Shown here: piece by piece, positions 1 to 64,000 of the stretch | Layout of the letters: every line of letters begins with the position of its first letter | How positions within the stretch are numbered: position 1 is the stretch's first letter | Made by a program: the position numbers and the translations under genes | The notes under the pieces: model-generated | Told to the model about the DNA's origin: nothing | Database searches by the model: none | The model's input: the letters and a program-made list of their open reading frames with translations, nothing else | Origin: Escherichia phage W143 | Strand: one strand, 5' to 3' | Length of the DNA: 64,000 nucleotides | Sequence record: MZ189262.1

Positions 1-10
1 TCATCAAAAG

Positions 11-1030
11 TCATTGTGTTGCCTCTACATATAACTGATTTGCATATTGAATAAGTGCTTCACGGTCAGAATCAGTGATGTCTGGAATTGCATTAATGTA
101 TTCTTCCATCAATGTCTGAAGAGATTGAACTTCAACTTCTTCACTATCATCTGACTCGACAGAGTTATCAATCTTTGACACAACTCGCAATGAATGCACA
201 ACTTTTTCTAGTTCAGATTCGAACTTCGTCAGATTTTTATCTACCTCAGTTACTATAACACGTACTGATAGATTTGTAAAATCTTTATAGTCAATTTTTC
301 CCTTAAATGGGTATTGAATTCGACGATGCCAGGTAGTGTTGTTTGGAATAAATTCCATTCGTTCTGTTTCTGTATCAAACACCCAGAACCCACGAGGGTC
401 ATTCTCGTCACCTGCAGTTAGTGTCCATGGTGTCCCAATATATTTGACGTTAGCAGCCTCAGAGATAGTATGGAAGTGACCAGACCACACTTCTTTATAA
501 GTCTTAAGGAAATCAGGTTCAAGACCGTGAGATTTCATTCCTTTATAAAAATAAAATCCATTCAGTTCCCAGTGACCAACACAAAAAGAAGCAGATGAAG
601 TTTTGATGTGTTCAAGAATTTCACCAGTATTTTCTTCACACATCCAAGGAATTAAATCAATTAAGCACCCGTCAAAATCTACTGTAGTAGGCTTATCATA
701 TACTTTAACATTAGGGTATTTAGCCAAAAGCTCAGTAGAAGCATTTGGATGCATTACATTTTTATAGTGGAGATCGTGATTTCCTACAATAGTATGTAAT
801 GTGATTCCAGCGTCATCAAGCATTTGAACTATTTCACGGGCGAACTCCATAGTTTTATGTGTGATTGCTTTTCGTACATCAAAAATATCACCGTATTGAA
901 TCCATGTAGTAATTCCGTTTTTCTTAGAATATTCTATCGCTTGCTTAATTCCGTCAAGTTGAATACCGCGAATCCATTCATCGTCAGCTTTAACGCCTAA
1001 ATGCCAATCACCTAAATTTAAAATTTTCAT
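11..1030 (-). CDS. 47: Recombination endonuclease subunit gp47 (Mre11/SbcD-like metallophosphoesterase)
   Basis: 339-aa ORF; phosphoesterase motifs GDWHLG, GDIFD, GNHD; adjacent to a-gt as in T4. Confidence 0.9.
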   Translation of the reverse strand: MKILNLGDWHLGVKADDEWIRGIQLDGIKQAIEYSKKNGITTWIQYGDIFDVRKAITHKTMEFAREIVQMLDDAGITLHTIVGNHDLHYKNVMHPNASTELLAKYPNVKVYDKPTTVDFDGCLIDLIPWMCEENTGEILEHIKTSSASFCVGHWELNGFYFYKGMKSHGLEPDFLKTYKEVWSGHFHTISEAANVKYIGTPWTLTAGDENDPRGFWVFDTETERMEFIPNNTTWHRRIQYPFKGKIDYKDFTNLSVRVIVTEVDKNLTKFESELEKVVHSLRVVSKIDNSVESDDSEEVEVQSLQTLMEEYINAIPDITDSDREALIQYANQLYVEATQ

Positions 1031-1190
1031 ATATCAAGAACCGTCATTGAAATGCAAAATAAAATTATTGAAATAAATCCATCTGGAGTACTAAAGAACC
1101 CAATCCAACATGCTCTAGTGAATAGATAAAATGCAAGAAAAAGTATCACATATCCAAGAAATATCATTATATCAAACTCCGTATAAAGCT

Positions 1191-1208
1191 AAAGGGCCGA
1201 AGCCCTTT
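1191..1208 (-). terminator. Hairpin GGGC-UUCG-GCCC with U-rich 3' side overlapping the a-gt stop codon
   Basis: Inverted repeat aaagggc/gcccttt with cgaa loop read directly; the same GGGCCGAAGCCC hairpin recurs at 4833-4848. Confidence 0.45.
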
Positions 1209-2409
1209 ATTTTGTAATAATGTCAAACTGTTCTTTAAAGCAGAAGCTTGAATCTTGATGCTGATACAGAAATTCATAAGCTTTTTCACGTTCACGGTCA
1301 TAAAGAGCTCGATCAGATGACAGTTCTTTAATACGTTCAAATGTTGATTCCATGTCATTTTCATCAAACCAAACGATACCGCTATCGTGTGAAATTAATG
1401 GAGTATTATCAACACGGAATTTTAAATTTTCGCCAGTAGATTTCCAAAATACTGGAATTGTTCCACATGCACCAAGCTCGAGATGAGTGTATTCTAAAGA
1501 ACGCTGTAGATATTTTTTGTCCAACTTACTCAGCTGATAACCAAATCCGGATTTACTCATGCGTTCAAGCATTTCGCTATTTACATAACGGTCGAGAATT
1601 TGCGTTGGCAAATTAGGAGCAATTTTAATTTGGTCTACTTGATGAAGACGATAATACTCATATGGAATTCCTTTTTCTTTAATAGGAATGAATGCTGGAG
1701 AACGTTCCAGACCTTCCATAATAGTACTTAGTCCTGCAGGTTTAAGATGTTTTTCGTGAAAATCAAACATCTGGTAAAAACCTTTCCATGTAGTCGTACG
1801 ACCAATCCAACGGTTGATATTCATGTTAATTTCAGAAACATCTTTCCAGTAGGTTGATCGAACCTTCGCAATATCCATAGGAGGCTGAAAGTTGTATACG
1901 GTCGGCGCTTCTTCAATATCATCAAACAAAGAAACAGTTTCCGGATACCATTCTTTCATTAAAACTTTATTAAAATCACCATTATCAGAATGGCTAAAAA
2001 TAACATCAGCTCGACGAACAGTTTCTTCTAATCCCAAATTTCGGCGTAAAGAAAGAGAAGAATGGTCATGCTGATAAACTACAACACGAACCGAAGGTTT
2101 AATGTTATCAATAATTTTTTTATAGTTATTAATGGTGTCTTCTTCTACTGAAGTAGCAGGAACTGAATTGATAATTAGAATATCACAATCATTTACCAGC
2201 TTAAGTGTTTTATCGTATTCTTTTGCCAATAAAACTGGAATTGAAAATGATTTATAATCATGCGCGCAATTACGAGTAAATGATTTATCTTTAGCATAAA
2301 CCAAAGTTACTTCATGACCATTTTTAATAAACCAATCACGTTGCTCAAGAGAAAATTTAGTTACACCGCAACCTTCAAGACCTCGAGCCATAAAAATACA
2401 TACTTTCAT
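1207..2409 (-). CDS. a-gt: DNA alpha-glucosyltransferase
   Basis: 400-aa ORF matching my recollection of T4 alpha-GT along its length; implies glucosylated hydroxymethylcytosine DNA. Confidence 0.88.
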   Translation of the reverse strand: MKVCIFMARGLEGCGVTKFSLEQRDWFIKNGHEVTLVYAKDKSFTRNCAHDYKSFSIPVLLAKEYDKTLKLVNDCDILIINSVPATSVEEDTINNYKKIIDNIKPSVRVVVYQHDHSSLSLRRNLGLEETVRRADVIFSHSDNGDFNKVLMKEWYPETVSLFDDIEEAPTVYNFQPPMDIAKVRSTYWKDVSEINMNINRWIGRTTTWKGFYQMFDFHEKHLKPAGLSTIMEGLERSPAFIPIKEKGIPYEYYRLHQVDQIKIAPNLPTQILDRYVNSEMLERMSKSGFGYQLSKLDKKYLQRSLEYTHLELGACGTIPVFWKSTGENLKFRVDNTPLISHDSGIVWFDENDMESTFERIKELSSDRALYDREREKAYEFLYQHQDSSFCFKEQFDIITK

Positions 2410-2460
2410 TTAATATCCTCATTGTTTTGGTTTATTTTACCAAAAATTTATAAAGCAATA

Positions 2461-2478
2461 TAGGAGCCTCGGCTCCTA
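2461..2478 (-). other. GC-rich hairpin (AGGAGC-CUCG-GCUCCU) in the a-gt upstream region
   Basis: Perfect inverted repeat taggagcc/ggctccta read from sequence. Confidence 0.35.
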
Positions 2479-2652
2479 TCCACATAATACACCATACAGA
2501 GGCTCATTAGAGCTTCTAAATTTTATGCGCTTATACGTTATAGTTCCTTCTGCTTTAGCTTTATCGTGAGCCTCTTTAAAGCGTCTCATCATTTCTACTT
2601 TAGAGGAACGAATTTTATTATAATCTATTTCAGAAGTCTGGGTGTTCATCTT

Positions 2653-2859
2653 TCACAGTTGCCACCATTTTTTGACTTGATAGGAATCAACCCACACTTT
2701 CATATTAGGGTCTGCTCTTACAATAGGAGGATTAACTTCTTTAATTGAACTATCATGGTATTCTTTTTCAGAAATTTTCACACAAAGATGGCCGTTCAAA
2801 GATTCAGTAAATCCTGCATTAATTTTAAGACGCTTGAATTTTACGTGTGTAAGCATCAA
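2653..2859 (-). CDS. Hypothetical protein (68 aa)
   Basis: ORF in same orientation as neighbours; overlaps the upstream ORF by 35 nt so the start is uncertain. Confidence 0.35.
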   Translation of the reverse strand: MMLTHVKFKRLKINAGFTESLNGHLCVKISEKEYHDSSIKEVNPPIVRADPNMKVWVDSYQVKKWWQL

Positions 2860-3142
2860 TCATATCCTCAATCTGTGATCTAGTAGTCTTCCAAAGAATA
2901 CTAATGAGTTCATCGTTATATGGCTGTTTTAGAATATCCCGACTTTTCTTGATAGCATATTCGTATTGAGCAAAATTATTGTTTTCAGCTGCAATTTGAG
3001 CGTGTTTATAAAGACGGTTCAGTTCGCGTTTATTTTTAGACAATAACTTATTTGCTTTTCTTTCTGCTTCAAGACGGTTCTTTTCTTCAATAGAAGAAAT
3101 AAGCTTTTCCACTTCATCATTAATTTCGGGTTTATCAGTCAT
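2825..3142 (-). CDS. Hypothetical charged helical protein (105 aa)
   Basis: ORF fills the gap between a-gt and 55; lysine/glutamate-rich. Confidence 0.5.
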   Translation of the reverse strand: MTDKPEINDEVEKLISSIEEKNRLEAERKANKLLSKNKRELNRLYKHAQIAAENNNFAQYEYAIKKSRDILKQPYNDELISILWKTTRSQIEDMIDAYTRKIQAS

Positions 3143-3143
3143 A

Positions 3144-3362
3144 TTATTTCTCTAATATAAAATAAAAATCATCATCTGTTAAATGATACCGATAGTTTAA
3201 TTCTACACCATTAGATTTAAAAGCGGTATCATACGGATTTTCTGGATCAATATCAATGTCAAGAGCTAAAACTTCCCTGAGATACATTTTAAGTAAATAG
3301 GGAATAGCTTCAACTTCAGGTATTTCTTCCAAGAATCCGGAGAGGTTAATCGTTAGCCTCAT
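3144..3362 (-). CDS. Hypothetical protein (72 aa)
   Basis: Tightly packed ORF directly downstream of gene 55. Confidence 0.45.
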
Positions 3363-3903
3363 ATAAAAAATCCAAACTAGGAGAATCGTCTACAACACTT
3401 TTCTTTTCAGCCCCTGGTGTTCTATAGGTTGATTCTTCGTAATGCGTCATTTTATCGTAGATGTCTTGAATAAAAGTTTCATCTACTAACGCAACCATAT
3501 CGTCGTCACGACTGTCATAGACATTGTGAACGAAGTAACTATATTTCTTTGCAACTTCCTTACGTTCTTTTTTAATACGTTGGACGAATGCATTAAAACA
3601 AGCTTGAGTTATATATGCATGTGGGTTTTTATATTTCGTTTCATCAAAATTATGAAGCCCCTTAATAGAAGCTTCTATACCATCTGCAATCATTTCTTGT
3701 TTCCAGGATTGGGTGTATCCTGAAAAGTTGAAACGTTTAGATAAGCCTTCTGCAATAAGCATAATGGCTAATCCGATAGTATCATTCTGACGAACTACTT
3801 TATTTGGGTCTTTATTATTTGCTAATTCTGTTTTCCAATCAATAATAGCTTGTAAAAGCTCTTTATTGTTTACGTAATTATATTTAGGCTTAGTTTCTGA
3901 CAT
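3346..3903 (-). CDS. 55: Late-transcription sigma factor gp55
   Basis: Track ORF starts at GTG 3909; ATG at 3903 with SD AGAGGTGA gives 185 aa starting [10 protein letters not shown], the T4 gp55 length as I recall. Confidence 0.88.
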
Positions 3904-3932
3904 TTTCACCTCTTAGCTCAATTCATAGATCT

Positions 3933-3941
3933 ATTATATCA
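3933..3941 (-). promoter_or_regulatory. Extended -10 element TGATATAAT upstream of gene 55
   Basis: Reverse complement of attatatca; a TGCTT (MotA-box-like) motif lies upstream at 3964-3968 but the spacing is not canonical. Confidence 0.35.
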
Positions 3942-3983
3942 TAATATTTGAAGATCTATCTTAAAGCATAGAGGATAAATCAG

Positions 3984-4253
3984 CTATCTAAGTAAACAGT
4001 ATGCTTGGAATACTTTCTCCATCATCTTTTTAAATTCATGAATATCTATATAATGACTAGTTAAATCAGCATGATATAAAAAGTCTAAAAACTTTTCATG
4101 TGTGCTAACATATTCGCTTTCATTTAATTCAGAAACATGGCTTTCCCAATATCCAACACCAGTCTTATTTGGGAAAAATGAAATTTTCATATATTGGTCA
4201 ACATAGAAAATTCCATAATTTTCAATAGTAATAGAAATATTAATAAATTTCAT
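3984..4253 (-). CDS. Hypothetical protein (89 aa)
   Basis: ORF in the 55-nrdH interval, typical compact spacing. Confidence 0.45.
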   Translation of the reverse strand: MKFINISITIENYGIFYVDQYMKISFFPNKTGVGYWESHVSELNESEYVSTHEKFLDFLYHADLTSHYIDIHEFKKMMEKVFQAYCLLR

Positions 4254-4465
4254 GCATTCATCAACTTAGCCGCTTCAAGAGCTGCATCTAGTGAATCAAA
4301 TTGATCGGCATATTCAATCAATTCGCCGTAATTAGCATATAACCACCATTGGCTAAATTCATACTCAAGGATAAATCCATTTCCTTCAATTTGAGTTAAA
4401 CCAATGCCATTTGTATTTACTTCATATCCGGCAAGACGCAAATCATTGATAAGAGATTCATTCAT
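4250..4465 (-). CDS. Hypothetical protein (71 aa)
   Basis: 4-nt overlap with downstream ORF, consistent with translational coupling. Confidence 0.45.
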   Translation of the reverse strand: MNESLINDLRLAGYEVNTNGIGLTQIEGNGFILEYEFSQWWLYANYGELIEYADQFDSLDAALEAAKLMNA

Positions 4466-4467
4466 AA

Positions 4468-4794
4468 TTATACCTTAGTAATTTTCAGATCAGCAAATTT
4501 TTTCTTGCGTTGATTTTTCATACGACGAATAGTTTTATCAGAAATTTCATGCTTTTGATAAGCTTTAGATTCTACACCAAAAGCTTTAACATCAAATTCT
4601 GACAAGATATATTGAACCAACAATTCACGAATAGTATTTCGTCCAATTTTCTGATCATTCTGTTTCATCATCTGATGAAGCTCTTTTTCCCATTTATCCA
4701 AAATTTGAGGAGTTACAATATCGCCTTTTTCTAGCAGAGAAACTACTTTATCATATGCATAAGAATTGATGGCGTTTTTAATTTGAATAGTCAT
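4468..4794 (-). CDS. Hypothetical basic protein (108 aa)
   Basis: ORF with lysine/arginine-rich C-terminus. Confidence 0.5.
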   Translation of the reverse strand: MTIQIKNAINSYAYDKVVSLLEKGDIVTPQILDKWEKELHQMMKQNDQKIGRNTIRELLVQYILSEFDVKAFGVESKAYQKHEISDKTIRRMKNQRKKKFADLKITKV

Positions 4795-4832
4795 ACATTA
4801 TCCTCAATTGCGTTAAAATTTTATTATCCAAA

Positions 4833-4848
4833 AAGGGCCGAAGCCCTT
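4833..4848 (-). terminator. GGGC-UUCG-GCCC hairpin overlapping the stop codon of ORF 4847-5047
   Basis: Same hairpin sequence as at 1191-1208; followed by UUUGG on the minus-strand RNA. Confidence 0.45.
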
Positions 4849-5047
4849 AGCTAAACTGTTTGGCACCCTTCCAGCCTTCATACATCATTGCGGCTGATAT
4901 TAATATTGCCCCTGAACAGCTTGAATATTTGTGATTCCAAAACCAGTTCAGAAAAACTTCGTCATCAATACCTTGGGCTATCATATTTTCAAAGAACTGA
5001 CGACGAGCTTCGGCAATTCGTTGTGATAATTTAGATTCAGGATTCAT
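4847..5047 (-). CDS. Hypothetical protein (66 aa)
   Basis: ORF between hairpin and next gene. Confidence 0.4.
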   Translation of the reverse strand: MNPESKLSQRIAEARRQFFENMIAQGIDDEVFLNWFWNHKYSSCSGAILISAAMMYEGWKGAKQFS

Positions 5048-5179
5048 TTAAATTTTCCAATTGCCATTTTCATCAATGAATTTAATCCAGTCATTTACTG
5101 ACCACTTGGTCGTATCGCCTTTTGGAGCAACATTTAAAGTGTATAATCCTTGTTTAAAAAGCATACGTTTGATATTCAT
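5048..5179 (-). CDS. Hypothetical small protein (43 aa)
   Basis: Track start at 5263 overlaps upstream gene by 76 nt; ATG at 5179 preceded by GCTGAGGAAAATATG, with the upstream TGA stop embedded in the SD. Confidence 0.4.
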   Translation of the reverse strand: MNIKRMLFKQGLYTLNVAPKGDTTKWSVNDWIKFIDENGNWKI

Positions 5180-5186
5180 ATTTTCC

Positions 5187-5480
5187 TCAGCTGTAACGAT
5201 AGCACTCGTTTGATTTACGTTTAGCAACTCGTTGAGAAGTATTATAATCAAAATCGTCATCAATGTAAACTGATTTTTTCAACTTTCTTACTTCACTACG
5301 TAATTGACGATTTAGCTCATCTTTAACTTCTGAATCAATGCCTTTCATTCTACGCCATTTATCAGAGCGAAAAATGTTTTCAACCATATCTTTATGACTT
5401 ACACCATCAGGAGCTTTACGCTTTCCGAAATAGTCATAATCACGTACTTTTAAATCTTTACGACGATACGTTTTACCCAT
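5187..5480 (-). CDS. Hypothetical basic protein (97 aa)
   Basis: Track start is GTG 5525; in-frame ATG at 5480 (MGKTYRR) chosen. Confidence 0.45.
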   Translation of the reverse strand: MGKTYRRKDLKVRDYDYFGKRKAPDGVSHKDMVENIFRSDKWRRMKGIDSEVKDELNRQLRSEVRKLKKSVYIDDDFDYNTSQRVAKRKSNECYRYS

Positions 5481-5649
5481 GGAGTTTAATTTCCTTAGCA
5501 ACTGAACTAAATACAGCACGGTCACAAATCATGTGTTTGTTCCATTTAAGTACAGTATAATGAACATCTAGATCATCTACTGCTGTAACAATAACAATAT
5601 GTCCGTTAACACGATAATACTGATCCCTTTTAATCTCTTTATCAACCAT
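5473..5649 (-). CDS. Small ORF (58 aa), not in the ORF track
   Basis: ATG at 5649 with SD GAGGA 7 nt upstream; hand-translated with no internal stop; 8-nt overlap with downstream start. Confidence 0.35.
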   Translation of the reverse strand: MVDKEIKRDQYYRVNGHIVIVTAVDDLDVHYTVLKWNKHMICDRAVFSSVAKEIKLHG

Positions 5650-5790
5650 ATCAAATCCTCAAAGGCAATTCATATGTTAATAATACCACAGTTTGAACTT
5701 CTTGTAAACAACTTTGTGAAAATTATTTTAGGGAATGATAAGAAGGGAACGATAGCTTAGAATGGTAATATACAGAATGCGAGAAAGAAA

Positions 5791-5804
5791 GGCCCAGAGG
5801 GCCC
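5791..5804 (-). terminator. GGGCC/GGCCC hairpin followed by U-rich tract just past the stop of the nrdH-like gene
   Basis: Inverted repeat ggccc-aga-gggcc read from sequence; UUUCUUUCUC follows on the minus-strand RNA. Confidence 0.45.
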
Positions 5805-5807
5805 GTC

Positions 5808-6131
5808 TTAATCTTCTATGATATCTCTATCATATCCAAGTGAAATGAGAGTTTCTTTGAAGTGTTTAATGTTCTTTTGTCTAGAATCATTGATGAAAAT
5901 GACTGGATAACGAATGTTAAGAGATGTGAATCCAGCACGTTTAGCAAGAGATACAATCAGTGGGCGATCATACTCGATCTTACCATTATTTGTAAGAACT
6001 TTATAGAAAGTAAAAGGAGCATTGAGCTCCTTTAGAAGTTTTGTAACTGATTGACATCCAGGACAACGACCTACTTCATCTGGAATTCCATAGACTTCAA
6101 TCTTATTCTTTAAGTTCGAGTTTTGTTCCAC
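5808..6131 (-). CDS. nrdH: Thioredoxin-fold redoxin with CPGC active site (NrdH-like by position)
   Basis: CxxC motif GRCPGCQ and position next to nrdG; track start at 6260 overlaps upstream ORF by about 160 nt, so GTG 6131 (SD AAGGA) or ATG 6179 are alternatives. Confidence 0.5.
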   Translation of the reverse strand: MEQNSNLKNKIEVYGIPDEVGRCPGCQSVTKLLKELNAPFTFYKVLTNNGKIEYDRPLIVSLAKRAGFTSLNIRYPVIFINDSRQKNIKHFKETLISLGYDRDIIED

Positions 6132-6420
6132 GAGAAATAATTCCTTGATAAGCCCAGTATGGCGGGTTAACAGAATCATCGCCAGAATTTTCTTCAGGAA
6201 AATAAACCTGGATAACAAATCCAGATGCATCAAAGGTAAAATAAACCGTAGGTAATTCACCTAACAATTCAGCGCGGTTATTAATTTCTTCAAGTTCTCG
6301 TTCTCGTTCTCGTCCAGCCCAAAAACTAGGATTTAGACTACATTCATAGAAATAATAGTCATTACCGAACATATCAAAACCCTTCCAACTCTCTACCACA
6401 TACCGCTCAAAACTAATCAT
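6103..6420 (-). CDS. Hypothetical protein (105 aa)
   Basis: ORF; contains a (ttctcg)x3 microsatellite at 6295-6312 encoding RERERE. Confidence 0.45.
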   Translation of the reverse strand: MISFERYVVESWKGFDMFGNDYYFYECSLNPSFWAGRERERELEEINNRAELLGELPTVYFTFDASGFVIQVYFPEENSGDDSVNPPYWAYQGIISRGTKLELKE

Positions 6421-6422
6421 AA

Positions 6423-6662
6423 TTAAGCCTTTTTATCAAGAACAGCATTCAGTTTGTTAGTAATTTTATCCAGACGCTCATTGAACTCGCTAGAAGATAG
6501 TCCTTTTTCTGGAGAAATTAAGCTAATCACGAAAAATATAGCAATAAAAGGAATAAGAAAAATAGCACCAACTGCCATAAACAAAAAGAATGTTACAGTT
6601 GTAAGAAAATCAGCTAAACCTTTACGAAATTTATACATATTTACCCTTAATTGATTAACCAA
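6423..6662 (-). CDS. Hypothetical membrane protein (79 aa)
   Basis: One long hydrophobic segment FLTTVTFFLFMAVGAIFLIPFIAIFFVISLI. Confidence 0.5.
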   Translation of the reverse strand: MVNQLRVNMYKFRKGLADFLTTVTFFLFMAVGAIFLIPFIAIFFVISLISPEKGLSSSEFNERLDKITNKLNAVLDKKA

Positions 6663-6752
6663 GCATTGATAAGTACTAAACTATACTGCGAATAAAATTC
6701 TGGACCAAAATGAAAAATCATATCATTTATAGTATCAATAATATAATTCAGT

Positions 6753-7223
6753 TTAATCATGTTTCCACACCCCATCGGTATTTGACCAAAGTCGCTGATT
6801 ATCTGAACCTCGCCACAGCTTTTTGGTCGGAAGATTTTTCTCATACTTCCCATCAATAATAACATCAACATATTTAAGCATTTCTAGTTGTTTAATATCT
6901 TCAAACTTGTACCCTGTCCACAACCAAATGCTTTTATTCGGATAAAGATTTTTTACCGTTTGAACAATGCAATGAACAGCATCTCGGTTATCAGGATAAA
7001 GAGGGTCTCCTCCAGTTATAGTTAATCCTTCTATATAATCATTATTCAAACATTCAATTAATTGTTCTAGTGTTTCACCAGTGAATGGAACGCCATTTCT
7101 AGCATTCCATGTTGATTTATTATAACACCCTTCACATTTATGCAAACACCCCGTAACGAAAAGAACGACCCTGCATCCAGGGCCATTCACAAAATCGCAG
7201 GGATAAAATCTATCGTAATTCAT
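6753..7223 (-). CDS. nrdG: Anaerobic ribonucleotide reductase activating protein (radical SAM)
   Basis: 156 aa; cysteine cluster CLHKCEGC; 4-nt overlap with the nrdD stop. Confidence 0.85.
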   Translation of the reverse strand: MNYDRFYPCDFVNGPGCRVVLFVTGCLHKCEGCYNKSTWNARNGVPFTGETLEQLIECLNNDYIEGLTITGGDPLYPDNRDAVHCIVQTVKNLYPNKSIWLWTGYKFEDIKQLEMLKYVDVIIDGKYEKNLPTKKLWRGSDNQRLWSNTDGVWKHD

Positions 7224-9037
7224 TGGTGTTTAATCCTATGCATGATTTCTTTATTTTTGCCAAGATTAAATCCGCGCTCGTTCGGATTTCCCAAATAGCC
7301 ACATGTTCTTCTTATTGTGTTCATCTTTTTAGGATCAGTTTCTCCACAAATAGAACAAACAAATCCGTTTTCAGTAGGAGTCATTTCATGGGTACTTCCA
7401 CATGTAAAACATTTATCTACTGGCATATTAACACCAAAATAATCTAAATGTTGTGCAGCATAATCCCATACAGCCTCAAGACCTTTTAGGTTATTTTTCA
7501 TATCAGGAAGTTCAACATAAGAAATGTGACCACCTGTCGCAATGAAATGATACGGAGCTTCGCGAGAAATCTTTTCAAACGGAGTAATATTTTCTTCTAC
7601 TGAAACGTGGAAACTATTAGTGTACCATCCTTTATCAGTAACATCTTTTACACTTCCATATTTTTCTGTATCAAGTTTACAGAAGCGATAACAAAGGTTT
7701 TCAGCAGGAGTAGAATACAAGCTAAAAGCAAAACCGGTTCTTTCAGTCCACTGCTTAAGACGAGCATTCATTTTAGTCAAAATTTCCTGTCCAATATCAC
7801 GTCCGACAAGAATATTCAATTCGTGAATACCAATGTATCCTAAAGACACCGAACTTCTACCGTTTTTAAATAACTCAATTATATCATCATCAGGTTTAAG
7901 ACGAACCCCAAATGCACCTTCTTGGTAAAGAATAGGAGCAACAGTAGCTTTAACTCCTTTTAAGGAACTAATTCTACACATCAAAGCTTCAAAACACAAA
8001 TCCATTCGCTCATTGAATAATTCAGTAAATTTCTGTTCATTGAACTGTGTTCCAATATAAGAATCTAGCGCAATACGAGGAAGATTCAGTGTTACAACGC
8101 CAAGATTATTACGTCCATCAAGAATTTCATTACCAGTCGAATCTTTCCATACACTTAAGAAACTGCGGCAACCCATTGGAGAAACAGGAATAGATGAACC
8201 TGTGATAGCTTTATTATTCTTAACTGAAATAATATCAGGATACATTCTTTTACTTGCACACTCTAGGGCAAGTTGCTTAATATCATAGTTCGGATCGTCT
8301 TTATAAAGATTGACACCCTCTTCAACGAACATAACAAGTTTAGGGAAAATAGGAGTTATCCCGTCACGACCGAGACCTTTAATGCGATTTTTCAGAATTG
8401 CTTTCTGAATCATTCGTTCAGTCCAGTCAGTTCCCGTACCAAATGTAATTGTTACAAAAGGCGTTTGTCCGTTTGAGCTAAAGAGAGTATTTACTTCGTA
8501 TTCATAAGCTTGGAATGCATCGTATACGTCTTTTTCTGTTTTAGATTGGGCATAATTCAATGCATCAGCGATTTGCCATTTTTCTGCGTCCTCAATATGT
8601 TTTGCGTAGGTGCGTTTAACATAAGGAGAAAGGACTTTATCTACATTCGCAAAAGTCGTTCCGCCATATTGATGGGAAGCAACCTGCGCAGTAATTTGTG
8701 CCATAATTGCAGTAGCAACGCCGATTGATTTAGGAGTTTCAATCTGCGCATTACCGAGCTTAAATCCGTTCTCAAGCATTCCTTTTAAATCTACTAAACA
8801 GCAATTAGTAAATGGAAGAGCGGGGGAATAATCAATATCATGGAAATGGATAATTCCGCTTTCATGCGCTTTCATAATAAAAGACGGGACCATATTTTTG
8901 GCAATGTGTTTAGACACAATACCAGCCATAAGGTCCCGTTGAGTTGGAAAAACACGAGAATCTTTATTAGCATTCTCGTTTAAAAGGTCTTTATTAGTTT
9001 TATGAATCAATCCTTCAATTTCTTTTTCAATTGTCAT
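7220..9037 (-). CDS. nrdD: Anaerobic ribonucleoside-triphosphate reductase, uninterrupted
   Basis: 605-aa continuous ORF; C-terminal zinc ribbon CFTCGSTHE...CSICG and glycyl-radical motif RRTCGYLG. Confidence 0.92.
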   Translation of the reverse strand: MTIEKEIEGLIHKTNKDLLNENANKDSRVFPTQRDLMAGIVSKHIAKNMVPSFIMKAHESGIIHFHDIDYSPALPFTNCCLVDLKGMLENGFKLGNAQIETPKSIGVATAIMAQITAQVASHQYGGTTFANVDKVLSPYVKRTYAKHIEDAEKWQIADALNYAQSKTEKDVYDAFQAYEYEVNTLFSSNGQTPFVTITFGTGTDWTERMIQKAILKNRIKGLGRDGITPIFPKLVMFVEEGVNLYKDDPNYDIKQLALECASKRMYPDIISVKNNKAITGSSIPVSPMGCRSFLSVWKDSTGNEILDGRNNLGVVTLNLPRIALDSYIGTQFNEQKFTELFNERMDLCFEALMCRISSLKGVKATVAPILYQEGAFGVRLKPDDDIIELFKNGRSSVSLGYIGIHELNILVGRDIGQEILTKMNARLKQWTERTGFAFSLYSTPAENLCYRFCKLDTEKYGSVKDVTDKGWYTNSFHVSVEENITPFEKISREAPYHFIATGGHISYVELPDMKNNLKGLEAVWDYAAQHLDYFGVNMPVDKCFTCGSTHEMTPTENGFVCSICGETDPKKMNTIRRTCGYLGNPNERGFNLGKNKEIMHRIKHQ

Positions 9038-9507
9038 TTTAAACTCTTTCTAAGCTGCTTCTTAAATGAAGCTATTAATTGTGTTTTAGTGTCAGATTCA
9101 TTATATTCAAATCCTCTTTGAAGCATCTCAGCCATCATTTCCTCTTTTCCTAAACGAGAAAATTCCTTTGATTTATCTCCAACGAAGTTAGGGTGAATAT
9201 TATTTTGGGTGTAATCGGATTTTAAATAAGTAAGTAAATTTTCTAACCATTCAAGATAATCAACACCTTGTCCCTTTAAGCCAGAACGATTAAATTTATG
9301 CTTCATTTGACCTTCCGCAGCATTGCAAAGATTACAGAGCAATCCACGCACCTTTCCAGCTTTCGGTCCATTTAATTCATGGTCATGGTCAAGGTGATTA
9401 GCTTGAACATCAGGATTTAGTTCTCGTTGGCAAATTAAGCATTTACCGTTTTGTGCATCATAAAATTTTTGTTTTTCTTCTTTGTACAATTTGCCAGTCA
9501 ATAACAT
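9034..9507 (-). CDS. 49: Endonuclease VII (Holliday-junction resolvase)
   Basis: 157 aa, matches my recollection of T4 gp49 including the zinc-binding cysteines. Confidence 0.88.
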   Translation of the reverse strand: MLLTGKLYKEEKQKFYDAQNGKCLICQRELNPDVQANHLDHDHELNGPKAGKVRGLLCNLCNAAEGQMKHKFNRSGLKGQGVDYLEWLENLLTYLKSDYTQNNIHPNFVGDKSKEFSRLGKEEMMAEMLQRGFEYNESDTKTQLIASFKKQLRKSLK

Positions 9508-9556
9508 AATAAAACCCTTACCTTGAATAGATAAGGGTATTTATTATTTTCAAGTA

Positions 9557-10003
9557 TTAAAACGCTCGGTCAGAAAAAGAAATTTGAGTTTCAAGCCATT
9601 CAATATATTCTGCCGCAGCTTGCATCAAATTTCCTTCATAACCATCGTTATTTTCTTGTGCAGCTAATTTAGCTAATGCATATGAAATACGTTCACCTTG
9701 AAAAGCGGCTTTAGGTTTATGAATAGCTTGATCAACTCGTTCTACGATTTCTTCAATTTCGCCATTTTCTACTGATTCAGTATTCCACAAGCACCAATAC
9801 GTAATTGGCTTATCGTAAATGTTAATAACCTTTCCGCCAGAAAGTTCAATTTCAATAATTCCAGTATCAGGTTCTATATCATCTTCACGTTCTTTTGCAA
9901 GTTCACGAACTTTAAAGACAGTACCTGCACTAAGTTCCGGCCAGTAATTACACAGCCCTTTATCAGCACGATTAATTCTAAACCACTTATCTACTGTAAT
10001 CAT
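9557..10003 (-). CDS. Hypothetical protein (148 aa), in the position of T4 pin
   Basis: Track start is TTG 10021; ATG 10003 with GGAG 8 nt upstream; identity as pin is by synteny only. Confidence 0.45.
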   Translation of the reverse strand: MITVDKWFRINRADKGLCNYWPELSAGTVFKVRELAKEREDDIEPDTGIIEIELSGGKVINIYDKPITYWCLWNTESVENGEIEEIVERVDQAIHKPKAAFQGERISYALAKLAAQENNDGYEGNLMQAAAEYIEWLETQISFSDRAF

Positions 10004-10043
10004 GTCCCATCTCCATATCAATTAAGTCATTTATTGTTGGTTC

Positions 10044-10073
10044 ATTATATACTGTTTCTTCATCAGTGTAAAC
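10044..10073 (-). promoter_or_regulatory. Early sigma70-type promoter GTTTAC-N18-TATAAT
   Basis: -35 gtaaac at 10068-10073 and -10 attata at 10044-10049 on the plus strand. Confidence 0.55.
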
Positions 10074-10126
10074 CGGTTCTTCCGGCTCTGGCTCTACAGT
10101 TTCCCATCTAGCCGCTCACCAAGGTT

Positions 10127-10435
10127 TTATAGCGTAATCCATTCTCGTATTGTCTGAGTTACTACACGTTCACGAGGTTCGACTAATTCAACAGTCGGAA
10201 CTGCATAATACCAATCAGAATGGTAAGAACCTGAGCGAGATTCATTTACGGAAACATGCACATTATGTTTTGGACTAAAATAAACACACTGACGATATTG
10301 GCATTTGCCGTCTTGCACCCAGTCTTCTATTTCGGCAGGTTTAAGATAATCCGAAAAATCGAAATCATAGTTTTCTGAAAATGCATCATGGTCTTCGATG
10401 ATTTCACTCAGAACTGCATCAACATCGTAAATCAT
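10127..10435 (-). CDS. Hypothetical acidic protein (102 aa)
   Basis: ATG 10435 chosen because it abuts the upstream stop. Confidence 0.45.
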   Translation of the reverse strand: MIYDVDAVLSEIIEDHDAFSENYDFDFSDYLKPAEIEDWVQDGKCQYRQCVYFSPKHNVHVSVNESRSGSYHSDWYYAVPTVELVEPRERVVTQTIREWITL

Positions 10436-10437
10436 AT

Positions 10438-10653
10438 TTACCCCAATTTGACCATACAATCGCCGTATTTCCATTTAGAAATAGACTTTTCACCATTAGA
10501 ATAATAAACTTCGAGTTTAGCGCGGCCATTTTTAATTTGAATAACCTTTGCTGTCATCAAAGTTCCATACCCATAATAAACTGCAACCTCATCACCCACA
10601 TATACCGCGCTTCCGCGGTAGTCATGGATATAATCAGTTCCTTCGAGCATCAT
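10438..10653 (-). CDS. Hypothetical protein (71 aa)
   Basis: ORF overlapping the nrdC stop by 4 nt. Confidence 0.45.
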   Translation of the reverse strand: MMLEGTDYIHDYRGSAVYVGDEVAVYYGYGTLMTAKVIQIKNGRAKLEVYYSNGEKSISKWKYGDCMVKLG

Positions 10654-10913
10654 TTAAAGTATTCCCGCAATTGGTCAAATCCACCAATATGACTTCCATC
10701 AGGAGCAAATACTTGTGGCATCGTCAGTCCAATTTGAGTATCACGACCTAGTTTCGTCAGAAGCTCAGCGATTTTCTCATCATCAAAAACACCTTTTTCC
10801 GGCATAATGTTGATAAATTCAAACGGCTGTTTCTTAACAGTCAGCAATCGTTTCACATTATCGCAATACACGCATTTATGGATGTTGCTATCATAACCAT
10901 ATACTTTAAACAT
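10650..10913 (-). CDS. nrdC: Thioredoxin/glutaredoxin NrdC
   Basis: 87 aa with active site CVYC, matching my recollection of T4 NrdC. Confidence 0.88.
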   Translation of the reverse strand: MFKVYGYDSNIHKCVYCDNVKRLLTVKKQPFEFINIMPEKGVFDDEKIAELLTKLGRDTQIGLTMPQVFAPDGSHIGGFDQLREYFK

Positions 10914-10914
10914 A

Positions 10915-11157
10915 TTATTCCTTAATTCCTAGTACTTGTTTAAAAGTCTCGTCATAATCAAGACTTTGGCCCGTTTGTTCTTTATGTTTGTATATAATAT
11001 CACTTACTTCTGATAGCATATTTTTATATGAACGTGTTAAAGCAGATTTAAGCACGCTGTATCTATCAGGAAATTTACCATGTTCATTATAATACGCTAT
11101 TGCTAATTCACGGACTGCTTTTTCAGCAATCTCCATATATTCTTTACGCTTGGGCAT
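10915..11157 (-). CDS. Hypothetical protein (80 aa)
   Basis: ORF immediately upstream of nrdC. Confidence 0.45.
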
Positions 11158-11461
11158 TTTCTTCTCGGTTAAATCTGTGTTTGCAATGACGGCATTTATA
11201 ACGAAGAATATTAGTCTGCCAATGAACTAATTGCACCTGTTCAGTACCACACTTTGGGCAGTTTGGAACATTCTTAGAAGCCCTTTCGCGACGTTCAACC
11301 ATAACCATAATGGCATCCCAGGCTGGAGGTTTAAAGTCTAAATCATCGCAACCATGAATCTTTCCACGCATTTCTAAATCGTCTTCTTCACCAGCCATAA
11401 TAATTTTAATTAGACTGGAATTACTTGAAGCTGCAATATCTTCTAATAGACGCTTTTTCAT
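11144..11461 (-). CDS. Hypothetical zinc-ribbon protein (105 aa)
   Basis: C-terminal CPKCG...CRHCKH four-cysteine motif. Confidence 0.5.
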
Positions 11462-12387
11462 TTCAGTACCTCAATAGCATTACGTAAACCATTTGCTTTT
11501 GCATTAAGAGCTTTTAACAATTTGGTGTGTTCAGCAATCTGGGCTTCAACTTCAACTAGTCGAGATTTGAGATATTCACGTTCTTCGCTCAGGTTATCAA
11601 CCTTTTCTACTTTAGGTTCTTTTACATTTGGCTTATATGTATTAGGGTTCTTCAGTTTAATTAGAATGCGTGAACTGCATAACATTGAACCATTATCTTC
11701 GGTTTCGTCATACATTTCCACTACGTCCATAATTTTTAACATCATGCGGAGTTTATAAGACAACGAACGAATAGTTTTGTTGTGCTTATTAATTTCTTTA
11801 GCTGTCATGGTGCCGAGATTACGTGAGTAATAATAAGGAACCTGGATATTAATTAATACTGATGAACCACCTGGCTTGTGTGTTACTTCATCAGCAATAA
11901 CCCAGTCCTTAACATGAACTGTATTTGTACGGTCATCACCCGCGGTAAATAGTTTACGAGCATGCTTAAAAAGCATATTCACTTGGTCATTGAATTGACA
12001 AGCAAATTTATCAGCAAATTTAGTTTCAGGAATGGTAGATAACCAATCAGCCAAATGGGTCTTTTTAACATCGTTAACAATAGTAAATTCAACCAAATCA
12101 GTTATAGATGTCTCAGATTTAATAAAGCTCGGCTTCATAAAGTTTTTAATGTTATCGCGAGCTACAGTAGAAGATAACATACGAGAACGTTTAAACCATT
12201 GAAGCAAATTGCCCAACGAATGAGAATAAGCGTTCTGTGTATCTTTACAGATATGATTTTCCTGGCCAACATATTGAAGGAAATCACGAAGAATATTATT
12301 GATTACTGCTCTGTGTCCGATCTGATAATTACGGTGTTTAGTAATAAGACTATCAAAATAATCAATATAATGTTTACGAGTTTTCAT
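11458..12387 (-). CDS. Hypothetical protein with C-terminal coiled coil (309 aa), family member A
   Basis: About 250-aa N-domain then heptad-rich tail [39 protein letters not shown]; N-terminus MKTRK. Confidence 0.55.
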   Translation of the reverse strand: MKTRKHYIDYFDSLITKHRNYQIGHRAVINNILRDFLQYVGQENHICKDTQNAYSHSLGNLLQWFKRSRMLSSTVARDNIKNFMKPSFIKSETSITDLVEFTIVNDVKKTHLADWLSTIPETKFADKFACQFNDQVNMLFKHARKLFTAGDDRTNTVHVKDWVIADEVTHKPGGSSVLINIQVPYYYSRNLGTMTAKEINKHNKTIRSLSYKLRMMLKIMDVVEMYDETEDNGSMLCSSRILIKLKNPNTYKPNVKEPKVEKVDNLSEEREYLKSRLVEVEAQIAEHTKLLKALNAKANGLRNAIEVLK

Positions 12388-12420
12388 GTTCTTCTCACTT
12401 GATTAATGATTTATACTCCG

Positions 12421-12434
12421 AGCCATCCTTGGCT
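12421..12434 (-). other. Short hairpin with TCCT/AGGA loop
   Basis: agcca-tcct-tggct; same loop with different stems at 13476-13489 and 15860-15879. Confidence 0.35.
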
Positions 12435-12439
12435 TTAAA

Positions 12440-13441
12440 TTACTTAATTAACTGTAAAGCTTGTTCCAGACGATCAAGACGATTAACAGATTCTTCCCAA
12501 ATCCTTTTAGCCTGCTCATATTCTTTCTGCGCTTTATTAGAAATTTCTAGAGCTTCTTTATAAGCTTTTTCTAATGCAATAACTTCTGGACGAATTTCGA
12601 CAGGTTTAGGCGAATCATCAAGATTATCCATTAGTTCCTCAAGTGTAGTTTCTTCTTTAGGAGTATTCACAATTTCATCACATTTTTGTTGGTAAATTTC
12701 TTTATCAGTCGGTGAATAAGCACATTTCACTTCACGAAGACTAACTACAATTTTATATCCTTCCCAACCGCATATATTCTTAAAAGGATAAGTATGAATA
12801 TTTTCTACCGTTTCCATACAAAGTAATGCGGTTTCTAATTGACGAGTTATAGTGCTAGCAATTGAGAAAAATTTATTAATATTCTTTTGGTTAGTTTCTG
12901 GTGTAAAAAATCCATAATTCACAAAAATAGCTACTTTATTTTTATCAAGCTCATATTCTTTTACGATAATCATATCAGAAGCCAAAGGATGAATTTGACG
13001 ATAATCGCCATAACATAATTTAGAAGCTGATTTTAGAATCTGTCCTTTGAAAAGTCTGAAATTACTAATCCAACGACGAGTAAAAATATTCTCAGGGTCT
13101 TCTTTATTATTAAGATGATAAGAATTAACATCACCGAACCAATTATATCCTACTACATCTTTGGTTCGTTTAATTTCTTTCCCAAAATTACCAAGAATAT
13201 CCCGATTAACCAAATATGAAAGAAGACGAGACTCTTTAAAGGTTTTCTTGATAACATCTTTATCTACACGACTAGAAATTTTACGAATTTCATGAATAAA
13301 TTTAGTAGAAGAAACAATACTCGCGTCAACGCTATTGAGCCATTGATTGATAATAGAAATAACGCTATTTTGGCCAAACACCGGTATAGCTTTATCATCA
13401 ATAACACTATTGAATGATTTGATATATTCGTTACGAGTCAT
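12440..13441 (-). CDS. Hypothetical protein with C-terminal coiled coil (333 aa), family member B
   Basis: Track start at 13492 lies inside the promoter; ATG 13441 (MTRNEY) has SD GAGGAG; coiled-coil tail. Confidence 0.55.
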   Translation of the reverse strand: MTRNEYIKSFNSVIDDKAIPVFGQNSVISIINQWLNSVDASIVSSTKFIHEIRKISSRVDKDVIKKTFKESRLLSYLVNRDILGNFGKEIKRTKDVVGYNWFGDVNSYHLNNKEDPENIFTRRWISNFRLFKGQILKSASKLCYGDYRQIHPLASDMIIVKEYELDKNKVAIFVNYGFFTPETNQKNINKFFSIASTITRQLETALLCMETVENIHTYPFKNICGWEGYKIVVSLREVKCAYSPTDKEIYQQKCDEIVNTPKEETTLEELMDNLDDSPKPVEIRPEVIALEKAYKEALEISNKAQKEYEQAKRIWEESVNRLDRLEQALQLIK

Positions 13442-13469
13442 ATTAATCTCCTCAGTAGAAAGTAAGAAC

Positions 13470-13499
13470 ATTATACCACATCCTTGTGGCAAAGTAAAC
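13470..13499 (-). promoter_or_regulatory. Early promoter GTTTAC-N18-TATAAT with hairpin in the spacer
   Basis: -35 at 13494-13499 overlaps the stop of the upstream gene; -10 at 13470-13475. Confidence 0.55.
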
Positions 13500-14515
13500 T
13501 AGTTCAGTGCATTTAGTGCATTGTTCAGTTTAGAACGTTGCTTCGTGAGATTTTTGACTTTTTCTTGAGCTTTTTCTAGCATCTTTTCAGCTTCTAGCAC
13601 TTCATTGGTCGCTTTAACGAGTTCATCATCTACTGCCTTAAGAGACTTCTCAATCGCGTCAGCGTGCCATTTTTCTACAGGTTTAAAATTTGAATTTTCA
13701 GTAGGAAGAAAACTCACTTTATTAAGTTTACATGCATCTATATTGCTTGAGCTATACATCCAAAATTTAGGATTGTTTGATAAGTAATTGGATAAATTTA
13801 AATTTAAGTTATCTTGCACTTCCTGCTTTTTCTCTTGCGTGACTTCGTCCTTTCTCAAAAAATCGTATTTAAATGAAACGATCATATCAAGTTCATATAT
13901 TGTTGTGTCTAATAAACGAGGTAAAATCTTAGACTGAACAGCGGCAACAACATCCATATACTTAAATGCTTCTGTCAACTGTGATTTAAGGCATTCGCAA
14001 ATTGAAAGAGAATTTTTTGTATTAGGTTTAAAGCTAATTCGTGCAGTTCTGTTATTTTCTTTTAATGGTCTTACTTCCATCTGAAGAGTATAACCATCAA
14101 ATTTCAGATTCTTTAAGTTAATATCAGAACCTTTTAATCGACTCGCAGTTGATAAAATTTGCTTTAATTGTCTACGGAACAGAGCAATAAATCTCCATTC
14201 AATACGATAATGATTTGGATTGAAAAATCCAGATGATAAATCGACCTTACTTTGACCAACGCCTTGAACAAATAAAGGATTTTTATAATCAATAGTTTTA
14301 CAGAAATCGGTGAGCTGCTCACGAGCCGTCATTTGTGTAATATATCCCGCTTTACTAAAATTACGCACCCATTCACTGCTATTCGTATACTTAAAGTGAT
14401 GAATAACACGATTAACTTTATCAGGGTCTAAATTATTTTCACACAAAAATGTCATAACATCACGAGTATAACTGGCATTACGAACCATATCTTCAATTTG
14501 AGAACGAGTTTTCAT
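13499..14515 (-). CDS. Hypothetical protein with C-terminal coiled coil (338 aa), family member C
   Basis: N-terminus MKTRS like member A; tail ELVKATNEVLEAEKMLEKAQEKVKNLTKQRSKLNNALNALN. Confidence 0.55.
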   Translation of the reverse strand: MKTRSQIEDMVRNASYTRDVMTFLCENNLDPDKVNRVIHHFKYTNSSEWVRNFSKAGYITQMTAREQLTDFCKTIDYKNPLFVQGVGQSKVDLSSGFFNPNHYRIEWRFIALFRRQLKQILSTASRLKGSDINLKNLKFDGYTLQMEVRPLKENNRTARISFKPNTKNSLSICECLKSQLTEAFKYMDVVAAVQSKILPRLLDTTIYELDMIVSFKYDFLRKDEVTQEKKQEVQDNLNLNLSNYLSNNPKFWMYSSSNIDACKLNKVSFLPTENSNFKPVEKWHADAIEKSLKAVDDELVKATNEVLEAEKMLEKAQEKVKNLTKQRSKLNNALNALN

Positions 14516-14523
14516 GGTATTCC

Positions 14524-15414
14524 TTAAGATTTAAGTAAATCAACAATTTTAATTAACTTTTCACGCTCAGATTTAGCTTTACTACTCAATCCAGATAGTC
14601 TGAAAATTTCATCGTCATATTGTTGAATAGAAATATTCAGCTCTTCAATCTGCTTATTAAAATAATCAATTTGTTCAGAATGTTTTTCATTACTACGAAC
14701 TGGTACAGGTTTTGCAGGCAATGTAGTTGAACTGGATTCATCCGGGCGATAAATTAAAATACAACTTGAACCAATAGGGCATTTTGCACCAGATGAATAT
14801 TCTAATGTTCCAGCTTCTTTTAAAACTTCAAAAGCTAAACAGAGATGATGTCCCATATTAACATAATCTGTAGAGCGAGCTCTGATGTAATAATCATCTC
14901 CGCGAATACTAAATTTAAAGCATTTAAGGTCTTCTGTATTATTGGTCTTAAAAATCATTTGTTTATCTAGACCTTTAGCTAATCGAGCGCCTAATGCTAA
15001 TAATCGTCGTTGATTTTCCCACAAATCCGCAATCATTTGGTCAAATGATAATTTCGGCATTAGTCGACCATAAAGGTCATATCCTTTATTATAATTACGA
15101 AGGATTTCACTCGCATTAATACGAGACAACGCTCCAATTTTATTAAGGGCTTTCATAATGCGATTAGATAAACTCATTCCAGACCCGTTTGTTCGCTGTA
15201 GATGTTTTTCTAATCCAAATCCAATATCAACTTTAAACTTATCTAAAATTTCGGCATGAACATCTCTGTCAATAACATTCAAATCCAAAGTTGGGTTAAA
15301 TCTATGAAAAAATTTATCTGGCTCTCCACGACGAAATACAGTCCATTCATTCATCATTTTTTTATTAACTAAAGATTTAATTACTGCATTGACATTATTA
15401 ATTACTACTGACAT
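14524..15414 (-). CDS. Hypothetical protein with C-terminal coiled coil (296 aa), family member D
   Basis: ATG 15414 preceded by TGAGGAAAATATG, upstream stop embedded in the SD. Confidence 0.5.
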   Translation of the reverse strand: MSVVINNVNAVIKSLVNKKMMNEWTVFRRGEPDKFFHRFNPTLDLNVIDRDVHAEILDKFKVDIGFGLEKHLQRTNGSGMSLSNRIMKALNKIGALSRINASEILRNYNKGYDLYGRLMPKLSFDQMIADLWENQRRLLALGARLAKGLDKQMIFKTNNTEDLKCFKFSIRGDDYYIRARSTDYVNMGHHLCLAFEVLKEAGTLEYSSGAKCPIGSSCILIYRPDESSSTTLPAKPVPVRSNEKHSEQIDYFNKQIEELNISIQQYDDEIFRLSGLSSKAKSEREKLIKIVDLLKS

Positions 15415-15421
15415 ATTTTCC

Positions 15422-15829
15422 TCACTCAATTTCAATTTTACTAAATACACAGAATATGATTGAACAGACTACATAAGCGCCACACACGGATTGAACTAAT
15501 ACCATCCCAAAGAACCAAACAATATTATCAAACAGTGTCTGTTTTACGTCGAAAGGACGTAAACTTACAGTAATATTATCACCTTTTTCTATTGAAGAAT
15601 ACATCTCTGGTGAAATATATTCACTAAATCTATAACCGTCTTTAAGTTCATATACGGCAATAAACGATAAACTAGACCCTTTTCCTTGTGTTCCTGTAAT
15701 GGTATTAACTACAGTAACATCATAATCTTTATAATGCATATAATCATTAATTGCGTAATAACCGTATGCAACTACTACACATAAACAACATATCAATAAA
15801 TTCAATCTTTTAATTATCAACTGTTTCAT
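15422..15829 (-). CDS. Hypothetical membrane protein (135 aa)
   Basis: Hydrophobic helices near both termini. Confidence 0.5.
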   Translation of the reverse strand: MKQLIIKRLNLLICCLCVVVAYGYYAINDYMHYKDYDVTVVNTITGTQGKGSSLSFIAVYELKDGYRFSEYISPEMYSSIEKGDNITVSLRPFDVKQTLFDNIVWFFGMVLVQSVCGAYVVCSIIFCVFSKIEIE

Positions 15830-15858
15830 AATAATCTCAATTAAAAGGGCTTAGAACC

Positions 15859-15879
15859 ATTATACCATCCTTGGTATAA
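15859..15879 (-). promoter_or_regulatory. Extended -10 (TGGTATAAT) embedded in an 8-bp perfect palindrome TTATACCA-AGGA-TGGTATAA
   Basis: Read from sequence; dyad symmetry suggests a protein-binding site or RNA hairpin overlapping the promoter. Confidence 0.35.
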
Positions 15880-15884
15880 AGCGG

Positions 15885-16412
15885 TTATGCGAGTACCGTC
15901 TTTAACCGTTCTTCAAACTTCCGAAGAGTATTTTGGCGTTCAGCTCTTTGCTTTTTGTAAGTTTCAATACGCTCTGAAATGAGAGAGTATCGTTCATTTA
16001 CTGATTCTTTCATAAAATCAGGAATTTCACGAGAAGCTTTAATCTCATCAAATTTATCAATAACAGCTTGTTCTTCAGCAATTAAGTTATCATACATTAA
16101 AATATCTTTCTTGATAAACTCAATATCTTCTTGAGTTACACGAGATAATTTAGATGCTTTATCCTTTTTGTACTGTTCGTTAGTATCACGAGACCAGTGT
16201 AATGTACGATTTTTATTCGTATTCTTGTAAATTTCTACAATACCAATCTCATCGATAATAACGATCCAATTCCAACGGGATTTGTAAATTTGTCCTCCAT
16301 CAACAGTGATTTCACCTCCGATTGAGATGTCGTTAAAGAACTTACTTTGTGCTTCAGATTTAAATTTACCATCGTTGTAATTTACCAGGTTGAAAATATC
16401 TTTAGCGTTCAT
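15885..16412 (-). CDS. Hypothetical protein with C-terminal coiled coil (175 aa), family member E
   Basis: ATG 16412 with SD GGAGGAA; C-terminal 70 aa heptad-rich. Confidence 0.5.
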   Translation of the reverse strand: MNAKDIFNLVNYNDGKFKSEAQSKFFNDISIGGEITVDGGQIYKSRWNWIVIIDEIGIVEIYKNTNKNRTLHWSRDTNEQYKKDKASKLSRVTQEDIEFIKKDILMYDNLIAEEQAVIDKFDEIKASREIPDFMKESVNERYSLISERIETYKKQRAERQNTLRKFEERLKTVLA

Positions 16413-16440
16413 TTTGTGTTCCTCCGTAGTTGATAGTTGT

Positions 16441-16470
16441 ATAGTACCACAGAGGAGCAGTCTTGTAAAC
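16441..16470 (-). promoter_or_regulatory. Early promoter GTTTACA-N17-TACTAT plus conserved leader ACAACTATCAACTAC
   Basis: About 45 nt nearly identical to 18556-18609 and 35866-35916. Confidence 0.55.
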
Positions 16471-16472
16471 CA

Positions 16473-16787
16473 CTAAAAGAAACTTCTTTCACAATTTTTT
16501 CCACTGAACCATGCGCTCACTGCTTTCTTAGTCTCAGGAGCAGTGTTATCCATAAACCATTCAAAGGCAGCCTTTTTATGATTCTGGAGGGCTTCTCGGG
16601 CTTTAATCTGCTCACGGTCTATTAACACTAACATATGAGCCTTTCTTGTCACCATGGGCTTCTTATGATTTTTTGAATACTCCCAGTCATTTGTCCATCG
16701 CATTGTTGTTGCGAACTGAAATACTGCTTCTTTAATCTTAGTTTCGTAAATTTCACGAGCCTTTGAGTATAACATCATTACCTCCAT
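16473..16787 (-). CDS. Hypothetical protein (104 aa)
   Basis: ORF between promoter cassettes. Confidence 0.45.
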   Translation of the reverse strand: MEVMMLYSKAREIYETKIKEAVFQFATTMRWTNDWEYSKNHKKPMVTRKAHMLVLIDREQIKAREALQNHKKAAFEWFMDNTAPETKKAVSAWFSGKNCERSFF

Positions 16788-16857
16788 TTACCAGTTTAAT
16801 TCTAGTCATCTTTTTGATGGCAGTCCATATAATCTATTTCTGAACTGCCTTTTTGTC

Positions 16858-17577
16858 TTAGGATTCTTTTAAATGTCTTTTCTGAAAAGTTGATACCATA
16901 CTACGATACGGTTCATTTGGATACCCGTGTTTTATAGCTTCCTTTGTAAATTTTCTCCATCCATATTTAGTTTCTTTCCAAAGCTCGAATAATTCATCTT
17001 CATACTGCCATATAGTTAAATGAGAACGCTTTGCAGCTTTAATTCCATTAATATGCTTTTCTTTTACTACAGGATTGCTTAGTTTCTTTTTAATAATATT
17101 ACTAACTTTTCTAACAAAAACTGGGTCCTTATATCGTTGCGAAGTTTTTATTGAAGTGTTTAATTTAGCTTCCGGTGTAGATGTGACCTCTTTCATCTTT
17201 TTCTTCATATGCTGTATATGATTAGGATTTTTCCATAAATTTATAGAATGCTTTTTGCATTTTATCCTAGTTTCATCTGCAACCTTTCCTCCTTCACCTC
17301 CGTATGACAGGTTAACACAGTTTTTTCCATATTTCAATTTACCTGCCATGATATATAATATTTCAGCTTGTACCATTTTATCATAATTATCAAAAACTTC
17401 TAAAACCGTTTTTGATAATATGTGGTCATTTGACACTTTTACACGTTCTATATAATTTCCACTACCAACATACGAATCATTGATGTTATTAGTTATATGT
17501 CGACCATAATAGTATTTCTTAATACCTGTCTTTAAATTTAATATTTCAGTTTTATAGATAGTAAAATATTTTTTCAT
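16858..17577 (-). CDS. GIY-YIG homing endonuclease, seg-like (239 aa)
   Basis: N-terminal TIYKTEILN...KKYYYGRH, NDSYVGSG and GGEGG motifs shared with the segB-like ORF at 36463-37128; ATGA overlap with the upstream ATPase stop. Confidence 0.65.
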   Translation of the reverse strand: MKKYFTIYKTEILNLKTGIKKYYYGRHITNNINDSYVGSGNYIERVKVSNDHILSKTVLEVFDNYDKMVQAEILYIMAGKLKYGKNCVNLSYGGEGGKVADETRIKCKKHSINLWKNPNHIQHMKKKMKEVTSTPEAKLNTSIKTSQRYKDPVFVRKVSNIIKKKLSNPVVKEKHINGIKAAKRSHLTIWQYEDELFELWKETKYGWRKFTKEAIKHGYPNEPYRSMVSTFQKRHLKES

Positions 17578-18542
17578 TTTAATAATACCGTTTCAGCGAT
17601 TTCTTCCCAATGATTTTTGTCGGTCATAATAAAGTCAGCAAGATAAAGAGCAGTACGCAGTGAAACATTGCGTAAACGATTAACATTAACTTTCATCCAT
17701 GATAATGCTTTATAAGTTTCTTCATCAGAAAGACCGCGCTTTTGCATCATGTCAGTTGAAAGAATAACATCTTCAACCCTGACCATAATTTCTTCATTAG
17801 TGTGAACACCCAAATCTAAATAAACTGAGCGGGACACTAATGCTTGTAAATGTGGAGCAAGTTTAGTACCACGGTCTAATTCGCGGTCAATGTCAACGTT
17901 TGTGATAAAAACAATCGTTCCTTTAAATTCAAACTCACGGTCAATGCCTTTTTCTTCTAAGTAAGAAGATGCAGTGCTCCAGCAGACTTTACGGGTCTCT
18001 CCAGTGTCCAGAGCAGCTTTTAGAAGATTAAGAATGTCCATATCAGAGAAAACATCCACATCATCAATCAAAAGGACAGAATTCTCTTCACGATTATTCC
18101 AAAGCTGTTCATAAAGACCAATACCAGAGATTTTACCATTAATGCTTTTATATTCAATGTATCCATTATCATTTGCTTTATTTAAAGCTTTATCTAAAGA
18201 ATACGTTTTACCAATACCTGCTGCGCCAGAGATAATTAATGAACGAATATTTCCGTTAATAATACCATTCGTCATCATTCCCATAACATTAAATCTTTTA
18301 TTAATGCGGGTTTTCATATCTTCATATGATTCTTTAACTTCTTCAACTTTTACACCATCATATGAAATATCTGATTTGTAAACCCAAACACCGCGACGTT
18401 TACCGTCAATTTCAACAAAAACTTTACCATCTCCTTGTGCATCTACCGGAGCATTATCAGGGAACCACTCACCTAAGAGCTCAAAAGTTCCAGAGATTTC
18501 TTTACCGAAGTAGATACCCTTATTGATAGTTACAGTTTTCAT
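17574..18542 (-). CDS. AAA+ family ATPase (322 aa)
   Basis: Walker A SGAAGIGKT and Walker B VLLIDDVD; track start is TTG 18554, ATG 18542 follows GGAGAATAAA. Confidence 0.65.
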   Translation of the reverse strand: MKTVTINKGIYFGKEISGTFELLGEWFPDNAPVDAQGDGKVFVEIDGKRRGVWVYKSDISYDGVKVEEVKESYEDMKTRINKRFNVMGMMTNGIINGNIRSLIISGAAGIGKTYSLDKALNKANDNGYIEYKSINGKISGIGLYEQLWNNREENSVLLIDDVDVFSDMDILNLLKAALDTGETRKVCWSTASSYLEEKGIDREFEFKGTIVFITNVDIDRELDRGTKLAPHLQALVSRSVYLDLGVHTNEEIMVRVEDVILSTDMMQKRGLSDEETYKALSWMKVNVNRLRNVSLRTALYLADFIMTDKNHWEEIAETVLLK

Positions 18543-18579
18543 TTTATTCTCCAAATCTGTATCAGTAGTTGATAGTTGT

Positions 18580-18609
18580 ATAGTACCATAAAGCTTTATG
18601 CTTGTAAAC
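18580..18609 (-). promoter_or_regulatory. Early promoter GTTTACA-N17-TACTAT plus conserved leader
   Basis: -35 at 18604-18609, -10 at 18580-18585. Confidence 0.55.
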
Positions 18610-18633
18610 CGTTTTGTGAAAAAATTTTTGAAA

Positions 18634-18663
18634 TAAAAAAGGGGGACCTCTAGGGCCCCCTTT
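18634..18663 (-). terminator. Rho-independent terminator (GGGGG.CC-UCUA-GG.CCCCC, U-run)
   Basis: Strong GC hairpin flanked by A-run and T-run, so potentially bidirectional. Confidence 0.65.
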
Positions 18664-18671
18664 GTGTTGAT

Positions 18672-19157
18672 TTATTCCATTTCTACTATATGCATGTTCT
18701 TTTTGCTATCAAAATATATGTTTTTAACTATTAACTCAGAATTAATTGGCAGTAAAAACTCTCTTTCATAATCTACCATACAAAGATTATCATAAAGCTT
18801 GTTAAGCTTATCATCGTCAGTTTGGCCAGATTCTTCAATTGCGATTAAATTTTCTAAAATGTCAATCATAGCAGTCGAATAGTCGAAAACGTTTGCATTT
18901 TTTAACACTACTAAAACATTAGTCATATAGCGTTCTGCCGCAAACGTTTCAGCTATATGAGACTCACTGCTAAAGGAAGTTATTCTTTTAAATTTGATTC
19001 TCCTATTAACTTCAAACTTATAAGATAACACTTCCTCTATTGTAAGTCCTCTAAAAAGTGTGTCTTTAATCTCAAGTTTGTCTTTAATGTAATCATTAAC
19101 ACGCTTATGATTAAAATCATTAATTTTGTTGCCAAGGCATTGCATTAAAATATGCAT
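18672..19157 (-). CDS. Hypothetical protein (161 aa)
   Basis: ATG with SD GAGGAG; bounded by promoter and terminator. Confidence 0.5.
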   Translation of the reverse strand: MHILMQCLGNKINDFNHKRVNDYIKDKLEIKDTLFRGLTIEEVLSYKFEVNRRIKFKRITSFSSESHIAETFAAERYMTNVLVVLKNANVFDYSTAMIDILENLIAIEESGQTDDDKLNKLYDNLCMVDYEREFLLPINSELIVKNIYFDSKKNMHIVEME

Positions 19158-19203
19158 TGTATTCTCCTCAATTTTTAAAGAGCAATTAATTAACTACACA
19201 TAT

Positions 19204-19233
19204 ATTATAATATGCTTTGCGATAGAAGTAAAC
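19204..19233 (-). promoter_or_regulatory. Early promoter GTTTAC-N18-TATAAT
   Basis: -35 at 19228-19233, -10 at 19204-19209. Confidence 0.6.
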
Positions 19234-19256
19234 AACTTTGTGACGTCATTTTAAAC

Positions 19257-19279
19257 AAAAAAAGGAGCCCGAAGGCTCC
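19257..19279 (-). terminator. Rho-independent terminator (GGAGCC-UUCG-GGCUCC, U7)
   Basis: 6-bp GC stem, UUCG loop, seven U on the minus-strand RNA, just past the stop at 19283. Confidence 0.65.
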
Positions 19280-19282
19280 CTA

Positions 19283-20296
19283 TCATTTATAATAACTTCG
19301 GTGGTTTTCAAGATAAACCCTCTCAAGGAAGTCATCCCAGAAACCCATGTCTACTTTTTGCTGCATACCGTTCTTAGAAGCTTCAATGGATGCTGCTTCT
19401 ACTTGATCGACCACATCTTCCAAAAACTCTTGAACAGTTTTAAATGGATGCTTACCCAACTTCACGTCGAGAATAAATGGAGCATCTTGGAGTGGATAAA
19501 CCAAGTCACCAGTTTTGTAAATTTCCAATAGTTGGAGTCCACCACGACAAGCATGACTCAGAGCTTTCCAGTCAATACCCTCATTAGCTTCAGCCTTACG
19601 AGCGCGTTCACCGTATTCGGCATCAAGTTTATTCAAAGACTGCTTAAGCTCAATAAGAGAAAGCGTTGTCTGATATTTACGACCCAACACAGTATAGAAC
19701 GTTTGCGGGCCTGTTTTCTCATGATTATGGAATACCCATTCACAGAACTCGTTTTCTGGAAGACGATGCTTAATATCTTCAACTTTAGTTCGACGCTGCT
19801 TAATGGAACCGTCTTCTTGGTAATCAACCCATTGCTCAGGGATTTGATTAACTACTTTCAATACATCACGTAATGCGGCCAAACGAGAACCCTTAACACC
19901 ATATTTAGAAGCTTGCTTGCGAACATATCCTAAATAGGATTTCATGTTAGTCGTATAAAAACGAGAACGATTGTCTTGGATAAATTTCCATACATCAGGC
20001 AAATCTGATTTAACCACTAGCTCAGGTGGAGTGTGAAGCATATCCAATGCTACAGTTTCACCATCTGCTGCTAATTTAAAGAAATACTTAAGACTGTATA
20101 GTTCATGGTCAATATCATCTTTAGTGTTTTTAGATGATGTGTTGTTAGTGTTTTTACTCATATGCTCTTTAACATTTCCGATAAGAATATCACGAGCAGG
20201 AGGAACAAAGATTTCTTTAAAATCTACATCAGATTCTGGAGTAGAAGTTCCATAAAGATGACTACCAAAATAGCTTTTCATTACTGTTTTCATCAT
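19283..20296 (-). CDS. Nucleotidyltransferase-fold protein (337 aa)
   Basis: N-terminal YFGSHLYGTSTPESDVDF fits the polymerase-beta-type G[GS]-x9-13-DxD signature. Confidence 0.5.
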   Translation of the reverse strand: MMKTVMKSYFGSHLYGTSTPESDVDFKEIFVPPARDILIGNVKEHMSKNTNNTSSKNTKDDIDHELYSLKYFFKLAADGETVALDMLHTPPELVVKSDLPDVWKFIQDNRSRFYTTNMKSYLGYVRKQASKYGVKGSRLAALRDVLKVVNQIPEQWVDYQEDGSIKQRRTKVEDIKHRLPENEFCEWVFHNHEKTGPQTFYTVLGRKYQTTLSLIELKQSLNKLDAEYGERARKAEANEGIDWKALSHACRGGLQLLEIYKTGDLVYPLQDAPFILDVKLGKHPFKTVQEFLEDVVDQVEAASIEASKNGMQQKVDMGFWDDFLERVYLENHRSYYK

Positions 20297-20754
20297 TCAG
20301 CCTTATATTCAATAACAGGACATACTTTAGCTTTACGGGCTTTTAAAAATTCGACGATAATAGATTTCTTGGGTTGAATAGGAGGTAAACCTTTATACGC
20401 CCTATCAATATTTTCTACATGTAAAGCATAATCCTTTTTCCATTTATAATCTTTATATTTTTCATGCAGTTGTGCAGGAATAACAAATGAACCGATAATA
20501 AGTAAAACAAGCAAAATGGCAAGTATAAATGCTGATGGAATAAGAGTCCATAAACTACCAAAAATAAGCCATTTCTGTATGATTTCTGCGCAGATAATAG
20601 TTAGACCTGCGAGTATAGTACATCCGAAAAAAGAAACGAAAAATGTAGGGATAACAATAGACCAAAAGTATGCACACAGTGTCTTAGGTCGTTTCCATTC
20701 ATCATTAAACATTTTGAATAATTTATAGTGCCAAGAGCTTTCATTAATAATCAT
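20293..20754 (-). CDS. Hypothetical polytopic membrane protein (153 aa)
   Basis: Several hydrophobic segments; 4-nt overlap with downstream gene. Confidence 0.5.
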   Translation of the reverse strand: MIINESSWHYKLFKMFNDEWKRPKTLCAYFWSIVIPTFFVSFFGCTILAGLTIICAEIIQKWLIFGSLWTLIPSAFILAILLVLLIIGSFVIPAQLHEKYKDYKWKKDYALHVENIDRAYKGLPPIQPKKSIIVEFLKARKAKVCPVIEYKAE

Positions 20755-20756
20755 AA

Positions 20757-21278
20757 TTATCCTTTCATTGAAGGTGTAACAGTTGTTAAATACTTAATCA
20801 TAGCTTCAGCTTCTGATTTTGATAATGAAATTTCTCCATTGTTTTGACGAATAGAAATAAAATCCGGATGACGGTCACCACCAGCTTTTAAAACACACAT
20901 ATAAGTATCAGTTTCATCTTCAATATTTGAAATGATTGAAGCAGTTCCACATGAATGCGGTTTTTGATAAATTAATACAGCTTTTCTTCCACCGTTTGAC
21001 TGTTCATAAACTTTTAACACATCAAACAAATCACTTCTTTTATCAATAGCTAAGATGTTGTTTTCATCTTCAATGTTAAATCCTTCGGATACTTCATAAA
21101 GTGTCACCCATAAATCACCTATATCGATAGTAGCATTTACTTTTCCACGGATTTCAAGAGCATGACAAATTTTCTTGATTTCGTCATAACTCATTTTAAT
21201 AATATCATCTCCTTGAATAAGGAAGATGTCATTTTTAAATTCAACACGAATTAAACCGCTTTCACTTGAAATAAACAT
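20757..21278 (-). CDS. Hypothetical protein (173 aa), paralogue of 21285-21851
   Basis: C-terminus ISIRQ...SEAEAMIKYLTTVTPSM aligns with LTIRQ...DEAIALKTYLDSVIPTM in the neighbour. Confidence 0.5.
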   Translation of the reverse strand: MFISSESGLIRVEFKNDIFLIQGDDIIKMSYDEIKKICHALEIRGKVNATIDIGDLWVTLYEVSEGFNIEDENNILAIDKRSDLFDVLKVYEQSNGGRKAVLIYQKPHSCGTASIISNIEDETDTYMCVLKAGGDRHPDFISIRQNNGEISLSKSEAEAMIKYLTTVTPSMKG

Positions 21279-21284
21279 ATTTCC

Positions 21285-21851
21285 TCACTTTGAAATCATA
21301 GTTGGAATGACAGAATCAAGATAAGTCTTTAGCGCAATAGCTTCGTCTTTGGTAAATGTGACAATATGTGATCGAAAATCATCAATTTGACGAATAGTTA
21401 AGACATCTCCCTCTTCATAACATTTTGATACATTTAAAAGAGTTTCATCATTCTGATCGCACTGATCACAAGCGTTAGTAATAATAGCATTGCAATTTTT
21501 AAGCCATTTTAAACTATGTTTTCTTTCATTAGAATAATAAAAATATTTAACGTAAGTTATAAAATTATCCCAATTATTAATTGATAAGCATATTGACTCG
21601 CTTTCAATATTAAATCCTGGGCATAAAGAATAAAAATGAATTTTATGCTCATCATTAATGCTTACAATTTTATCAGTGTAAGGATTTTCAATTTGGGTTA
21701 AATGAATGATTTCACTGGGCGTAAAATACAGCATATCGTCTTCTTGCGTCAAACGATACATATTATTTACTTTTTCTATAGCCAATTCACCAAAAAGTGA
21801 ACTAACTTCTAGTACTAATCGTTTCATATTGATTCTCTTCGACTCACTCAC
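21285..21851 (-). CDS. Hypothetical protein (188 aa), paralogue of 20757-21278
   Basis: Shared C-terminal motif; GTG start with AGGAG 9 nt upstream. Confidence 0.5.
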   Translation of the reverse strand: MSESKRINMKRLVLEVSSLFGELAIEKVNNMYRLTQEDDMLYFTPSEIIHLTQIENPYTDKIVSINDEHKIHFYSLCPGFNIESESICLSINNWDNFITYVKYFYYSNERKHSLKWLKNCNAIITNACDQCDQNDETLLNVSKCYEEGDVLTIRQIDDFRSHIVTFTKDEAIALKTYLDSVIPTMISK

Positions 21852-21853
21852 AA

Positions 21854-21958
21854 TTACATACTCCTTTGAATAATATCAATAATGTTGTTCACAAGATTAT
21901 AAGTAAACATTGGGTAATTATATTGAATCATCACATACACAACAAACAAAACTTTCAT
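21854..21958 (-). CDS. Small hydrophobic ORF (34 aa), not in the ORF track
   Basis: ATG 21958 with SD AAGGAG, about 25 nt downstream of the promoter at 21987-22016. Confidence 0.25.
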   Translation of the reverse strand: MKVLFVVYVMIQYNYPMFTYNLVNNIIDIIQRSM

Positions 21959-21986
21959 TCTCTTCTCCTTGGCAGTTGACAAGATT

Positions 21987-22016
21987 ACTATACCATAACC
22001 TTGCCAACTTGTAAAC
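21987..22016 (-). promoter_or_regulatory. Early promoter GTTTACA-N17-TATAGT
   Basis: -35 at 22011-22016, -10 at 21987-21992. Confidence 0.5.
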
Positions 22017-22018
22017 TG

Positions 22019-22192
22019 TTAAATGACGTTTTCAATAAAATTCTGGAGTTTTGTGTGAGCATCAACCATGATTTTCATTTCTTCCTTTGCGAAAGCTGTA
22101 CCTCTTTCCCGAGAAGAACACTCATAGTCAGAAACTGCATTAGCATATTCTTCAATTAGCTTCATTAAAAACATCTGCTTTTCAGTTTTCAT
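22019..22192 (-). CDS. Small ORF (57 aa), not in the ORF track
   Basis: ATG 22192 with SD AGGTGG; hand-translated with no internal stop. Confidence 0.35.
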   Translation of the reverse strand: MKTEKQMFLMKLIEEYANAVSDYECSSRERGTAFAKEEMKIMVDAHTKLQNFIENVI

Positions 22193-22376
22193 TATTCCAC
22201 CTAATCATTTCAAGATATTGAACTAACTTAGCTTTGGATTTATCCAAATCCTTTTTAGCTGCTGCTATACCTTCGTATGAATATCCTTCACAGTGCTCAA
22301 CTGCTAATTGATATGAATCTATTTCAACATCACGTGCTAATTTAATGATTTTTTCAAACTGTTCGTGTGTCAGCAT
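22182..22376 (-). CDS. Hypothetical protein (64 aa)
   Basis: ORF, compact arrangement. Confidence 0.4.
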   Translation of the reverse strand: MLTHEQFEKIIKLARDVEIDSYQLAVEHCEGYSYEGIAAAKKDLDKSKAKLVQYLEMIRWNNEN

Positions 22377-22378
22377 AC

Positions 22379-22618
22379 TTAAACTCTCGTATTGTGATCG
22401 ATAATTTCATCAAGAAACATATCTAAAGCTTCTACAGCATTATCAACTTTAGCTTCAAATTCTTCAATACCTTTATTTGCAATGCCTGACGAAAACCAAG
22501 CAAAGTCACTAAGTTCCTCATCTGCTTTGCGAATTAAAGCTACCAATTCTTTAATTTTATCTGCTTGTTCGATACTAATCATTATTCCACCACATATGAA
22601 AGAGAGAATATTGCACAC
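22379..22618 (-). CDS. Hypothetical acidic protein (79 aa)
   Basis: ORF. Confidence 0.45.
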
Positions 22619-22770
22619 GCCATATGAGTTGCAGCTTCATCACACATATCATAACGTTTCTTAAGAAGTTCTACAAGTTCTTCACTAGTAACTTCATCCA
22701 TGTCGACGAAAAAATCACCATTAATGATGACGTAGATATTTCCTTCTTGATTAAGTGCTTCAATTTTCAT
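22582..22770 (-). CDS. Hypothetical protein (62 aa)
   Basis: Track start at 22815 lies in the promoter; ATG 22770 follows GAGGAGAACATC. Confidence 0.45.
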
Positions 22771-22798
22771 GATGTTCTCCTCTTTATCCGATGGTTGT

Positions 22799-22828
22799 AT
22801 AGTATCACAGCTCAAATGGAAAGTAAAC
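22799..22828 (-). promoter_or_regulatory. Early promoter GTTTAC-N18-TACTAT
   Basis: -35 at 22823-22828, -10 at 22799-22804. Confidence 0.55.
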
Positions 22829-22838
22829 CGGTAAAATG

Positions 22839-22860
22839 AAAAAAGTCTCCCGAAGGAGAC
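22839..22860 (-). terminator. Rho-independent terminator (GUCUCC-UUCG-GGAGAC, U6)
   Basis: Just past the stop of the 128-aa gene at 22866. Confidence 0.65.
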
Positions 22861-22865
22861 TAATG

Positions 22866-23252
22866 TTATTCGAGGGAAAGAAGATACTTACTCTGGTAAA
22901 ACATTCCAGTAATATCATCTATCGTGCTTTGAATGGCTGGAGGCATTTCTTTGTAAATGCTGTTAGATTGGTCTAGTATACGATCAATCATTTTAATTGT
23001 GTCGGTAGGAAGTTTACTAGCATCTGGAATTGAAGGTGTGTATTTTCTACCAGAATACCCCAAATACTGCTCACCAAATTTATCAATCAAATCTGGCAAC
23101 TCAGAGAAAATAAAATCGTATGCTTTGTGTCTAGCATAACTTTTAGTTTCAAAATGCGCAGAATGAAAATAAGCTTGCGCAGCCATTAATAAACCTAAGT
23201 ATTCATCTGCCTTTGAAGGTTTTCCACTTTGTGAAAAGTCGCTGAATTTCAT
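22866..23252 (-). CDS. Hypothetical protein (128 aa), position of T4 rI.-1
   Basis: ORF with 4-nt overlap with the rI stop. Confidence 0.5.
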
Positions 23253-23542
23253 TCAGTCTCCAATTTAATGTTCATAATTCTAGCGTATGATTGTGCCATC
23301 TCCGCGCCTCGTTCTATACATTCAAAATCGGAAGAGCACGGGTCATTTTTATAGGTTGTTCGCATGAAACTATAGAACTGTTCAGATGATTCTACGCTTT
23401 TATTTTCAAAAAGCATATAAACATGTCTAATACCAGATTCCATAAATTTATCAAAATGAGGATCGACATTCGCTTCAATCGGCGGAGATAAAACAAACGC
23501 TAATCCTAGCATGGCGAATAATGCCGCTGCTTTTAAGGCCAT
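23249..23542 (-). CDS. rI: Lysis-inhibition regulator rI
   Basis: 97 aa; N-terminal signal-anchor MALKAAALFAMLGLAFVL; matches my recollection of T4 RI. Confidence 0.85.
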   Translation of the reverse strand: MALKAAALFAMLGLAFVLSPPIEANVDPHFDKFMESGIRHVYMLFENKSVESSEQFYSFMRTTYKNDPCSSDFECIERGAEMAQSYARIMNIKLETE

Positions 23543-23554
23543 AAAGGCCTCCTA

Positions 23555-23767
23555 TCATTTTTGTCCTGTATTTACTTTATGCCGATGCACGGCCTTAACT
23601 TTATCAAGGTATTTTTCAAAATTTCGCAATCTAGTATAGTCTGCCGGAGATTGGTTGAGTGATACTTCTCGACGCAAAGCTGAAATGATATTTCCAACTT
23701 CCCTACGAATTTCATCTAATTGAAGAACAGTAAGATTGCGAAGTTGCTTTTCAGTTAATTGTAGCAT
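23555..23767 (-). CDS. Hypothetical protein (70 aa)
   Basis: ORF between tk and rI. Confidence 0.45.
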
Positions 23768-23809
23768 ATATACCCCTTTAGTTAGATAAACCTATTTATA
23801 ACTTTTGCA

Positions 23810-24391
23810 CTAACCGAGCTTTTTAGTTAATTCATTCCAATGTTTTCTACACAAAGAAACATAAATTTCATCACCAATACAAATTTGATTACCTTCTTTA
23901 ACTGGTGTTCCATCTTCCATTAATCGAGCTGTCATAATCGCTTTTTTACCACAATGACAAACTGCCTTCAGTTCAATAAGTTTATCTGCAATCGCCAAAA
24001 GTTCTTTAGAACCTTCAAATAATTTTCCAGCGAAATCAGTCCTTAGTCCATAAGCCATAACAGGAACATTATATGTATCGACAATTCGGCTTAATTGATG
24101 TACCTGTTCAGTTTTTAAAAACTGAGCTTCATCTACAAATACACAATGAATATCTTTTTGCGCTTCAGCCCATTTATAGAACTCAAAAATATCCATATCA
24201 TCCGTAATAATATTCGCTTCCTGTTTAATTCCAATGCGAGAAACGACTTCGCAGACAGAATCGCGAGTATCAATAGCAGGCTTAAGAACTAATACACTCA
24301 TTCCACGTTCTTTATAATTATGTGCAGCAGTCAAAAGAGAAGCAGATTTTCCAGCATTCATTGCTGCATAAGTAAAAATTAAACTCGCCAT
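23810..24391 (-). CDS. tk: Thymidine kinase
   Basis: 193 aa; P-loop AAMNAGKS; C-terminal cysteine cluster CHCGKK...CRKH. Confidence 0.9.
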   Translation of the reverse strand: MASLIFTYAAMNAGKSASLLTAAHNYKERGMSVLVLKPAIDTRDSVCEVVSRIGIKQEANIITDDMDIFEFYKWAEAQKDIHCVFVDEAQFLKTEQVHQLSRIVDTYNVPVMAYGLRTDFAGKLFEGSKELLAIADKLIELKAVCHCGKKAIMTARLMEDGTPVKEGNQICIGDEIYVSLCRKHWNELTKKLG

Positions 24392-24392
24392 C

Positions 24393-24581
24393 TTAGTCCT
24401 TAGTTAAATTTTCTAAATATGTTTCTAAATCATTTTCAGCTTTATCGATAGATTTTACTAATTCGTAATATGTTTCGGCATCTCCATATTCAGAAGATAT
24501 TTCAAAAGACAAATCCTTTTCTAAACTAACAATTTCACTAACTAAAAATAATATTTCGTTCTTTTGTTCGCGAGTAATCAT
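24393..24581 (-). CDS. Hypothetical acidic protein (62 aa)
   Basis: Resembles the adjacent 61-aa ORF (paralogous pair). Confidence 0.45.
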   Translation of the reverse strand: MITREQKNEILFLVSEIVSLEKDLSFEISSEYGDAETYYELVKSIDKAENDLETYLENLTKD

Positions 24582-24763
24582 AATGAATTTATATAATCAA
24601 TGAGTTCTTGTTCTTTATTATCGAATTCTTTAGAAAGTTCTTCGTACTCGTTTGCACTAAAAGGACCGCATTCATTACAAACTTTTTCCAATTCGCTATT
24701 TTTATCCATAACTTCGTGGATAAGAGAAAAGAGTTTGTCTTTTTGTTCTTTACTCAGACTCAT
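24578..24763 (-). CDS. Hypothetical acidic protein (61 aa)
   Basis: Paralogue of 24393-24581. Confidence 0.45.
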   Translation of the reverse strand: MSLSKEQKDKLFSLIHEVMDKNSELEKVCNECGPFSANEYEELSKEFDNKEQELIDYINSL

Positions 24764-24933
24764 ATATTAAATCCCAGAAGTTTTAAGATAATTCGCTTTT
24801 GCTTAAATATTTCCATCGTTAAATGATCAATATCTTTTTGACCAATTCCAATAGCAAAACCCTTATTTACGGCAAGTTCAATTAAATTATCAATATTGCG
24901 TAAAACTTCATAACGTAACTCAAAATTATTCAT
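24760..24933 (-). CDS. Small ORF (57 aa), not in the ORF track
   Basis: ATG 24933 with SD AAGGTGA; ATGA-type overlaps at both ends; hand-translated. Confidence 0.4.
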   Translation of the reverse strand: MNNFELRYEVLRNIDNLIELAVNKGFAIGIGQKDIDHLTMEIFKQKRIILKLLGFNI

Positions 24934-25157
24934 TTTGGTTCACCTTCTTTAACGAAATCCGGATAAGGATTAAATCCAGAATAAAATCCTTCACCTTTAT
25001 GATTGCTACAACCCTTGTTCGAGCAATAGCACCAATAATCAAAATCACAAGCCATTTCGTCATTGCATAAAGCAAAAACTACAGGCCATTCGCATTTTTC
25101 ACATTTAGCGCCTAGAAGAATTTTTGTTTGACTCATAACCACGTTACCTGCATACAA
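24930..25157 (-). CDS. Hypothetical cysteine-rich protein (75 aa)
   Basis: CEKCEW...C..C..C.C...C pattern suggests zinc binding. Confidence 0.5.
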   Translation of the reverse strand: MYAGNVVMSQTKILLGAKCEKCEWPVVFALCNDEMACDFDYWCYCSNKGCSNHKGEGFYSGFNPYPDFVKEGEPK

Positions 25158-25360
25158 TATTCTTCAACATGCTTTTTACGACCTTTCTTATCGATAAAGG
25201 TGTATTCCATAAAGCGACCAAGATATCGTCTTTCAACGTTATGAGGAGTATTAATAGGACACTTAGTCTGGCGAATTTCTTCCCATTCACGAATAATGAC
25301 TGCTTTATTCTTTGGGTCATACGGATGTGGATAATGTATATTCATAATAACGGTTCCCAA
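25133..25360 (-). CDS. Hypothetical protein (75 aa)
   Basis: ORF. Confidence 0.45.
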   Translation of the reverse strand: MGTVIMNIHYPHPYDPKNKAVIIREWEEIRQTKCPINTPHNVERRYLGRFMEYTFIDKKGRKKHVEEYCMQVTWL

Positions 25361-25809
25361 TTAACAATCACAATTTCTAATTTAGAGGAATATGTATCTA
25401 AAATCCCCTCAATAATATCCCAGTTCCCTTTACCTATGCCTGCACCAATCCTAGGCATATAGATTGTAGGTTTAATCAGTTTATTTTCACCAAACTCATT
25501 TAATTCTAACATACAATTCATTAAAGCGGAATACTCAAAATTTGGCCCTGGTTGAAATTGAGTATAAAGATTGAAGCAGTAAGCTTTATGAGTCCTAAAG
25601 TATTTTTCATAGACTGAGTAAAAACCGAGTTTAGTTACATCGCCCCATTCTGTCTGTAATTTATCAGCTTCCAAAATTTTAGGGAAAGCTTTGGTTAATT
25701 GACCCGCTACGCCTGAACCCATAGTATGAAAACAATTGCATCCATGCGCAATATTTTTACCTTCAGCGAAAAGGGCGACAATATCGCCCTTGATATATTT
25801 TACAATCAT
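25342..25809 (-). CDS. Macro-domain-like protein (ADP-ribose binding/processing), 155 aa
   Basis: GDIV..AHGCNC..MGSGVAGQ and PRIGAGIGKG resemble the two glycine-rich macro-domain loops. Confidence 0.55.
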   Translation of the reverse strand: MIVKYIKGDIVALFAEGKNIAHGCNCFHTMGSGVAGQLTKAFPKILEADKLQTEWGDVTKLGFYSVYEKYFRTHKAYCFNLYTQFQPGPNFEYSALMNCMLELNEFGENKLIKPTIYMPRIGAGIGKGNWDIIEGILDTYSSKLEIVIVNWEPLL

Positions 25810-26147
25810 CTAGTACTCAATCCTCGATTATAAGAATCTACCAAACGGTCAACCATTGAATGACAAGCGGCTTTATCTTTCTCCTCCGCAACTGAACATT
25901 CTAAGGTATTCCACTTTTTAGCATATCGTTTTAACAATGTATCATTTTTATATCTGCTTGATTTATCTCTTTCTCCGTCTTTATATGCATATATTAATTT
26001 CTGCGCAAATTCAGCTTGGCATGCTTTATTTTTCCCGCAATAATCCGCGGCAGTACGGTTTACATACTCTCTAATTTCAGTATATGATGTATTTGCTAAC
26101 GCAGAAAATGAAATTAATCCTACACATAAAACCAAAATTTTAGTCAT
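25806..26147 (-). CDS. Secreted cysteine-containing protein (113 aa)
   Basis: N-terminal signal peptide MTKILVLCVGLISFSALA, four cysteines. Confidence 0.5.
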   Translation of the reverse strand: MTKILVLCVGLISFSALANTSYTEIREYVNRTAADYCGKNKACQAEFAQKLIYAYKDGERDKSSRYKNDTLLKRYAKKWNTLECSVAEEKDKAACHSMVDRLVDSYNRGLSTR

Positions 26148-26685
26148 TTACTATTTCCAACAGTTTATTATTTTTAAGGTAGTTAGCCTTTTCTAGGACT
26201 TCAGAAGCATATTTAGAACCTGCTTTAACATTCCATCCCGAATTATAAGAGGATATTGCCTTTCTTATATCGCCCTTATGTATATTTAACCAATAAGAAA
26301 GTTCAATGTACGCCCAGGAAGCTGAATTGGACCGTTTATTCAACATTCTTTTTATTTCGGCATCGGTCATATTATAACCAAGTTCCTTAACTCTTGCTCG
26401 CATTGTCGGCAAATAATTTTGGAACATTCCATAGGCATGATGCTTTGGTTTAGATTTTAAATTAACTCCGGCAGAGCTTTCTTGCCATAAAATAGCAGCC
26501 ATTATATGACCTAATCCGCTCTTGTGGATATTTTTGTGTGTTTTATATTTTCCATCCTTAGAAAATTGTTCCCCGAATTGATACGCGTAACGCATGTTAT
26601 CGAGTTGGACATTACTGAAAGTATGCTCGGAGCTATGTGCCATCATAGAAATGGCCAATAGACCAGCGAGTAGTGCTTTTCTCAT
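26140..26685 (-). CDS. Secreted lytic transglycosylase-like protein (181 aa)
   Basis: Signal peptide MRKALLAGLLAISMMAHS; motifs WQESS, AYGMFQ, YNSG. Confidence 0.6.
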   Translation of the reverse strand: MRKALLAGLLAISMMAHSSEHTFSNVQLDNMRYAYQFGEQFSKDGKYKTHKNIHKSGLGHIMAAILWQESSAGVNLKSKPKHHAYGMFQNYLPTMRARVKELGYNMTDAEIKRMLNKRSNSASWAYIELSYWLNIHKGDIRKAISSYNSGWNVKAGSKYASEVLEKANYLKNNKLLEIVND

Positions 26686-26692
26686 GCTTACC

Positions 26693-27154
26693 TCATTGAG
26701 TTTTAATTACTGCTTTAGAAGCCTTTCCTGGTAAACGACGACTGTTGATAATTGCCATCCTGCACTGAAGTGACGGGTCTTTGAACTTCGCATTAGGTTT
26801 ACAAACTGTAAATCCAAGCCAAAGATTTCCATCTGTGATTTCTAAACGTCCAGGACGATATTCAACCCCATCAATAAAATCCTCATCAATGTCAGGACGT
26901 GGAGGCATACTCAGGAATTCATTAACTTCTAAAACGTGGTCTTTTATTTTATGGAATAATTCAAAAACATATGTCTCATCAATCTCCCGTTGAATTGCAC
27001 GATCAAGAAGATGCTGAGAATATTTTAGATGAAACGATGAGACCCCTGCTGCTTTTGATGCCTCACGAATCTCATTGTTAATTTGGCGAAACTCCGACTC
27101 AAAGTGACGACGGAGCTTATTTCGACGGATAAAAACTTCTGTGTTGATAGTCAT
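26693..27154 (-). CDS. regB: Endoribonuclease RegB
   Basis: 153 aa starting MTINTEVFIRRNKLRRHFESEF, matches my recollection of T4 RegB. Confidence 0.85.
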   Translation of the reverse strand: MTINTEVFIRRNKLRRHFESEFRQINNEIREASKAAGVSSFHLKYSQHLLDRAIQREIDETYVFELFHKIKDHVLEVNEFLSMPPRPDIDEDFIDGVEYRPGRLEITDGNLWLGFTVCKPNAKFKDPSLQCRMAIINSRRLPGKASKAVIKTQ

Positions 27155-27181
27155 GTTATTCTCCTCTTAACTGATAGAAAA

Positions 27182-27211
27182 ATTATACCATAGTCAAGAG
27201 GAAAAGTAAAC
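27182..27211 (-). promoter_or_regulatory. Early promoter GTTTAC-N18-TATAAT upstream of regB
   Basis: -35 at 27206-27211, -10 at 27182-27187. Confidence 0.6.
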
Positions 27212-27213
27212 AG

Positions 27214-27492
27214 TTATTCTTTAAATCTAATCAATTTATTCATAGACTTTGTAACTTCTGCACGAACCTCATGTAGGTTTTTGAGCTGTTCAAGACGCTG
27301 CTCATAGTAAGCAATTTCATCTTCTTCGAGACAGTCCTGTGAATCTTCTTTAAGATAACGTGCGTAGTCCTGGAAAGCTTTACGGACTACTTCTTGGAAG
27401 TCATCAAGGCTTTGAATTTTCTTAGGAGCGACAGATACACGACGAGGGGCAGTATAATACTCATAACCAAACCCTGCGCTTAATTGGGCCAT
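27214..27492 (-). CDS. Hypothetical protein (92 aa)
   Basis: Track start is GTG 27534; ATG 27492 with SD GAGGAA and TAATG overlap with upstream stop. Confidence 0.45.
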
Positions 27493-27758
27493 TAATATTT
27501 TTCCTCTGGTTGGAACACAGCACGACAAGCCCACATACTGGCTTCTTTGAGTTTCGTTTTAGCAATAGTTAACTGATCAAGACTTTCAGCATAATTCTTC
27601 GCGAATTCACAGTCTTCACAATTATCTAGTGCTTCCCAGAATTCATCATATAAAGCATCAAAGATAAGTCCTAAACGAACTTCAGCATCTTTGATAGCAT
27701 TCACTTTACCGATTTTCTCTTCAGTATGTGGCTTATAACCCTTAATATCTTCAATCAT
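27492..27758 (-). CDS. Hypothetical acidic protein (88 aa)
   Basis: ORF. Confidence 0.45.
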
Positions 27759-27972
27759 ATTTTACTTCCTCACCAGTACCTAAATCATATTCAACTAAAC
27801 GAATAGGTTCATGAATGCCATATCCCTGAACAGAAATTTCTGTCGTAGGATAAATTCCATCAATATCACCCATATTCCATGCTTCATTAAATTGCTGTTC
27901 GCCTGAATTACTAAACCATTCGGCGAAAGCATTTAGCACATCTTCAGAACCTTCAATAATTATCTTTGCCAT
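27751..27972 (-). CDS. Hypothetical protein (73 aa)
   Basis: ORF. Confidence 0.45.
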   Translation of the reverse strand: MAKIIIEGSEDVLNAFAEWFSNSGEQQFNEAWNMGDIDGIYPTTEISVQGYGIHEPIRLVEYDLGTGEEVKYD

Positions 27973-28346
27973 TACAGACTCTCGGTAAAGGTACGAGCGA
28001 TAACGTCGCGCTGCTGTTCCGGAGTCAGAGAGTTAAAGCGAACTGCATAACCGGATACACGGATGGTCAGCTGCGGATATTTTTCCGGATGCTTAACTGC
28101 ATCTTCCAGAGTTTCACGACGCAGAACGTTTACGTTCAGGTGTTGACCACCTTCAATTTTAACTGTAGGTTGTGTTTCAATTTCAATTTCACGGGCATGT
28201 AAACCGTAGAAAATTTCTGGGTCTACAAAAGAGTCCTCTTTAAAGGTTTTAGAGACAATAATTCGTGCTTGAATACCGTCTTCAAAATAAATAGTACCTT
28301 TATGTGTGCCTTCAAGAATTTGATATGCTTTCATATAACCTCTCAA
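27972..28346 (-). CDS. Autonomous glycyl-radical cofactor, GrcA/YfiD-like (T4 Y06I-like)
   Basis: C-terminal glycyl-radical motif [25 protein letters not shown]; coding DNA for the C-terminal half is visibly GC-rich relative to its surroundings. Confidence 0.85.
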
Positions 28347-28672
28347 TTAGAAAATAAATTTATCCAAGATTGCTCTTTAATTAAAAATGGCTCAGAATCA
28401 TATGCCATTAAACTTTGGGTAATTAGTCCTTTAAAAGGCCCATCAATAAATTCCATGGTAAAATATGGAATTTTATTCATTAATCTTGCATTAGGAGCAG
28501 TGCACAAAACTCTGCATCCTTTGAATACGCCTTTTTGTAATTTGTATTGCTTAGGATAAAATTCGCTCAAGACGTTGTTATTTGCCAAAATTTCAAAATG
28601 ATTCACCAATTTATTTTTAATAGTTTTTGGCGAAAAATAAAGATATTCGAAAAGTTGCGTGTCTGTCATCAT
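28343..28672 (-). CDS. Hypothetical protein (109 aa)
   Basis: ATG 28672 forms an ATGA overlap with the upstream stop. Confidence 0.45.
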
Positions 28673-29208
28673 TGCATTCCGATTACGAAAAACTGCGGAC
28701 GAGTAATACCACCAATGCAACAATTACTATTGCAGCAGTGTTGTACAGTGTCAATATGGACGCTATAAATCTTATCCATATCAGGAGATTTAACAGGCTC
28801 ATCGATTATATACAAAATCCGCGAAAGCGATAAACCTCTGAACTTGCTTCCTTTATTACCGATAAAACTACGGACAGAATCGGTAAATAAACGAAAACGT
28901 ATATCATCATTAGAATAACGCGAAAATTCCTTTTTAATGTTATTTGCAGAAATTTTAGCGTAAGCTGAAGTATTAGAAAGAACAATAACTGTTCCACCGT
29001 CATACAACCAATTAGCGGCAAAATTAGTTACTGCAGTTGATTTACCGGATTGACGTCCACCATCTAGTCGAAGTGTGCAATACTGCTTAAGTAAGTCTTC
29101 AAATGGCGGGATATATTCGTTTTTACAAATTTCTTCTACTCTAGCATCAGAATGGTGTGTAAAAGCATTCATCAGGGATAGATAAGGACCAGTTAAAAAT
29201 GTTCTCAT
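28669..29208 (-). CDS. Small P-loop NTPase-like protein (179 aa)
   Basis: Walker A GGRQSGKST and Walker B-like ILYIIDE; ATG 29208 follows GAGAGAATAAA. Confidence 0.5.
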   Translation of the reverse strand: MRTFLTGPYLSLMNAFTHHSDARVEEICKNEYIPPFEDLLKQYCTLRLDGGRQSGKSTAVTNFAANWLYDGGTVIVLSNTSAYAKISANNIKKEFSRYSNDDIRFRLFTDSVRSFIGNKGSKFRGLSLSRILYIIDEPVKSPDMDKIYSVHIDTVQHCCNSNCCIGGITRPQFFVIGMQ

Positions 29209-29223
29209 TTTATTCTCTCTAAA

Positions 29224-29300
29224 TTTGGGCCATTCCATGGCGCATGAATTGTCCATTTCTGTATTTACCCATTACCGCACTTGGGCTCGACCTTATTACA
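29224..29300 (-). repeat. Intergenic repeat copy 1 (homologous to 29821-29895)
   Basis: 40-nt core about 90 percent identical between copies by hand alignment. Confidence 0.55.
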
Positions 29301-29411
29301 GGTTGGCGGGAATCCCTCACAGAATCATGAGGTCCAGCTTGTTCCCATGTTATTTGAATGTAAATATTTTTGCCTTAATACTTATACCAGTGTGGCTTCA
29401 TTAAAATTTTT

Positions 29412-29478
29412 TCATCGAGTCATTTTACCTCTCCAAGTAATTATGAATATACTATCACAATTTTAGGAGAAAGTAAAC
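29412..29478 (-). other. denV-like promoter-leader-start remnant followed by a 3-codon ORF
   Basis: GTTTAC-N18-TAGTAT (29449-29478) then leader and ATGACTCG aligning with the denV promoter/leader/start at 31558-31615; reading frame stops after three codons. Confidence 0.5.
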
Positions 29479-29480
29479 TA

Positions 29481-29783
29481 TTATTTACCTTTAATTACTT
29501 TAGCTGCTTCGATAGCCGCTTGCTGAAGGTCATCCATAGACATACCGAATTTAGAAGCAAAGTTATCAATTTTCTTTTCGACAGCATTCAAAGGCTTGGC
29601 CTGTTTACCTTCATTAGCGCCAGGAAGAGCGAGAATACGTTCTTTGTCAATATAAAGGCTTACAAGTTTCTTACGGTCTTTATCGGACAAATCATGAAAT
29701 GAATGGGCCTTTTTATTTATAGCGGCTTCTAATTTACCTGCACTCACTCGCGCTTCAGTAATAAATTCTTGATATGTTTTCAT
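29481..29783 (-). CDS. ipII: Internal protein II
   Basis: 100 aa; capsid-targeting leader MKTYQEFITE|A; SD AAGGAA. Confidence 0.8.
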   Translation of the reverse strand: MKTYQEFITEARVSAGKLEAAINKKAHSFHDLSDKDRKKLVSLYIDKERILALPGANEGKQAKPLNAVEKKIDNFASKFGMSMDDLQQAAIEAAKVIKGK

Positions 29784-29820
29784 ATGTTTCCTTTAAATGT
29801 AAATAGTTTTATTCTTTAAG

Positions 29821-29895
29821 TTTGGGACAATTCGCACGCATGAATTGTCCGTTTCTATATTTATCTATTACCGGGTTCGAACTCGGCTTTATTAA
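29821..29895 (-). repeat. Intergenic repeat copy 2 with 9-bp hairpin GGACAATTC/GAATTGTCC
   Basis: Hairpin at 29824-29849; lies between the ipIII stop and ipII start. Confidence 0.55.
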
Positions 29896-30473
29896 GAATT
29901 ACCACGGGCTGCATTAGCAACGGCGTAAGCGTACTGAACATTAGCGTCTTTAAACGTACCTTTAGAGGTATCTAGTTCTGCCTTAAAGCCGCCTTTAGCC
30001 ATAACATCGGCAAATTCTTTACGGAAAGCCATTGCATCAAGACCTTTCCATGATGATTTGTGCTTAGCGAATTCAAGACCAGCGTAGTTGACAGCTTTAG
30101 CCAATTTATTATCAATGACCCATTTACCGGCTTTAGGCACAAACTTCGGGCCTTTTTGTTTAGAGAACAGTTTTAAATTCCAGCGACGAAGATCACTGTC
30201 GGCTTTAACAAAAGCTGCGTCTAAGTTACTAGCAACAACATCTTCAATATGAGCAAATTTAAGTCCGTCAACTTCAATATTTAAATCGGTACGCCAGCGA
30301 AGTCCTTCCCAAGCGAAAGCTTTAAAATCGGAAGCTTTTGTAGCTAAGTATCGTTCAATAGGGGCTGTTTTAGGGTCAAAGCCGTTTCCACCACGATAGT
30401 TCCACTCGTCCTTATTAATGCCTTTGGCCTTTACTACAGAAGCTTCAGCAATAAATTCTTGATACGTTTTCAT
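29892..30473 (-). CDS. ipIII: Internal protein III
   Basis: 193 aa; leader MKTYQEFIAE|A. Confidence 0.8.
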   Translation of the reverse strand: MKTYQEFIAEASVVKAKGINKDEWNYRGGNGFDPKTAPIERYLATKASDFKAFAWEGLRWRTDLNIEVDGLKFAHIEDVVASNLDAAFVKADSDLRRWNLKLFSKQKGPKFVPKAGKWVIDNKLAKAVNYAGLEFAKHKSSWKGLDAMAFRKEFADVMAKGGFKAELDTSKGTFKDANVQYAYAVANAARGNS

Positions 30474-30499
30474 TTTTGTTCCTATTGTTTTAATTCATG

Positions 30500-30814
30500 T
30501 TATTCTTTAGGGAAGTTTTTAGAGTATGCGTCATAAAGTTTATTACCGATGCGTCGGAAAACTCTAGCTGCAAAACGGTTTTCAGGGTTTTTAATCATGA
30601 TTTGCATCATGTAAGTTCCTGCATCCGAAAGAGCTTCTTCATAGTACCCATTAATTTCTTTAAGAGTCCTACGTTTACCACCAGGACCATCAACAGTAAT
30701 TTTCCATTTACCTGTAGAAGTGCGGCTCGGTGGCTCAACTTGTTCAATCCAAATATAACCACCTTCAACGCGTTGGTTGGCGGATTCTGCAATAAATTCT
30801 TTATACGTTTTCAT
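30500..30814 (-). CDS. Internal-protein-like capsid-targeted protein (104 aa)
   Basis: Leader MKTYKEFIAE|S; body not recognisable to me as IPI, IPII or IPIII. Confidence 0.65.
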   Translation of the reverse strand: MKTYKEFIAESANQRVEGGYIWIEQVEPPSRTSTGKWKITVDGPGGKRRTLKEINGYYEEALSDAGTYMMQIMIKNPENRFAARVFRRIGNKLYDAYSKNFPKE

Positions 30815-30844
30815 TTTTGTTTCCTTGTTTGTTTTGATAGAGTA

Positions 30845-30874
30845 ATTATACCATATTAATACTTAAGCGTAAAC
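30845..30874 (-). promoter_or_regulatory. Early promoter GTTTAC-N18-TATAAT upstream of the ip-like gene
   Basis: -35 at 30869-30874, -10 at 30845-30850. Confidence 0.55.
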
Positions 30875-30877
30875 CGT

Positions 30878-31138
30878 TTAAGCTTCACCGCCAGAAATAA
30901 TTCCGAAGTTGTTAAAATCGTATCCAATATCGTCAACATCTACTTTAGGACTTGCAGCAACATAAGCAATTTCACTACGTTTTGCATAGGTGTTGATTTC
31001 TTTACCATCACCACCTAAGAAAAAATACCCATTACGTTTTAATGAGCCAAAGTCTTCCGCATCACCAATGAAAGCTTTAACTTTAAATTTAGGACCTTTG
31101 GCATCTGCTTCAGCGATAAATTCTTGATACATTTTCAT
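30878..31138 (-). CDS. Internal-protein-like capsid-targeted protein (86 aa)
   Basis: Leader MKMYQEFIAE|A; divergent body. Confidence 0.65.
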   Translation of the reverse strand: MKMYQEFIAEADAKGPKFKVKAFIGDAEDFGSLKRNGYFFLGGDGKEINTYAKRSEIAYVAASPKVDVDDIGYDFNNFGIISGGEA

Positions 31139-31144
31139 TTTTCC

Positions 31145-31558
31145 TTAGTAAATTGATTTACCATAGTATTTGTACCAAGTAGGGCGTTGAGCAATTTTTT
31201 CATCTAAGCGAGCTTGACTTATCGCAATGGACGCTTCGGACGGGACATAATTATTACGAAATTCGACAGGGATGTCGGAAATATCCTGGACAGTCGTGTC
31301 CTTGATTTTGAAACCACGTTTCAAGCATTCAGCGATTAGCTCGATTTGACGTAAACGTAAAAATTCTAGTTTGTCGTAAAAGAATGTTACGTGACCTGTG
31401 CCTAAGATAAATGTTGGAGAGATTTTAAAATCCTTTACACGTTTACCGTTTTGAACATGTTTACGGACTGCACCAAATACGCGTGGTAATTCACGATACT
31501 CAGCCATAAGATGTTGGTCGGTCAGTTCAGAAACAAGTGTTAAATTGATACGAGTCAT
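31145..31558 (-). CDS. denV: Endonuclease V (pyrimidine-dimer DNA glycosylase)
   Basis: Track start is TTG 31570; ATG 31558 gives 137 aa starting [12 protein letters not shown], matching my recollection of T4 endonuclease V. Confidence 0.9.
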
Positions 31559-31585
31559 AATTTCCTCCAAGTAGTCGATGAATGT

Positions 31586-31615
31586 ATAGTATCAAAACCC
31601 TTGGAGGAAGTAAAC
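31586..31615 (-). promoter_or_regulatory. Early promoter GTTTAC-N18-TACTAT for denV
   Basis: -35 at 31610-31615, -10 at 31586-31591. Confidence 0.55.
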
Positions 31616-31617
31616 AA

Positions 31618-32420
<803 letters not shown>

Positions 32421-32876
32421 TTAAAAGAGGCTGTTCATTATTCGGTAAAGTGAAGGACCCATCACATATTGCCACTGGGTACGAGGAATAAGAGCAAAAG
32501 CGTCCATCTCTGGAATCATAACGCCATCTTTATTTTCAAAATAAGACTCGCAATGGCAATTTCTAAACATCTCATGCTCTACTGGAATCGTATAATAAAA
32601 TAACTGTAAGTCTTTATTACTAGAATATTTAAATACACCTAGGTCTTCTAGAAGGTCTGGATTATAATTGCTAAAACCAGTCTCTTCTAAACATTCTCTT
32701 CGTGCTGCATCTAATGCGCTTAAATCAGAATTTTCTACACGGCCCTTTGGAATATCCCAGCGATGTGCCATCATTCCAGGCTTACGAGAACCAGTAACCC
32801 GACCCATAAATAAATCTTTATCTTCTGTCATAAAGATAATACCAGCTGATAATGTTTTCATTTTAATTTCCTGCAT
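32421..32876 (-). CDS. nudE: Nudix hydrolase NudE
   Basis: 151 aa; Nudix box GRVENSDLSALDAARRECLEETGF. Confidence 0.8.
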   Translation of the reverse strand: MQEIKMKTLSAGIIFMTEDKDLFMGRVTGSRKPGMMAHRWDIPKGRVENSDLSALDAARRECLEETGFSNYNPDLLEDLGVFKYSSNKDLQLFYYTIPVEHEMFRNCHCESYFENKDGVMIPEMDAFALIPRTQWQYVMGPSLYRIMNSLF

Positions 32877-33346
32877 TCAGTGATAAAGTTATTTAAATTT
32901 TGAGTATATTTCTTTTCATCAAAAATCTTTTGTTGTCTGCGTAGCCGCCATGGCATTTCAATGAACGTGTACCATATCCCAGATAATATTGCTGCTGTAA
33001 AAATATTAACAAGTATGGTTAAAAGAATCCAATCTCCTATTCTGTCCATTGGATTTTTTATAAAAAAGTAAAATACGAATGATGTCACAGGAAGACTAAT
33101 AATATACCACAAAATCATAATTTTATCTGTGAACCAATCAGCGTTCGTTAATTTAGCGCGACCATTATGAATACACACGAATTTATCATCTGTTGCGGTA
33201 GATGGCTTAACTGGTTGATATCCCATTCTAAACTCCCTAATCAGCAAATTTTTCATATCTTCGGAACAGCCATTCCAGTCAACTCTATCAACTGGAATGC
33301 CATCATCCCCATCATCTAAATCATACCAGCGAGTTTTTAAAATCAT
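32858..33346 (-). CDS. Membrane protein with conserved C-terminal FxxECRK motif (162 aa)
   Basis: Two hydrophobic helices; C-terminus NNFITECRKLK. Confidence 0.5.
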   Translation of the reverse strand: MILKTRWYDLDDGDDGIPVDRVDWNGCSEDMKNLLIREFRMGYQPVKPSTATDDKFVCIHNGRAKLTNADWFTDKIMILWYIISLPVTSFVFYFFIKNPMDRIGDWILLTILVNIFTAAILSGIWYTFIEMPWRLRRQQKIFDEKKYTQNLNNFITECRKLK

Positions 33347-33705
33347 CTGATTTTCCTACAATCACTCACAAACTCTTTCATTGATTCATTTTCAATATAA
33401 GACATGTAGCTATTATATTCTTTTAATTGTATTTTGTAATCCTTTTTTCTTTGCCAATTTATTTTAAAATTATCATAATGAAAATATAGAATGATACAAA
33501 AGAATGAAAATAATGAAATAATTTTAGTATAGCGAAGTTCACTCCAAACTTCTATTATATTTACTGTGCCATCGATGTTTAAAATAAGACAGTCAATTAA
33601 CAATCCAAAAAGACTACCCGCAAGAGCTGCAGCCAACGCCACAGCAAAAATTAAAAATGACTCAGGAAGCGAATATTTGACTTTATTTAGTTTTGGCTTT
33701 TGCAT
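33343..33705 (-). CDS. Membrane protein with conserved C-terminal motif (120 aa)
   Basis: Two hydrophobic helices; C-terminus KEFVSDCRKIR. Confidence 0.5.
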   Translation of the reverse strand: MQKPKLNKVKYSLPESFLIFAVALAAALAGSLFGLLIDCLILNIDGTVNIIEVWSELRYTKIISLFSFFCIILYFHYDNFKINWQRKKDYKIQLKEYNSYMSYIENESMKEFVSDCRKIR

Positions 33706-34100
33706 CGTGATTCCTTAACAAATTTCATAATTTCATCAAATTCATACGCAGCAAGTTTAAGCTGATATTCCTTTTTAATCTTTTTACACTGTGCTTTCCA
33801 ATCACGTACGCGTTTACGATAATGCCTTCCTTGATACCAGTATCCTACCCAATTTACAGGTACTAATAAAAATGGAACTATTAATGGAAGAATTAGCATT
33901 AATACAAGTATTTCGCCAGAATCAATATCAGTCATAACATCTAAAACACCTCCAATAATCAATAGAATTACAAATGATATGAGTATAACAGGACCTATTA
34001 ATACATCAGTAGAAATTAGCTGGCGCTTTAATTCATACTTCAAAGGTTTACTTGGAAGGTATAGTGATGGCTTTGACATATTCTCTACATTCCTTAACAA
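33687..34100 (-). CDS. Membrane protein with conserved C-terminal motif (137 aa)
   Basis: Two hydrophobic helices; C-terminus MKFVKESRCKS; start may be the internal ATG at 34079. Confidence 0.5.
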   Translation of the reverse strand: MLRNVENMSKPSLYLPSKPLKYELKRQLISTDVLIGPVILISFVILLIIGGVLDVMTDIDSGEILVLMLILPLIVPFLLVPVNWVGYWYQGRHYRKRVRDWKAQCKKIKKEYQLKLAAYEFDEIMKFVKESRCKSQN

Positions 34101-34656
34101 ATTTTTCTAGTAATAAATCGCTTTCAAAATTAGGATTTTTCACGAATTTATCAAAAAGATCATCAATAATAGTCAAGATATTCTTTTTACTAAGAATACG
34201 CTTATTTTCATATTTTGTTTCAGAGTCAACTATAAGAGTAAAGAAATATTTCTTTCCCTGAAATTTTACCGTAGTATCAATATAAAATAAATTTGACTTT
34301 TGTAAATTACGCTTAAACCATGCGTCACTTAAACTATAAACGCCAAGATAATCATAATCGTCGTTTAAATAACAAACTGTCCATTCAGGAGAAATGAAAT
34401 CAGTAAATTCAACATCAAAATCACATGTCAATGAATGAATTGATTCAATACTTTTAATGAGTATTCCAGGGCGTATTAAAGACTTTTTACCTCTATAAAG
34501 TCTTCCAGAAAGACTTTCATCAGTTTCATACGAAGAGCCCCAATAGTAATTACGTCCTTCTGCCATACGTTTAAGAGCATTTAGTAATTGGTCTGGAACA
34601 TCAACTTGTCTTTGGAACTCTTCAAACATTGAATTGAAATCATTTTGCATTCTCAT
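34048..34656 (-). CDS. Hypothetical protein (202 aa) carrying the same C-terminal motif
   Basis: C-terminus EKFVKECREYV; no hydrophobic helices. Confidence 0.5.
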   Translation of the reverse strand: MRMQNDFNSMFEEFQRQVDVPDQLLNALKRMAEGRNYYWGSSYETDESLSGRLYRGKKSLIRPGILIKSIESIHSLTCDFDVEFTDFISPEWTVCYLNDDYDYLGVYSLSDAWFKRNLQKSNLFYIDTTVKFQGKKYFFTLIVDSETKYENKRILSKKNILTIIDDLFDKFVKNPNFESDLLLEKFVKECREYVKAITIPSK

Positions 34657-34677
34657 TCCTATTTACTCCAAGTAATA

Positions 34678-34691
34678 GGGGCCGAAGCCCC
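34678..34691 (-). other. GGGGC-UUCG-GCCCC hairpin just past the stop of the 197-aa gene
   Basis: Inverted repeat read from sequence; no U-run, so probably a stability element rather than a terminator. Confidence 0.35.
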
Positions 34692-34697
34692 TTATCA

Positions 34698-35291
34698 TTA
34701 TTTCAAAGAATTAATATATTCCTGGACATCGGCAGAGGTAGTTTCAACCCCAGAAATATTGCCATTAAAGGTTTCAACTCGAGCAAGAGTATCTTCAATA
34801 TCAACCTTAGTCAGTGCTGCAATTTCAACTACATCATCGGCAGTACTAATTCCAAGAGCATTTGCCGCACGAGTTTCACGGATATATTCCAATTTAACTG
34901 CAAGTTCTTGGCGAGCATCATCTAACTCAACTACTTTCTTGGCGATTTCAATTCGCATTTCAGCATAACCATCAGCTTTAGTAGTCAACTGCTCAGCTGT
35001 TCGACGATATAGTAAACCGAGTTTAGCGTGCATTGTTACATCTTGACCTTCGGAAAGAAGTTTACGAATTTCACGCTCTTTTGATTCGGCTTGTCGATTC
35101 TTTTCGATAACAAGTTCACGAATACGTTTTTCTTCATTAATAGATTTAACAGAAGCAGTTTTTAGGTCTTTAATTTTATCAAGCAGTTTTGCTGCTGCAG
35201 CAGTATACTGTTCTTCAACAGATAGATTTTTAGCCATAGCAGAACCAAGTTTAGTGCGAATAAACTCAACAATTTTCTTCAGTGTGTTCAT
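34698..35291 (-). CDS. Hypothetical coiled-coil protein (197 aa)
   Basis: Predominantly helical, heptad-rich; weak resemblance to PspA/IM30 architecture, not established. Confidence 0.5.
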
Positions 35292-35334
35292 AGTATTTCC
35301 TTAGGTTGATTAAGATTTAAAATCCGTGGGAGTA

Positions 35335-35511
35335 TTATACTCCAAAGAGTTTATAAACTATTTTAACATCTCCTTTTGCTGCTTTATAGCCTTCAGCCCA
35401 AGATACAACCGAGTTTTTATCTGAAGATTCAAAATCAGGCATTGGACTTTCATCAATGTTCACACAGTATGTTTCTTCATTTTCGTCAAACCAAATAGTT
35501 AAAATAGTCAT
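35335..35511 (-). CDS. Small ORF (58 aa), not in the ORF track
   Basis: ATG 35511 with SD GGAGAAATAA; hand-translated with no internal stop. Confidence 0.35.
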   Translation of the reverse strand: MTILTIWFDENEETYCVNIDESPMPDFESSDKNSVVSWAEGYKAAKGDVKIVYKLFGV

Positions 35512-35547
35512 TTATTTCTCCGCTTCTGTGATTGTTTTGATAAATCT

Positions 35548-35577
35548 ATAATAACACCGTCCTTGGCGTTTGTACAC
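35548..35577 (-). promoter_or_regulatory. Early-type promoter GTGTAC-N18-TATTAT
   Basis: Same architecture as the GTTTAC family, placed directly after the upstream stop. Confidence 0.4.
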
Positions 35578-35579
35578 AT

Positions 35580-35843
35580 TTATTTCATATTATTGAAATA
35601 TTCTTCTGCAATTTCATCATTATCATGGTAAACTTTAGAAGACAGTTTAACATAACCTTCTGCTGTGAACATGTTAATCACAACTTTTACAGTATACCAC
35701 TGACCGTCTTCATTACCCATTACTGCGTAAGTTTCAAACATCGGATGGTCAGGACCGATGACTTTAATATCATTCACTGTACGACCGAAATCTTCTGAAA
35801 CGCATTTCATAAAGAAGTTGAACAGTTCGCCGTAATTATCCAT
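35580..35843 (-). CDS. Hypothetical acidic protein (87 aa)
   Basis: Track start is TTG 35855; ATG 35843 follows GGAGAATGAA. Confidence 0.5.
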   Translation of the reverse strand: MDNYGELFNFFMKCVSEDFGRTVNDIKVIGPDHPMFETYAVMGNEDGQWYTVKVVINMFTAEGYVKLSSKVYHDNDEIAEEYFNNMK

Positions 35844-35886
35844 TTCATTCTCCAAGTTGTTTTCTGTATCAGTAGTTGATAGTTGT

Positions 35887-35916
35887 ATAGTACCATGGAA
35901 GAACAGGGATGTAAAC
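35887..35916 (-). promoter_or_regulatory. Early promoter GTTTACA-N17-TACTAT plus conserved leader
   Basis: -35 at 35911-35916, -10 at 35887-35892; nearly identical to the copies at 16441-16470 and 18580-18609. Confidence 0.55.
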
Positions 35917-36045
35917 AGTTTTGTGAAAAAATTTTTAAAAAGTTTTAGGGAATTCTAGGGCAGGGAGGGGCAATTAAAATGTAGGATAATATATTATAAA
36001 GGGTAGAAACTAAATGATGCCTAGAGAGGTCTTGAAAGGCCTAGA

Positions 36046-36077
36046 TACCAAAAAGCCCCAACCTTTTGGTCGGGGCT
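36046..36077 (-). terminator. Rho-independent terminator at the end of the tRNA/stable-RNA cluster
   Basis: 10-bp stem AGCCCCGACC/GGUUGGGGCU with AAAA loop and U5 on the minus-strand RNA; the single imperfect position is a G-U pair only on the minus strand. Confidence 0.55.
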
Positions 36078-36117
36078 AAGCCTTGTCGGGGTTCCACCTG
36101 CTAAGGCAAGTGTTTGT

Positions 36118-36209
36118 ACGAAACGCCGGGATTCGAACCCGGTTATTAAGCAGTTGACGCTACTTAATATTTTTAAAAGGCCATATCTCGACCATATCCG
36201 AACGTTCCG
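36118..36209 (-). ncRNA. tRNA-like stable RNA (candidate T4 species-RNA-type element)
   Basis: Canonical T-arm CCGGG-TTCGAAT-CCCGG and 7-bp acceptor-like pairing, but no canonical anticodon arm. Confidence 0.35.
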
Positions 36210-36382
36210 TCAAAAACGCTACTCGGCTTACGGCAAAGATATTTCCTCGAATCGATAATTCGGTGCGCCGTTTCTGCTGTGATGTAAGAGGGCATCAACA
36301 AATCATAAAGATTTATTAACGCAATTCCTTACCCAGGGAACATCAGTCCGACGACTTACCGGTAGCGACCCGGTTTCTTGTT

Positions 36383-36459
36383 TGGTCGAGGCAGAAGGAT
36401 TCTAACCTTCAACCAACGGATTAGAAATCCGTTGCTCTATACAATTGAGCTATGCCCCG
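36383..36459 (-). tRNA. tRNA-Arg (anticodon UCU)
   Basis: Hand-folded cloverleaf; anticodon loop TTTCTAA; CCA encoded; unusual T-loop TTAGAAT. Confidence 0.7.
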
Positions 36460-36462
36460 TAA

Positions 36463-37128
36463 TTAAAATTTCATTTTTCGACCTTTAAACCATCCTTCTG
36501 GAATTGGGTCAGTTTTCTTAATACGTTTAGAAACTTTTTCATCTAATGAATGAATCCACATCATACCGAATTGGGAATTCTTTTCACCTTGTTGGTGTTT
36601 ATTTCTGGCGTGAGATTCTTTCATTTTATTAATAGTTTCAGGAGTATGATGCTTATTTAAAAATCTGCTATTATTTAAAAATTTTTCCCTGTATTCAGGA
36701 GTTGACCACAAGCGTTTAAATATATTTGAACCATGTTTACGATATTTTTCTTGAAGTAAAATATCATTTTTAAAACGTGACTTAAACGATTTAGCTCCTT
36801 TTAAACTAGCGTCTTTCTTCTGATTTAGCATCTCAGGAATATTTAAATGGTCCCATCCACCTTCACCGCCAAGTTTTAAATTATACACATCTGGTCTATT
36901 TAAAAACTCTTCTGTGACAATATTTTTCTCGGCTTCAAGCATAGATTCTTTATCATCAAAATACTCTAATATTTCTTTAGAGAAATTTTCTATACCATAC
37001 TTGTCTTGGGCTCTTTTTAATAATTTACCAGAACCCATATATCCATCATCTAAATTTTCGGTAGAATGAGCGCCTATGTAGATTTTATTATTAATTTTAT
37101 TTGTTATTTTATAAATGTAATGGAACAT
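36463..37128 (-). CDS. segB: GIY-YIG homing endonuclease SegB-like, embedded in the tRNA cluster
   Basis: 221 aa; motifs YIYKITN...KIYIGAHS, DDGYMGSG, GGEGG; lies between tRNA-Ile and tRNA-Arg. Confidence 0.8.
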   Translation of the reverse strand: MFHYIYKITNKINNKIYIGAHSTENLDDGYMGSGKLLKRAQDKYGIENFSKEILEYFDDKESMLEAEKNIVTEEFLNRPDVYNLKLGGEGGWDHLNIPEMLNQKKDASLKGAKSFKSRFKNDILLQEKYRKHGSNIFKRLWSTPEYREKFLNNSRFLNKHHTPETINKMKESHARNKHQQGEKNSQFGMMWIHSLDEKVSKRIKKTDPIPEGWFKGRKMKF

Positions 37129-37169
37129 AAATATCTCCTATTTCTAAGAGTATTTATGTTCTCAAAATA

Positions 37170-37241
37170 TGGCCCTGGGTGGAATTGAACCACCATCTGG
37201 CGATTATGAGTCGCTTGCTTGAACCTTCCAGCTACAGGGCC
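37170..37241 (-). tRNA. tRNA-Ile (anticodon CAU, T4-type) or tRNA-Met
   Basis: Perfect acceptor stem GGCCCTG/CAGGGCC; anticodon loop CTCATAA; T-arm GGTGG-TTCAATT-CCACC. Confidence 0.75.
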
Positions 37242-37242
37242 T

Positions 37243-37318
37243 TGGTGCTGATTGACGGAATCGAACCGCCGACGTCCTCATTACAAGTGAGGTGCTCTAC
37301 CTACTGAGCTAAATCAGC
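37243..37318 (-). tRNA. tRNA-Thr (anticodon UGU)
   Basis: Anticodon loop CTTGTAA; CCA encoded. Confidence 0.8.
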
Positions 37319-37325
37319 GAAATTA

Positions 37326-37412
37326 CGGAGGCGATAGGATTTGAACCTATGAGTCGCCGGAGCGACTGCCGGTTTTCAAGACCGGTGCATTAAACCACTC
37401 TGCCACGCCTCC
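37326..37412 (-). tRNA. tRNA-Ser (anticodon UGA), long variable arm
   Basis: Anticodon loop CTTGAAA; 87 nt; 2-nt spacer to tRNA-Pro. Confidence 0.8.
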
Positions 37413-37414
37413 AG

Positions 37415-37488
37415 TCTCCGCGGCAGGATTTGAACCTGCGACATTCTGCTCCCAAAGCAGACGCTCTACCAAACTGAGCTACACGGAG
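37415..37488 (-). tRNA. tRNA-Pro (anticodon UGG)
   Basis: Anticodon loop TTTGGGA; T-arm GCAGG-TTCAAAT-CCTGC. Confidence 0.8.
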
Positions 37489-37498
37489 TAAATTAAAT

Positions 37499-37572
<74 letters not shown>

Positions 37573-37577
37573 AAATT

Positions 37578-37664
37578 TGGTGCGAGAAGTGGGACTCGAA
37601 CCCACAAGGAAATCATTCCGCAGCATTTTAAGTGCTGTGCCTTTACCAATTTGACCATTCTCGC
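37578..37664 (-). tRNA. tRNA-Leu (anticodon UAA), long variable arm
   Basis: Anticodon loop CTTAAAA; CCA encoded. Confidence 0.8.
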
Positions 37665-37665
37665 G

Positions 37666-37738
37666 CTGGGAATAAAGGACTCGAACCTTTGCATCTAGCA
37701 GTCAAAGTGCTATGCCTTACCAACTTGGCTAATTCCCA
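37666..37738 (-). tRNA. tRNA-Gln (anticodon UUG)
   Basis: Anticodon loop CTTTGAC; 1-nt spacer to tRNA-Leu. Confidence 0.8.
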
Positions 37739-37835
37739 ATTATTAACAAAGGCTCTCAAACAAGAACCCTTGATGATAGAGGGTATTAATCAGTGCGATA
37801 TGAGTTAATAATAACAAATAATTCTTAAAGCATAT

Positions 37836-38123
37836 TTACCATTTATGATGATACATATTTACGATGCATTCAAGACCCAAAGGATTCTTGAAAATATCAT
37901 ATTCAAGAGGACCTTTTTCTGTTTCAATAAAGAAATCAAAGTTAACTGTGTTAAATTTACGGTCTTCCTTCACTAATTTAACTTGAGAAGATGAACGGTC
38001 AATGTAAACCTTTTCAACTTCAAAACACGTTAAAATGCCATAATCATCAATCAAGGCTTTAGTTGCTTCTTGATCATATTTATATCCATTTTCAATGGAT
38101 GATACTTTAGCATAAAGAATCAT
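37836..38123 (-). CDS. Hypothetical protein (95 aa)
   Basis: ORF upstream of the tRNA cluster. Confidence 0.5.
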   Translation of the reverse strand: MILYAKVSSIENGYKYDQEATKALIDDYGILTCFEVEKVYIDRSSSQVKLVKEDRKFNTVNFDFFIETEKGPLEYDIFKNPLGLECIVNMYHHKW

Positions 38124-38125
38124 TA

Positions 38126-38308
38126 TTAACCTTTAGAAATTTTATCCATAACGATAGCAATTAAACCAATTAAAAATGCTACTACAAGTGAAAACACATT
38201 TTCTGCTGTAGTTAATAATCCGCATATAAATCCAACAAACATTGAAAAACTAAAAGCGGAAGCAGAAATTGCAATAGCAACATTTCGAATTAATTCACAA
38301 CGTTTCAT
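38126..38308 (-). CDS. Small membrane protein (60 aa)
   Basis: Two hydrophobic segments; ATG with SD GAGGAG. Confidence 0.45.
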   Translation of the reverse strand: MKRCELIRNVAIAISASAFSFSMFVGFICGLLTTAENVFSLVVAFLIGLIAIVMDKISKG

Positions 38309-38336
38309 TTTATTCTCCTCAGTAGTTGATAGGGTA

Positions 38337-38366
38337 ATAATATCACTACCCCATCTAAAAGTAAAC
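38337..38366 (-). promoter_or_regulatory. Early promoter GTTTAC-N18-TATTAT
   Basis: -35 at 38361-38366, -10 at 38337-38342. Confidence 0.5.
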
Positions 38367-38376
38367 GGTTTATAAA

Positions 38377-38685
38377 CTATTTTATTCCGCGTGATGCAAT
38401 TGTATTCTGTCGTTTAGCACCAGTTTGTTTAAAGTCATGATTGTCGATTTGATCGGTACGAGCAACTCCGAATGATGATTTAATCTTAGCTTTAGATCCT
38501 TTAGTTATAGAAATAAACATCTCGGAAGCCCCTTTCTTAAAGTCCAAAGCAATTACTTCAACACCGTTCTTAGCAAGTGACTTCAGAATTGCCTCCGCGT
38601 ATTCATCATCAAGACTCGCCTGAGTATTAATAACGAATGTCTTTGGTGCAGCCGCTTCATTGATAAATTCTTTAAATGTTTTCAT
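38377..38685 (-). CDS. Internal-protein-like capsid-targeted protein (102 aa)
   Basis: Leader MKTFKEFINE|A; SD AGGA. Confidence 0.65.
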   Translation of the reverse strand: MKTFKEFINEAAAPKTFVINTQASLDDEYAEAILKSLAKNGVEVIALDFKKGASEMFISITKGSKAKIKSSFGVARTDQIDNHDFKQTGAKRQNTIASRGIK

Positions 38686-38745
38686 TTTATTTTCCTAATT
38701 AATTTTGATGAGATAATAGTACCACAACCCTATTTAAAAGTAAAC

Positions 38746-39018
38746 TCATTTTAAATAAATTGCATATTTTTTATAACCCGCTGACTCATGACGAAGACCC
38801 TTATCATTAGCAAAACGCTCAATGTTGTTAATTTGATTCTGGTCAAGTTCAGAGATGTCAAACACGAAAAAGTTACGTTTGTTACCAACTGTTACATAGT
38901 CAGTTAAATCAATATCATATAGGTAATTGATGTCAGCAATCAAAGTCTTGACAGCTTTGCTAATTTTTACTTTTTCGTTAAAAGCAGCTTCATTGATAAA
39001 TTCTTTAAATGTTTTCAT
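38746..39018 (-). CDS. Internal-protein-like capsid-targeted protein (90 aa) at the ipI locus
   Basis: Track start is TTG 39030; ATG 39018 follows GGAGAATAAA; leader MKTFKEFINE|A. Confidence 0.65.
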   Translation of the reverse strand: MKTFKEFINEAAFNEKVKISKAVKTLIADINYLYDIDLTDYVTVGNKRNFFVFDISELDQNQINNIERFANDKGLRHESAGYKKYAIYLK

Positions 39019-39054
39019 TTTATTCTCCAATCACTCATTTGTTTTGATAGGGTA

Positions 39055-39083
39055 ATAGTATCACAACTAAAACCCCGTGTAAA
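39055..39083 (-). promoter_or_regulatory. Early promoter TTTACA-N17-TACTAT
   Basis: -35 at 39078-39083, -10 at 39055-39060. Confidence 0.5.
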
Positions 39084-39096
39084 TAACTTTGTGAAA

Positions 39097-39793
<697 letters not shown>

Positions 39794-39794
<1 letters not shown>

Positions 39795-40507
39795 TATAGT
39801 ACCTTTAGTGTATTTTTAATTTTAGAAAAAAGTTCTTCAAGAGAACCATCGTTTGTAATTACTAAATCGCCATCACGAATTGGCAATCCAGCTTCTGTAA
39901 TATGAGTATCATTGGATTTTTGACCAGGACGAACTACATGAATTACTGTAGCACCCATCGCCCTAGCCGCATCCATTTCATGATCTTGACGAGTATCAGG
40001 AACGATATAATAATCATAACCTGAGTTAAATTTATCAAGATAATCTAAAGCAAATAATTTTACCCAATACATGCGGTCGAAGTTATTAACAATCAAATCC
40101 GTACCTAGGGCTTGCATCAGACGACGGACTGACCATTGATCTTCAATATTATTTATAACGTCAGCAATCTTGTTAAATGCTACGAAATTAACTGCGTCAT
40201 CAAAAACAAACACGCCTTTAATTGGGCTTTTACTATTAAGATAGCAAAATGCTTGTTCCATAATCGTAATTACTTCTAATTTAGTCAGATTTAAATTAGT
40301 CTCGCGATCATAGTCAATTCCTTCAAACTCTTTACGAGTTAAACAAGGATAGTCAGTGTTTGCTGCAAATACGCCCCATGCATAAGCCAATGCATCTTTA
40401 ATAGGACCAGCAAGTTGATATTTAACTGCAGAATAATTATTCATAATAAAATCTGCAGTAGTATCTTTTCCACTACGCTTTACACCACTTAAAAAGATTA
40501 GTTTCAT
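39794..40507 (-). CDS. 1: Deoxynucleoside monophosphate kinase gp1
   Basis: 237 aa; P-loop LSGVKRSGKDT. Confidence 0.9.
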
Positions 40508-40556
40508 ATGTTTCTCCTCAAATTTAGTTAAGATTATAACACATGAAACTGAAGCA

Positions 40557-41087
40557 TTAAACTTCTGCTATAATTTTACCATCTTTTTCTACTTGAAAAT
40601 ACGTATAAGGAATCGTTGCTGTACATACTAAAGCTGGGTCTGAATCTTCCGTGTAGCTAAATTCTACTTCAGACAGGTCAGAAACCCAAGGCTTATAAAA
40701 ATTTATTGACATCACGATTTCAGTTTTACTGTTATCTAAAATGTAAAGCGTAATGTATTCAGGACCTGTTTTTTGAGCAGTATTTTCGCCTGTAAGATAG
40801 TTACTAGTTCCTAACATCCATTCATACATTCCTATCCACGACTTAAGTTCTTCATCAACTATAAATCTCACGATGAGTGGGTCGTACTCAAATGTAACAC
40901 CTGGACGTTGTGCTCGGCCTAGTCCAAACGGCCCAGTCACGGTATCAGTAACAGGTATCCTAATTCCTGGAATAGGAACTGACTGAGCATTTAAAGTAAA
41001 AGCAGATGTAGTATTACTATGCGGTATTGATACTACAAAGTTAGTTGTATTTGCTTGGTTAAAAATTTGTTGCAGAGCTTGTGACAT
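40557..41087 (-). CDS. 3: Tail completion / sheath stabiliser gp3
   Basis: ATG 41087 with SD GAGGAA gives 176 aa, the T4 gp3 length as I recall; the track start at 41168 is probably over-extended. Confidence 0.8.
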   Translation of the reverse strand: MSQALQQIFNQANTTNFVVSIPHSNTTSAFTLNAQSVPIPGIRIPVTDTVTGPFGLGRAQRPGVTFEYDPLIVRFIVDEELKSWIGMYEWMLGTSNYLTGENTAQKTGPEYITLYILDNSKTEIVMSINFYKPWVSDLSEVEFSYTEDSDPALVCTATIPYTYFQVEKDGKIIAEV

Positions 41088-41193
41088 ATATTCCTCATAA
41101 TGCTTTATAAATGTTGGTGGTATAATGGGTCTAAGTCCCTTCCATTCAATTCCAATTAGAACAAACAATAGAAAAGAATGGAAGATAATAGAA

Positions 41194-42018
41194 TTAAATA
41201 TTTGACCAGACTTTGTTTGCAGAGAAACGTTTTCCTTTTGAAACGAACTGCTGAAGTGGCATCAACACAACGTTCGCCCAGTCTTTCGGGGCGATTTCAA
41301 CAAGGCTACCCATAATATTACCAGGTATATATGCCTTAATCATTTGGTCTGCACCCCTAAATCCTTTCACTTGACTCCAATCAATTTTTAATTTCGTTTT
41401 ATTAGTAATAGTAGGTGTATTTGAATATTGCTTTAAAAGCTCTTCTAGAAATTGCTGACGAGCTTTAGGTGGAATATAGTGCAAGTTCAATCCGTACATT
41501 AAATTATGTTTACCTAAACCGAGGTAAATTATCAAAGGAAATTTATCCCAGTAAGGAAGAGTTTCTTTGTGTTTAGCATCGTAAGCAAAAGCATATATTC
41601 GTCCCGGCTGCGGGCGAACAACTTTATGTCCTTTTACTTGCTTAATAGTTTCAGCAAACCACTTTCTGGTTTTATTATTAATTGCTGCACCTTCATTACG
41701 AATTTTATCACGCAATGTTTGCCTGAATGAATTTATCATAAGCAGTTGTCTTTCTTGCTTATTGAGTTTATTCATTGGTTTTGATTCAAGCTTTTGAATC
41801 TTTTCAGCTGTTTTAATTCCTGAAGCATATTTTGACATTGCCGAAGTAAACGTAGAATATTTAATTCCTCTTTCTTCAGCAAATTGCTTTCCTGTCATTC
41901 CTTTTGCTTTGGCCTTTTTGTATTCAAGACCTATCTGAATCCATTTCTTTTCGTTTAATGATTGCTTAACCTTTGGAACTTGGGGAGTGCTTTCATTAAT
42001 TATTTGAAAAATAGCCAT
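41194..42018 (-). CDS. 2: DNA end-protector protein gp2
   Basis: 274 aa; gene order 3-2-4 as in T4. Confidence 0.85.
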
Positions 42019-42470
42019 TATGCCCCCTTAAAGCCAAGAGCTCGTAATCCATCTTCTGTTAGAATTCTAAATTTTATTCCACGCTTTTCAGCTAACGATT
42101 GCGCTGCTTTCCATTTATCAGTGTTAACAGAATATGTATAAATTTCATTCATAAATCTTTTCTTCGCTGCGGTTGTTAGATGTGCTGGTTTAACTGGTGG
42201 TTGTGTTTCTTTTTTAGGCTTTATTTCAATAAAAAATTCTTGTCCAGAAGAATCTTTCATCCAAATATCCATGAAGTATCTACGTTTTTTCCCTTCTGCA
42301 TTACAAAAATAAGGAATTACTGCTGTTTCACTACCCCATGCAATAATTTCTGGATTTTTATCTAACCATTCAAAAAAGAATTTTTCCCAATTTGATCTAT
42401 ACGTAATTTTTTTAGGGTCACCTCTATATTTTGATATATTTTTAGGAACCCATTTTCCAGAATATGCCAT
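42018..42470 (-). CDS. 4: Head completion protein gp4
   Basis: 150 aa; divergent from gene 53. Confidence 0.85.
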
Positions 42471-42481
42471 TGGATTCTCCT

Positions 42482-42489
42482 TATAAATA
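42482..42489 (+). promoter_or_regulatory. Late promoter TATAAATA for gene 53
   Basis: Exact match about 30 nt upstream of the gp53 ATG. Confidence 0.65.
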
Positions 42490-42496
42490 GATAATA

Positions 42497-42504
42497 TATT
42501 TATA
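42497..42504 (-). promoter_or_regulatory. Late promoter TATAAATA for gene 4
   Basis: Exact reverse-complement match in the divergent 4/53 intergenic region. Confidence 0.6.
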
Positions 42505-42517
42505 AACAGGAGGGCCC

Positions 42518-43108
42518 ATGCTCTTTACATTTTTTGATCCGATTGAATATGCGGCCAAAACGGTGAATAAAAACGCGCCGACTATTCCTATGACAGATAT
42601 TTTTAGAAACTATAAAGACTATTTCAAACGTGCTCTTGCGGGATACCGCTTACGTACTTATTATATTAAAGGTTCACCACGCCCGGAAGAATTAGCAAAT
42701 GCTATATATGGAAATCCGCAGTTGTATTGGGTTTTATTGATGTGTAATGATAATTATGATCCGTATTATGGATGGATTACTTCGCAAGAAGCTGCTTATC
42801 AAGCATCTATACAAAAATACAAAAACGTAGGTGGAGACCAAATAGTATATCATGTGAATGAAAACGGTGAAAAATTTTATAATTTAGTATCATATGATGA
42901 TAATCCATATGTTTGGTATGACAAAGGCGATAAAGCTAGAAAATATCCTCAATATGAAGGAGCACTTGCTGCGGTCGATACGTATGAAGCTGCTGTTCTT
43001 GAAAATGAAAAACTTCGTCAAATAAAAATAATAGCAAAATCAGACATCAATTCATTTATGAACGACCTTATACGTATAATGGAGAAATCTTATGGAAATG
43101 ATAAGTAA
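42518..43108 (+). CDS. 53: Baseplate wedge protein gp53
   Basis: 196 aa; gene order and size as in T4. Confidence 0.9.
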   Translation: MLFTFFDPIEYAAKTVNKNAPTIPMTDIFRNYKDYFKRALAGYRLRTYYIKGSPRPEELANAIYGNPQLYWVLLMCNDNYDPYYGWITSQEAAYQASIQKYKNVGGDQIVYHVNENGEKFYNLVSYDDNPYVWYDKGDKARKYPQYEGALAAVDTYEAAVLENEKLRQIKIIAKSDINSFMNDLIRIMEKSYGNDK

Positions 43109-44819
43109 TAACCTTAATTGGTTTGTTGGTGTTGTTGAAGATAGAATGGACCCATTAAAATTAGGTCGTGTTCGTGTTCGTGTAGTTGGTCTGCATCCAC
43201 CTCAAAGAGCCCAAGGCGATGTAATGGGTATTCCAACTGATAAATTACCATGGATGTCAGTTATTCAACCTATAACTTCTGCAGCAATGTCTGGAATTGG
43301 AGGCTCCGTTACTGGTCCGGTAGAAGGAACTAGAGTTTATGGTCATTTTTTAGACAAATGGAAAACTAACGGAATTGTCCTTGGTACGTATGGCGGAATA
43401 GTTCGCGAAAAACCTAATAGACTTGAAGGATTTTCTGACCCGACTGGACAGTATCCTAGACGTCTAGGAAATGATACTAACGTATTAAACCAAGGCGGAG
43501 AAGTAGGATATGATTCGTCTTCTAATATTATCCAAGATAGTAATTTAGACACTGCAATAAATCCAGATGATAGACCGCTATCAGAGATTCCAACTGATGA
43601 TAATCCAAATATGTCAATGGCTGAAATGCTTCGCCGTGATGAAGGATTAAGACTAAAAGTTTATTGGGACACAGAAGGATATCCGACAATTGGTATTGGT
43701 CATCTTATCATGAAGCAGCCAGTTCGTGATATGACCCAAATTAATAAAGTTTTATCAAAACAAGTTGGTCGTGAAATTACCGGAAATCCAGGTTCTATTA
43801 CAATGGAAGAAGCGGTAACTTTATTTGAACGCGATTTGGCTGATATGCAACGTGACATTAAATCACATTCTAAAGTTGGCCCAGTTTGGCAAGCAGTTAA
43901 TCGTTCTCGTCAAATGGCGTTAGAAAATATGGCATTCCAAATGGGCGTTGGTGGCGTAGCTAAATTTAACACAATGTTAACTGCTATGTTAGCCGGAGAT
44001 TGGGAAAAAGCATACAAAGCCGGTCGTGATTCATTATGGTATCAACAAACAAAAGGCCGTGCATCCCGTGTTACCATGATTATTCTTACAGGTAATTTGG
44101 AATCATACGGTATTGAAGTTAAAACACCGGCTAGGTCTTTGTCAGCAATGGCTGCTGCTGTAGCAAAGTCTTCTGATCCAGCTGACCCTCCTATTCCGAA
44201 TGATTCGAGAATTTTATTCAAAGAACCTGTTTCTTCATATAAAGGTGAATATCCGTATGTTCATACAATGGAAACTGAAAGCGGTCATATTCAGGAATTT
44301 GACGATACCCCGGGACAAGAACGATACAGATTAGTTCATCCGACTGGAACATATGAGGAAGTATCACCGTCAGGAAGAAGAACAAGAAAAACTGTTGATA
44401 ATTTGTATGATATAACAAATGCTGATGGTAATTTTTTGGTAGCTGGCGATAAAAAGACTAACGTCGGTGGATCAGAAATTTATTACAACATGGATAATCG
44501 TCTCCATCAAATAGATGGAAGCAATACAATATTTGTACGTGGCGATGAAACTAAGACAGTTGAAGGTAATGGAACTATCCTAGTAAAAGGTAATGTTACT
44601 ATTGTAGTTGAAGGTAATGCTGACATTACAGTTAAAGGGGATGCTACTACTTTAGTTGAAGGAAATCAAACTAATACAGTAAATGGAAATCTTTCTTGGA
44701 AAGTTGCTGGGACAGTTGATTGGGACGTTGGTGGTGATTGGACAGAAAAAATGGCATCTATGAGTTCTATTTCATCTGGTCAATACACAATTGATGGATC
44801 GAGGATTGACATTGGCTAA
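43092..44819 (+). CDS. 5: Baseplate hub / cell-puncturing device gp5 (OB fold, lysozyme domain, beta-helix)
   Basis: 575 aa; lysozyme-like EGLRLKVYWDTEGYPTIGIGH; C-terminal VxGxxxxx beta-helix repeats. Confidence 0.95.
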   Translation: MEMISNNLNWFVGVVEDRMDPLKLGRVRVRVVGLHPPQRAQGDVMGIPTDKLPWMSVIQPITSAAMSGIGGSVTGPVEGTRVYGHFLDKWKTNGIVLGTYGGIVREKPNRLEGFSDPTGQYPRRLGNDTNVLNQGGEVGYDSSSNIIQDSNLDTAINPDDRPLSEIPTDDNPNMSMAEMLRRDEGLRLKVYWDTEGYPTIGIGHLIMKQPVRDMTQINKVLSKQVGREITGNPGSITMEEAVTLFERDLADMQRDIKSHSKVGPVWQAVNRSRQMALENMAFQMGVGGVAKFNTMLTAMLAGDWEKAYKAGRDSLWYQQTKGRASRVTMIILTGNLESYGIEVKTPARSLSAMAAAVAKSSDPADPPIPNDSRILFKEPVSSYKGEYPYVHTMETESGHIQEFDDTPGQERYRLVHPTGTYEEVSPSGRRTRKTVDNLYDITNADGNFLVAGDKKTNVGGSEIYYNMDNRLHQIDGSNTIFVRGDETKTVEGNGTILVKGNVTIVVEGNADITVKGDATTLVEGNQTNTVNGNLSWKVAGTVDWDVGGDWTEKMASMSSISSGQYTIDGSRIDIG

Positions 44820-44853
44820 TATACTTCCAATGAGCGCTGATTTAGGAGAATCC

Positions 44854-45348
44854 ATGGAAGGTTCTTCTATCGACGTCACCTTTACCGCTCAATTAGAAAC
44901 GGGTGAAACGTTAGTATCTATAAATATAACTAGTTACGAAGAAACTCCTGGGGTTTTAGTAGAAGAAAATCATTTATATGGAACGTATGAATCTGTGTTT
45001 GGATTTGGAAATGACGCATTGAAATATCGTTTAGATGATGAATTTAAAACTGCTGCTTCATGGGAAGACCTTCCAACTGATTCTAATACTCAGTTATATC
45101 TATGGAAAGCTCCTCAAAACCTCCAGAAGACATTCACTTACGAAGTAACATTAATATATGACTACCAAGAACAAAGTGAATCTGGAGGTTCTGGTAGTAA
45201 TTCTAGGTCATCTTCTGATACTACTGAACCAACGGATCCTCCTGCTCCAATAAGAAAAACTCTTGTTAAAAATTACACAAAAACTATAGTTGGAAATTGG
45301 AGTCGTTGGGCTAATAAATTGAGAAGCTACGTATATGAGAGGCAATAA
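44854..45348 (+). CDS. 5.1: gp5.1-like hypothetical protein
   Basis: Track start is TTG 44791 inside gp5; ATG 44854 with SD AGGAG chosen (164 aa). Confidence 0.5.
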
Positions 45349-45641
45349 TGTCAGGATTAAGTTATGATAAGTGTGTTACTGCTGGCCATGAAGCGTGGCC
45401 TCCAACAGTTGTGAATGCTACACAAAGTAAAGTATTCACTGGAGGAATTGCTGTTCTCGTAGCAGGTGATCCAATTACAGAACATACAGAAATTAAAAAG
45501 CCATATGAAACACATGGCGGAGTGACACAACCTAGAACTTCTAAGGTATATGTCACTGGAAAGAAAGCTGTTCAAATGGCTGATCCAATATCATGTGGTG
45601 ATACTGTGGCTCAGGCATCATCTAAAGTATTCATTAAATAG
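45348..45641 (+). CDS. 5.4: PAAR-repeat spike-tip protein gp5.4
   Basis: 97 aa; small protein following gp5; same size as T4 gp5.4. Confidence 0.8.
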
Positions 45642-45649
45642 GATTTAAA

Positions 45650-47632
45650 ATGGCAAATACCCCTGTAAATTATCAATTAACAAGAACAGCAAATGCTATT
45701 CCCGAGATATTCGTCGGGGGTACATTTGCTGAAATAAAACAAAACCTCATTGAATGGCTTAATGGCCAAAATGAATTTTTGGATTATGATTTTGAAGGCT
45801 CAAGATTAAACGTTCTGTGTGACCTTTTAGCTTATAATACATTATACATTCAGCAGTTTGGTAATGCTGCCGTATATGAAAGCTTTATGCGTACTGCTAA
45901 CTTACGTAGTTCAGTAGTTCAAGCGGCACAAGATAATGGATATTTACCTACTTCAAAATCAGCTGCTCAAACTGAAATTATGTTAACTTGCACAGACGCA
46001 TTGAATAGAAATTACATTACTATTCCTCGTGGTACTCGCTTTTTAGCATATGCAAAAGATACTTCCGTTAATCCTTACAACTTTGTATCTACCGAAGATG
46101 TTATTGCTATTCGCGATAAAAATAACCAGTATTTTCCACGTTTAAAATTAGCCCAAGGGCGTATAGTAAGAACTGAAATCATTTATGATAAATTAACACC
46201 TATTATCATTTATGACAAAAATATAGATAGAAACCAAGTTAAACTGTACGTTGATGGAGCAGAATGGATTAACTGGACAAGAAAGTCAATGGTTCATGCT
46301 GGTTCTACATCAACAATTTACTACATGCGTGAAACTATTGATGGAAATACTGAATTTTATTTTGGTGAAGGTGAGATTTCTGTTAACGCGGCAGAAGGAG
46401 CATTGACTGCTAATTATATTGGGGGTCTTAAACCTACCCAGAACTCTACGATTGTTATTGAGTACATCAGTACTAACGGCGCAGATGCGAATGGCGCAGT
46501 CGGATTTTCATATGCAGATACATTAACAAATATAACTGTCATCAACATTAATGAAAATCCAAATGATGACCCAGATTTTGTTGGGGCAGATGGCGGCGGC
46601 GATCCAGAAGATATTGAGCGTATTCGCGAATTGGGTACTATTAAACGCGAAACCCAGCAACGCTGCGTAACTGCGACTGACTATGATACATTCGTTTCAG
46701 AGAGATTCGGTTCTATTATTCAAGCGGTTCAGACTTTCACTGATTCTACTAAACCTGGTTATGCATTTATTGCTGCTAAACCTAAATCAGGACTATATTT
46801 AACTACTGTACAACGCGAAGATATTAAAAATTATCTCAAAGATTATAATTTAGCTCCTATTACACCATCAATTATTTCTCCTAATTATCTTTTTGTTAAG
46901 ACTAATTTAAAAGTCACATATGCTTTAAATAAGCTGCAAGAATCAGAACAGTGGCTAGAAGGTCAAATAATTGATAAAATTGATCGTTATTATACCGAAG
47001 ATGTAGAAATTTTTAACTCATCTTTCGCTAAATCTAAGATGTTGACATATGTAGATGATGCAGATCATTCTATTATTGGCTCATCAGCGACAATTCAGAT
47101 GGTACGTGAAGTACAAAACTTCTATAAAACGCCTGAAGCGGGTATTAAATACAATAATCAAATAAAAGATCGTTCTATGGAATCTAATACGTTTTCATTT
47201 AATTCCGGACGAAAGGTTGTAAATCCTGATACTGGCTTAGAAGAAGATGTATTATATGACGTTCGTATAGTATCAACAGACCGAGATTCTAAAGGAATTG
47301 GTAAAGTTATTATTGGTCCATTTGCTTCGGGTGATGTTACAGAAAATGAAAACATTCAGCCATATACAGGCAATGATTTTAATAAATTAGCAAGTTCCGA
47401 TGGACGCGACAAATACTACGTTATCGGTGAAATAAATTATCCAGCTGACATGATTTATTGGAATATCGCTAAAATTAATTTAACATCCGATAAATTTGAG
47501 GTTCAGACTATTGAGCTATATTCTGATCCAATAGACGATGTTATTTTCACACGCGATGGTTCACTGATTGTATTTGAAAATGATTTACGTCCACAATACT
47601 TAACTATCGATTTGGAGCCTATATCACAATGA
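45650..47632 (+). CDS. 6: Baseplate wedge protein gp6
   Basis: 660 aa; T4 order and size. Confidence 0.9.
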   Translation: MANTPVNYQLTRTANAIPEIFVGGTFAEIKQNLIEWLNGQNEFLDYDFEGSRLNVLCDLLAYNTLYIQQFGNAAVYESFMRTANLRSSVVQAAQDNGYLPTSKSAAQTEIMLTCTDALNRNYITIPRGTRFLAYAKDTSVNPYNFVSTEDVIAIRDKNNQYFPRLKLAQGRIVRTEIIYDKLTPIIIYDKNIDRNQVKLYVDGAEWINWTRKSMVHAGSTSTIYYMRETIDGNTEFYFGEGEISVNAAEGALTANYIGGLKPTQNSTIVIEYISTNGADANGAVGFSYADTLTNITVININENPNDDPDFVGADGGGDPEDIERIRELGTIKRETQQRCVTATDYDTFVSERFGSIIQAVQTFTDSTKPGYAFIAAKPKSGLYLTTVQREDIKNYLKDYNLAPITPSIISPNYLFVKTNLKVTYALNKLQESEQWLEGQIIDKIDRYYTEDVEIFNSSFAKSKMLTYVDDADHSIIGSSATIQMVREVQNFYKTPEAGIKYNNQIKDRSMESNTFSFNSGRKVVNPDTGLEEDVLYDVRIVSTDRDSKGIGKVIIGPFASGDVTENENIQPYTGNDFNKLASSDGRDKYYVIGEINYPADMIYWNIAKINLTSDKFEVQTIELYSDPIDDVIFTRDGSLIVFENDLRPQYLTIDLEPISQ

Positions 47633-50600
47633 CAGTAAAAGCACCTTCAGTCACTAGTCTCAGAATTTCCAAGTTATCCGCAAATCAGGTGCAAGTACGC
47701 TGGGATGACGTTGGTGCTAATTTCTACTATTTTGTAGAAATCGCTGAGACAAAAACAAACTCGGGGGAAAATCTCCCGAGTAATCAATACAGATGGATTA
47801 ACTTAGGATATACTGCAAATAACAGCTTCTTTTTTGATAACGCTAATCCATTGACATCGTACATTATTAGAGTAGCTACAGCTGCGCAGGATTTTGAGCA
47901 GTCTGATTGGATTTATACTGAAGAGTTTGAAACTTTTGCTACAAACGCTTATACATTTCAAAACATGATTGAAATGCAATTAGCTAATAAATTCATTCAG
48001 GAAAAATTTACTCTTAATAATTCTGACTATGTCAATTTTAACAATGACACTATAATGGCTGCATTGATGAATGAATCGTTTCAATTCAGCCCATCATATG
48101 TTGATGTTTCATCAATAAGTAATTTTATTATTGGTGAAAATGAGTATCATGAAATACAAGGTTCTATTCAACAAGTATGTAAGGATATTAACCGAGTTTA
48201 TTTGATGGAATCAGAAGGGATTCTATATCTTTTTGAGCGTTATCAACCTGTAGTTAAAGTATCTAATGATAAAGGACAAACCTGGAAAGCTGTAAAGCTC
48301 TTCAATGACCGCGTAGGATATCCTTTATCTAAGACTGTATATTACCAATCTGCGAGCACAACATACGTTCTAGGATACGACAAGATTTTCTATGGCCGCA
48401 AATCTACTGATGTTAGATGGTCAGCTGATGATGTCAGATTTAGTTCGCAGGATATAACATTCGCTAAACTTGGTGATCAACTTCATTTGGGATTTGATGT
48501 TGAAATCTTTGGTACTTATGCTACATTACCTGCAAATGTGTATCGCATTGCAGAAGCTATTACTTGCACCGATGATTACATTTACGTTGTCGCCAGAGAC
48601 AAAGTTAGATACATAAAAACGAGTAATGCACCTATAGATTCTGATCCATTATCTCCAACATATTCGGAAAGACTTTTTGAACCTGATACAATGACTATAA
48701 CCGGAAATCCTAAAGCAGTATGCTATAAAATGGATTCTATCGGTGATAAAGTTTTTGCTCTTATTATTGGTGAAGTTGAAACATTAAATGCTAATCCTAG
48801 AACATCAAAAATAATTGACTCTGCTGATAAAGGAATATATATTTTAAATCATGACACGAAAACATGGAAAAGAGTTTTTGGCAACACTGAAGAAGAAAGA
48901 AGACGTATTCAACCTGGATATGCGAATATGTCAACTGACGGTAAATTAGTTTCTCTATCTTCGAGTAATTTTAAATTTTTAAGTGATAACATTGTTAATG
49001 ACCCTGAAACTGCAGCGAAATATCAGTTAATCGGTGCTGTTAAATATGAATTTCCTCGTGAATGGCTAGCTGATAAGCATTATCATATGATGGCATTTAT
49101 AGCAGATGAAAAATCTGATTGGGAAACTTTTACGCCTCAGCCGATGAAATACTATGCAGAACCATTCTTTAACTGGTCTAAAAAATCTAACACACGTTGT
49201 TGGATAAACAACTCTGACAGAGCTGTAGTAGTTTATGCTGATTTAAAATACACCAAAGTTATAGAAAATATTCCGGAAACATCACCAGATAGATTAGTTC
49301 ATGAATACTGGGATGATGGTGATTGTACGATAGTAATGCCAAATGTTAAATTCACGGGATTTAAAAAATATGCGTCTGGGATGCTTTTTTATAAATCTTC
49401 TGGTGAAATAATTTCTTACTATGATTTTAACTATCGAGTGAGAGACACGGTTGAAATAATTTGGAAGCCAACTGAAATATTTTTAAAAGCATTTTTACAA
49501 AACCAAGAGCGTGAAACTCCTTGGTCCCCGGAAGAAGAGCATGGATTGGCTGATCCTGATTTAAGACCATTGATTGGCACAATGATGCCTGATTCTTATT
49601 TGCTACAGGATTCTAATTTTGAGGCATTCTGCGAGGCATATATTCAGTATCTTTCCGATGGATATGGAACTCAGTATAATAATTTACGAAATTTAATTCG
49701 TAACCAATATCCGCGAGAAGAGCACGCGTGGGAATATTTGTGGTCAGAGATATATAAAAGAAACATTTATTTAAATGCTGATAAACGTGATGCTGTTGCA
49801 AGATTTTTTGAATCACGTAGCTATGATTTTTATTCTACTAAAGGAATTGAAGCATCATACAAATTTCTTTTTAAAGTTCTTTATAATGAAGAAGTTGAAA
49901 TTGAAATTGAATCTGGGGCTGGTACTGAATATGATATAATCGTTCAATCTGATTCTTTGACTGAAGATTTAGTAGGACAAACGATTTATACAGCTACAGG
50001 AAGATGTAATGTTACTTATATAGAAAGAAGCTATTCCAATGGCAAATTGCAATGGACCGTAACTATTCATAATCTTTTGGGAAGATTAATTGCCGGTCAA
50101 GAAGTTAAAGCAGAAAGACTCCCTAGTTTCGAAGGCGAAATTATTCGCGGGGTTAAAGGAAAGGATTTGCTTCAAAATAATATAGACTATATTAATAGAA
50201 GTAGATCATATTATGTAATGAAAATTAAATCCAATTTACCTTCTTCCCGCTGGAAATCTGACGTTATTCGTTTTGTTCATCCAGTAGGATTTGGATTTAT
50301 AGCAATTACCCTTTTAACAATGTTTATTAATGTTGGTTTAACTCTTAAACATACAGAGACTATAATTAATAAATACAAAAACTATAAATGGGATTCTGGA
50401 TTGCCTACTGAATACGCTGATAGAGTAGCTAAATTGACTCCAACCGGTGAAATTGAGCATGATTCGGTAACAGGCGAAGCAATTTATGAACCTGGCCCAA
50501 TGGCTGGTGTAGAATATCCTCTTCCTGATGACTATAATGCTGAAAATAATAATTCAATATTTCAAGGTCAATTGCCGTCTGAACGACGTAAATTAATGAG

Positions 50601-50727
50601 TCCTCTATTTGATGCATCTGGAACAACATTTGCACAATTTAGGGATTTAGTTAATAAACGTCTAAAAGATAATATAGGAAATCCAAGAGACCCTGAAAAT
50701 CCAACACAGGTTAAAATAGATGAATGA
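47629..50727 (+). CDS. 7: Baseplate wedge protein gp7
   Basis: 1032 aa; T4 order and size. Confidence 0.9.
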   Translation: MTVKAPSVTSLRISKLSANQVQVRWDDVGANFYYFVEIAETKTNSGENLPSNQYRWINLGYTANNSFFFDNANPLTSYIIRVATAAQDFEQSDWIYTEEFETFATNAYTFQNMIEMQLANKFIQEKFTLNNSDYVNFNNDTIMAALMNESFQFSPSYVDVSSISNFIIGENEYHEIQGSIQQVCKDINRVYLMESEGILYLFERYQPVVKVSNDKGQTWKAVKLFNDRVGYPLSKTVYYQSASTTYVLGYDKIFYGRKSTDVRWSADDVRFSSQDITFAKLGDQLHLGFDVEIFGTYATLPANVYRIAEAITCTDDYIYVVARDKVRYIKTSNAPIDSDPLSPTYSERLFEPDTMTITGNPKAVCYKMDSIGDKVFALIIGEVETLNANPRTSKIIDSADKGIYILNHDTKTWKRVFGNTEEERRRIQPGYANMSTDGKLVSLSSSNFKFLSDNIVNDPETAAKYQLIGAVKYEFPREWLADKHYHMMAFIADEKSDWETFTPQPMKYYAEPFFNWSKKSNTRCWINNSDRAVVVYADLKYTKVIENIPETSPDRLVHEYWDDGDCTIVMPNVKFTGFKKYASGMLFYKSSGEIISYYDFNYRVRDTVEIIWKPTEIFLKAFLQNQERETPWSPEEEHGLADPDLRPLIGTMMPDSYLLQDSNFEAFCEAYIQYLSDGYGTQYNNLRNLIRNQYPREEHAWEYLWSEIYKRNIYLNADKRDAVARFFESRSYDFYSTKGIEASYKFLFKVLYNEEVEIEIESGAGTEYDIIVQSDSLTEDLVGQTIYTATGRCNVTYIERSYSNGKLQWTVTIHNLLGRLIAGQEVKAERLPSFEGEIIRGVKGKDLLQNNIDYINRSRSYYVMKIKSNLPSSRWKSDVIRFVHPVGFGFIAITLLTMFINVGLTLKHTETIINKYKNYKWDSGLPTEYADRVAKLTPTGEIEHDSVTGEAIYEPGPMAGVEYPLPDDYNAENNNSIFQGQLPSERRKLMSPLFDASGTTFAQFRDLVNKRLKDNIGNPRDPENPTQVKIDE

Positions 50728-51724
50728 TTCAAGTGTTATCTATCGTGCGATAGTTACTTCAAAATTTAGAACAGAAAAAATGTTGAATTTTTATAATTCA
50801 ATTGGAAGTGGTCCGGATAAAAACACTATCTTTATTACATTTGGAAGATCAGAACCGTGGTCATCAAACGAAAATGAGGTGGGATTTGCCCCACCTTATC
50901 CCACCGATTCTGTGTTAGGTGTAACTGACATGTGGACTCATATGATGGGAACCGTGAAGGTTCTTCCATCTATGCTTGATGCAGTTATTCCTCGTCGAGA
51001 TTGGGGAGATACTAGATATCCGGATCCATACACATTTAGAATTAACGATATTGTAGTGTGTAACTCAGCTCCTTACAACGCTACCGAATCAGGCGCAGGC
51101 TGGTTAGTATATCGTTGTTTAGATGTTCCTGATACTGGAATGTGCTCAATTGAGTCTTTAACTAATAAGGATGAATGCCTTAAGCTAGGTGGAAAATGGA
51201 CTCCTTCTGTTAGGTCAATGACTCCTCCTGAAGGTCGAGGAGACGCGGAAGGAACAATCGAACCTGGAGACGGGTATGTATGGGAATATCTTTTTGAGAT
51301 TCCGCCTGATGTATCTATAAACAGATGCACGAATGAATATATCGTGGTTCCTTGGCCTGAGGAATTAAAAGAAGATCCGACTAGATGGGGGTATGAAGAT
51401 AACCTCACTTGGCAGCAAGATGATTTTGGATTAATTTACCGTGTTAAGGCAAATACTATTCGTTTTAAAGCATACTTAGATTCAGTTTATTTTCCTGAAG
51501 CTGCATTGCCAGGAAATAAAGGATTTAGACAAATATCGATAATCACGAATCCTCTTGAAGCTAAAGTTCATCCAAATGACCCAAACGTTAAAGCTGAAAA
51601 GGATTACTATGATCCGGAAGATTTAATGAGGCATTCGGGCGAAATGATTTATATGGAAAATAGGCCACCTATTATTATGGCAATGGATCAAACAGAAGAA
51701 ATCAATATTCTGTTTACATTTTAA
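50720..51724 (+). CDS. 8: Baseplate wedge protein gp8
   Basis: 334 aa; T4 order and size. Confidence 0.9.
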   Translation: MNDSSVIYRAIVTSKFRTEKMLNFYNSIGSGPDKNTIFITFGRSEPWSSNENEVGFAPPYPTDSVLGVTDMWTHMMGTVKVLPSMLDAVIPRRDWGDTRYPDPYTFRINDIVVCNSAPYNATESGAGWLVYRCLDVPDTGMCSIESLTNKDECLKLGGKWTPSVRSMTPPEGRGDAEGTIEPGDGYVWEYLFEIPPDVSINRCTNEYIVVPWPEELKEDPTRWGYEDNLTWQQDDFGLIYRVKANTIRFKAYLDSVYFPEAALPGNKGFRQISIITNPLEAKVHPNDPNVKAEKDYYDPEDLMRHSGEMIYMENRPPIIMAMDQTEEINILFTF

Positions 51725-51729
51725 ATTAA

Positions 51730-51752
51730 GGGAGCCCATGGGCTCCCTTTTT
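51730..51752 (+). terminator. Rho-independent terminator after gene 8
   Basis: GGGAGCC-CAUG-GGCUCCC hairpin followed by U5. Confidence 0.65.
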
Positions 51753-51755
51753 CTT

Positions 51756-51763
51756 TATAAATA
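51756..51763 (+). promoter_or_regulatory. Late promoter TATAAATA for gene 9
   Basis: Exact match 25 nt upstream of the gp9 ATG. Confidence 0.65.
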
Positions 51764-51787
51764 CTATAAACTCATAAGGAAACCGCT

Positions 51788-52654
51788 ATGTTCATTCAAG
51801 AACCAAAGAAATTGATTGATACCGGCGAAATTGGTAACGCTTCTACTGGTGATATCTTATTCGACGGTGGTAATAAAATTAATAGTGATTTTAATGCAAT
51901 TTATAACGCGTTTGGCGATCAGCGTAAAATGGCAGTAGCAAATGGTACTGGTGCTGACGGCCAAATTATCCATGCTACTGGATATTATCAAAAGCATTCT
52001 ATCACAGAGTACGCAACTCCAGTAAAAGTTGGCACTAGACATGATATTGATACCTCTGCTGTTGGTGTTAAAGTTATCATTGAAAGAGGAGAACTCGGCG
52101 ACTGTGTTGAATTCATTAATTCTAATGGATCGATATCAGTTACTAATCCTTTAACAATTCAAGCCATTGATTCAATTAAAGGTGTTTCGGGTAATTTGGT
52201 AGTAACTAGCCCATATAGTAAAGTAACTTTGCGCTGTATTTCATCTGATAATTCTACGTCAGTTTGGAATTATTCTATTGAAAGTATGTTTGGCCAAAAG
52301 GAATCACCTGCCGAAGGTACATGGAATATTTCTACATCTGGATCAGTTGACATTCCATTATTTCATCGTACTGAATACAATATGGCTAAATTGCTAGTTA
52401 CTTGTCAATCGGTAGATGGAAGAAAAATTAAAACGGCAGAAATAAATATTCTTGTAGATACTGTTAATTCAACGGTCATTTCTTCTGAATATGCTGTCAT
52501 GCGGGTTGGGAATGAAACCGAAGAAGACGAAATCGCTAATATTGCATTTAGTATTAAAGAAAATTATGTAACGGCGACTATAAGTTCTTCAACTGTCGGT
52601 ATGAGAGCAGCAGTTAAAGTTATCGCTACGCAGAAAATCGGGGTGGCTCAATAA
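51788..52654 (+). CDS. 9: Baseplate protein gp9 (long tail fibre attachment)
   Basis: 288 aa; T4 order and size. Confidence 0.9.
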   Translation: MFIQEPKKLIDTGEIGNASTGDILFDGGNKINSDFNAIYNAFGDQRKMAVANGTGADGQIIHATGYYQKHSITEYATPVKVGTRHDIDTSAVGVKVIIERGELGDCVEFINSNGSISVTNPLTIQAIDSIKGVSGNLVVTSPYSKVTLRCISSDNSTSVWNYSIESMFGQKESPAEGTWNISTSGSVDIPLFHRTEYNMAKLLVTCQSVDGRKIKTAEINILVDTVNSTVISSEYAVMRVGNETEEDEIANIAFSIKENYVTATISSSTVGMRAAVKVIATQKIGVAQ

Positions 52655-54459
52655 TGAAACAAAATATTAATATCGGTAATGTTGTTGATGATGGTACCGG
52701 TGACTACCTGCGTAAAGGTGGTATAAAAATAAATGAAAACTTTGATGAACTTTATTATGAACTTGGTGATGGAGATGTTCCATATTCAGCCGGTGCCTGG
52801 AAAACTTATGATGCTTCATCTGGACAAACACTAACGGCAGAATGGGGAAAATCATATGCCATTAATACTTCGTCTGGAAGAGTAACTCTACAACTTCCTA
52901 AAGGAACTGTTAATGATTACAACAAGGTAATTAGAGCTAGAGACGTATTCGCTACATGGAACATCAATCCAGTTACTTTAGTAGCTGCTTCCGGAGATAC
53001 AATTAAAGGGTCGTCATCGTCAGTTGAAATTAATATTCAATTTAGCGATTTAGAGCTCGTTTATTGCGCTCCAGGACGTTGGGAATATGTCAAAAATAAA
53101 CAAATTGACAAAATTATTAGTTCAGATATTAGTAATGTAGCTCGCAAAGAATTTTTAGTCGAAGTTCAAGGGCAAACAGACTTTTTAGATGTTTTCAATG
53201 GAACTAGTTATAATGTCAATAACATCAGAGTAAAACATCGTGGTAACGAATTGTATTACGGTGATGTATTTAGCGAAAATAGTGACTTTGGCTCTCCGGG
53301 CGAAAATGAAGGCGAATTAGTTCCTCTCGATGGATTTAATATTAGGCTAAGACAGCCATGTAATATTGGTGACACCGTTCAAATTGAAACATTTATGGAT
53401 GGTGTATCACAATGGAGAAGTTCATATACTAGACGCCAAATAAAAGTACTAGATTCAAAACTAACATCAAAGACTTCTTTAGAAGGAAGCATTTATGTTA
53501 CTGATTTATCGGCGATGAAATCAATTCCATTTTCTGCATTTGGATTAATTCCTGGTGAACCCATTAATCCTAACTCTCTTGAGGTTCGTTTTAATGGAAT
53601 TTTACAGCAGCAGGCTGGAACAGCTGGATATCCTCTGTTTTTGTGTGAAGGCGCTAATTCAGATACGCAAGAAGGATGTATATCTCTTGGTGGCGAATGG
53701 AAAGAATCAAACACCGATTATTCTATAGAATATGAAGACGGAAAACCTATCAGTCTTTTATTTGATAGAAAATTTGAATCCGGCGACATTATCGTTATAA
53801 CATGGTTCAATAATGATTTAGGAACTCTTTTAGAAAAAGATGACATTATTGAATTAACGGATGACCGTTATGTTAGCAAAGGATCATCTACCGAAGTTAC
53901 TGGTGATGTAGCCTTAACCGATTTTGATAAAATCGGTTGGCCAAATGTTGAAAAAGTTGATTCTTATACTAGAACGTATAATTCAATATCATCTATTTTC
54001 GATAGCATTTATCCTGTTGGTTCAATTTATGAAAATGCTATAAATCCAAATAATCCGGTGACTTATATGGGATTTGGTTCATGGAAATTATTTGGTAAAG
54101 GACAAGTTTTAGTAGGATGGAATGATGATGTTACGGATCCAAACTTTGCTTTAAACAATAATGATTTAGATTCTAGCGGAAATCCTTCACATACTGCCGG
54201 TGGAACAGTTGGAACAACAACGGTGACACTTGAAAACGCAAATCTTCCTGCAACTAAAACCGACGAAAGAGTTTTAATTGAAGACGAAAACGGATCAGTT
54301 ATTATTGGAGGTTGCCAATATGACCCAGATGAAACTGGTCCTATATATACAAAATATCGTGAAGACTACGCAACAACAAACTCTTCACATACTCCTCCTG
54401 CTAATATTAGTAATATTCAACCGTCTATTACTGTATACCGTTGGATAAGGATTGCATAA
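52654..54459 (+). CDS. 10: Baseplate wedge protein gp10
   Basis: 601 aa; T4 order and size. Confidence 0.9.
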
Positions 54460-55118
54460 TGAGTTTACTTAATAATAAAGCGGGAGTTATTTCCCGCTTA
54501 GCAGATTTTCTTGGTTTTAGAACTAAGAAAAATGATATTTCGGTTATGAATAATCAGCCAGTAGGCGCTGTAACAATTTCACAAATAGCAAAAGGTTTTT
54601 ATGACCCAAATGTAGAATCTGCTATCAATGATGTTAGAAATATGGCAGAGCAACAAGTTGGAGCTGTATTAGTTAATATAAGCGGCGTATCTCCTACTGG
54701 CGTGCAGCAAACAGACTATTGGTCATTTGAAGGAACTGTTACTGATACTTCAGCCAAACCGGGTGACCCAGTTATTGTTAACATGTTTGGCATTCCTGTT
54801 AAAGCTACTAACGGAATGACTTCAATCGAATTTACCAGTGCCGTTAGAACAGCTCTGCAGGAAATGGTTGCAAAATTTATTGCAATTGATTCATTTGAAG
54901 ACCATCCTACCATAGGAAATAAAATACAAGTTAAGTATTTAGATAACCAAGAACATATCTTAGAACAATACTCTGATAAAGGAATTACTTTCAAACAAGA
55001 AATAATTTCTCCTTCTAAACCTGGATACGGAACTTGGCAATTATTAGGTGCGCAAACTGTTACGCTAGATAGTCACACACAACCTACAGTATTTTATTAT
55101 TTTGAGAGAATAGCATGA
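54459..55118 (+). CDS. 11: Baseplate protein gp11 (short tail fibre connector)
   Basis: Track start is TTG 54441; ATG 54459 with SD AAGGA and TAATG overlap gives 219 aa, the T4 length. Confidence 0.88.
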
Positions 55119-56671
55119 GTAACAATACATATCAGCACGTATCAAATGAATCAAAATATGTTAAATTCGATCCAGTAGGATCGAATTTTCCTGACACTGT
55201 CACGACAGTGCAGTCTGCATTATCAAAAATAAGTAATATCGGTGTAAATGGTATTCCTGATGCAACTATGGAAGTTAAAGGAATAGCAATGATTGCGTCA
55301 GAGCAAGAGGTTTTAGATGGAACTAATAATTCTAAAATCGTTACACCAGCTACATTAGCAACAAGATTATTGTATCCAAACGCTACTGAAACTAAGTATG
55401 GTTTAACGCGCTATTCAACAAATGAAGAAACATTAGAAGGCTCAGATAATAATTCATCAATAACGCCGCAAAAACTGAAATACCATACTGACGATGTGTT
55501 CCAAAATAGATATTCGTCTGAGTCATCAAACGGGGTTATTAAAATATCATCAACACCTGCAGCTTTAGCTGGAGTTGATGATACTACGGCAATGACTCCA
55601 TTAAAAACGCAAAAACTTGCAATAAAATTAATTTCACAAATAGCTCCTTCCGAAGATACTGCATCAGAATCTGTGAGAGGTGTAGTTCAATTATCTACTG
55701 TTGCGCAAACTCGTCAAGGAACTCTCCGCGAAGGATATGCAATTTCTCCGTATACCTTTATGAATTCTATTGCAACACAAGAATATAAGGGTGTTATACG
55801 TTTAGGAACGCAATCGGAAATTAACAGTAATTTAGGAGATGTTGCAGTAACAGGTGAAACACTAAATGGTCGAGGAGCTACTGGTTCTATGCGTGGGGTG
55901 GTAAAATTAACGACGCAAGCCGGTATTGCCCCAGAGGGTGATAGCTCTGGAGCATTAGCATGGAACGCAGATGTAATTAATACTCGTGGTGGACAAACTA
56001 TTAATGGTTCTTTAAATTTAGACCATCTTACAGCAAACGGAATTTGGTCACGCGGCGGTATGTGGAAAAATGGCGATCAACCTGTTGCCACTGAAAGATA
56101 TGCGTCCGAAAGAGTTCCAGTTGGAACTATTATGATGTTTGCGGGTGATTCAGCACCTCCGGGTTGGATTATGTGCCACGGCGGAACCGTGTCAGGAGAT
56201 CAATATCCTGATTATAGAAACACAGTTGGAACAAGATTTGGTGGTGATTGGAATAACCCTGGCATTCCTGATATGCGAGGTCTTTTCGTCAGAGGAGCTG
56301 GCACGGGCGGTCATATTTTAAATCAACGAGGACAAGATGGCTATGGGAAGGATAGACTTGGTGTAGGATGCGACGGAATGCATGTTGGCGGTGTTCAGGC
56401 ACAACAAATGTCATACCATAAACACGCTGGTGCCTGGGGGGAAAATGGAAATAACAGAGGTTATGCACCGTTTGGCGCATCTAACCGCAGTGGATATTTA
56501 GGCAATGGTAAAAGCGCCGACTGGGACAACCATTTGTTCTTTACTAACGACGGATTTGAAATGGGTGGTGCTCGTGACTCGTTTGGCACGTTAAACCGTG
56601 AAGGATTAATTGGTTATGAAACTAGACCATGGAATATATCATTAAACTATATTATTAAAGTTCATTACTAA
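55115..56671 (+). CDS. 12: Short tail fibre protein gp12
   Basis: 518 aa starting [13 protein letters not shown]; conserved C-terminal HKHAG region. Confidence 0.9.
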
Positions 56672-56680
56672 GGATTACAA

Positions 56681-58138
56681 ATGATTGAATTAAAAGAGTT
56701 ACCTTTTGTTGATAGCGTTCCTGGCGAAGGCCAGGAACGTATTTCATGGATTAAAAATGGTGAAGAAATATTAGGAGCTAGTACTAAGTATGGAAATGAT
56801 GGATCAATGAATAGACCTACAGTTTCTGTACTAAGAAATGTTGAAGTTCTTGATAAAAACATTGGAATACTCAAAACATCTTTAGAATCCGCGAATAGTG
56901 ATATTAAAACAATTCAGGGCATCTTAGATGTATCTGGTGATATTGAAGCTTTGGCCCAAATAAGTATTAATAAAAAGGATATTTCTGACCTCAAAACGCT
57001 AACCAGTGAACATACAGAAATATTAAATGGAACTAATAGTACAGTTGACAGCATTCTTGCTGATATTGGTCCATTTAACTCCGAGGCCAACTCTGTATAC
57101 AGAACGATCAGAAATGATTTACTATGGATAAAGCGTGAACTTGGACAATACACGGGTCAAGATATTAATGGTCTTCCTGTTGTAGGAAATCCTAGCACAG
57201 GAATGAAGCATCGCATTATTAATAATACTGATGTCATTACTTCACAGGGAATACGTTTAAGCGAATTAGAAACAAAATTTATTGAATCTGACGTAGGTTC
57301 TTTGACTATTGAAGTTGGTAATCTTCGCGAAGAACTTGGACCTAAACCACCATCATTTTCACAAACCGTTTACAGTCGCTTAAATGAAATTGACACTAAA
57401 CAGACAACAGTTGAGTCTGACATTAGTGCTATTAAGACCTCAATAGGATATCCAGGAAATACTTCGATTATCGCGAATGTTAATACAAACACTGATAATA
57501 TTGCATCTATTAATTTAGAGCTAAATCAAAGTGGAGGTATTAAACAGCGTTTAACCGTTATTGAAACTTCCATTGGTTCAGATGATATTCCTTCGAGTAT
57601 TAAAGGCCAAATCAAAGATAACACAACTTCAATCGAAGCTCTAAATGGAATCGTCGGTGAAAACACTTCATCCGGTTTAAGAGCGAATGTTTCGTGGTTA
57701 AACCAAATTGTTGGAACTGATTCTAGCGGTGGACAACCTTCTCCTCCTGGGTCTCTTTTAAACCGAGTTTCTATAATTGAAACTTCTGTTTCAAGCTTGA
57801 ACAACGATGTTCAGAACCTACAAGTAGAGATTGGTAATAACAGCACAGGAATTAAAGGGCAAGTTGTAGCGTTAAATACTTTAGTAAATGGAACTAATCC
57901 AAACGGTTCAACTGTCGAAGAACGTGGATTAACCAATTCAATAAAAGCTAACGAAACCAACATTGCATCAGTTACACAAGAAGTGAATACAGCCAAAGGT
58001 AGTATATCTTCTCTGCAAGGTGATGTTCAAGCTCTACAAGAAGCAGGTTATATTCCTGAAGCTCCAAAAGATGGACAAGCTTACGTTCGTAAAGACGGCG
58101 AATGGGTACTACTTTCTACCTTTTTATCACCAGCATAA
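56681..58138 (+). CDS. wac: Fibritin (whisker antigen control)
   Basis: 485 aa coiled coil; C-terminal foldon [27 protein letters not shown]. Confidence 0.92.
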
Positions 58139-58142
58139 CATG

Positions 58143-58158
58143 GGGCCGCAAGGCCCCA
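58143..58158 (+). other. GC hairpin GGGGCC-GCAA-GGCCCC after wac
   Basis: Inverted repeat read from sequence; weak T-tract, so terminator function uncertain. Confidence 0.4.
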
Positions 58159-58170
58159 AAGGATTTTTAA

Positions 58171-59872
<1,702 letters not shown>

Positions 59873-59913
59873 TAAATATTATAAACTAATTAAAGCCCAG
59901 ATTAGGAGAAATC

Positions 59914-63054
<3,141 letters not shown>

Positions 63055-63082
63055 TATTAAAGCATATTAAAGAGGATTAAAA

Positions 63083-64000
63083 ATGACTTTATTATCTCCG
63101 GGCATTGAGCTCAAAGAAACTACGGTTCAAAGCACCGTGGTTAATAACTCTACTGGTACAGCAGCTTTGGCCGGTAAATTCCAGTGGGGTCCTGCTTTTC
63201 AGATCAAACAGGTTACAAATGAAGTAGATTTAGTTAATACTTTCGGTCAACCTACAGCTGAAACTGCTGACTATTTTATGTCTGCAATGAATTTCTTACA
63301 ATATGGAAATGATTTGCGAGTTGTGCGTGCTGTCGATAGAGATACCGCTAAAAACTCATCTCCGATTGCTGGTAATATTGAATACACTATTTCTACCCCA
63401 GGTAGTAACTACGCGGTTGGAGATAAAATCACAGTTAAGTATGTTTCAGAAGACATTGAAACGGAAGGTAAAATTACCGAAGTAGATGCTGATGGAAAAA
63501 TTAAGAAAATTAATATTCCTACTGCAAAAATTATCGCTAAAGCGAAAGAAGTCGGTGAATATCCAGCATTAGGTTCTAACTGGACCGCGGAAATTTCTTC
63601 GTCTTCATCTGGTTTAGCTGCAGTAATAACTCTTGGAAAAATTATTACTGATTCTGGTATTTTATTAGCTGAAATTGAAAATGCCGAAGCTGCTATGACA
63701 GCGGTTGAATTTCAAACAAATCTCGAAAAATATGGAATTCCAGGAGTAGTAGCTCTTTATCCAGGCGAGTTGGGCGATAAAATCGAAATCGAAATCGTAT
63801 CTAAAGCTGACTACGCAAAAGGAGCTTCTGCATTACTCCCAATTTATCCAGGTGGCGGAACACGCGCATCTACTGCTAAGGCAGTGTTTGGATATGGACC
63901 ACAAACTGATTCACAATATGCTATTATAGTTCGCCGTAATGATGCTATTGTTCAAAGTATTGTTCTTTCAACAAAGCGTGGTGAAAAAGACATTTATGAC
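63083..64000 (+). CDS. 18: Tail sheath protein gp18 (5' partial, runs off the window)
   Basis: ATG 63083 with SD AGAGGA; begins MTLLSPGIELKETTVQSTVVNNSTGTAALAGKFQWGPAF, matching recollected T4 gp18. Confidence 0.95.
   Translation, partial: MTLLSPGIELKETTVQSTVVNNSTGTAALAGKFQWGPAFQIKQVTNEVDLVNTFGQPTAETADYFMSAMNFLQYGNDLRVVRAVDRDTAKNSSPIAGNIEYTISTPGSNYAVGDKITVKYVSEDIETEGKITEVDADGKIKKINIPTAKIIAKAKEVGEYPALGSNWTAEISSSSSGLAAVITLGKIITDSGILLAEIENAEAAMTAVEFQTNLEKYGIPGVVALYPGELGDKIEIEIVSKADYAKGASALLPIYPGGGTRASTAKAVFGYGPQTDSQYAIIVRRNDAIVQSIVLSTKRGEKDIYD

Follow-up and report, generated by a model that had tools for sequence, protein, structure and literature searches.

In the 64,000-nt stretch of Escherichia phage W143 DNA that we analyzed (MZ189262.1; hereafter, the window), positions 29478-29354 on the minus strand are very probably a pseudogene of denV, the UV-repair gene for T4 endonuclease V, which carries a large internal deletion and lies, with its own early promoter and stem-loop, where T4 has denV. 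The denV(A) pseudogene itself (29354-29423, minus) consists of 8 nt of the denV 5′ end joined to the last 62 nt of the gene (29415-29354). It opens with a mini-ORF, ATG ACT CGA TGA (29412-29423, minus), made of the denV start codon and 5 further nucleotides followed by a frameshifted stop. A first-pass annotation of the sequence had described only positions 29412-29478, as a remnant of a promoter, leader and start codon. The motifs that it listed are present, but the feature is longer than it proposed: the last 62 nt of denV follow ATGACTCG, so that the pseudogene reaches 29354.

The phage belongs to the Tevenvirinae, and the closest record in our phage collection was SP1 (96.8% identity over 90% of a 3.8-kb query). 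Every gene in the neighborhood of the relic is transcribed from the minus strand. Listed in transcriptional order, these are e, encoding lysozyme (32384-31896); ipX, an ip-like gene of 93 aa (31899-31618); a promoter and stem-loop (31615-31559) followed by an intact denV of 137 aa that we call denV* (31145-31558; Pfam PF03013 Pyr_excise, E = 3e-14); two ip genes of 86 aa (ip86, 31138-30878) and 104 aa (30814-30500); ipIII (30473-29892); and ipII, which encodes the 100-aa internal protein II (29481-29783), ends in TAA at 29483-29481 and lies directly upstream of the relic. By tblastn, ipII is 94% identical at the amino acid level to T4 ipII and 100% identical to ipII of SH-2, JS09, and TB004. 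The promoter and start codon of the relic (29478-29412) fall between ipII and the first gene downstream, a 179-aa homologue of vs.8 (28669-29208, minus; 97% amino acid identity to T4 vs.8 by tblastn). Between the relic and vs.8 lies a segment, U (29209-29353, minus), that normally borders a T4-position denV on its 3′ side and is collinear with T4, fFiEco06, VIPECOOM01 and others. As the T4 annotation gives the order e-ipIII-ipII-denV-vs.8, the earlier statement that T4 denV adjoins ipII was correct, as was the observation that the intact denV of the window lies on the far side of the ip block.

A global alignment of the window with the denV locus of fFiEco06, where the order is e-denV-vs.8, gave 267 identical columns out of 281 (95%), with both flanks aligned and a single gap of 347 nt. 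Relative to denV of fFiEco06 and VIPECOOM01, the deletion removes ORF nt 3-349, a length not divisible by 3. GACTCG stands at either end of the gap in this alignment (ORF nt 3-8 and 350-355), and the hexamer occupies the two positions in fFiEco06, VIPECOOM01, JE01, and SH-2. One copy is left at the junction in the window (29421-29416, minus), which is the pattern of a deletion between short direct repeats. The fFiEco06 gene reads ...GGAGGGATAAAATGACTCGTATT... and, beyond the intervening ORF, ...CAACAACGACTCGATGAAAAAATTTTAATGAAGCCACACTGGTATAAGTATTACGGCAAAAATATTTACATTTAAATAACATGGGAA...; the relic reads ...GGAGAGGTAAAATGACTCGATGAAAAAATTTTAATGAAGCCACACTGGTATAAGTATTAAGGCAAAAATATTTACATTCAAATAACATGGGAA.... 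By our count from the alignment, the 62-nt tail matches denV at 60 positions, and tblastn recognized residues 118-138 of allele-A DenV at the relic with 95% identity. Homology to denV is thus seen at the nucleotide level and at the syntenic position between ipII and vs.8, as in T4 and VIPECOOM01. Since ORF nt 3-349 are deleted and the frame stops after three codons, the copy is a pseudogene rather than a gene. The Pyr_excise domain (aa 1-87 in both denV alleles by Pfam) falls wholly within the deleted part. The tail has decayed further, with an internal TAC changed to TAA and the old TAA stop now reading CAA (29356-29354). Because both endpoints of the deletion lie at GACTCG inside the denV ORF, and the promoter and leader are untouched, the proposal that the feature is a scar of recombination between promoter-leader sequences was not borne out. 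A scan of 28900-30100 against Rfam returned only chance-level hits.

The promoter that precedes the relic, P(A) (29449-29478, minus), has the T4 early promoter layout, with GTTTAC at 29478-29473, an 18-nt spacer and TAGTAT at 29454-29449. This confirmed the first-pass description of a GTTTAC-N18-TAGTAT promoter, a leader and ATG ACT CGA TGA, all on the minus strand and directly after the ipII stop. The GTTTAC-N18 arrangement is common to 13 other minus-strand sites in the window; P(A) was not listed by a generic sigma-70 scan, with 8/12 matches by our count. A stem-loop is built around the −10 box (29424-29477, minus), with the Shine-Dalgarno sequence GGAG (29434-29431) in its 3′ arm. The RNA hairpin predicted here has a free energy of −17.4 kcal/mol (z = −3.1), and hairpins of similar build are predicted at the denV* promoter of the window (−21.3), the T4 denV promoter (−18.0) and the fFiEco06 promoter (−23.0). 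The promoter/stem-loop architecture is thus kept in four alleles, although their sequences are only 64-76% alike. The T4 record X04567 labels the corresponding inverted repeat C/C′ "put. stem-loop; pot. transcription terminator (IpII)" and places the denV −10 box in its loop and the ribosome binding site in C′.

A query that joined the end of ipII and the promoter to 275 nt of allele-A denV found about 10 phages in which all three are contiguous, and we inspected two of these phages. Both VIPECOOM01 and JE01 have the order e-ipIII-ipII-P-denV(A)-vs.8, with an intact denV ORF of 417 nt (138 aa). Their promoter-leader, from the promoter to ATGACTCG, is identical to that of the relic at 62 of 63 positions, and their ipIII-ipII spacer is identical to that of the window. 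In promoter comparisons, the relic was 98% identical to the VIPECOOM01 promoter between ipII and denV, 92% to the fFiEco06 promoter between e and denV, 91% to the T4 promoter between e and ipIII (first 44 nt), 74% to the window denV* promoter and 71% to the T4 denV promoter. The 3′ fragment of the relic is likewise of allele A, the fFiEco06/VIPECOOM01 type with the C terminus ...LDEKILMKPHWYKYYGKNIYI, and not of the T4-like allele that the window carries as denV*. DenV* is 91% identical to T4 DenV at the amino acid level, while T4-type denV genes are only ~77% identical to allele A (tblastn). JS09 and TU01, both of the genus Mosigvirus, and BGP also have the arrangement e-ipX-denV*-ip86, in which denV* is in an RB69/JS09-like position. 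The relic therefore derives from a denV at the T4 position beside ipII, as the allele-A tail and the synteny attest, and does not duplicate the promoter of denV*. Judged from these sequence comparisons, the ipIII-ipII-P-relic-U-vs.8 part of the window is a module of the VIPECOOM01/JE01 type minus 347 nt, and the window joins two modules of different ancestry, its own denV* promoter not having been copied. The starting module is e-ipIII-ipII-P-denV(A)-U-vs.8, still intact in VIPECOOM01 and JE01. A 347-nt deletion between the GACTCG copies, presumably by replication slippage or illegitimate recombination at the short direct repeat, took out codons 2-116 and fused ATGACTCG out of frame to the last 62 nt. 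The divergent intact allele lies upstream, and the ipX-denV*-ip86 module to which it belongs is of RB69/JS09 type.

To find other phages with the same deletion, we used a 48-nt query centered on the junction, which an intact denV is unable to seed. It matched at full length in 14 phage records, representing 13 phages. The carriers belong to two genera, Tequatrovirus (SH-2 and SP1) and Mosigvirus (HX01 and PHB12), and differ in their upstream genes: SH-2 has e-P-denV(A)-ip104-ipII-relic; HX01 has e-ipX(split)-denV*-ipII-relic; and SP1 and PHB12 have e-ipX-denV*-ip86-ipIII-ipII-relic. Because the junction occurs in 14 independent records with differing upstream gene sets, we ruled out an assembly artifact. 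The relics are 95-100% identical to each other, and the five junction carriers that we compared for substitutions in the promoter versus the dead ORF were nearly identical. PHB12 differs from the other carriers only at the 3′ end of U, which suggests a recombination breakpoint there and movement of the module between genera. In SH-2 (L002 3300-3372 and 4082-4150), the tail of the relic has the substitutions AATAAAGCC and GGTACAAG, absent from other phages, in common with the 3′ end of that phage's intact denV(A), with TAC retained, a pattern that suggests gene conversion between the two. In IMG/VR, an exact-pattern scan for the relic tail gave no match, and a scan anchored on vs.8 yielded eight loci.

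The same T4-position denV(A) copy has been destroyed at least four separate times, each time at a short direct repeat. Besides the 347-nt deletion of ORF nt 3-349 at GACTCG (the window and 13 other phages), we found a 292-nt deletion of ORF nt 105-396 at GGCAAA in JS09 and TU01; a 187-nt deletion of ORF nt 109-295 at AA(C/T)GG in TB004; and a 506-nt deletion from nt −5 to 500 at a GGGTAAA-like repeat in G2133, which fuses the promoter to the vs.8 leader. The change of the stop codon from TAA to CAA is common to all relics and could be either one ancestral mutation or a product of recombination. The −35 and −10 hexamers of P(A) are intact in all four deletion lineages; the Shine-Dalgarno sequence is altered in SP1 (TTAGAGAGG) and JS09 (GGATGGG). 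Because the hexamers are intact in every deletion lineage, G2133 keeps the promoter by itself and SP1 and JS09 have, by contrast, a mutated Shine-Dalgarno sequence, the P(A) element probably still works, ending or attenuating ipII transcripts and starting early transcription into vs.8 and the genes downstream. The MTR mini-ORF and the 62-nt denV tail are probably inert.

The whole unit of ipII, promoter and relic may also be lost. Our repeat search revealed a 19-nt direct repeat (89% identity) between the ipII leader (29792-29810; AAAACTATTTACATTTAAA) and the denV(A) tail (29353-29371), whose copies flank this unit. Recombination across this repeat would remove ipII, the promoter and the relic in one event. 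In BGP and the IMG/VR loci L011 and L012, ipIII is followed by ...TATTTA(C/T)ATTCAAATAA(C/A)AT and then by U, and from their sequences these three look like recombinants in which the leader of ipII (TATTTACATTTAAAGG) was joined to the tail of denV (TATTTACATTCAAATAA). In ipII, as in other ip genes, the leader, ATTTACATTTAAAGGAAACATATG, opens with the last ~19 nt of the allele-A denV ORF. SH-2 and HY01 each have an ip gene directly after denV(A), at exactly this sequence shared by ip leader and denV tail.

The first-pass annotation had read the relic as a duplicate of the phage's own denV promoter, leader and start, left behind when denV crossed the ip block by cassette recombination between promoter-leader sequences. 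It had put the likeness to the window denV promoter at 75-80%. We collected the 14 minus-strand early promoter-leaders of the window (GTTTAC-N18-TAnnnT) and aligned them globally, all against all. The relic and the denV* promoter-leader (31615-31551) agreed in 49 of 66 columns (74%), and denV* was the best partner of the relic among the 14, ahead of partners at 69%, 68%, and 67%. This value is within the range of the promoter family: the mean is 61%, other unrelated pairs reach 73-76%, and neither blastn-short (word 7, E ≤ 10) nor the repeat search detected the pair. Within the window, the resemblance is thus essentially no greater than that among members of the promoter family, and we dropped the within-window alignment as a basis for the link to denV, since the pair is not separable from that family; the link survives through the comparison across genomes. 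Nor is the ATGACTCG start confined to the two promoters, as had been claimed, since a GTTTAC-N18-TATAAT promoter (13438-13499, minus) precedes a 332-aa gene that starts ATGACTCGT (MTRNEYI...). Duplication can still point to the stem-loop around the −10 box and the ATGACTCG start at both sites, to the promoter/stem-loop copies that flank ip cassettes at this locus in other phages and to a published cassette model (PMC2839356). However, the relic promoter nearly matches that of another denV allele (98%), whose 3′ end the relic also has, its breakpoints are in the ORF rather than in the promoter-leader, and denV*, being a different allele, was not moved from the relic site. We consider this duplication highly improbable.

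The background-level similarity within the window and the unrelated gene beginning ATGACTCGT would equally suit an ordinary T4 early promoter for vs.8 whose ATGACTCG start and likeness to denV are coincidental, and in G2133 the same promoter is indeed fused almost directly to the vs.8 leader. Coincidence is exceedingly improbable: beyond the junction comes a 62-nt piece of denV coding sequence, the site is orthologous to that of intact denV in VIPECOOM01, JE01, and T4, and longer pieces of denV lie at the same place in JS09, TU01, and TB004. As an account of origin this reading is refuted, and it is compatible with promoter function at present. It is also very unlikely that the relic was co-opted, with the stem-loop, the strong ribosome binding site and either the 3-codon ORF or an overlapping ATGAAAAAATTTTAA ORF forming a translated leader that regulates the vs.8 operon. 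Such co-option would account for the retention of the junction across two genera, and it draws on the identical junction in 14 records with differing upstream modules and on the intact promoter hexamers in all deletion lineages. But the Shine-Dalgarno mutations of SP1 and JS09, the nonsense change in the fragment and the complete deletion of the fragment in the G2133 and BGP lineages all speak against it, and the high identity among carriers fits recent shared descent and transfer without selection. More broadly, the decay may have been other than neutral, through selection against co-expressing two DenV alleles or for keeping the ipII terminator and vs.8-operon promoter as a co-opted leader. 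We regard this as rather unlikely; it draws on the at least four separate losses, the shared loss of the stop codon, the occurrence of the losses mostly in genomes with a second allele, and the sparing of the promoter and stem-loop each time. Simple decay of a denV gene at the T4 position by deletion at a short repeat remains our preferred reading.

As the window carries an intact denV*, the dead denV(A) copy is dispensable. Another intact denV was present in eight of the nine dead-copy carriers examined (the window, SH-2, HX01, SP1, PHB12, JS09, TU01, and G2133); the exception was TB004, whose T4-position denV is dead and whose locus contains no further denV. A tblastn search found denV in 1100 records, at 1104 places in total. 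Only four records thus had a second place, and that of JS09, which we inspected, was the truncated copy. Thus, among the 1100 records, with one of the four second places inspected, we found no genome with two intact copies of denV. Loss of denV recurs at both positions, since AV120 and the IMG/VR locus L010 are without denV altogether and L011 (4818-4925) keeps only the last 36 codons of denV*. In AV120 (L007 2497-2584), the promoter after e is joined to the leader of ip157. From these genomes, phages can evidently do without denV and frequently lose it. A second copy is probably lost faster when redundant, but redundancy is not required for loss, because TB004 has no other denV and AV120 and L010 have none.

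The element after ipII has a close counterpart in T4. The T4 ipII-denV element (X04567) lies at the same place, directly after the ipII stop, and the two are alike in layout: after the −35 box and the 5′ arm comes a loop with the −10 box, then a 3′ arm with GGAG, and then ATGACTCG. In T4 the element precedes an intact denV of 138 aa, whereas the gene in the window is gutted, and the elements are 71% identical. IP-locus elements of T-even phages were reportedly also the subject of work by Repoila and colleagues in 1994. T4-type phages contain PeSL (promoter-early stem-loop) cassettes (Arbiol et al., 2010, PMC2839356; Comeau et al., 2014, PMC4122927), for which a role in the shuffling of cassettes has been proposed, and the T-even IP elements are considered analogues, not homologues, of the PeSLs of RB49 and phi1 (Arbiol et al., 2010, PMC2839356). 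The window element resembles both PeSLs and IP-locus elements in combining an early promoter, a stable predicted stem-loop and a 3′ Shine-Dalgarno sequence and start codon in an intergenic position within a hyperplastic region. Moreover, copies of the element after e and after ipII bound ipIII-ipII in VIPECOOM01 and T4 (in VIPECOOM01, the e-ipIII and ipII-denV copies that flank ipIII-ipII are 89% alike over 44 nt); fFiEco06 lacks the cassette. The window retains a single copy of P(A). Unlike PeSL shuffling, the deletion in the relic used a 6-nt repeat inside the ORF and not the cassette repeats. On these comparisons, the idea of cassette exchange is supported elsewhere in the locus, in VIPECOOM01, T4, and fFiEco06, but not for the relic.

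Deletions between short direct repeats are known from studies of T4 rII, and spontaneous deletions of this kind were reportedly analyzed by Albertini and colleagues in 1982 (cited in PMC4122927). The denV(A) deletions are similar in that their endpoints lie at a direct repeat of 5-7 nt of which one copy is retained, four times independently; they differ in occurring in natural isolates rather than laboratory mutants. The nearest annotated parallel is JS09_060 ("DenV: Endonuclease V, N-glysidase"), a 45-aa ORF at the same locus, with the same allele and promoter and an intact denV* upstream. It keeps codons 1-35 after the 292-nt deletion and is annotated, whereas only 8 nt of the 5′ end survive in the 347-nt version of the window. 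Across its 14 records, the 347-nt relic is unannotated or lies under "hypothetical protein" calls, with small opposite-strand ORFs in HX01. Our literature search found no paper describing it.

The relic leaves known mechanisms unchanged: the kind of event is textbook, and its longer version in JS09 has already been annotated. It corrects the annotation of this stretch in 14 public phage records and adds to a decay series of one gene that runs from intact through internal deletions of 187, 292, and 347 nt to the promoter only and a 17-nt tail, with deletions at short repeats. The type IV restriction enzymes of the GmrSD family include distinct targets of inhibition by Ip2 and by Ip3, and Ip loci are described as hotspots of such inhibitors (PMC12373910). 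The Ip locus being an anti-restriction hotspot, the region is often reshuffled, and the neighboring denV ends up in two alleles. Two processes meet at the Ip2/Ip3 locus: exchange of promoter/stem-loop cassettes and microhomology deletion that clears redundant genes.

Several further features of the neighborhood emerged. U (29209-29350, minus) is strongly conserved across T4-like phages. A ~44-nt piece of it (about 29267-29310) is 89-95% identical to unannotated DNA of rV5-like phages (FV3, Murica, nomo, and others), and the repeat search revealed a second, partial copy (58 nt, 79%) between ipIII and ipII at 29837-29894. U had no Rfam match and no excess of predicted structure on either strand (z = 0.3). 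It contains a 33-aa ORF (29320-29219) that is closed by TAG in the window; in T4 this ORF continues in frame into vs.8, and the fusion is annotated as a 219-aa form.

The five ip genes have in common a 32-nt repeat in their 5′ coding sequence (75-100% identity; 29752-29783, 30442-30473, 30783-30814, 31107-31138, and 31868-31899) that encodes MKTY(Q/K/S)EF(I/L)...E, with MKMY in one copy. This part of ip genes is the region of the capsid-targeting signal (PMC12373910), and the repeat is another possible substrate for cassette recombination. Two public records contain probable annotation errors at this locus. In the HX01 RefSeq record (L020 4039-4199), the relic and U are covered by two very small "hypothetical proteins" called on the opposite strand, and in SP1 (L021 4187-4774) vs.8 is labeled "large terminase subunit".

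Follow-up and report, generated by a model that had tools for sequence, protein, structure and literature searches.

Within the 64,000-nucleotide stretch of DNA that was analysed (the window), four consecutive ORFs occupy positions 29481-31138, all on the minus strand, all opening with MK(T/M)Y(Q/K)EFI(A/T)E and each preceded by a GGA-rich ribosome-binding site. The lowest in coordinate is ipII, encoding internal protein II (29481..29783, 100 aa), whose leader MKTYQEFITE (coded at 29754-29783) is followed by A and which matches phrog_7857, 'internal virion protein', at E = 4.5e-55. The spacer between ipII and ipIII (internal protein III; 29892..30473, 193 aa; leader MKTYQEFIAE, then A; phrog_5341, E = 2.3e-117) contains a stable hairpin at 29825..29850, with a stem of 9-10 bp and an MFE of -12.4 kcal/mol (z = -3.5 vs shuffles). 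The names IPII and IPIII, which an earlier note on this DNA had given to these two genes, are borne out by 94% and 95% identity to T4 IpII and IpIII, respectively. Next come a 104-aa ORF, ip10 (30500..30814; leader MKTYKEFIAE, then S), and an 86-aa internal-protein-like gene of the RB69ORF125c / SP18_gp123 family (30878..31138; leader MKMYQEFIAE, then A; phrog_2667 and phrog_35655). The start codon of the latter lies 6 nt past the stop of denV, encoding endonuclease V (31145..31558, minus strand; Pfam Pyr_excise, E = 3.6e-14; phrog_1183, E = 2.6e-62), which sits inside the ip array and whose ATG start was picked by homology to annotated relatives. On the other side of denV is another leader-bearing minus-strand gene, ip5 (31618..31899, 93 aa; leader then S; phrog_3499 'internal head protein', E = 1.2e-46), whose start codon and the stop codon of gene e overlap (ATGA); in VR25 its homologue, likewise flanked by e and denV, bears the annotation 'ip5, similar to T6 Ip5'.

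When the six-frame translation of the window was searched with a relaxed form of the leader, M[KR]x[YF]x[ED][FYL][ILVM]xE, seven matches were returned, every one of them (7/7) lying on the start codon of a minus-strand ORF, while 100 mononucleotide shuffles gave a mean of 0.01 matches and a maximum of 1. The four tandem leader-bearing ORFs of the earlier note are thus present where it had placed them, but its four-gene array is too small: Ip5, Ip7 and Ip9 had been missed, and there are five leader-bearing genes in the array and seven within the window. The remaining two form a second IP locus 7 kb from the array, also on the minus strand, and consist of ip7 (38377..38685, 102 aa; leader MKTFKEFINE, then A; 99% identity to RB32 'Ip7'; phrog_2667, E = 2.2e-41) and ip9, which adjoins 57B (38746..39018, 90 aa; leader MKTFKEFINE, then A; 80% identity to VR7 and VR26 'ip9'; phrog_7673, E = 1e-54). 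T-even internal proteins are known to sit at two variable loci, the e / denV / vs region and the 57B-to-tRNA region (PMC12373910, PMC2839356), and both are recognisable here, with the array lying between e (31896-32384) and vs-region genes and the second pair beside 57B/57A. The Ip set of this phage comprises Ip2, Ip3, Ip5, Ip7, Ip9, Ip10 and the 86-aa protein; Ip1 is absent.

Alt, which the earlier note counted among the proteins with the Ip-type leader, is not known to carry it. The propeptide of Alt is a different one, of 7 residues. Ten residues of the T4 capsid targeting sequence (CTS) are enough to package foreign proteins; in the leader of T4 IPIII, residues 4 and 7 are important to targeting, residues 8 and 10 to processing, and cleavage by gp21 falls after L/I-x-E (review PMC9026906). 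With the determinants of PMC9026906, a CTS was defined as a 10-residue N-terminal leader whose last three positions, 8-10, make up the gp21 L/I-x-E site. The four ORFs and Ip5, Ip7 and Ip9 have an aromatic amino acid at position 4, Phe at position 7, Ile or Leu at 8 and Glu at 10, so that the determinants at residues 4, 7, 8 and 10 are kept in 7/7 leader genes, and the four ORFs all retain Y4, F7, I8 and E10. The identification of the leader as the T4 capsid targeting sequence, made in the earlier note, therefore agrees with the experimentally defined CTS. The determinants persist in homologues down to 41% body identity, as in P0075 (MQTFHEFLVE) and CIP9 Ip10 (MKTYQEFLTE). The phage of the window is 94-98% identical to complete Tequatrovirus and Mosigvirus genomes, all of which are known to carry gene 21, for the prohead protease; the final long ORF listed in the window (610 aa, 61219-63051) is taken as the large terminase gp17 by its length alone, and genes 20-23 would be expected beyond it.

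By homology, the 104-aa ORF encodes Ip10: over 97 residues it has 96% identity to Ip10 of phage Pol (CAA84455/Q38382), a 1994 database entry, it shares a 90% cluster with RB69ORF124c, and its identity to the proteins annotated as ip10 in VR25 and SP18 is 71%. The leader and the locus beside denV are common to this ORF, Pol Ip10, RB69ORF124c and the ip10 genes of SP18, VR25 and VR7, and what distinguishes it from Pol Ip10 (a 99-aa entry; Repoila et al. 1994), namely a one-residue indel after the leader and another C-terminal tail, is of no substance. The predicted mature form has 94 aa, a mass of 10.8 kDa and a pI of 9.6, with 16 K+R. Homologues of ip10 are present in 189 phage records, compared with 834-932 records that match the surrounding locus, and dN/dS against the Gaprivervirus homologues is 0.19-0.20 (dS 0.8-1.1, a range given for both extra genes).

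Sequence comparison places the 86-aa ORF in a narrow family that is without an Ip name. The exact sequence is found solely in Escherichia phage W143 (QWV60471), and relatives with 62-98% identity occur in 216 phage records, to be set against the same 834-932 records for the locus; in members of Gaprivervirus and Gelderlandvirus the identity is 63-73%, and across genera, with the Gaprivervirus homologues and the dS range given above, dN/dS is 0.21-0.25. The RB69ORF125c / SP18_gp123 / VR7 gp127 family has length, leader and locus in common with the ORF and bears no Ip number in the annotations examined, its RefSeq label being 'internal head protein'; position 3 of the leader is Met in the window's copy and Thr in that family. 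The predicted mature form has 76 aa, 8.1 kDa and a pI of 4.9. In relatives the gene is frequently deleted or frameshifted, and a recurrent in-frame deletion of 144 nt leaves a 36-aa stub with its own PHROG.

Both the 86-aa protein and Ip7 match phrog_2667, which evidently pools sequences of the two types, and a joint alignment looked suggestive. That the 86-aa protein is a diverged Ip7 paralogue was nevertheless rejected, the leader-less hhalign comparison giving a probability of 0.2% and E = 0.26, and BLASTP E = 0.1; leader-less profile-profile comparison among the 86-aa, Ip10 and Ip7 families found no similarity. In a cluster look-up, a single 'cluster 2' comprised the 86-aa protein together with Ip5, though the leader alone is common to them, and we take this kinship as an artefact of clustering or labelling.

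The mature bodies of the 104-aa ORF (Ip10), IpII and IpIII are thus homologous to named internal proteins; for the 86-aa ORF this holds at the level of database labels only, because its matches are unnamed 'internal head protein' entries. The earlier note had not recognised the two extra bodies as IPI, IPII or IPIII, and their PHROG assignments do differ from those of all three. Since they are not orthologues of IPI-III, the close orthology which that note had named as speaking against it is not what was found. As unrecognised proteins, however, they cannot count: Ip10 has long been named, and the 86-aa family already carries its RefSeq label. Going by homology, the extra genes are already catalogued variants, namely Ip10 and an RB69ORF125c-type protein.

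Searches at the level of sequence, profile and structure gave no functional clue for either extra protein; those with the mature sequences, which had been proposed earlier, set both apart from IPI-III. Nothing significant was found for Ip10 or the 86-aa protein in NCBIfam and Pfam, and when the mature 86-aa body was compared by HMMER with 1.84 billion representatives, there were 5 matches, all from its own family. A CsgH/CsgC curli-inhibitor fold was considered for Ip10 and rejected, as the Pfam CsgH match (E = 0.08) scored 13.4 bits against a cutoff of 27, PDB 2n59 matched at E = 0.29, and the low-confidence model consists of three strands then helices, not an all-beta sandwich. The AlphaFold2 models derive from shallow alignments, with a pLDDT of 61 for Ip10 and, for the 86-aa protein, of 79 in just 1/5 models. 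The predicted 86-aa fold, with element order beta-alpha-beta-beta-alpha-beta, is matched by two BFVD models, one an independent prediction for a homologue (TM 0.83), the other for a Morganella phage protein that is 26% identical (TM 0.78). When both models were used as queries, Foldseek returned no PDB match at E <= 0.001, and the BFVD search returned uncharacterised homologues from T4-like phages only. The NMR structure of IPI* has been solved, and a PDB sequence search with both proteins gave no match to Ip1, Ip2 or Ip3, IPI* not being among the matches. Neither extra body thus has a detectable resemblance to Ip1, Ip2 or Ip3 in sequence or fold, which says little on function, because the known members are mutually unrelated (PMC12373910). 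No virion proteome naming Ip10, RB69ORF124c or RB69ORF125c was found in the literature searched.

A T4-type early promoter of ip10 lies at 30845..30882 on the minus strand (TTTACG, a 17 nt spacer and TG-TATAAT) and is the best promoter match in the region (10/12 plus an extended -10). It is accompanied by a weak AT-rich stem-loop that spans its -35 box and the stop codon of the 86-aa gene; as a significant structure this stem-loop was discarded, its -6.4 kcal/mol (z = -1.3) not being significant alone. A pattern scan for T4 late promoters identified two perfect boxes (TATAAATA) on the minus strand upstream of gene e, at 32398..32418, no further perfect box upstream of the ip array, and none directly upstream of ip10 or the 86-aa gene. 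Late read-through transcripts of the array are likely to start at these two boxes.

The content of the locus differs among phages. Phage mogra is without ip10, and its ipIII has the upstream spacer, the early promoter and the codon 5 (K) of the ip10 type, which places the junction inside the leader-coding repeat. IME340 lacks ipII and TU01 lacks ipIII; the gene order in the array is unlike that of T4, SP18 and CIP9, and the neighbours at the VR25 and SP18 locus are annotated ip5, ip10 and ip7. The body of Ip9 also occurs leader-less in an unrelated phage of 44.5 kb, where it is encoded by an early gene. The patchy distribution of ip10 and the 86-aa gene fits accessory host-range genes. What the analysis shows is the identity of the genes, the conservation of the leader, purifying selection on both extra genes and the junctions of the cassettes.

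T4 Ip1, Ip2 and Ip3 each inhibit one distinct variant of the GmrSD type IV enzyme, with no cross-protection (PMC12373910), and IPIII is required for infecting ECOR17 and is active in the cytoplasm without its leader (PMC9391042). The suggestion of the earlier note that the extra proteins are candidate anti-defence effectors agrees with these precedents and is reasonable, but it has been published before; according to papers citing Repoila (1994), the anti-defence hypothesis for internal proteins is decades old. Moreover, a screen of ip4-10 against 15 GmrSD groups, which possibly did not include the 86-aa family, yielded no reproducible inhibition (PMC12373910), so the obvious target class has already partly failed; the 'ip10' of that screen is equated with the Ip10 family by name, as the supplement gives no ip4-10 sequences.

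We consider it probable that the phage is a T-even of the Tequatrovirus/Mosigvirus type, that the region is one of its two polymorphic IP loci, and that this locus encodes, in the form of cassettes, an array of injected anti-defence proteins. The genes ip5, denV, the 86-aa gene, ip10, ipIII and ipII would be independent cassettes. The 10-residue N-terminal CTS would dock each IP onto the prohead scaffolding core, and a gp21 cut after Glu10 (I/L-x-E) would leave the mature bodies in the head, Ip10* being basic at about 10.8 kDa and the 86-aa body mildly acidic at about 8.1 kDa. At infection the mature IPs would exit the head with the DNA, and would therefore act ahead of any phage gene expression. 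By analogy with Ip1, Ip2 and Ip3, Ip10 and the 86-aa protein would most likely inhibit, stoichiometrically, particular first-response DNA-targeting host defences, for which variants within the GmrSD family of modification-dependent (type IV) nucleases would be the first candidate targets. Homologous recombination between the near-identical leader-coding sequences and the promoter-bearing spacers would reshuffle the array, hence the different cassette subsets among phages. Packaging, cleavage, injection and anti-restriction activity are inferred for Ip10 and the 86-aa protein. Speaking against the mechanism are the GmrSD screen of ip4-10, with its lack of reproducible inhibition; the lack of a perfect late promoter directly upstream of ip10 or the 86-aa gene; the pI of the 86-aa protein, which is not basic, unlike the classical IPs; the early promoter of ip10, which a head component would not strictly need; and the frequent loss of the 86-aa gene in relatives together with the weak structure models.

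One could speculate further that the 86-aa protein, the only array member that is not basic and bears no Ip number, and one for which the literature searched yielded no published test, is an injected inhibitor of a first-response defence beyond the screened GmrSD variants, and that Ip10 acts likewise against another type IV enzyme, although we regard this as a tentative and rather doubtful extension. If it were true, candidate targets would include a further nuclease of the modification-dependent kind or a sensor that is active when the DNA enters, and the frequent loss of the 86-aa gene would reflect a cost or trigger liability on hosts without that defence.

The extra proteins might instead be mainly structural or charge-balancing components of the head interior, serving prohead core assembly or DNA condensation and not acting on the host after injection. 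Mature Ip10 is indeed basic (pI 9.6, 16 K+R among 94 residues), as are IpII, IpIII and Ip7, and the T4 IPs, each present in about 300 copies, bind to DNA when salt is low, with IPIII mutants being slower in head assembly (PMC9026906). Such a role is nonetheless rather unlikely, given that the genes are dispensable and patchy, with whole cassettes lost in close relatives, that the 86-aa protein is mildly acidic, and that all three characterised IPs (Ip1, Ip2, Ip3) are defence inhibitors.

We also think it unlikely that the leader is mainly a recombination linker or historical remnant, with Ip10 and the 86-aa protein being early cytoplasmic accessories that are not injected. The strong T4-type early promoter of ip10, the cassette junction in the leader-coding repeat, the leader-less early Ip9 body of the 44.5-kb phage and the activity of leader-less IPIII in the cytoplasm (PMC9391042) could all be read in this way, but the residues for targeting and cleavage are kept despite DNA divergence and bodies that are just 41-55% identical, ten residues package foreign proteins in T4 (PMC9026906), and expression that is both early and late would still allow packaging. 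That the 86-aa gene, finally, is a decaying cassette without current function in the window phage seems highly improbable: the many frameshifted, truncated and internally deleted copies in relatives, among them the 36-aa stub, do point in that direction, whereas the window's copy is intact behind a canonical ribosome-binding site, its dN/dS is low across genera (0.21-0.25), and its fold prediction agrees with both BFVD models.

The interest of an injected anti-defence array, the reading we prefer, lies in its timing and in its bearing on host range. IPs are the only T-even counter-defence factors in the cell before phage gene expression, and each characterised IP sets the ability of the phage to infect particular wild E. 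coli strains; cassette content is therefore a host-range marker for therapeutic and environmental T-even phages. Ip10 and the 86-aa family are orphan effectors, the targets of which would extend a known arms race and not open a new one, and the finding as a whole is correct and ordinary.

The Dar proteins of phage P1, which act against type I restriction, are unrelated to these proteins, belong to an unrelated phage and are not known to carry a T4-type leader. They provide an analogy only, being described (PMC12810830) as proteins packaged in the head, ejected along with the DNA and guarding it from restriction. The layout of ip10 is like that of the PeSL (promoter-early stem-loop) cassettes of RB49 and phi1 and of the 'PeSL-like' elements at T-even IP loci (PMC2839356) in its early promoter, in the AT-rich stem-loop over the -35 box, in the varying presence of the cassette and in junctions that fall in conserved flanks; it differs in that the stem-loop is weak here (z = -1.3) and the junction that was mapped falls within the leader-coding sequence, not in the promoter element. 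Although their bodies have no detectable similarity in sequence or fold to those of Ip10 and the 86-aa protein, T4 IPI* (Ip1), Ip2 and Ip3 are like the two extra proteins in their leader, their small size, their placement at the two loci, their non-essential nature and their variable presence.

The earlier note had claimed that four tandem ORFs at 29481-31138 carry the capsid targeting sequence (CTS), a 10-residue leader cleaved after Glu10 by the prohead protease gp21, and all four indeed start with it. In transcription order along the minus strand, the region reads nudE (32421-32876), e lysozyme (31896-32384), a 93-aa ORF between e and denV (31618-31899; leader then S, its ATG overlapping the e stop codon as ATGA), denV (31145-31558), the 86-aa ORF (30878-31138; MKMYQEFIAE then A), the 104-aa ORF (30500-30814; MKTYKEFIAE then S), ipIII (29892-30473; MKTYQEFIAE then A) and, last, ipII (29481-29783; MKTYQEFITE then A). 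When the 64-kb window was translated in all six frames, a relaxed leader pattern matched seven times (mean over 100 shuffles, 0.01), each time at the start codon of a minus-strand ORF that has a ribosome-binding site. The four genes are thus real but an undercount, since the pattern also finds the 93-aa ORF (ip5) and a minus-strand pair, ip7 and ip9 (38377-38685 and 38746-39018; both MKTFKEFINE then A), which adjoins 57B/57A.

The window belongs to a T-even phage, its DNA being 93-98% identical to Tequatrovirus and Mosigvirus genomes over the array region, and the naming of IPII and IPIII is borne out by identities of 94% and 95% to the T4 proteins. Exact copies of the 86-aa and IpIII sequences are present in Escherichia phage W143. 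The earlier note had not recognised the two remaining bodies as IPI, IPII or IPIII, and indeed they are none of these. The 104-aa ORF is Ip10, already known from a 1994 database entry: its identity to 'Ip10 [Enterobacteria phage Pol]' (CAA84455/Q38382) is 96%, it shares a 90% cluster with RB69ORF124c, and is 71% identical to genes annotated ip10 in SP18 and VR25. The 86-aa ORF falls in a narrow family with RB69ORF125c, SP18_gp123 and VR7 gp127, in whose annotations no Ip number was seen, yet the RefSeq label for the RB69ORF125c/SP18_gp123 family is 'internal head protein', and the protein is already in GenBank so labelled. The family is small (11 clusters among 5.8 billion proteins; 5 matches among 1.84 billion representatives), with a distant member, P0075, bearing the variant leader MQTFHEFLVE, and a Morganella phage MP1 protein matching the 86-aa protein structurally at 26% identity. 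A cluster look-up placed the 86-aa protein and Ip5 in one 90% cluster; they have only the 10-residue leader in common, and the grouping probably arose as an artefact, either in the clustering or in the labelling.

The 93-aa ORF matches phrog_3499 'internal head protein', and the VR25 gene at the same place, between e and denV, is annotated 'ip5, similar to T6 Ip5'. The pair near 57B/57A encodes Ip7 (99% to RB32 Ip7) and Ip9 (80% to VR7 ip9), both genes having a T4-type early promoter of their own. A leaderless homologue of 72 aa, 50% identical to the mature body of Ip9, is found among the small early ORFs of SHAK7858 (OR594183; 1507-1725 of the stretch compared), an unrelated 44.5-kb phage, and there are weaker matches in Salmonella phages of about 155 kb; the sequences suggest that the leader is a movable tag that ordinary accessory genes have acquired. 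Between the two IP loci, the polymorphic places carrying ip genes, and near the presumed tRNA region lies a possibly seg-like 221-aa ORF (36463-37128, minus), which starts MFHYIYKITNKINNKIYIGAHS and resembles the N-terminus of a GIY-YIG homing endonuclease. Downstream of ipII, past a 224-nt spacer, is a 195-aa ORF (28669-29256, minus) with a Walker-A-like GGRQSGKST; in one relative the annotation of this stretch is 'large terminase subunit', apparently a mislabel.

A good T4-type early promoter (10/12, with extended -10) lies upstream of ip10; the AT-rich stem-loop over its -35 box is weak and not significant alone (z = -1.3). The 86-aa gene starts 6 nt past the denV stop; it and ip5 probably share transcripts with the genes immediately upstream of them. 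Ahead of the array, perfect late-promoter boxes occur only before e, where there are two, and late expression would proceed by read-through. A stable hairpin in the ipIII-ipII spacer (29825-29850; 9-10 bp stem, -12.4 kcal/mol, z = -3.5) has no U-run after it on the coding (minus) strand.

The profile and structure searches proposed as a check gave no functional clue to the two extra proteins. Pfam and NCBIfam returned sub-threshold noise only and the PDB sequence search no homologue; the AlphaFold2 models were weak (pLDDT 61 for Ip10, and 79 in one of five models for the 86-aa protein), with no PDB fold match at E <= 0.001, and BFVD returned only uncharacterised homologues. Compared by hhalign after removal of the leaders, the 86-aa, Ip7 and Ip10 families show no relationship to one another. 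Because these searches gave nothing, the best explanation draws on what other members of the internal-protein family do. T4 Ip1 inhibits GmrSD, a type IV restriction enzyme, of strain CT596, Ip2 the GmrSD/BrxU enzyme of ECOR21 and Ip3 the two-gene GmrSD of ECOR17, with no cross-protection among the three (PMC12373910; PMC9391042); ip4-10 gave no reproducible interaction with 15 GmrSD groups (PMC12373910). No Ip1 gene is present in the window's IP loci, from which one would expect CT596-type GmrSD to restrict the phage. The precedent of Ip1, Ip2 and Ip3 supports the suggestion that the extra CTS-tagged proteins are injected anti-defence effectors. Most likely, Ip10 and the 86-aa protein would be packaged into the head, cleaved after Glu10 and injected, each inhibiting a specific first-response defence. 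We consider packaging quite probable and lean slightly towards an anti-defence role, whose target may be a GmrSD variant outside the published screen or another class of system.

Alternatively, the two proteins could have a structural or DNA-charge role, a reading to be set beside their predicted mature forms: Ip10* has 94 aa, 10.8 kDa and a pI of 9.6, and the 86-aa protein a body of 76 aa and 8.1 kDa whose pI of 4.9 is unusual against the classically basic IPs. The leader might also be kept merely as a recombination linker on ordinary early proteins. Phage mogra is without ip10, and since its ipIII has the spacer and early promoter that in the window precede ip10, and, as in ip10, a Lys codon at position 5 of the leader, the insertion or deletion junction lies inside the leader-coding repeat of ~30 nt. 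In T4 IPIII, targeting depends on leader residues 4 and 7 and processing on residues 8 and 10, gp21 cleaving after L/I-x-E (PMC9026906); aromatic-4, Phe-7, Ile/Leu-8 and Glu-10 are kept in all homologues inspected, down to 41% body identity. Finally, the 86-aa cassette could be decaying. In TU01 the gene (907-1017 of the TU01 stretch compared) shows a recurrent 144-nt in-frame deletion between two GTCCTAAA repeats, which leaves a 36-aa leader-plus-tail stub with its own PHROG (35655), and frameshifted or shortened copies are also common in relatives; dN/dS against Gaprivervirus homologues is 0.19-0.25 for both extra genes (dS 0.8-1.1), which points clearly to purifying selection on both bodies. 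Even taken together, we regard these three alternatives as rather unlikely, and injected defence inhibitors remain the preferred reading.

Other cassettes come and go as well, IME340 being without ipII and TU01 without ipIII, and this polymorphism of the IP loci is reportedly to be credited to Repoila et al. 1994. Published work already covers the leader, both loci, the shuffling of cassettes and the hypothesis of anti-restriction, and the earlier note's interpretation is correct yet already known. According to Arbiol et al., 'PeSL-like' promoter/stem-loop elements flank both IP loci, and >30 IP variants are known (PMC2839356). Gene order differs among relatives: in SP18 denV is followed by ip10, the 86-aa homologue and then an Ip7-like gene, and in CIP9 by an Ip10-like and then an Ip7-like gene. 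Whereas T4 has e, ipIII, ipII, denV, W143 has e, ip5, denV, the 86-aa gene, ip10, ipIII, ipII, so that denV, which in T4 comes after ipIII and ipII, is here upstream of both and flanked by three additional ip cassettes.

Follow-up and report, generated by a model that had tools for sequence, protein, structure and literature searches.

Two adjacent genes in the ipI slot of a T4-like phage were identified, with near certainty from sequence comparison, as those of the internal head proteins Ip9 and Ip7. Together they are probably a pair of T-even internal-protein cassettes, the products of which would be targeted to the capsid, processed, co-injected with the DNA, and directed as inhibitors against host defenses, and which would be swapped by homologous exchange. 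The finding itself, Ip9 and Ip7 as a pair of cassettes in the ipI slot, is already known: the proteins bear these names in the RB15, K3, RB32, and T2 records and fall into PHROG families. According to two papers that cite their work (PMC12373910, PMC3012670), Repoila et al. described the ip genes, the leader, the locus, and its polymorphism for T-even phages in 1994, and many genomes carry annotations of these genes. What remains of interest is what Ip7 and Ip9 target, along with the homologues of Ip9 that lack the leader.

Identification of ip9 and ip7 and their neighborhood

The window (the whole stretch of 64,000 nucleotides analyzed here) was a genome segment of a Tequatrovirus (T4-like phage), and all genes of the ip stretch lay on the minus strand (Table 1). 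The strand of the two ORFs had not been given in the preliminary description. The 1.8 kb around the ip pair showed 98.4% identity with Shigella phage SF2-1 and the coliphages IME340 and LYE-01. The T4 gene order 57B-ipI-trna.4-trna.3-trna.2-tRNAs was kept, except that two genes replaced ipI and trna.3 was absent. The pair was located between 57B and the tRNA cluster in the position of T4 ipI, as the preliminary description had stated. The neighboring 57B encodes the anti-CBASS nuclease Acb1. In an Rfam scan only tRNAs were detected, and no RNA element was found in the ip pair.

The start of ip9 had been placed at a TTG at 39030 in the ORF listing, which was an over-extension. GGAGAATAAAATG puts a ribosome-binding site (RBS) ahead of the ATG at 39018, and because GGAGAATAAA precedes this ATG, as it does in both remaining copies of the upstream module described below, the ATG and not the TTG was taken as the start codon.

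The 102-aa protein matched the 'internal head protein' family phrog_2667 over residues 1–102 with an E-value of 2.2e-41, and it showed 99, 98, and 92% identity with Ip7 of RB32, 'internal head protein 7' of T2, and Ip7 of Karamvirus CC31, respectively. The 90-aa protein matched phrog_7673, also an 'internal head protein' family, over residues 1–90 with an E-value of 1e-54, and its identity was 95.6% with RB32 Ip9, 93% with RB15 Ip9 (UniProt Q38376), and 100% with the protein of phage vB_Eco_F25. Comparison with the ip-locus genes of other T4-like phages, which the preliminary description had proposed as a check, thus assigned the pair to Ip9 and Ip7, at 93–100% identity to named proteins or to vB_Eco_F25. 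In the RB32 record, Ip9 and Ip7 are annotated as 'similar to RB15 and K3' and 'flanked by 43 bp direct repeat', and Ip5 is annotated with 'replaces ipI'.

The Ip7 proteins of RB32, T2, RB15, K3, and CC31 have the same length and leader type as the 102-aa protein and the same place directly upstream of trna.4, from which the protein of the window differs by a few substitutions. What differs is the upstream partner of Ip7, which is Ip9 alone in the window, Ip5 and Ip9 in RB32, and Ip5 in T2. The Ip9 proteins of RB15, K3, RB32, and RB33 (phrog_7673) share the cargo domain of the Ip9 of the window.

Scans of Ip7 and Ip9 against Pfam and NCBIfam gave nothing above noise. An exhaustive HMMER search of 1.84 billion representatives with the Ip7 profile found only three genuine clusters at the 50% identity level, all from T4-like phages; a fourth match, a 664-aa tandem-repeat protein, was rejected as spurious, the score being an artifact of summed repeats. 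An 86-aa ORF at 30878-31138 was tried as an Ip7 paralogue on account of its match to phrog_2667 (E-value, 1e-19), and it was rejected after direct BLASTP gave no convincing similarity.

Table 1. Features of the ip region and related genes in the window
Feature	Position	Strand	Remarks
Gene 1	39794-40507	-	dNMP kinase
57A	39552-39794	-	
57B	39097-39552	-	Pfam Acb1, E-value 2.6e-60
Promoter ahead of Ip9	39055-39083	-	T4-early/sigma-70-like; TTTACA, 17 nt, TACTAT, TG extension
46-nt direct repeat, copy 1	38983-39028		RBS and leader codons of Ip9; 96% identical to copy 2
ip9	38746-39018	-	Ip9 precursor, 90 aa; stop codon included; phrog_7673 match
Ip9 capsid-targeting sequence	38989-39018	-	Codons 1-10, MKTFKEFINE, then Ala; I-x-E motif of the kind the prohead protease would cut
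Promoter-like site ahead of Ip7	38716-38744	-	Early type; TTTACT (38744-38739), 17 nt, TACTAT (38721-38716)
46-nt direct repeat, copy 2	38650-38695		RBS and leader codons of Ip7
ip7	38377-38685	-	Ip7 precursor, 102 aa; stop codon included; phrog_2667 match
Ip7 capsid-targeting sequence	38656-38685	-	Codons 1-10, MKTFKEFINE, then Ala
Promoter-like site downstream of Ip7	38337-38365	-	Early type; serves the trna.4-like gene; right-hand boundary of swapped segment
trna.4-like membrane ORF	38126-38308	-	60 aa; matches T4 trna.4
95-aa ORF	37836-38123	-	Matches trna.2
tRNA cluster	37170-37738		Seven tRNA genes; then segB-like GIY-YIG gene and tRNA-Arg
IPIII	29892-30473	-	Bears a capsid-targeting sequence
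IPII	29481-29783	-	Bears a capsid-targeting sequence

Capsid-targeting leader of Ip9 and Ip7

The translations of both ORFs began with MKTFKEFINEAA, and residues 1–12 were identical between Ip9 and Ip7, which bore out the earlier claim that both carry the leader MKTFKEFINE followed by Ala. The leader form MKT(Y/F)xEF(I/L)xE was present in both ORFs, and the cleavage context of (L/I)-x-E plus a small residue was represented in the sequences of Ip7 and Ip9 by I8-N9-E10 followed by A11. This I-x-E/A context (the slash marks the cleavage site) was kept in every aligned T4-like homologue of Ip7 and Ip9. Leader residues 1–7, MKTFKEF, were identical to those of T4 IPI, and the EFI.E/A end matched that of the IPII and IPIII encoded in the window itself. 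A six-frame scan of the window for the leader motif found seven ORFs, all on the minus strand and always with the motif at the N-terminus, so the leader is genuine and no coincidence. The five other ORFs were located at 29481-31899 and included clear IPII and IPIII genes together with those of three further proteins with a capsid-targeting sequence (CTS).

A CTS of approximately 10 aa suffices for encapsidation, including that of foreign proteins, and the maturation protease then cuts the CTS off (PMC7697877, PMC3012670). After removal of the CTS, T4 internal proteins stay with the DNA (PMC7697877, PMC3012670). From the leader we infer that Ip7 and Ip9 would be packaged and cleaved in the same manner; a literature search found no direct evidence for the packaging, cleavage, or injection of either protein.

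Promoter modules, direct repeats, and expression

Alignment of the upstream regions revealed a module of approximately 90 nt that occurs three times, preceding Ip9, Ip7, and the trna.4-like gene. It consisted of (G)TTTAC(A/T) and TA(C/T)TAT, separated by 17 nt that include a TG extension, and followed by GGAGAATAAAATGAAA, a composition that presumably fits T4 early promoters. A generic promoter scan was not enriched over shuffled sequences (9 sites found, 8.5 expected), and the case for the promoter sites therefore rests on the three-fold repetition of the conserved module and on its presumed fit to T4 early promoters. The threshold of that scan was 9 of 12 consensus matches; the sites at 39083-39055 and 38365-38337 were called, and the site of Ip7, with 8/12, was not. 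Both promoter sites named in the preliminary description were found to exist, and that at 39083-39055 serves Ip9. The statement that the pair is flanked by its own promoters had to be corrected, because the site at 38337-38366 is situated past the end of Ip7, where it serves the trna.4-like gene that follows, and the site that precedes Ip7, at 38744-38716, had been missed. The two copies of the 46-nt direct repeat, which covers the RBS and the leader codons of the two genes, provide homology at which exchange can occur.

An exact T4 late-promoter box was not found directly upstream of the ip pair. The nearest exact late box on the coding strand, TATAAATA, was located at 40150-40157, about 1.1 kb upstream, and no terminator-like hairpin was found within 37700-39700 or between this late box and the ip genes. 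Since only early-type sites stand directly upstream and the late box is at such a distance, expression of the pair at the time of prohead assembly is something that we infer.

The early type of all the directly upstream sites would suit an alternative explanation, namely that the leader is a mere recombination scar and that the proteins are ordinary cytoplasmic early proteins that do not enter the head; in other phages the Ip9 cargo does serve as an early gene with no leader, as described below. We regard this explanation as very improbable, because the leader is intact and near-consensus with its cleavage context kept throughout the aligned T4-like homologues, and because a CTS by itself packages foreign proteins (PMC7697877). 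Packaging of Ip9 and Ip7 by way of their leaders is the reading that we follow.

Exchange of cassettes at the ipI locus

In our model, each of the two genes would be a cassette with an early-type promoter and a strong RBS, followed by a CTS of 10 codons and by an unrelated cargo domain of small size. The breakpoints of the cassettes were mapped by BLASTN against T4, T2, and RB32. In the comparison with T4, homology (96%) extended from 57A through the promoter and RBS of Ip9, ended at 38997 after leader codon 7, and resumed at 38346 (98%) inside the trna.4 promoter module. This gap in the homology means that the sequence at 38996-38347, which comprises the Ip9 cargo and the whole Ip7 cassette, replaces the ipI cargo. 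In the comparison with T2, the difference was limited to the Ip9 cargo (38997-38729), which stands in place of the Ip5 cargo, and relative to RB32 the Ip5 cassette was simply absent from the window. Against the three phages, the breakpoints lay within the leader at 38997/38998 and within the promoter modules at 38346 and 38728; leader homology to T4 ipI and to Ip5 of RB32 and T2 stopped at 38997/38998, after codon 7.

The first cassette after 57B always began with MKTFKEF, whatever its cargo, be it ipI in T4, Ip5 in RB32 and T2, or Ip9 in the window. Whereas Ip9 is the first cassette in the window and has the leader MKTFKEFINE, it is the second cassette in RB32 and has the leader MKTYQEFISE there. 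The leader thus follows the position and not the cargo, which argues for exchange inside the leader and promoter repeats.

The content of the slot was ipI in T4, Ip5-Ip7 in T2, Ip5-Ip9-Ip7 in RB32, ip7 in CC31, and Ip9-Ip7 in the window. In the phage database, 57B occurred in 1470 records, with an identity of at least 99% in 498 of these. IPI occurred in 291 records, Ip7 in 283, and Ip9 in 192; the records that reached 80% identity numbered 120 for Ip7 and 93 for Ip9. Only 45 records had the arrangement of the window across 80% or more of the 1.8-kb query. Pairwise dN/dS values were 0.02–0.09 for Ip7 and 0.12–0.29 for Ip9, the latter resting on few substitutions, and indicate purifying selection on both genes. 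The locus therefore varies by the presence or absence of genes and not by fast sequence change. Between the window and Karamvirus CC31, the identity was 92% for Ip7, 80% for the flanking 57B, and 37% for trna.4; this higher conservation of Ip7 than of its neighbors points to either strong constraint or a recent transfer of the cassette between genera.

We propose that the locus evolves through homologous exchange, for which the repeated promoter/RBS/leader modules would be the sites. By such exchange, whole cargo genes would be swapped, added, or lost while each cargo is conserved. The preliminary description had called the ipI locus hypervariable and consistent with arms-race turnover. The slot was indeed polymorphic among T-even phages, but there was no rapid sequence divergence (dN/dS 0.02–0.29); likewise, turnover holds in the sense of gain, loss, and swapping of cassettes, and does not extend to the individual proteins, which were strongly conserved.

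Cargo domains and their relation to IPI

The precursor of T4 IPI has the sequence MKTFKEFTSTTTPVSTITE/ATLT..., and when it was compared by BLASTP with Ip7 and with Ip9, the leader alone aligned. Searches of the PDB by phmmer and with profiles of Ip7 and Ip9 yielded no relatives and did not reach 2JUB, which T4 IPI, used as a positive control, found with an E-value of 1.1e-44. This upheld the earlier observation that the mature sequences bear no resemblance to T4 IPI; in the alignment to IPI* the two proteins did not behave as ordinary IPI variants, their mature domains being without homology to IPI*. The possibility that the Ip9 and Ip7 cargos are diverged paralogues of each other was also considered, and it was rejected because hhalign of the two families aligned only the leader.

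The AF2 model of Ip9 (pLDDT 89.6) predicted an alpha-beta-beta-alpha-beta-beta domain after the leader helix. The model of Ip7 was of low confidence overall (pLDDT 63.5), with a beta-alpha-beta-beta core at residues 14–76 (pLDDT approximately 80) that would have an RRM/ACT-like topology. The tail of Ip7 at residues 78–102 was predicted to be disordered, yet it is nearly invariant among the homologues and basic; the conserved tail sequence is HDFKQTG-KRQNTIASRGIK. The predicted mature proteins Ip9* (80 aa, 9.3 kDa, pI 8.2) and Ip7* (92 aa, 9.9 kDa, pI 9.65) are small and basic, as is IPI* (76 aa, pI 9.0). T4 IPI/IPI* (PDB 2JUB), an injected inhibitor of GmrS/GmrD, shares with them the slot, the MKTFKEF start, and a similar mature size and basic charge; its fold consists of two beta sheets between N- and C-terminal helices.

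Basic mature proteins could have a mainly structural function, in which they neutralize and organize the packaged DNA without a specific host target. Lysines of the internal proteins of T4 make contact with phosphates of the DNA inside the head (PMC3012670), and the RRM/ACT-like topology of the Ip7 core and the basic tail would agree with such a function. A generic counter-ion role, however, leaves unexplained why the cargo domains are specific, folded, and strongly conserved, and why they are present or absent among otherwise near-identical phages; moreover, genes for IPII, IPIII, and another three CTS proteins already occur in the window. We therefore consider a mainly structural role unlikely.

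Proposed mechanism and role in anti-defense

We propose a route for Ip9 and Ip7 that is the one presumed for T4 IPI, through the prohead core, the protease, and ejection. The CTS would first bring each precursor into the scaffolding core while the prohead is being assembled, as the near-consensus leader suggests. The prohead protease would then cut after I-N-E and leave basic Ip9* and Ip7* of approximately 9–10 kDa in the DNA-filled head. Finally, the proteins would be ejected with the DNA and could act before any phage gene is expressed, and each Ip, by analogy with T4 Ip1–Ip3, would bind and disable one specific first-line defense protein of the host.

The type IV restriction enzymes of the GmrSD type form a highly diverse family, and Ip1, Ip2, and Ip3 each inhibit a single variant with strict specificity (PMC12373910). 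IPIII made in the host still works without its CTS (PMC9391042). T4 IPII and IPIII (Ip2 and Ip3) belong to the same CTS class, with the I-x-E/A context, and are also encoded in the window. They differ from Ip7 and Ip9 in their locus, their unrelated cargo domains, and their established targets, GmrSD-ECOR21 and GmrSD-ECOR17, and they share with the role proposed here the concept of one injected inhibitor per defense variant. On this analogy we consider Ip7 and Ip9 to be candidate co-injected inhibitors of specific host defenses. Because each of Ip1–Ip3 disables one GmrSD variant, every orphan Ip probably points to a new host defense or defense subtype. For the design of phage therapy, the content of Ip cassettes is a likely determinant of host range.

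The protection assay against GmrSD-like systems that had been suggested in the preliminary description has largely been run already in a published screen. In 2025, ten ip genes, including ip4-10, were assayed against the active members of a panel of 15 common enterobacterial GmrSD groups (PMC12373910). For ip4-10 there were 'no new inhibitory interactions' and no reproducible inhibition of the active groups (PMC12373910), an apparent signal of ip7 with CLS_011 having failed on repeat (PMC12373910). Our literature search for a function of Ip7 or Ip9 found nothing other than this negative screen. A narrower version of our preferred explanation is that Ip7, Ip9, or both inhibit a GmrSD-family type IV enzyme of a subtype outside any panel. 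The fact that all three T4 Ips with established targets hit GmrSD, each one variant, speaks for this version, as do the diversity of the family and the confinement of Ip7 to T4-like phages, with only three clusters. In view of the negative panel result, the lack of resemblance to IPI* in sequence and in profile, and the occurrence of the Ip9 cargo in phages of other groups (see below), we hold it to be possible but somewhat doubtful.

It is also conceivable that, as effectors, the injected proteins affect host physiology or competing phages instead of a defense nuclease, for instance through changes to transcription or translation or through superinfection exclusion. Other packaged T4 proteins, such as Alt, do modify the host machinery. 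The product gpalt is among the listed contents of the head (PMC7697877), and no defense target of Ip7 or Ip9 has been found so far (PMC12373910). At their small size, however, neither protein is likely to be an enzyme, and neither a catalytic motif nor a Pfam or NCBIfam family was found in them. Every Ip of established role, moreover, inhibits a defense nuclease, and effectors of this kind seem to us quite unlikely. Inhibition of specific host defenses by co-injected Ip9 and Ip7 is thus the role that we prefer.

Leaderless homologues of Ip9 outside T4-like phages

Searches by tblastn and with profiles detected the Ip9 cargo (residues approximately 17–90) outside T4-like phages. In Bas70 and many contigs of approximately 42–45 kb, the Ip9 domain is a stand-alone protein of 72 aa, named Bas70_0057 in Bas70, and in Seuratvirus KS_S4 it is the 74-aa product of CDS0075. 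In the Agtrevirus SKML-39, the last 75 or so residues of gp077, a 660-aa protein with no assigned function, constitute the Ip9 domain. The identities of these homologues with Ip9 were 33–51%, and the domains of Bas70, KS_S4, and SKML-39 matched phrog_7673 with E-values of 5.8e-27, 6.3e-21, and 1.7e-8, respectively. Bas70 is called Kagunavirus-like here because the tblastn matches included two Kagunavirus records; the Bas70 record itself has no genus.

Because in-frame stop codons are located just upstream of the Ip9-domain genes of the siphophages, these genes have no CTS leader. The cargo of approximately 72 aa in Bas70, KS_S4, and SKML-39 is homologous to that of Ip9 (44–51% identity) but has no CTS; in the siphophages it stands alone among small genes, and in SKML-39 it is fused at the C-terminus. 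In Bas70, the gene is the first after a sigma-70-like promoter and heads a run of small genes. Such a stand-alone domain in siphophages without a CTS would be left unexplained by a mainly structural role in the head. The comparison suggests that a mobile small protein existed beforehand and probably acquired its CTS in the T4-like lineage.

The Kagunavirus-like siphophages and the Seuratvirus are, to our knowledge, not thought to carry glucosyl-hmC DNA, and the presence of the Ip9 cargo in Bas70 and in a Seuratvirus argues against a GmrSD subtype as the target of Ip9. The target of Ip9 may be something that phages of other DNA chemistries also meet. We put forward only tentatively the further proposal that Ip9 is a widespread, free-standing small phage protein, captured by T4-like phages by means of the CTS, and that its target is a general first-line defense instead of a GmrSD enzyme specific to glucosyl-hmC. 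The leaderless Ip9 of the siphophages and the Agtrevirus suggests that such a target would be a general defense not tied to hmC DNA. If this were true, it would fit the negative result of Ip9 in the GmrSD panel, and Ip9 would be the first internal protein to act on something other than type IV restriction. The leaderless homologues are a new, modest lead and offer a practical handle that is testable by simple expression. The label 'internal head protein' on the siphophage genes was probably carried over from the T4-like members of the family.

Conservation of Ip7 and its C-terminal tail

When the Ip7 gene of Karamvirus CC31 was compared with the corresponding region of the window (38283-38687), the identities were 92% for the protein and 87% for the DNA. 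The flanking genes were less similar: 57B reached 80% at the protein level and 73% at the DNA level, and trna.4 reached 37% at the protein level. The higher cross-genus conservation of Ip7 than of its flanks suggested either a recent transfer of the cassette or an unusually strong constraint. The C-terminal tail of Ip7, residues 78-102 (DQIDNHDFKQTGAKRQNTIASRGIK), was predicted to be disordered (pLDDT < 50) and was nearly unchanged among homologues; its RQNTI core was retained even in the clade with 50% identity (represented by the homologous protein P0059). The tail may be a short linear binding motif.

Ip9 motif and cargo domain

A second I-x-E motif, I-S-E, was present at residues 55-57 of Ip9, within the folded domain, in the loop joining the strand of residues 50-54 to the helix of residues 60-73. 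Since the residues at this position were T-S-E in the other T4-like Ip9s and T-D-G in the siphophage homologues, the motif was not conserved, and it is therefore probably not a processing site.

Outside the T4-like phages, the Ip9 cargo domain occurred without a leader as a gene of 72-74 aa in Bas70 (Kagunavirus-like) and Seuratvirus KS_S4, and as the C-terminal domain of the 660-aa protein gp077 of Agtrevirus SKML-39. The siphophage genes of Bas70 and KS_S4 bear the annotation "internal head protein", probably a mislabel that has been propagated. The "ip7 protein" of Escherichia phage OLB35 (P0017 in our comparison set, 77 aa) was a chimera without the leader, consisting of Ip7 residues 29-72 followed by about 32 residues from the C-terminal end of Ip9. 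It appears to have arisen by a deletion or recombination event that joined neighboring cassettes, and may be a pseudogene.

Features of the window and comparison loci (L numbers denote comparison loci)
Feature	Sequence	Position	Strand	Remarks
IPII	window	29481-29783	minus	100 aa, leader
IPIII	window	29892-30473	minus	193 aa, leader
104-aa protein	window	30500-30814	minus	phrog_3966, leader
86-aa protein	window	30878-31138	minus	leader
93-aa protein	window	31618-31899	minus	leader; 48% identity to Ip5 of T4-like phage RB32
segB-like gene	window	36463-37128	minus	221 aa, GIY-YIG
trna.4-like/trna.2-like junction	window	38123-38126
Ip7 tail	window	38377-38451
Ip9 I-S-E	window	38848-38856
57B	window	39097-39552	minus	Pfam PF23474, E 2.6e-60
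trna.3	T4 (L003)	2919-3329		16-kDa ORF3
Ip9-domain gene	Bas70 (L005)	3007-3225		leaderless
gp077	SKML-39 (L006)	1252-3234		660 aa, phrog_3867
Ip9-domain gene	KS_S4 (L007)	2992-3216		leaderless
Ip7	CC31 (L009)	1501-1809

Second ip locus and neighboring genes

A second ip locus was located on the minus strand at 29481-31899. Its five ORFs likewise carry capsid-targeting leaders; together with Ip9 and Ip7, the phage therefore has seven candidate packaged proteins.

The 57B gene adjoining the ip cassettes encodes the anti-CBASS nuclease Acb1. The 57B proteins of T4 and the window were 100% identical, yet the ip cargo alongside differed. On comparison with T4, trna.3 was missing from the window, where the trna.4-like and trna.2-like genes were directly adjacent; certain close relatives, Salmonella phage Lv5cm among them, have kept trna.3. 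As in T4, a gene for a segB-like homing endonuclease separated tRNA-Arg from the main tRNA cluster.
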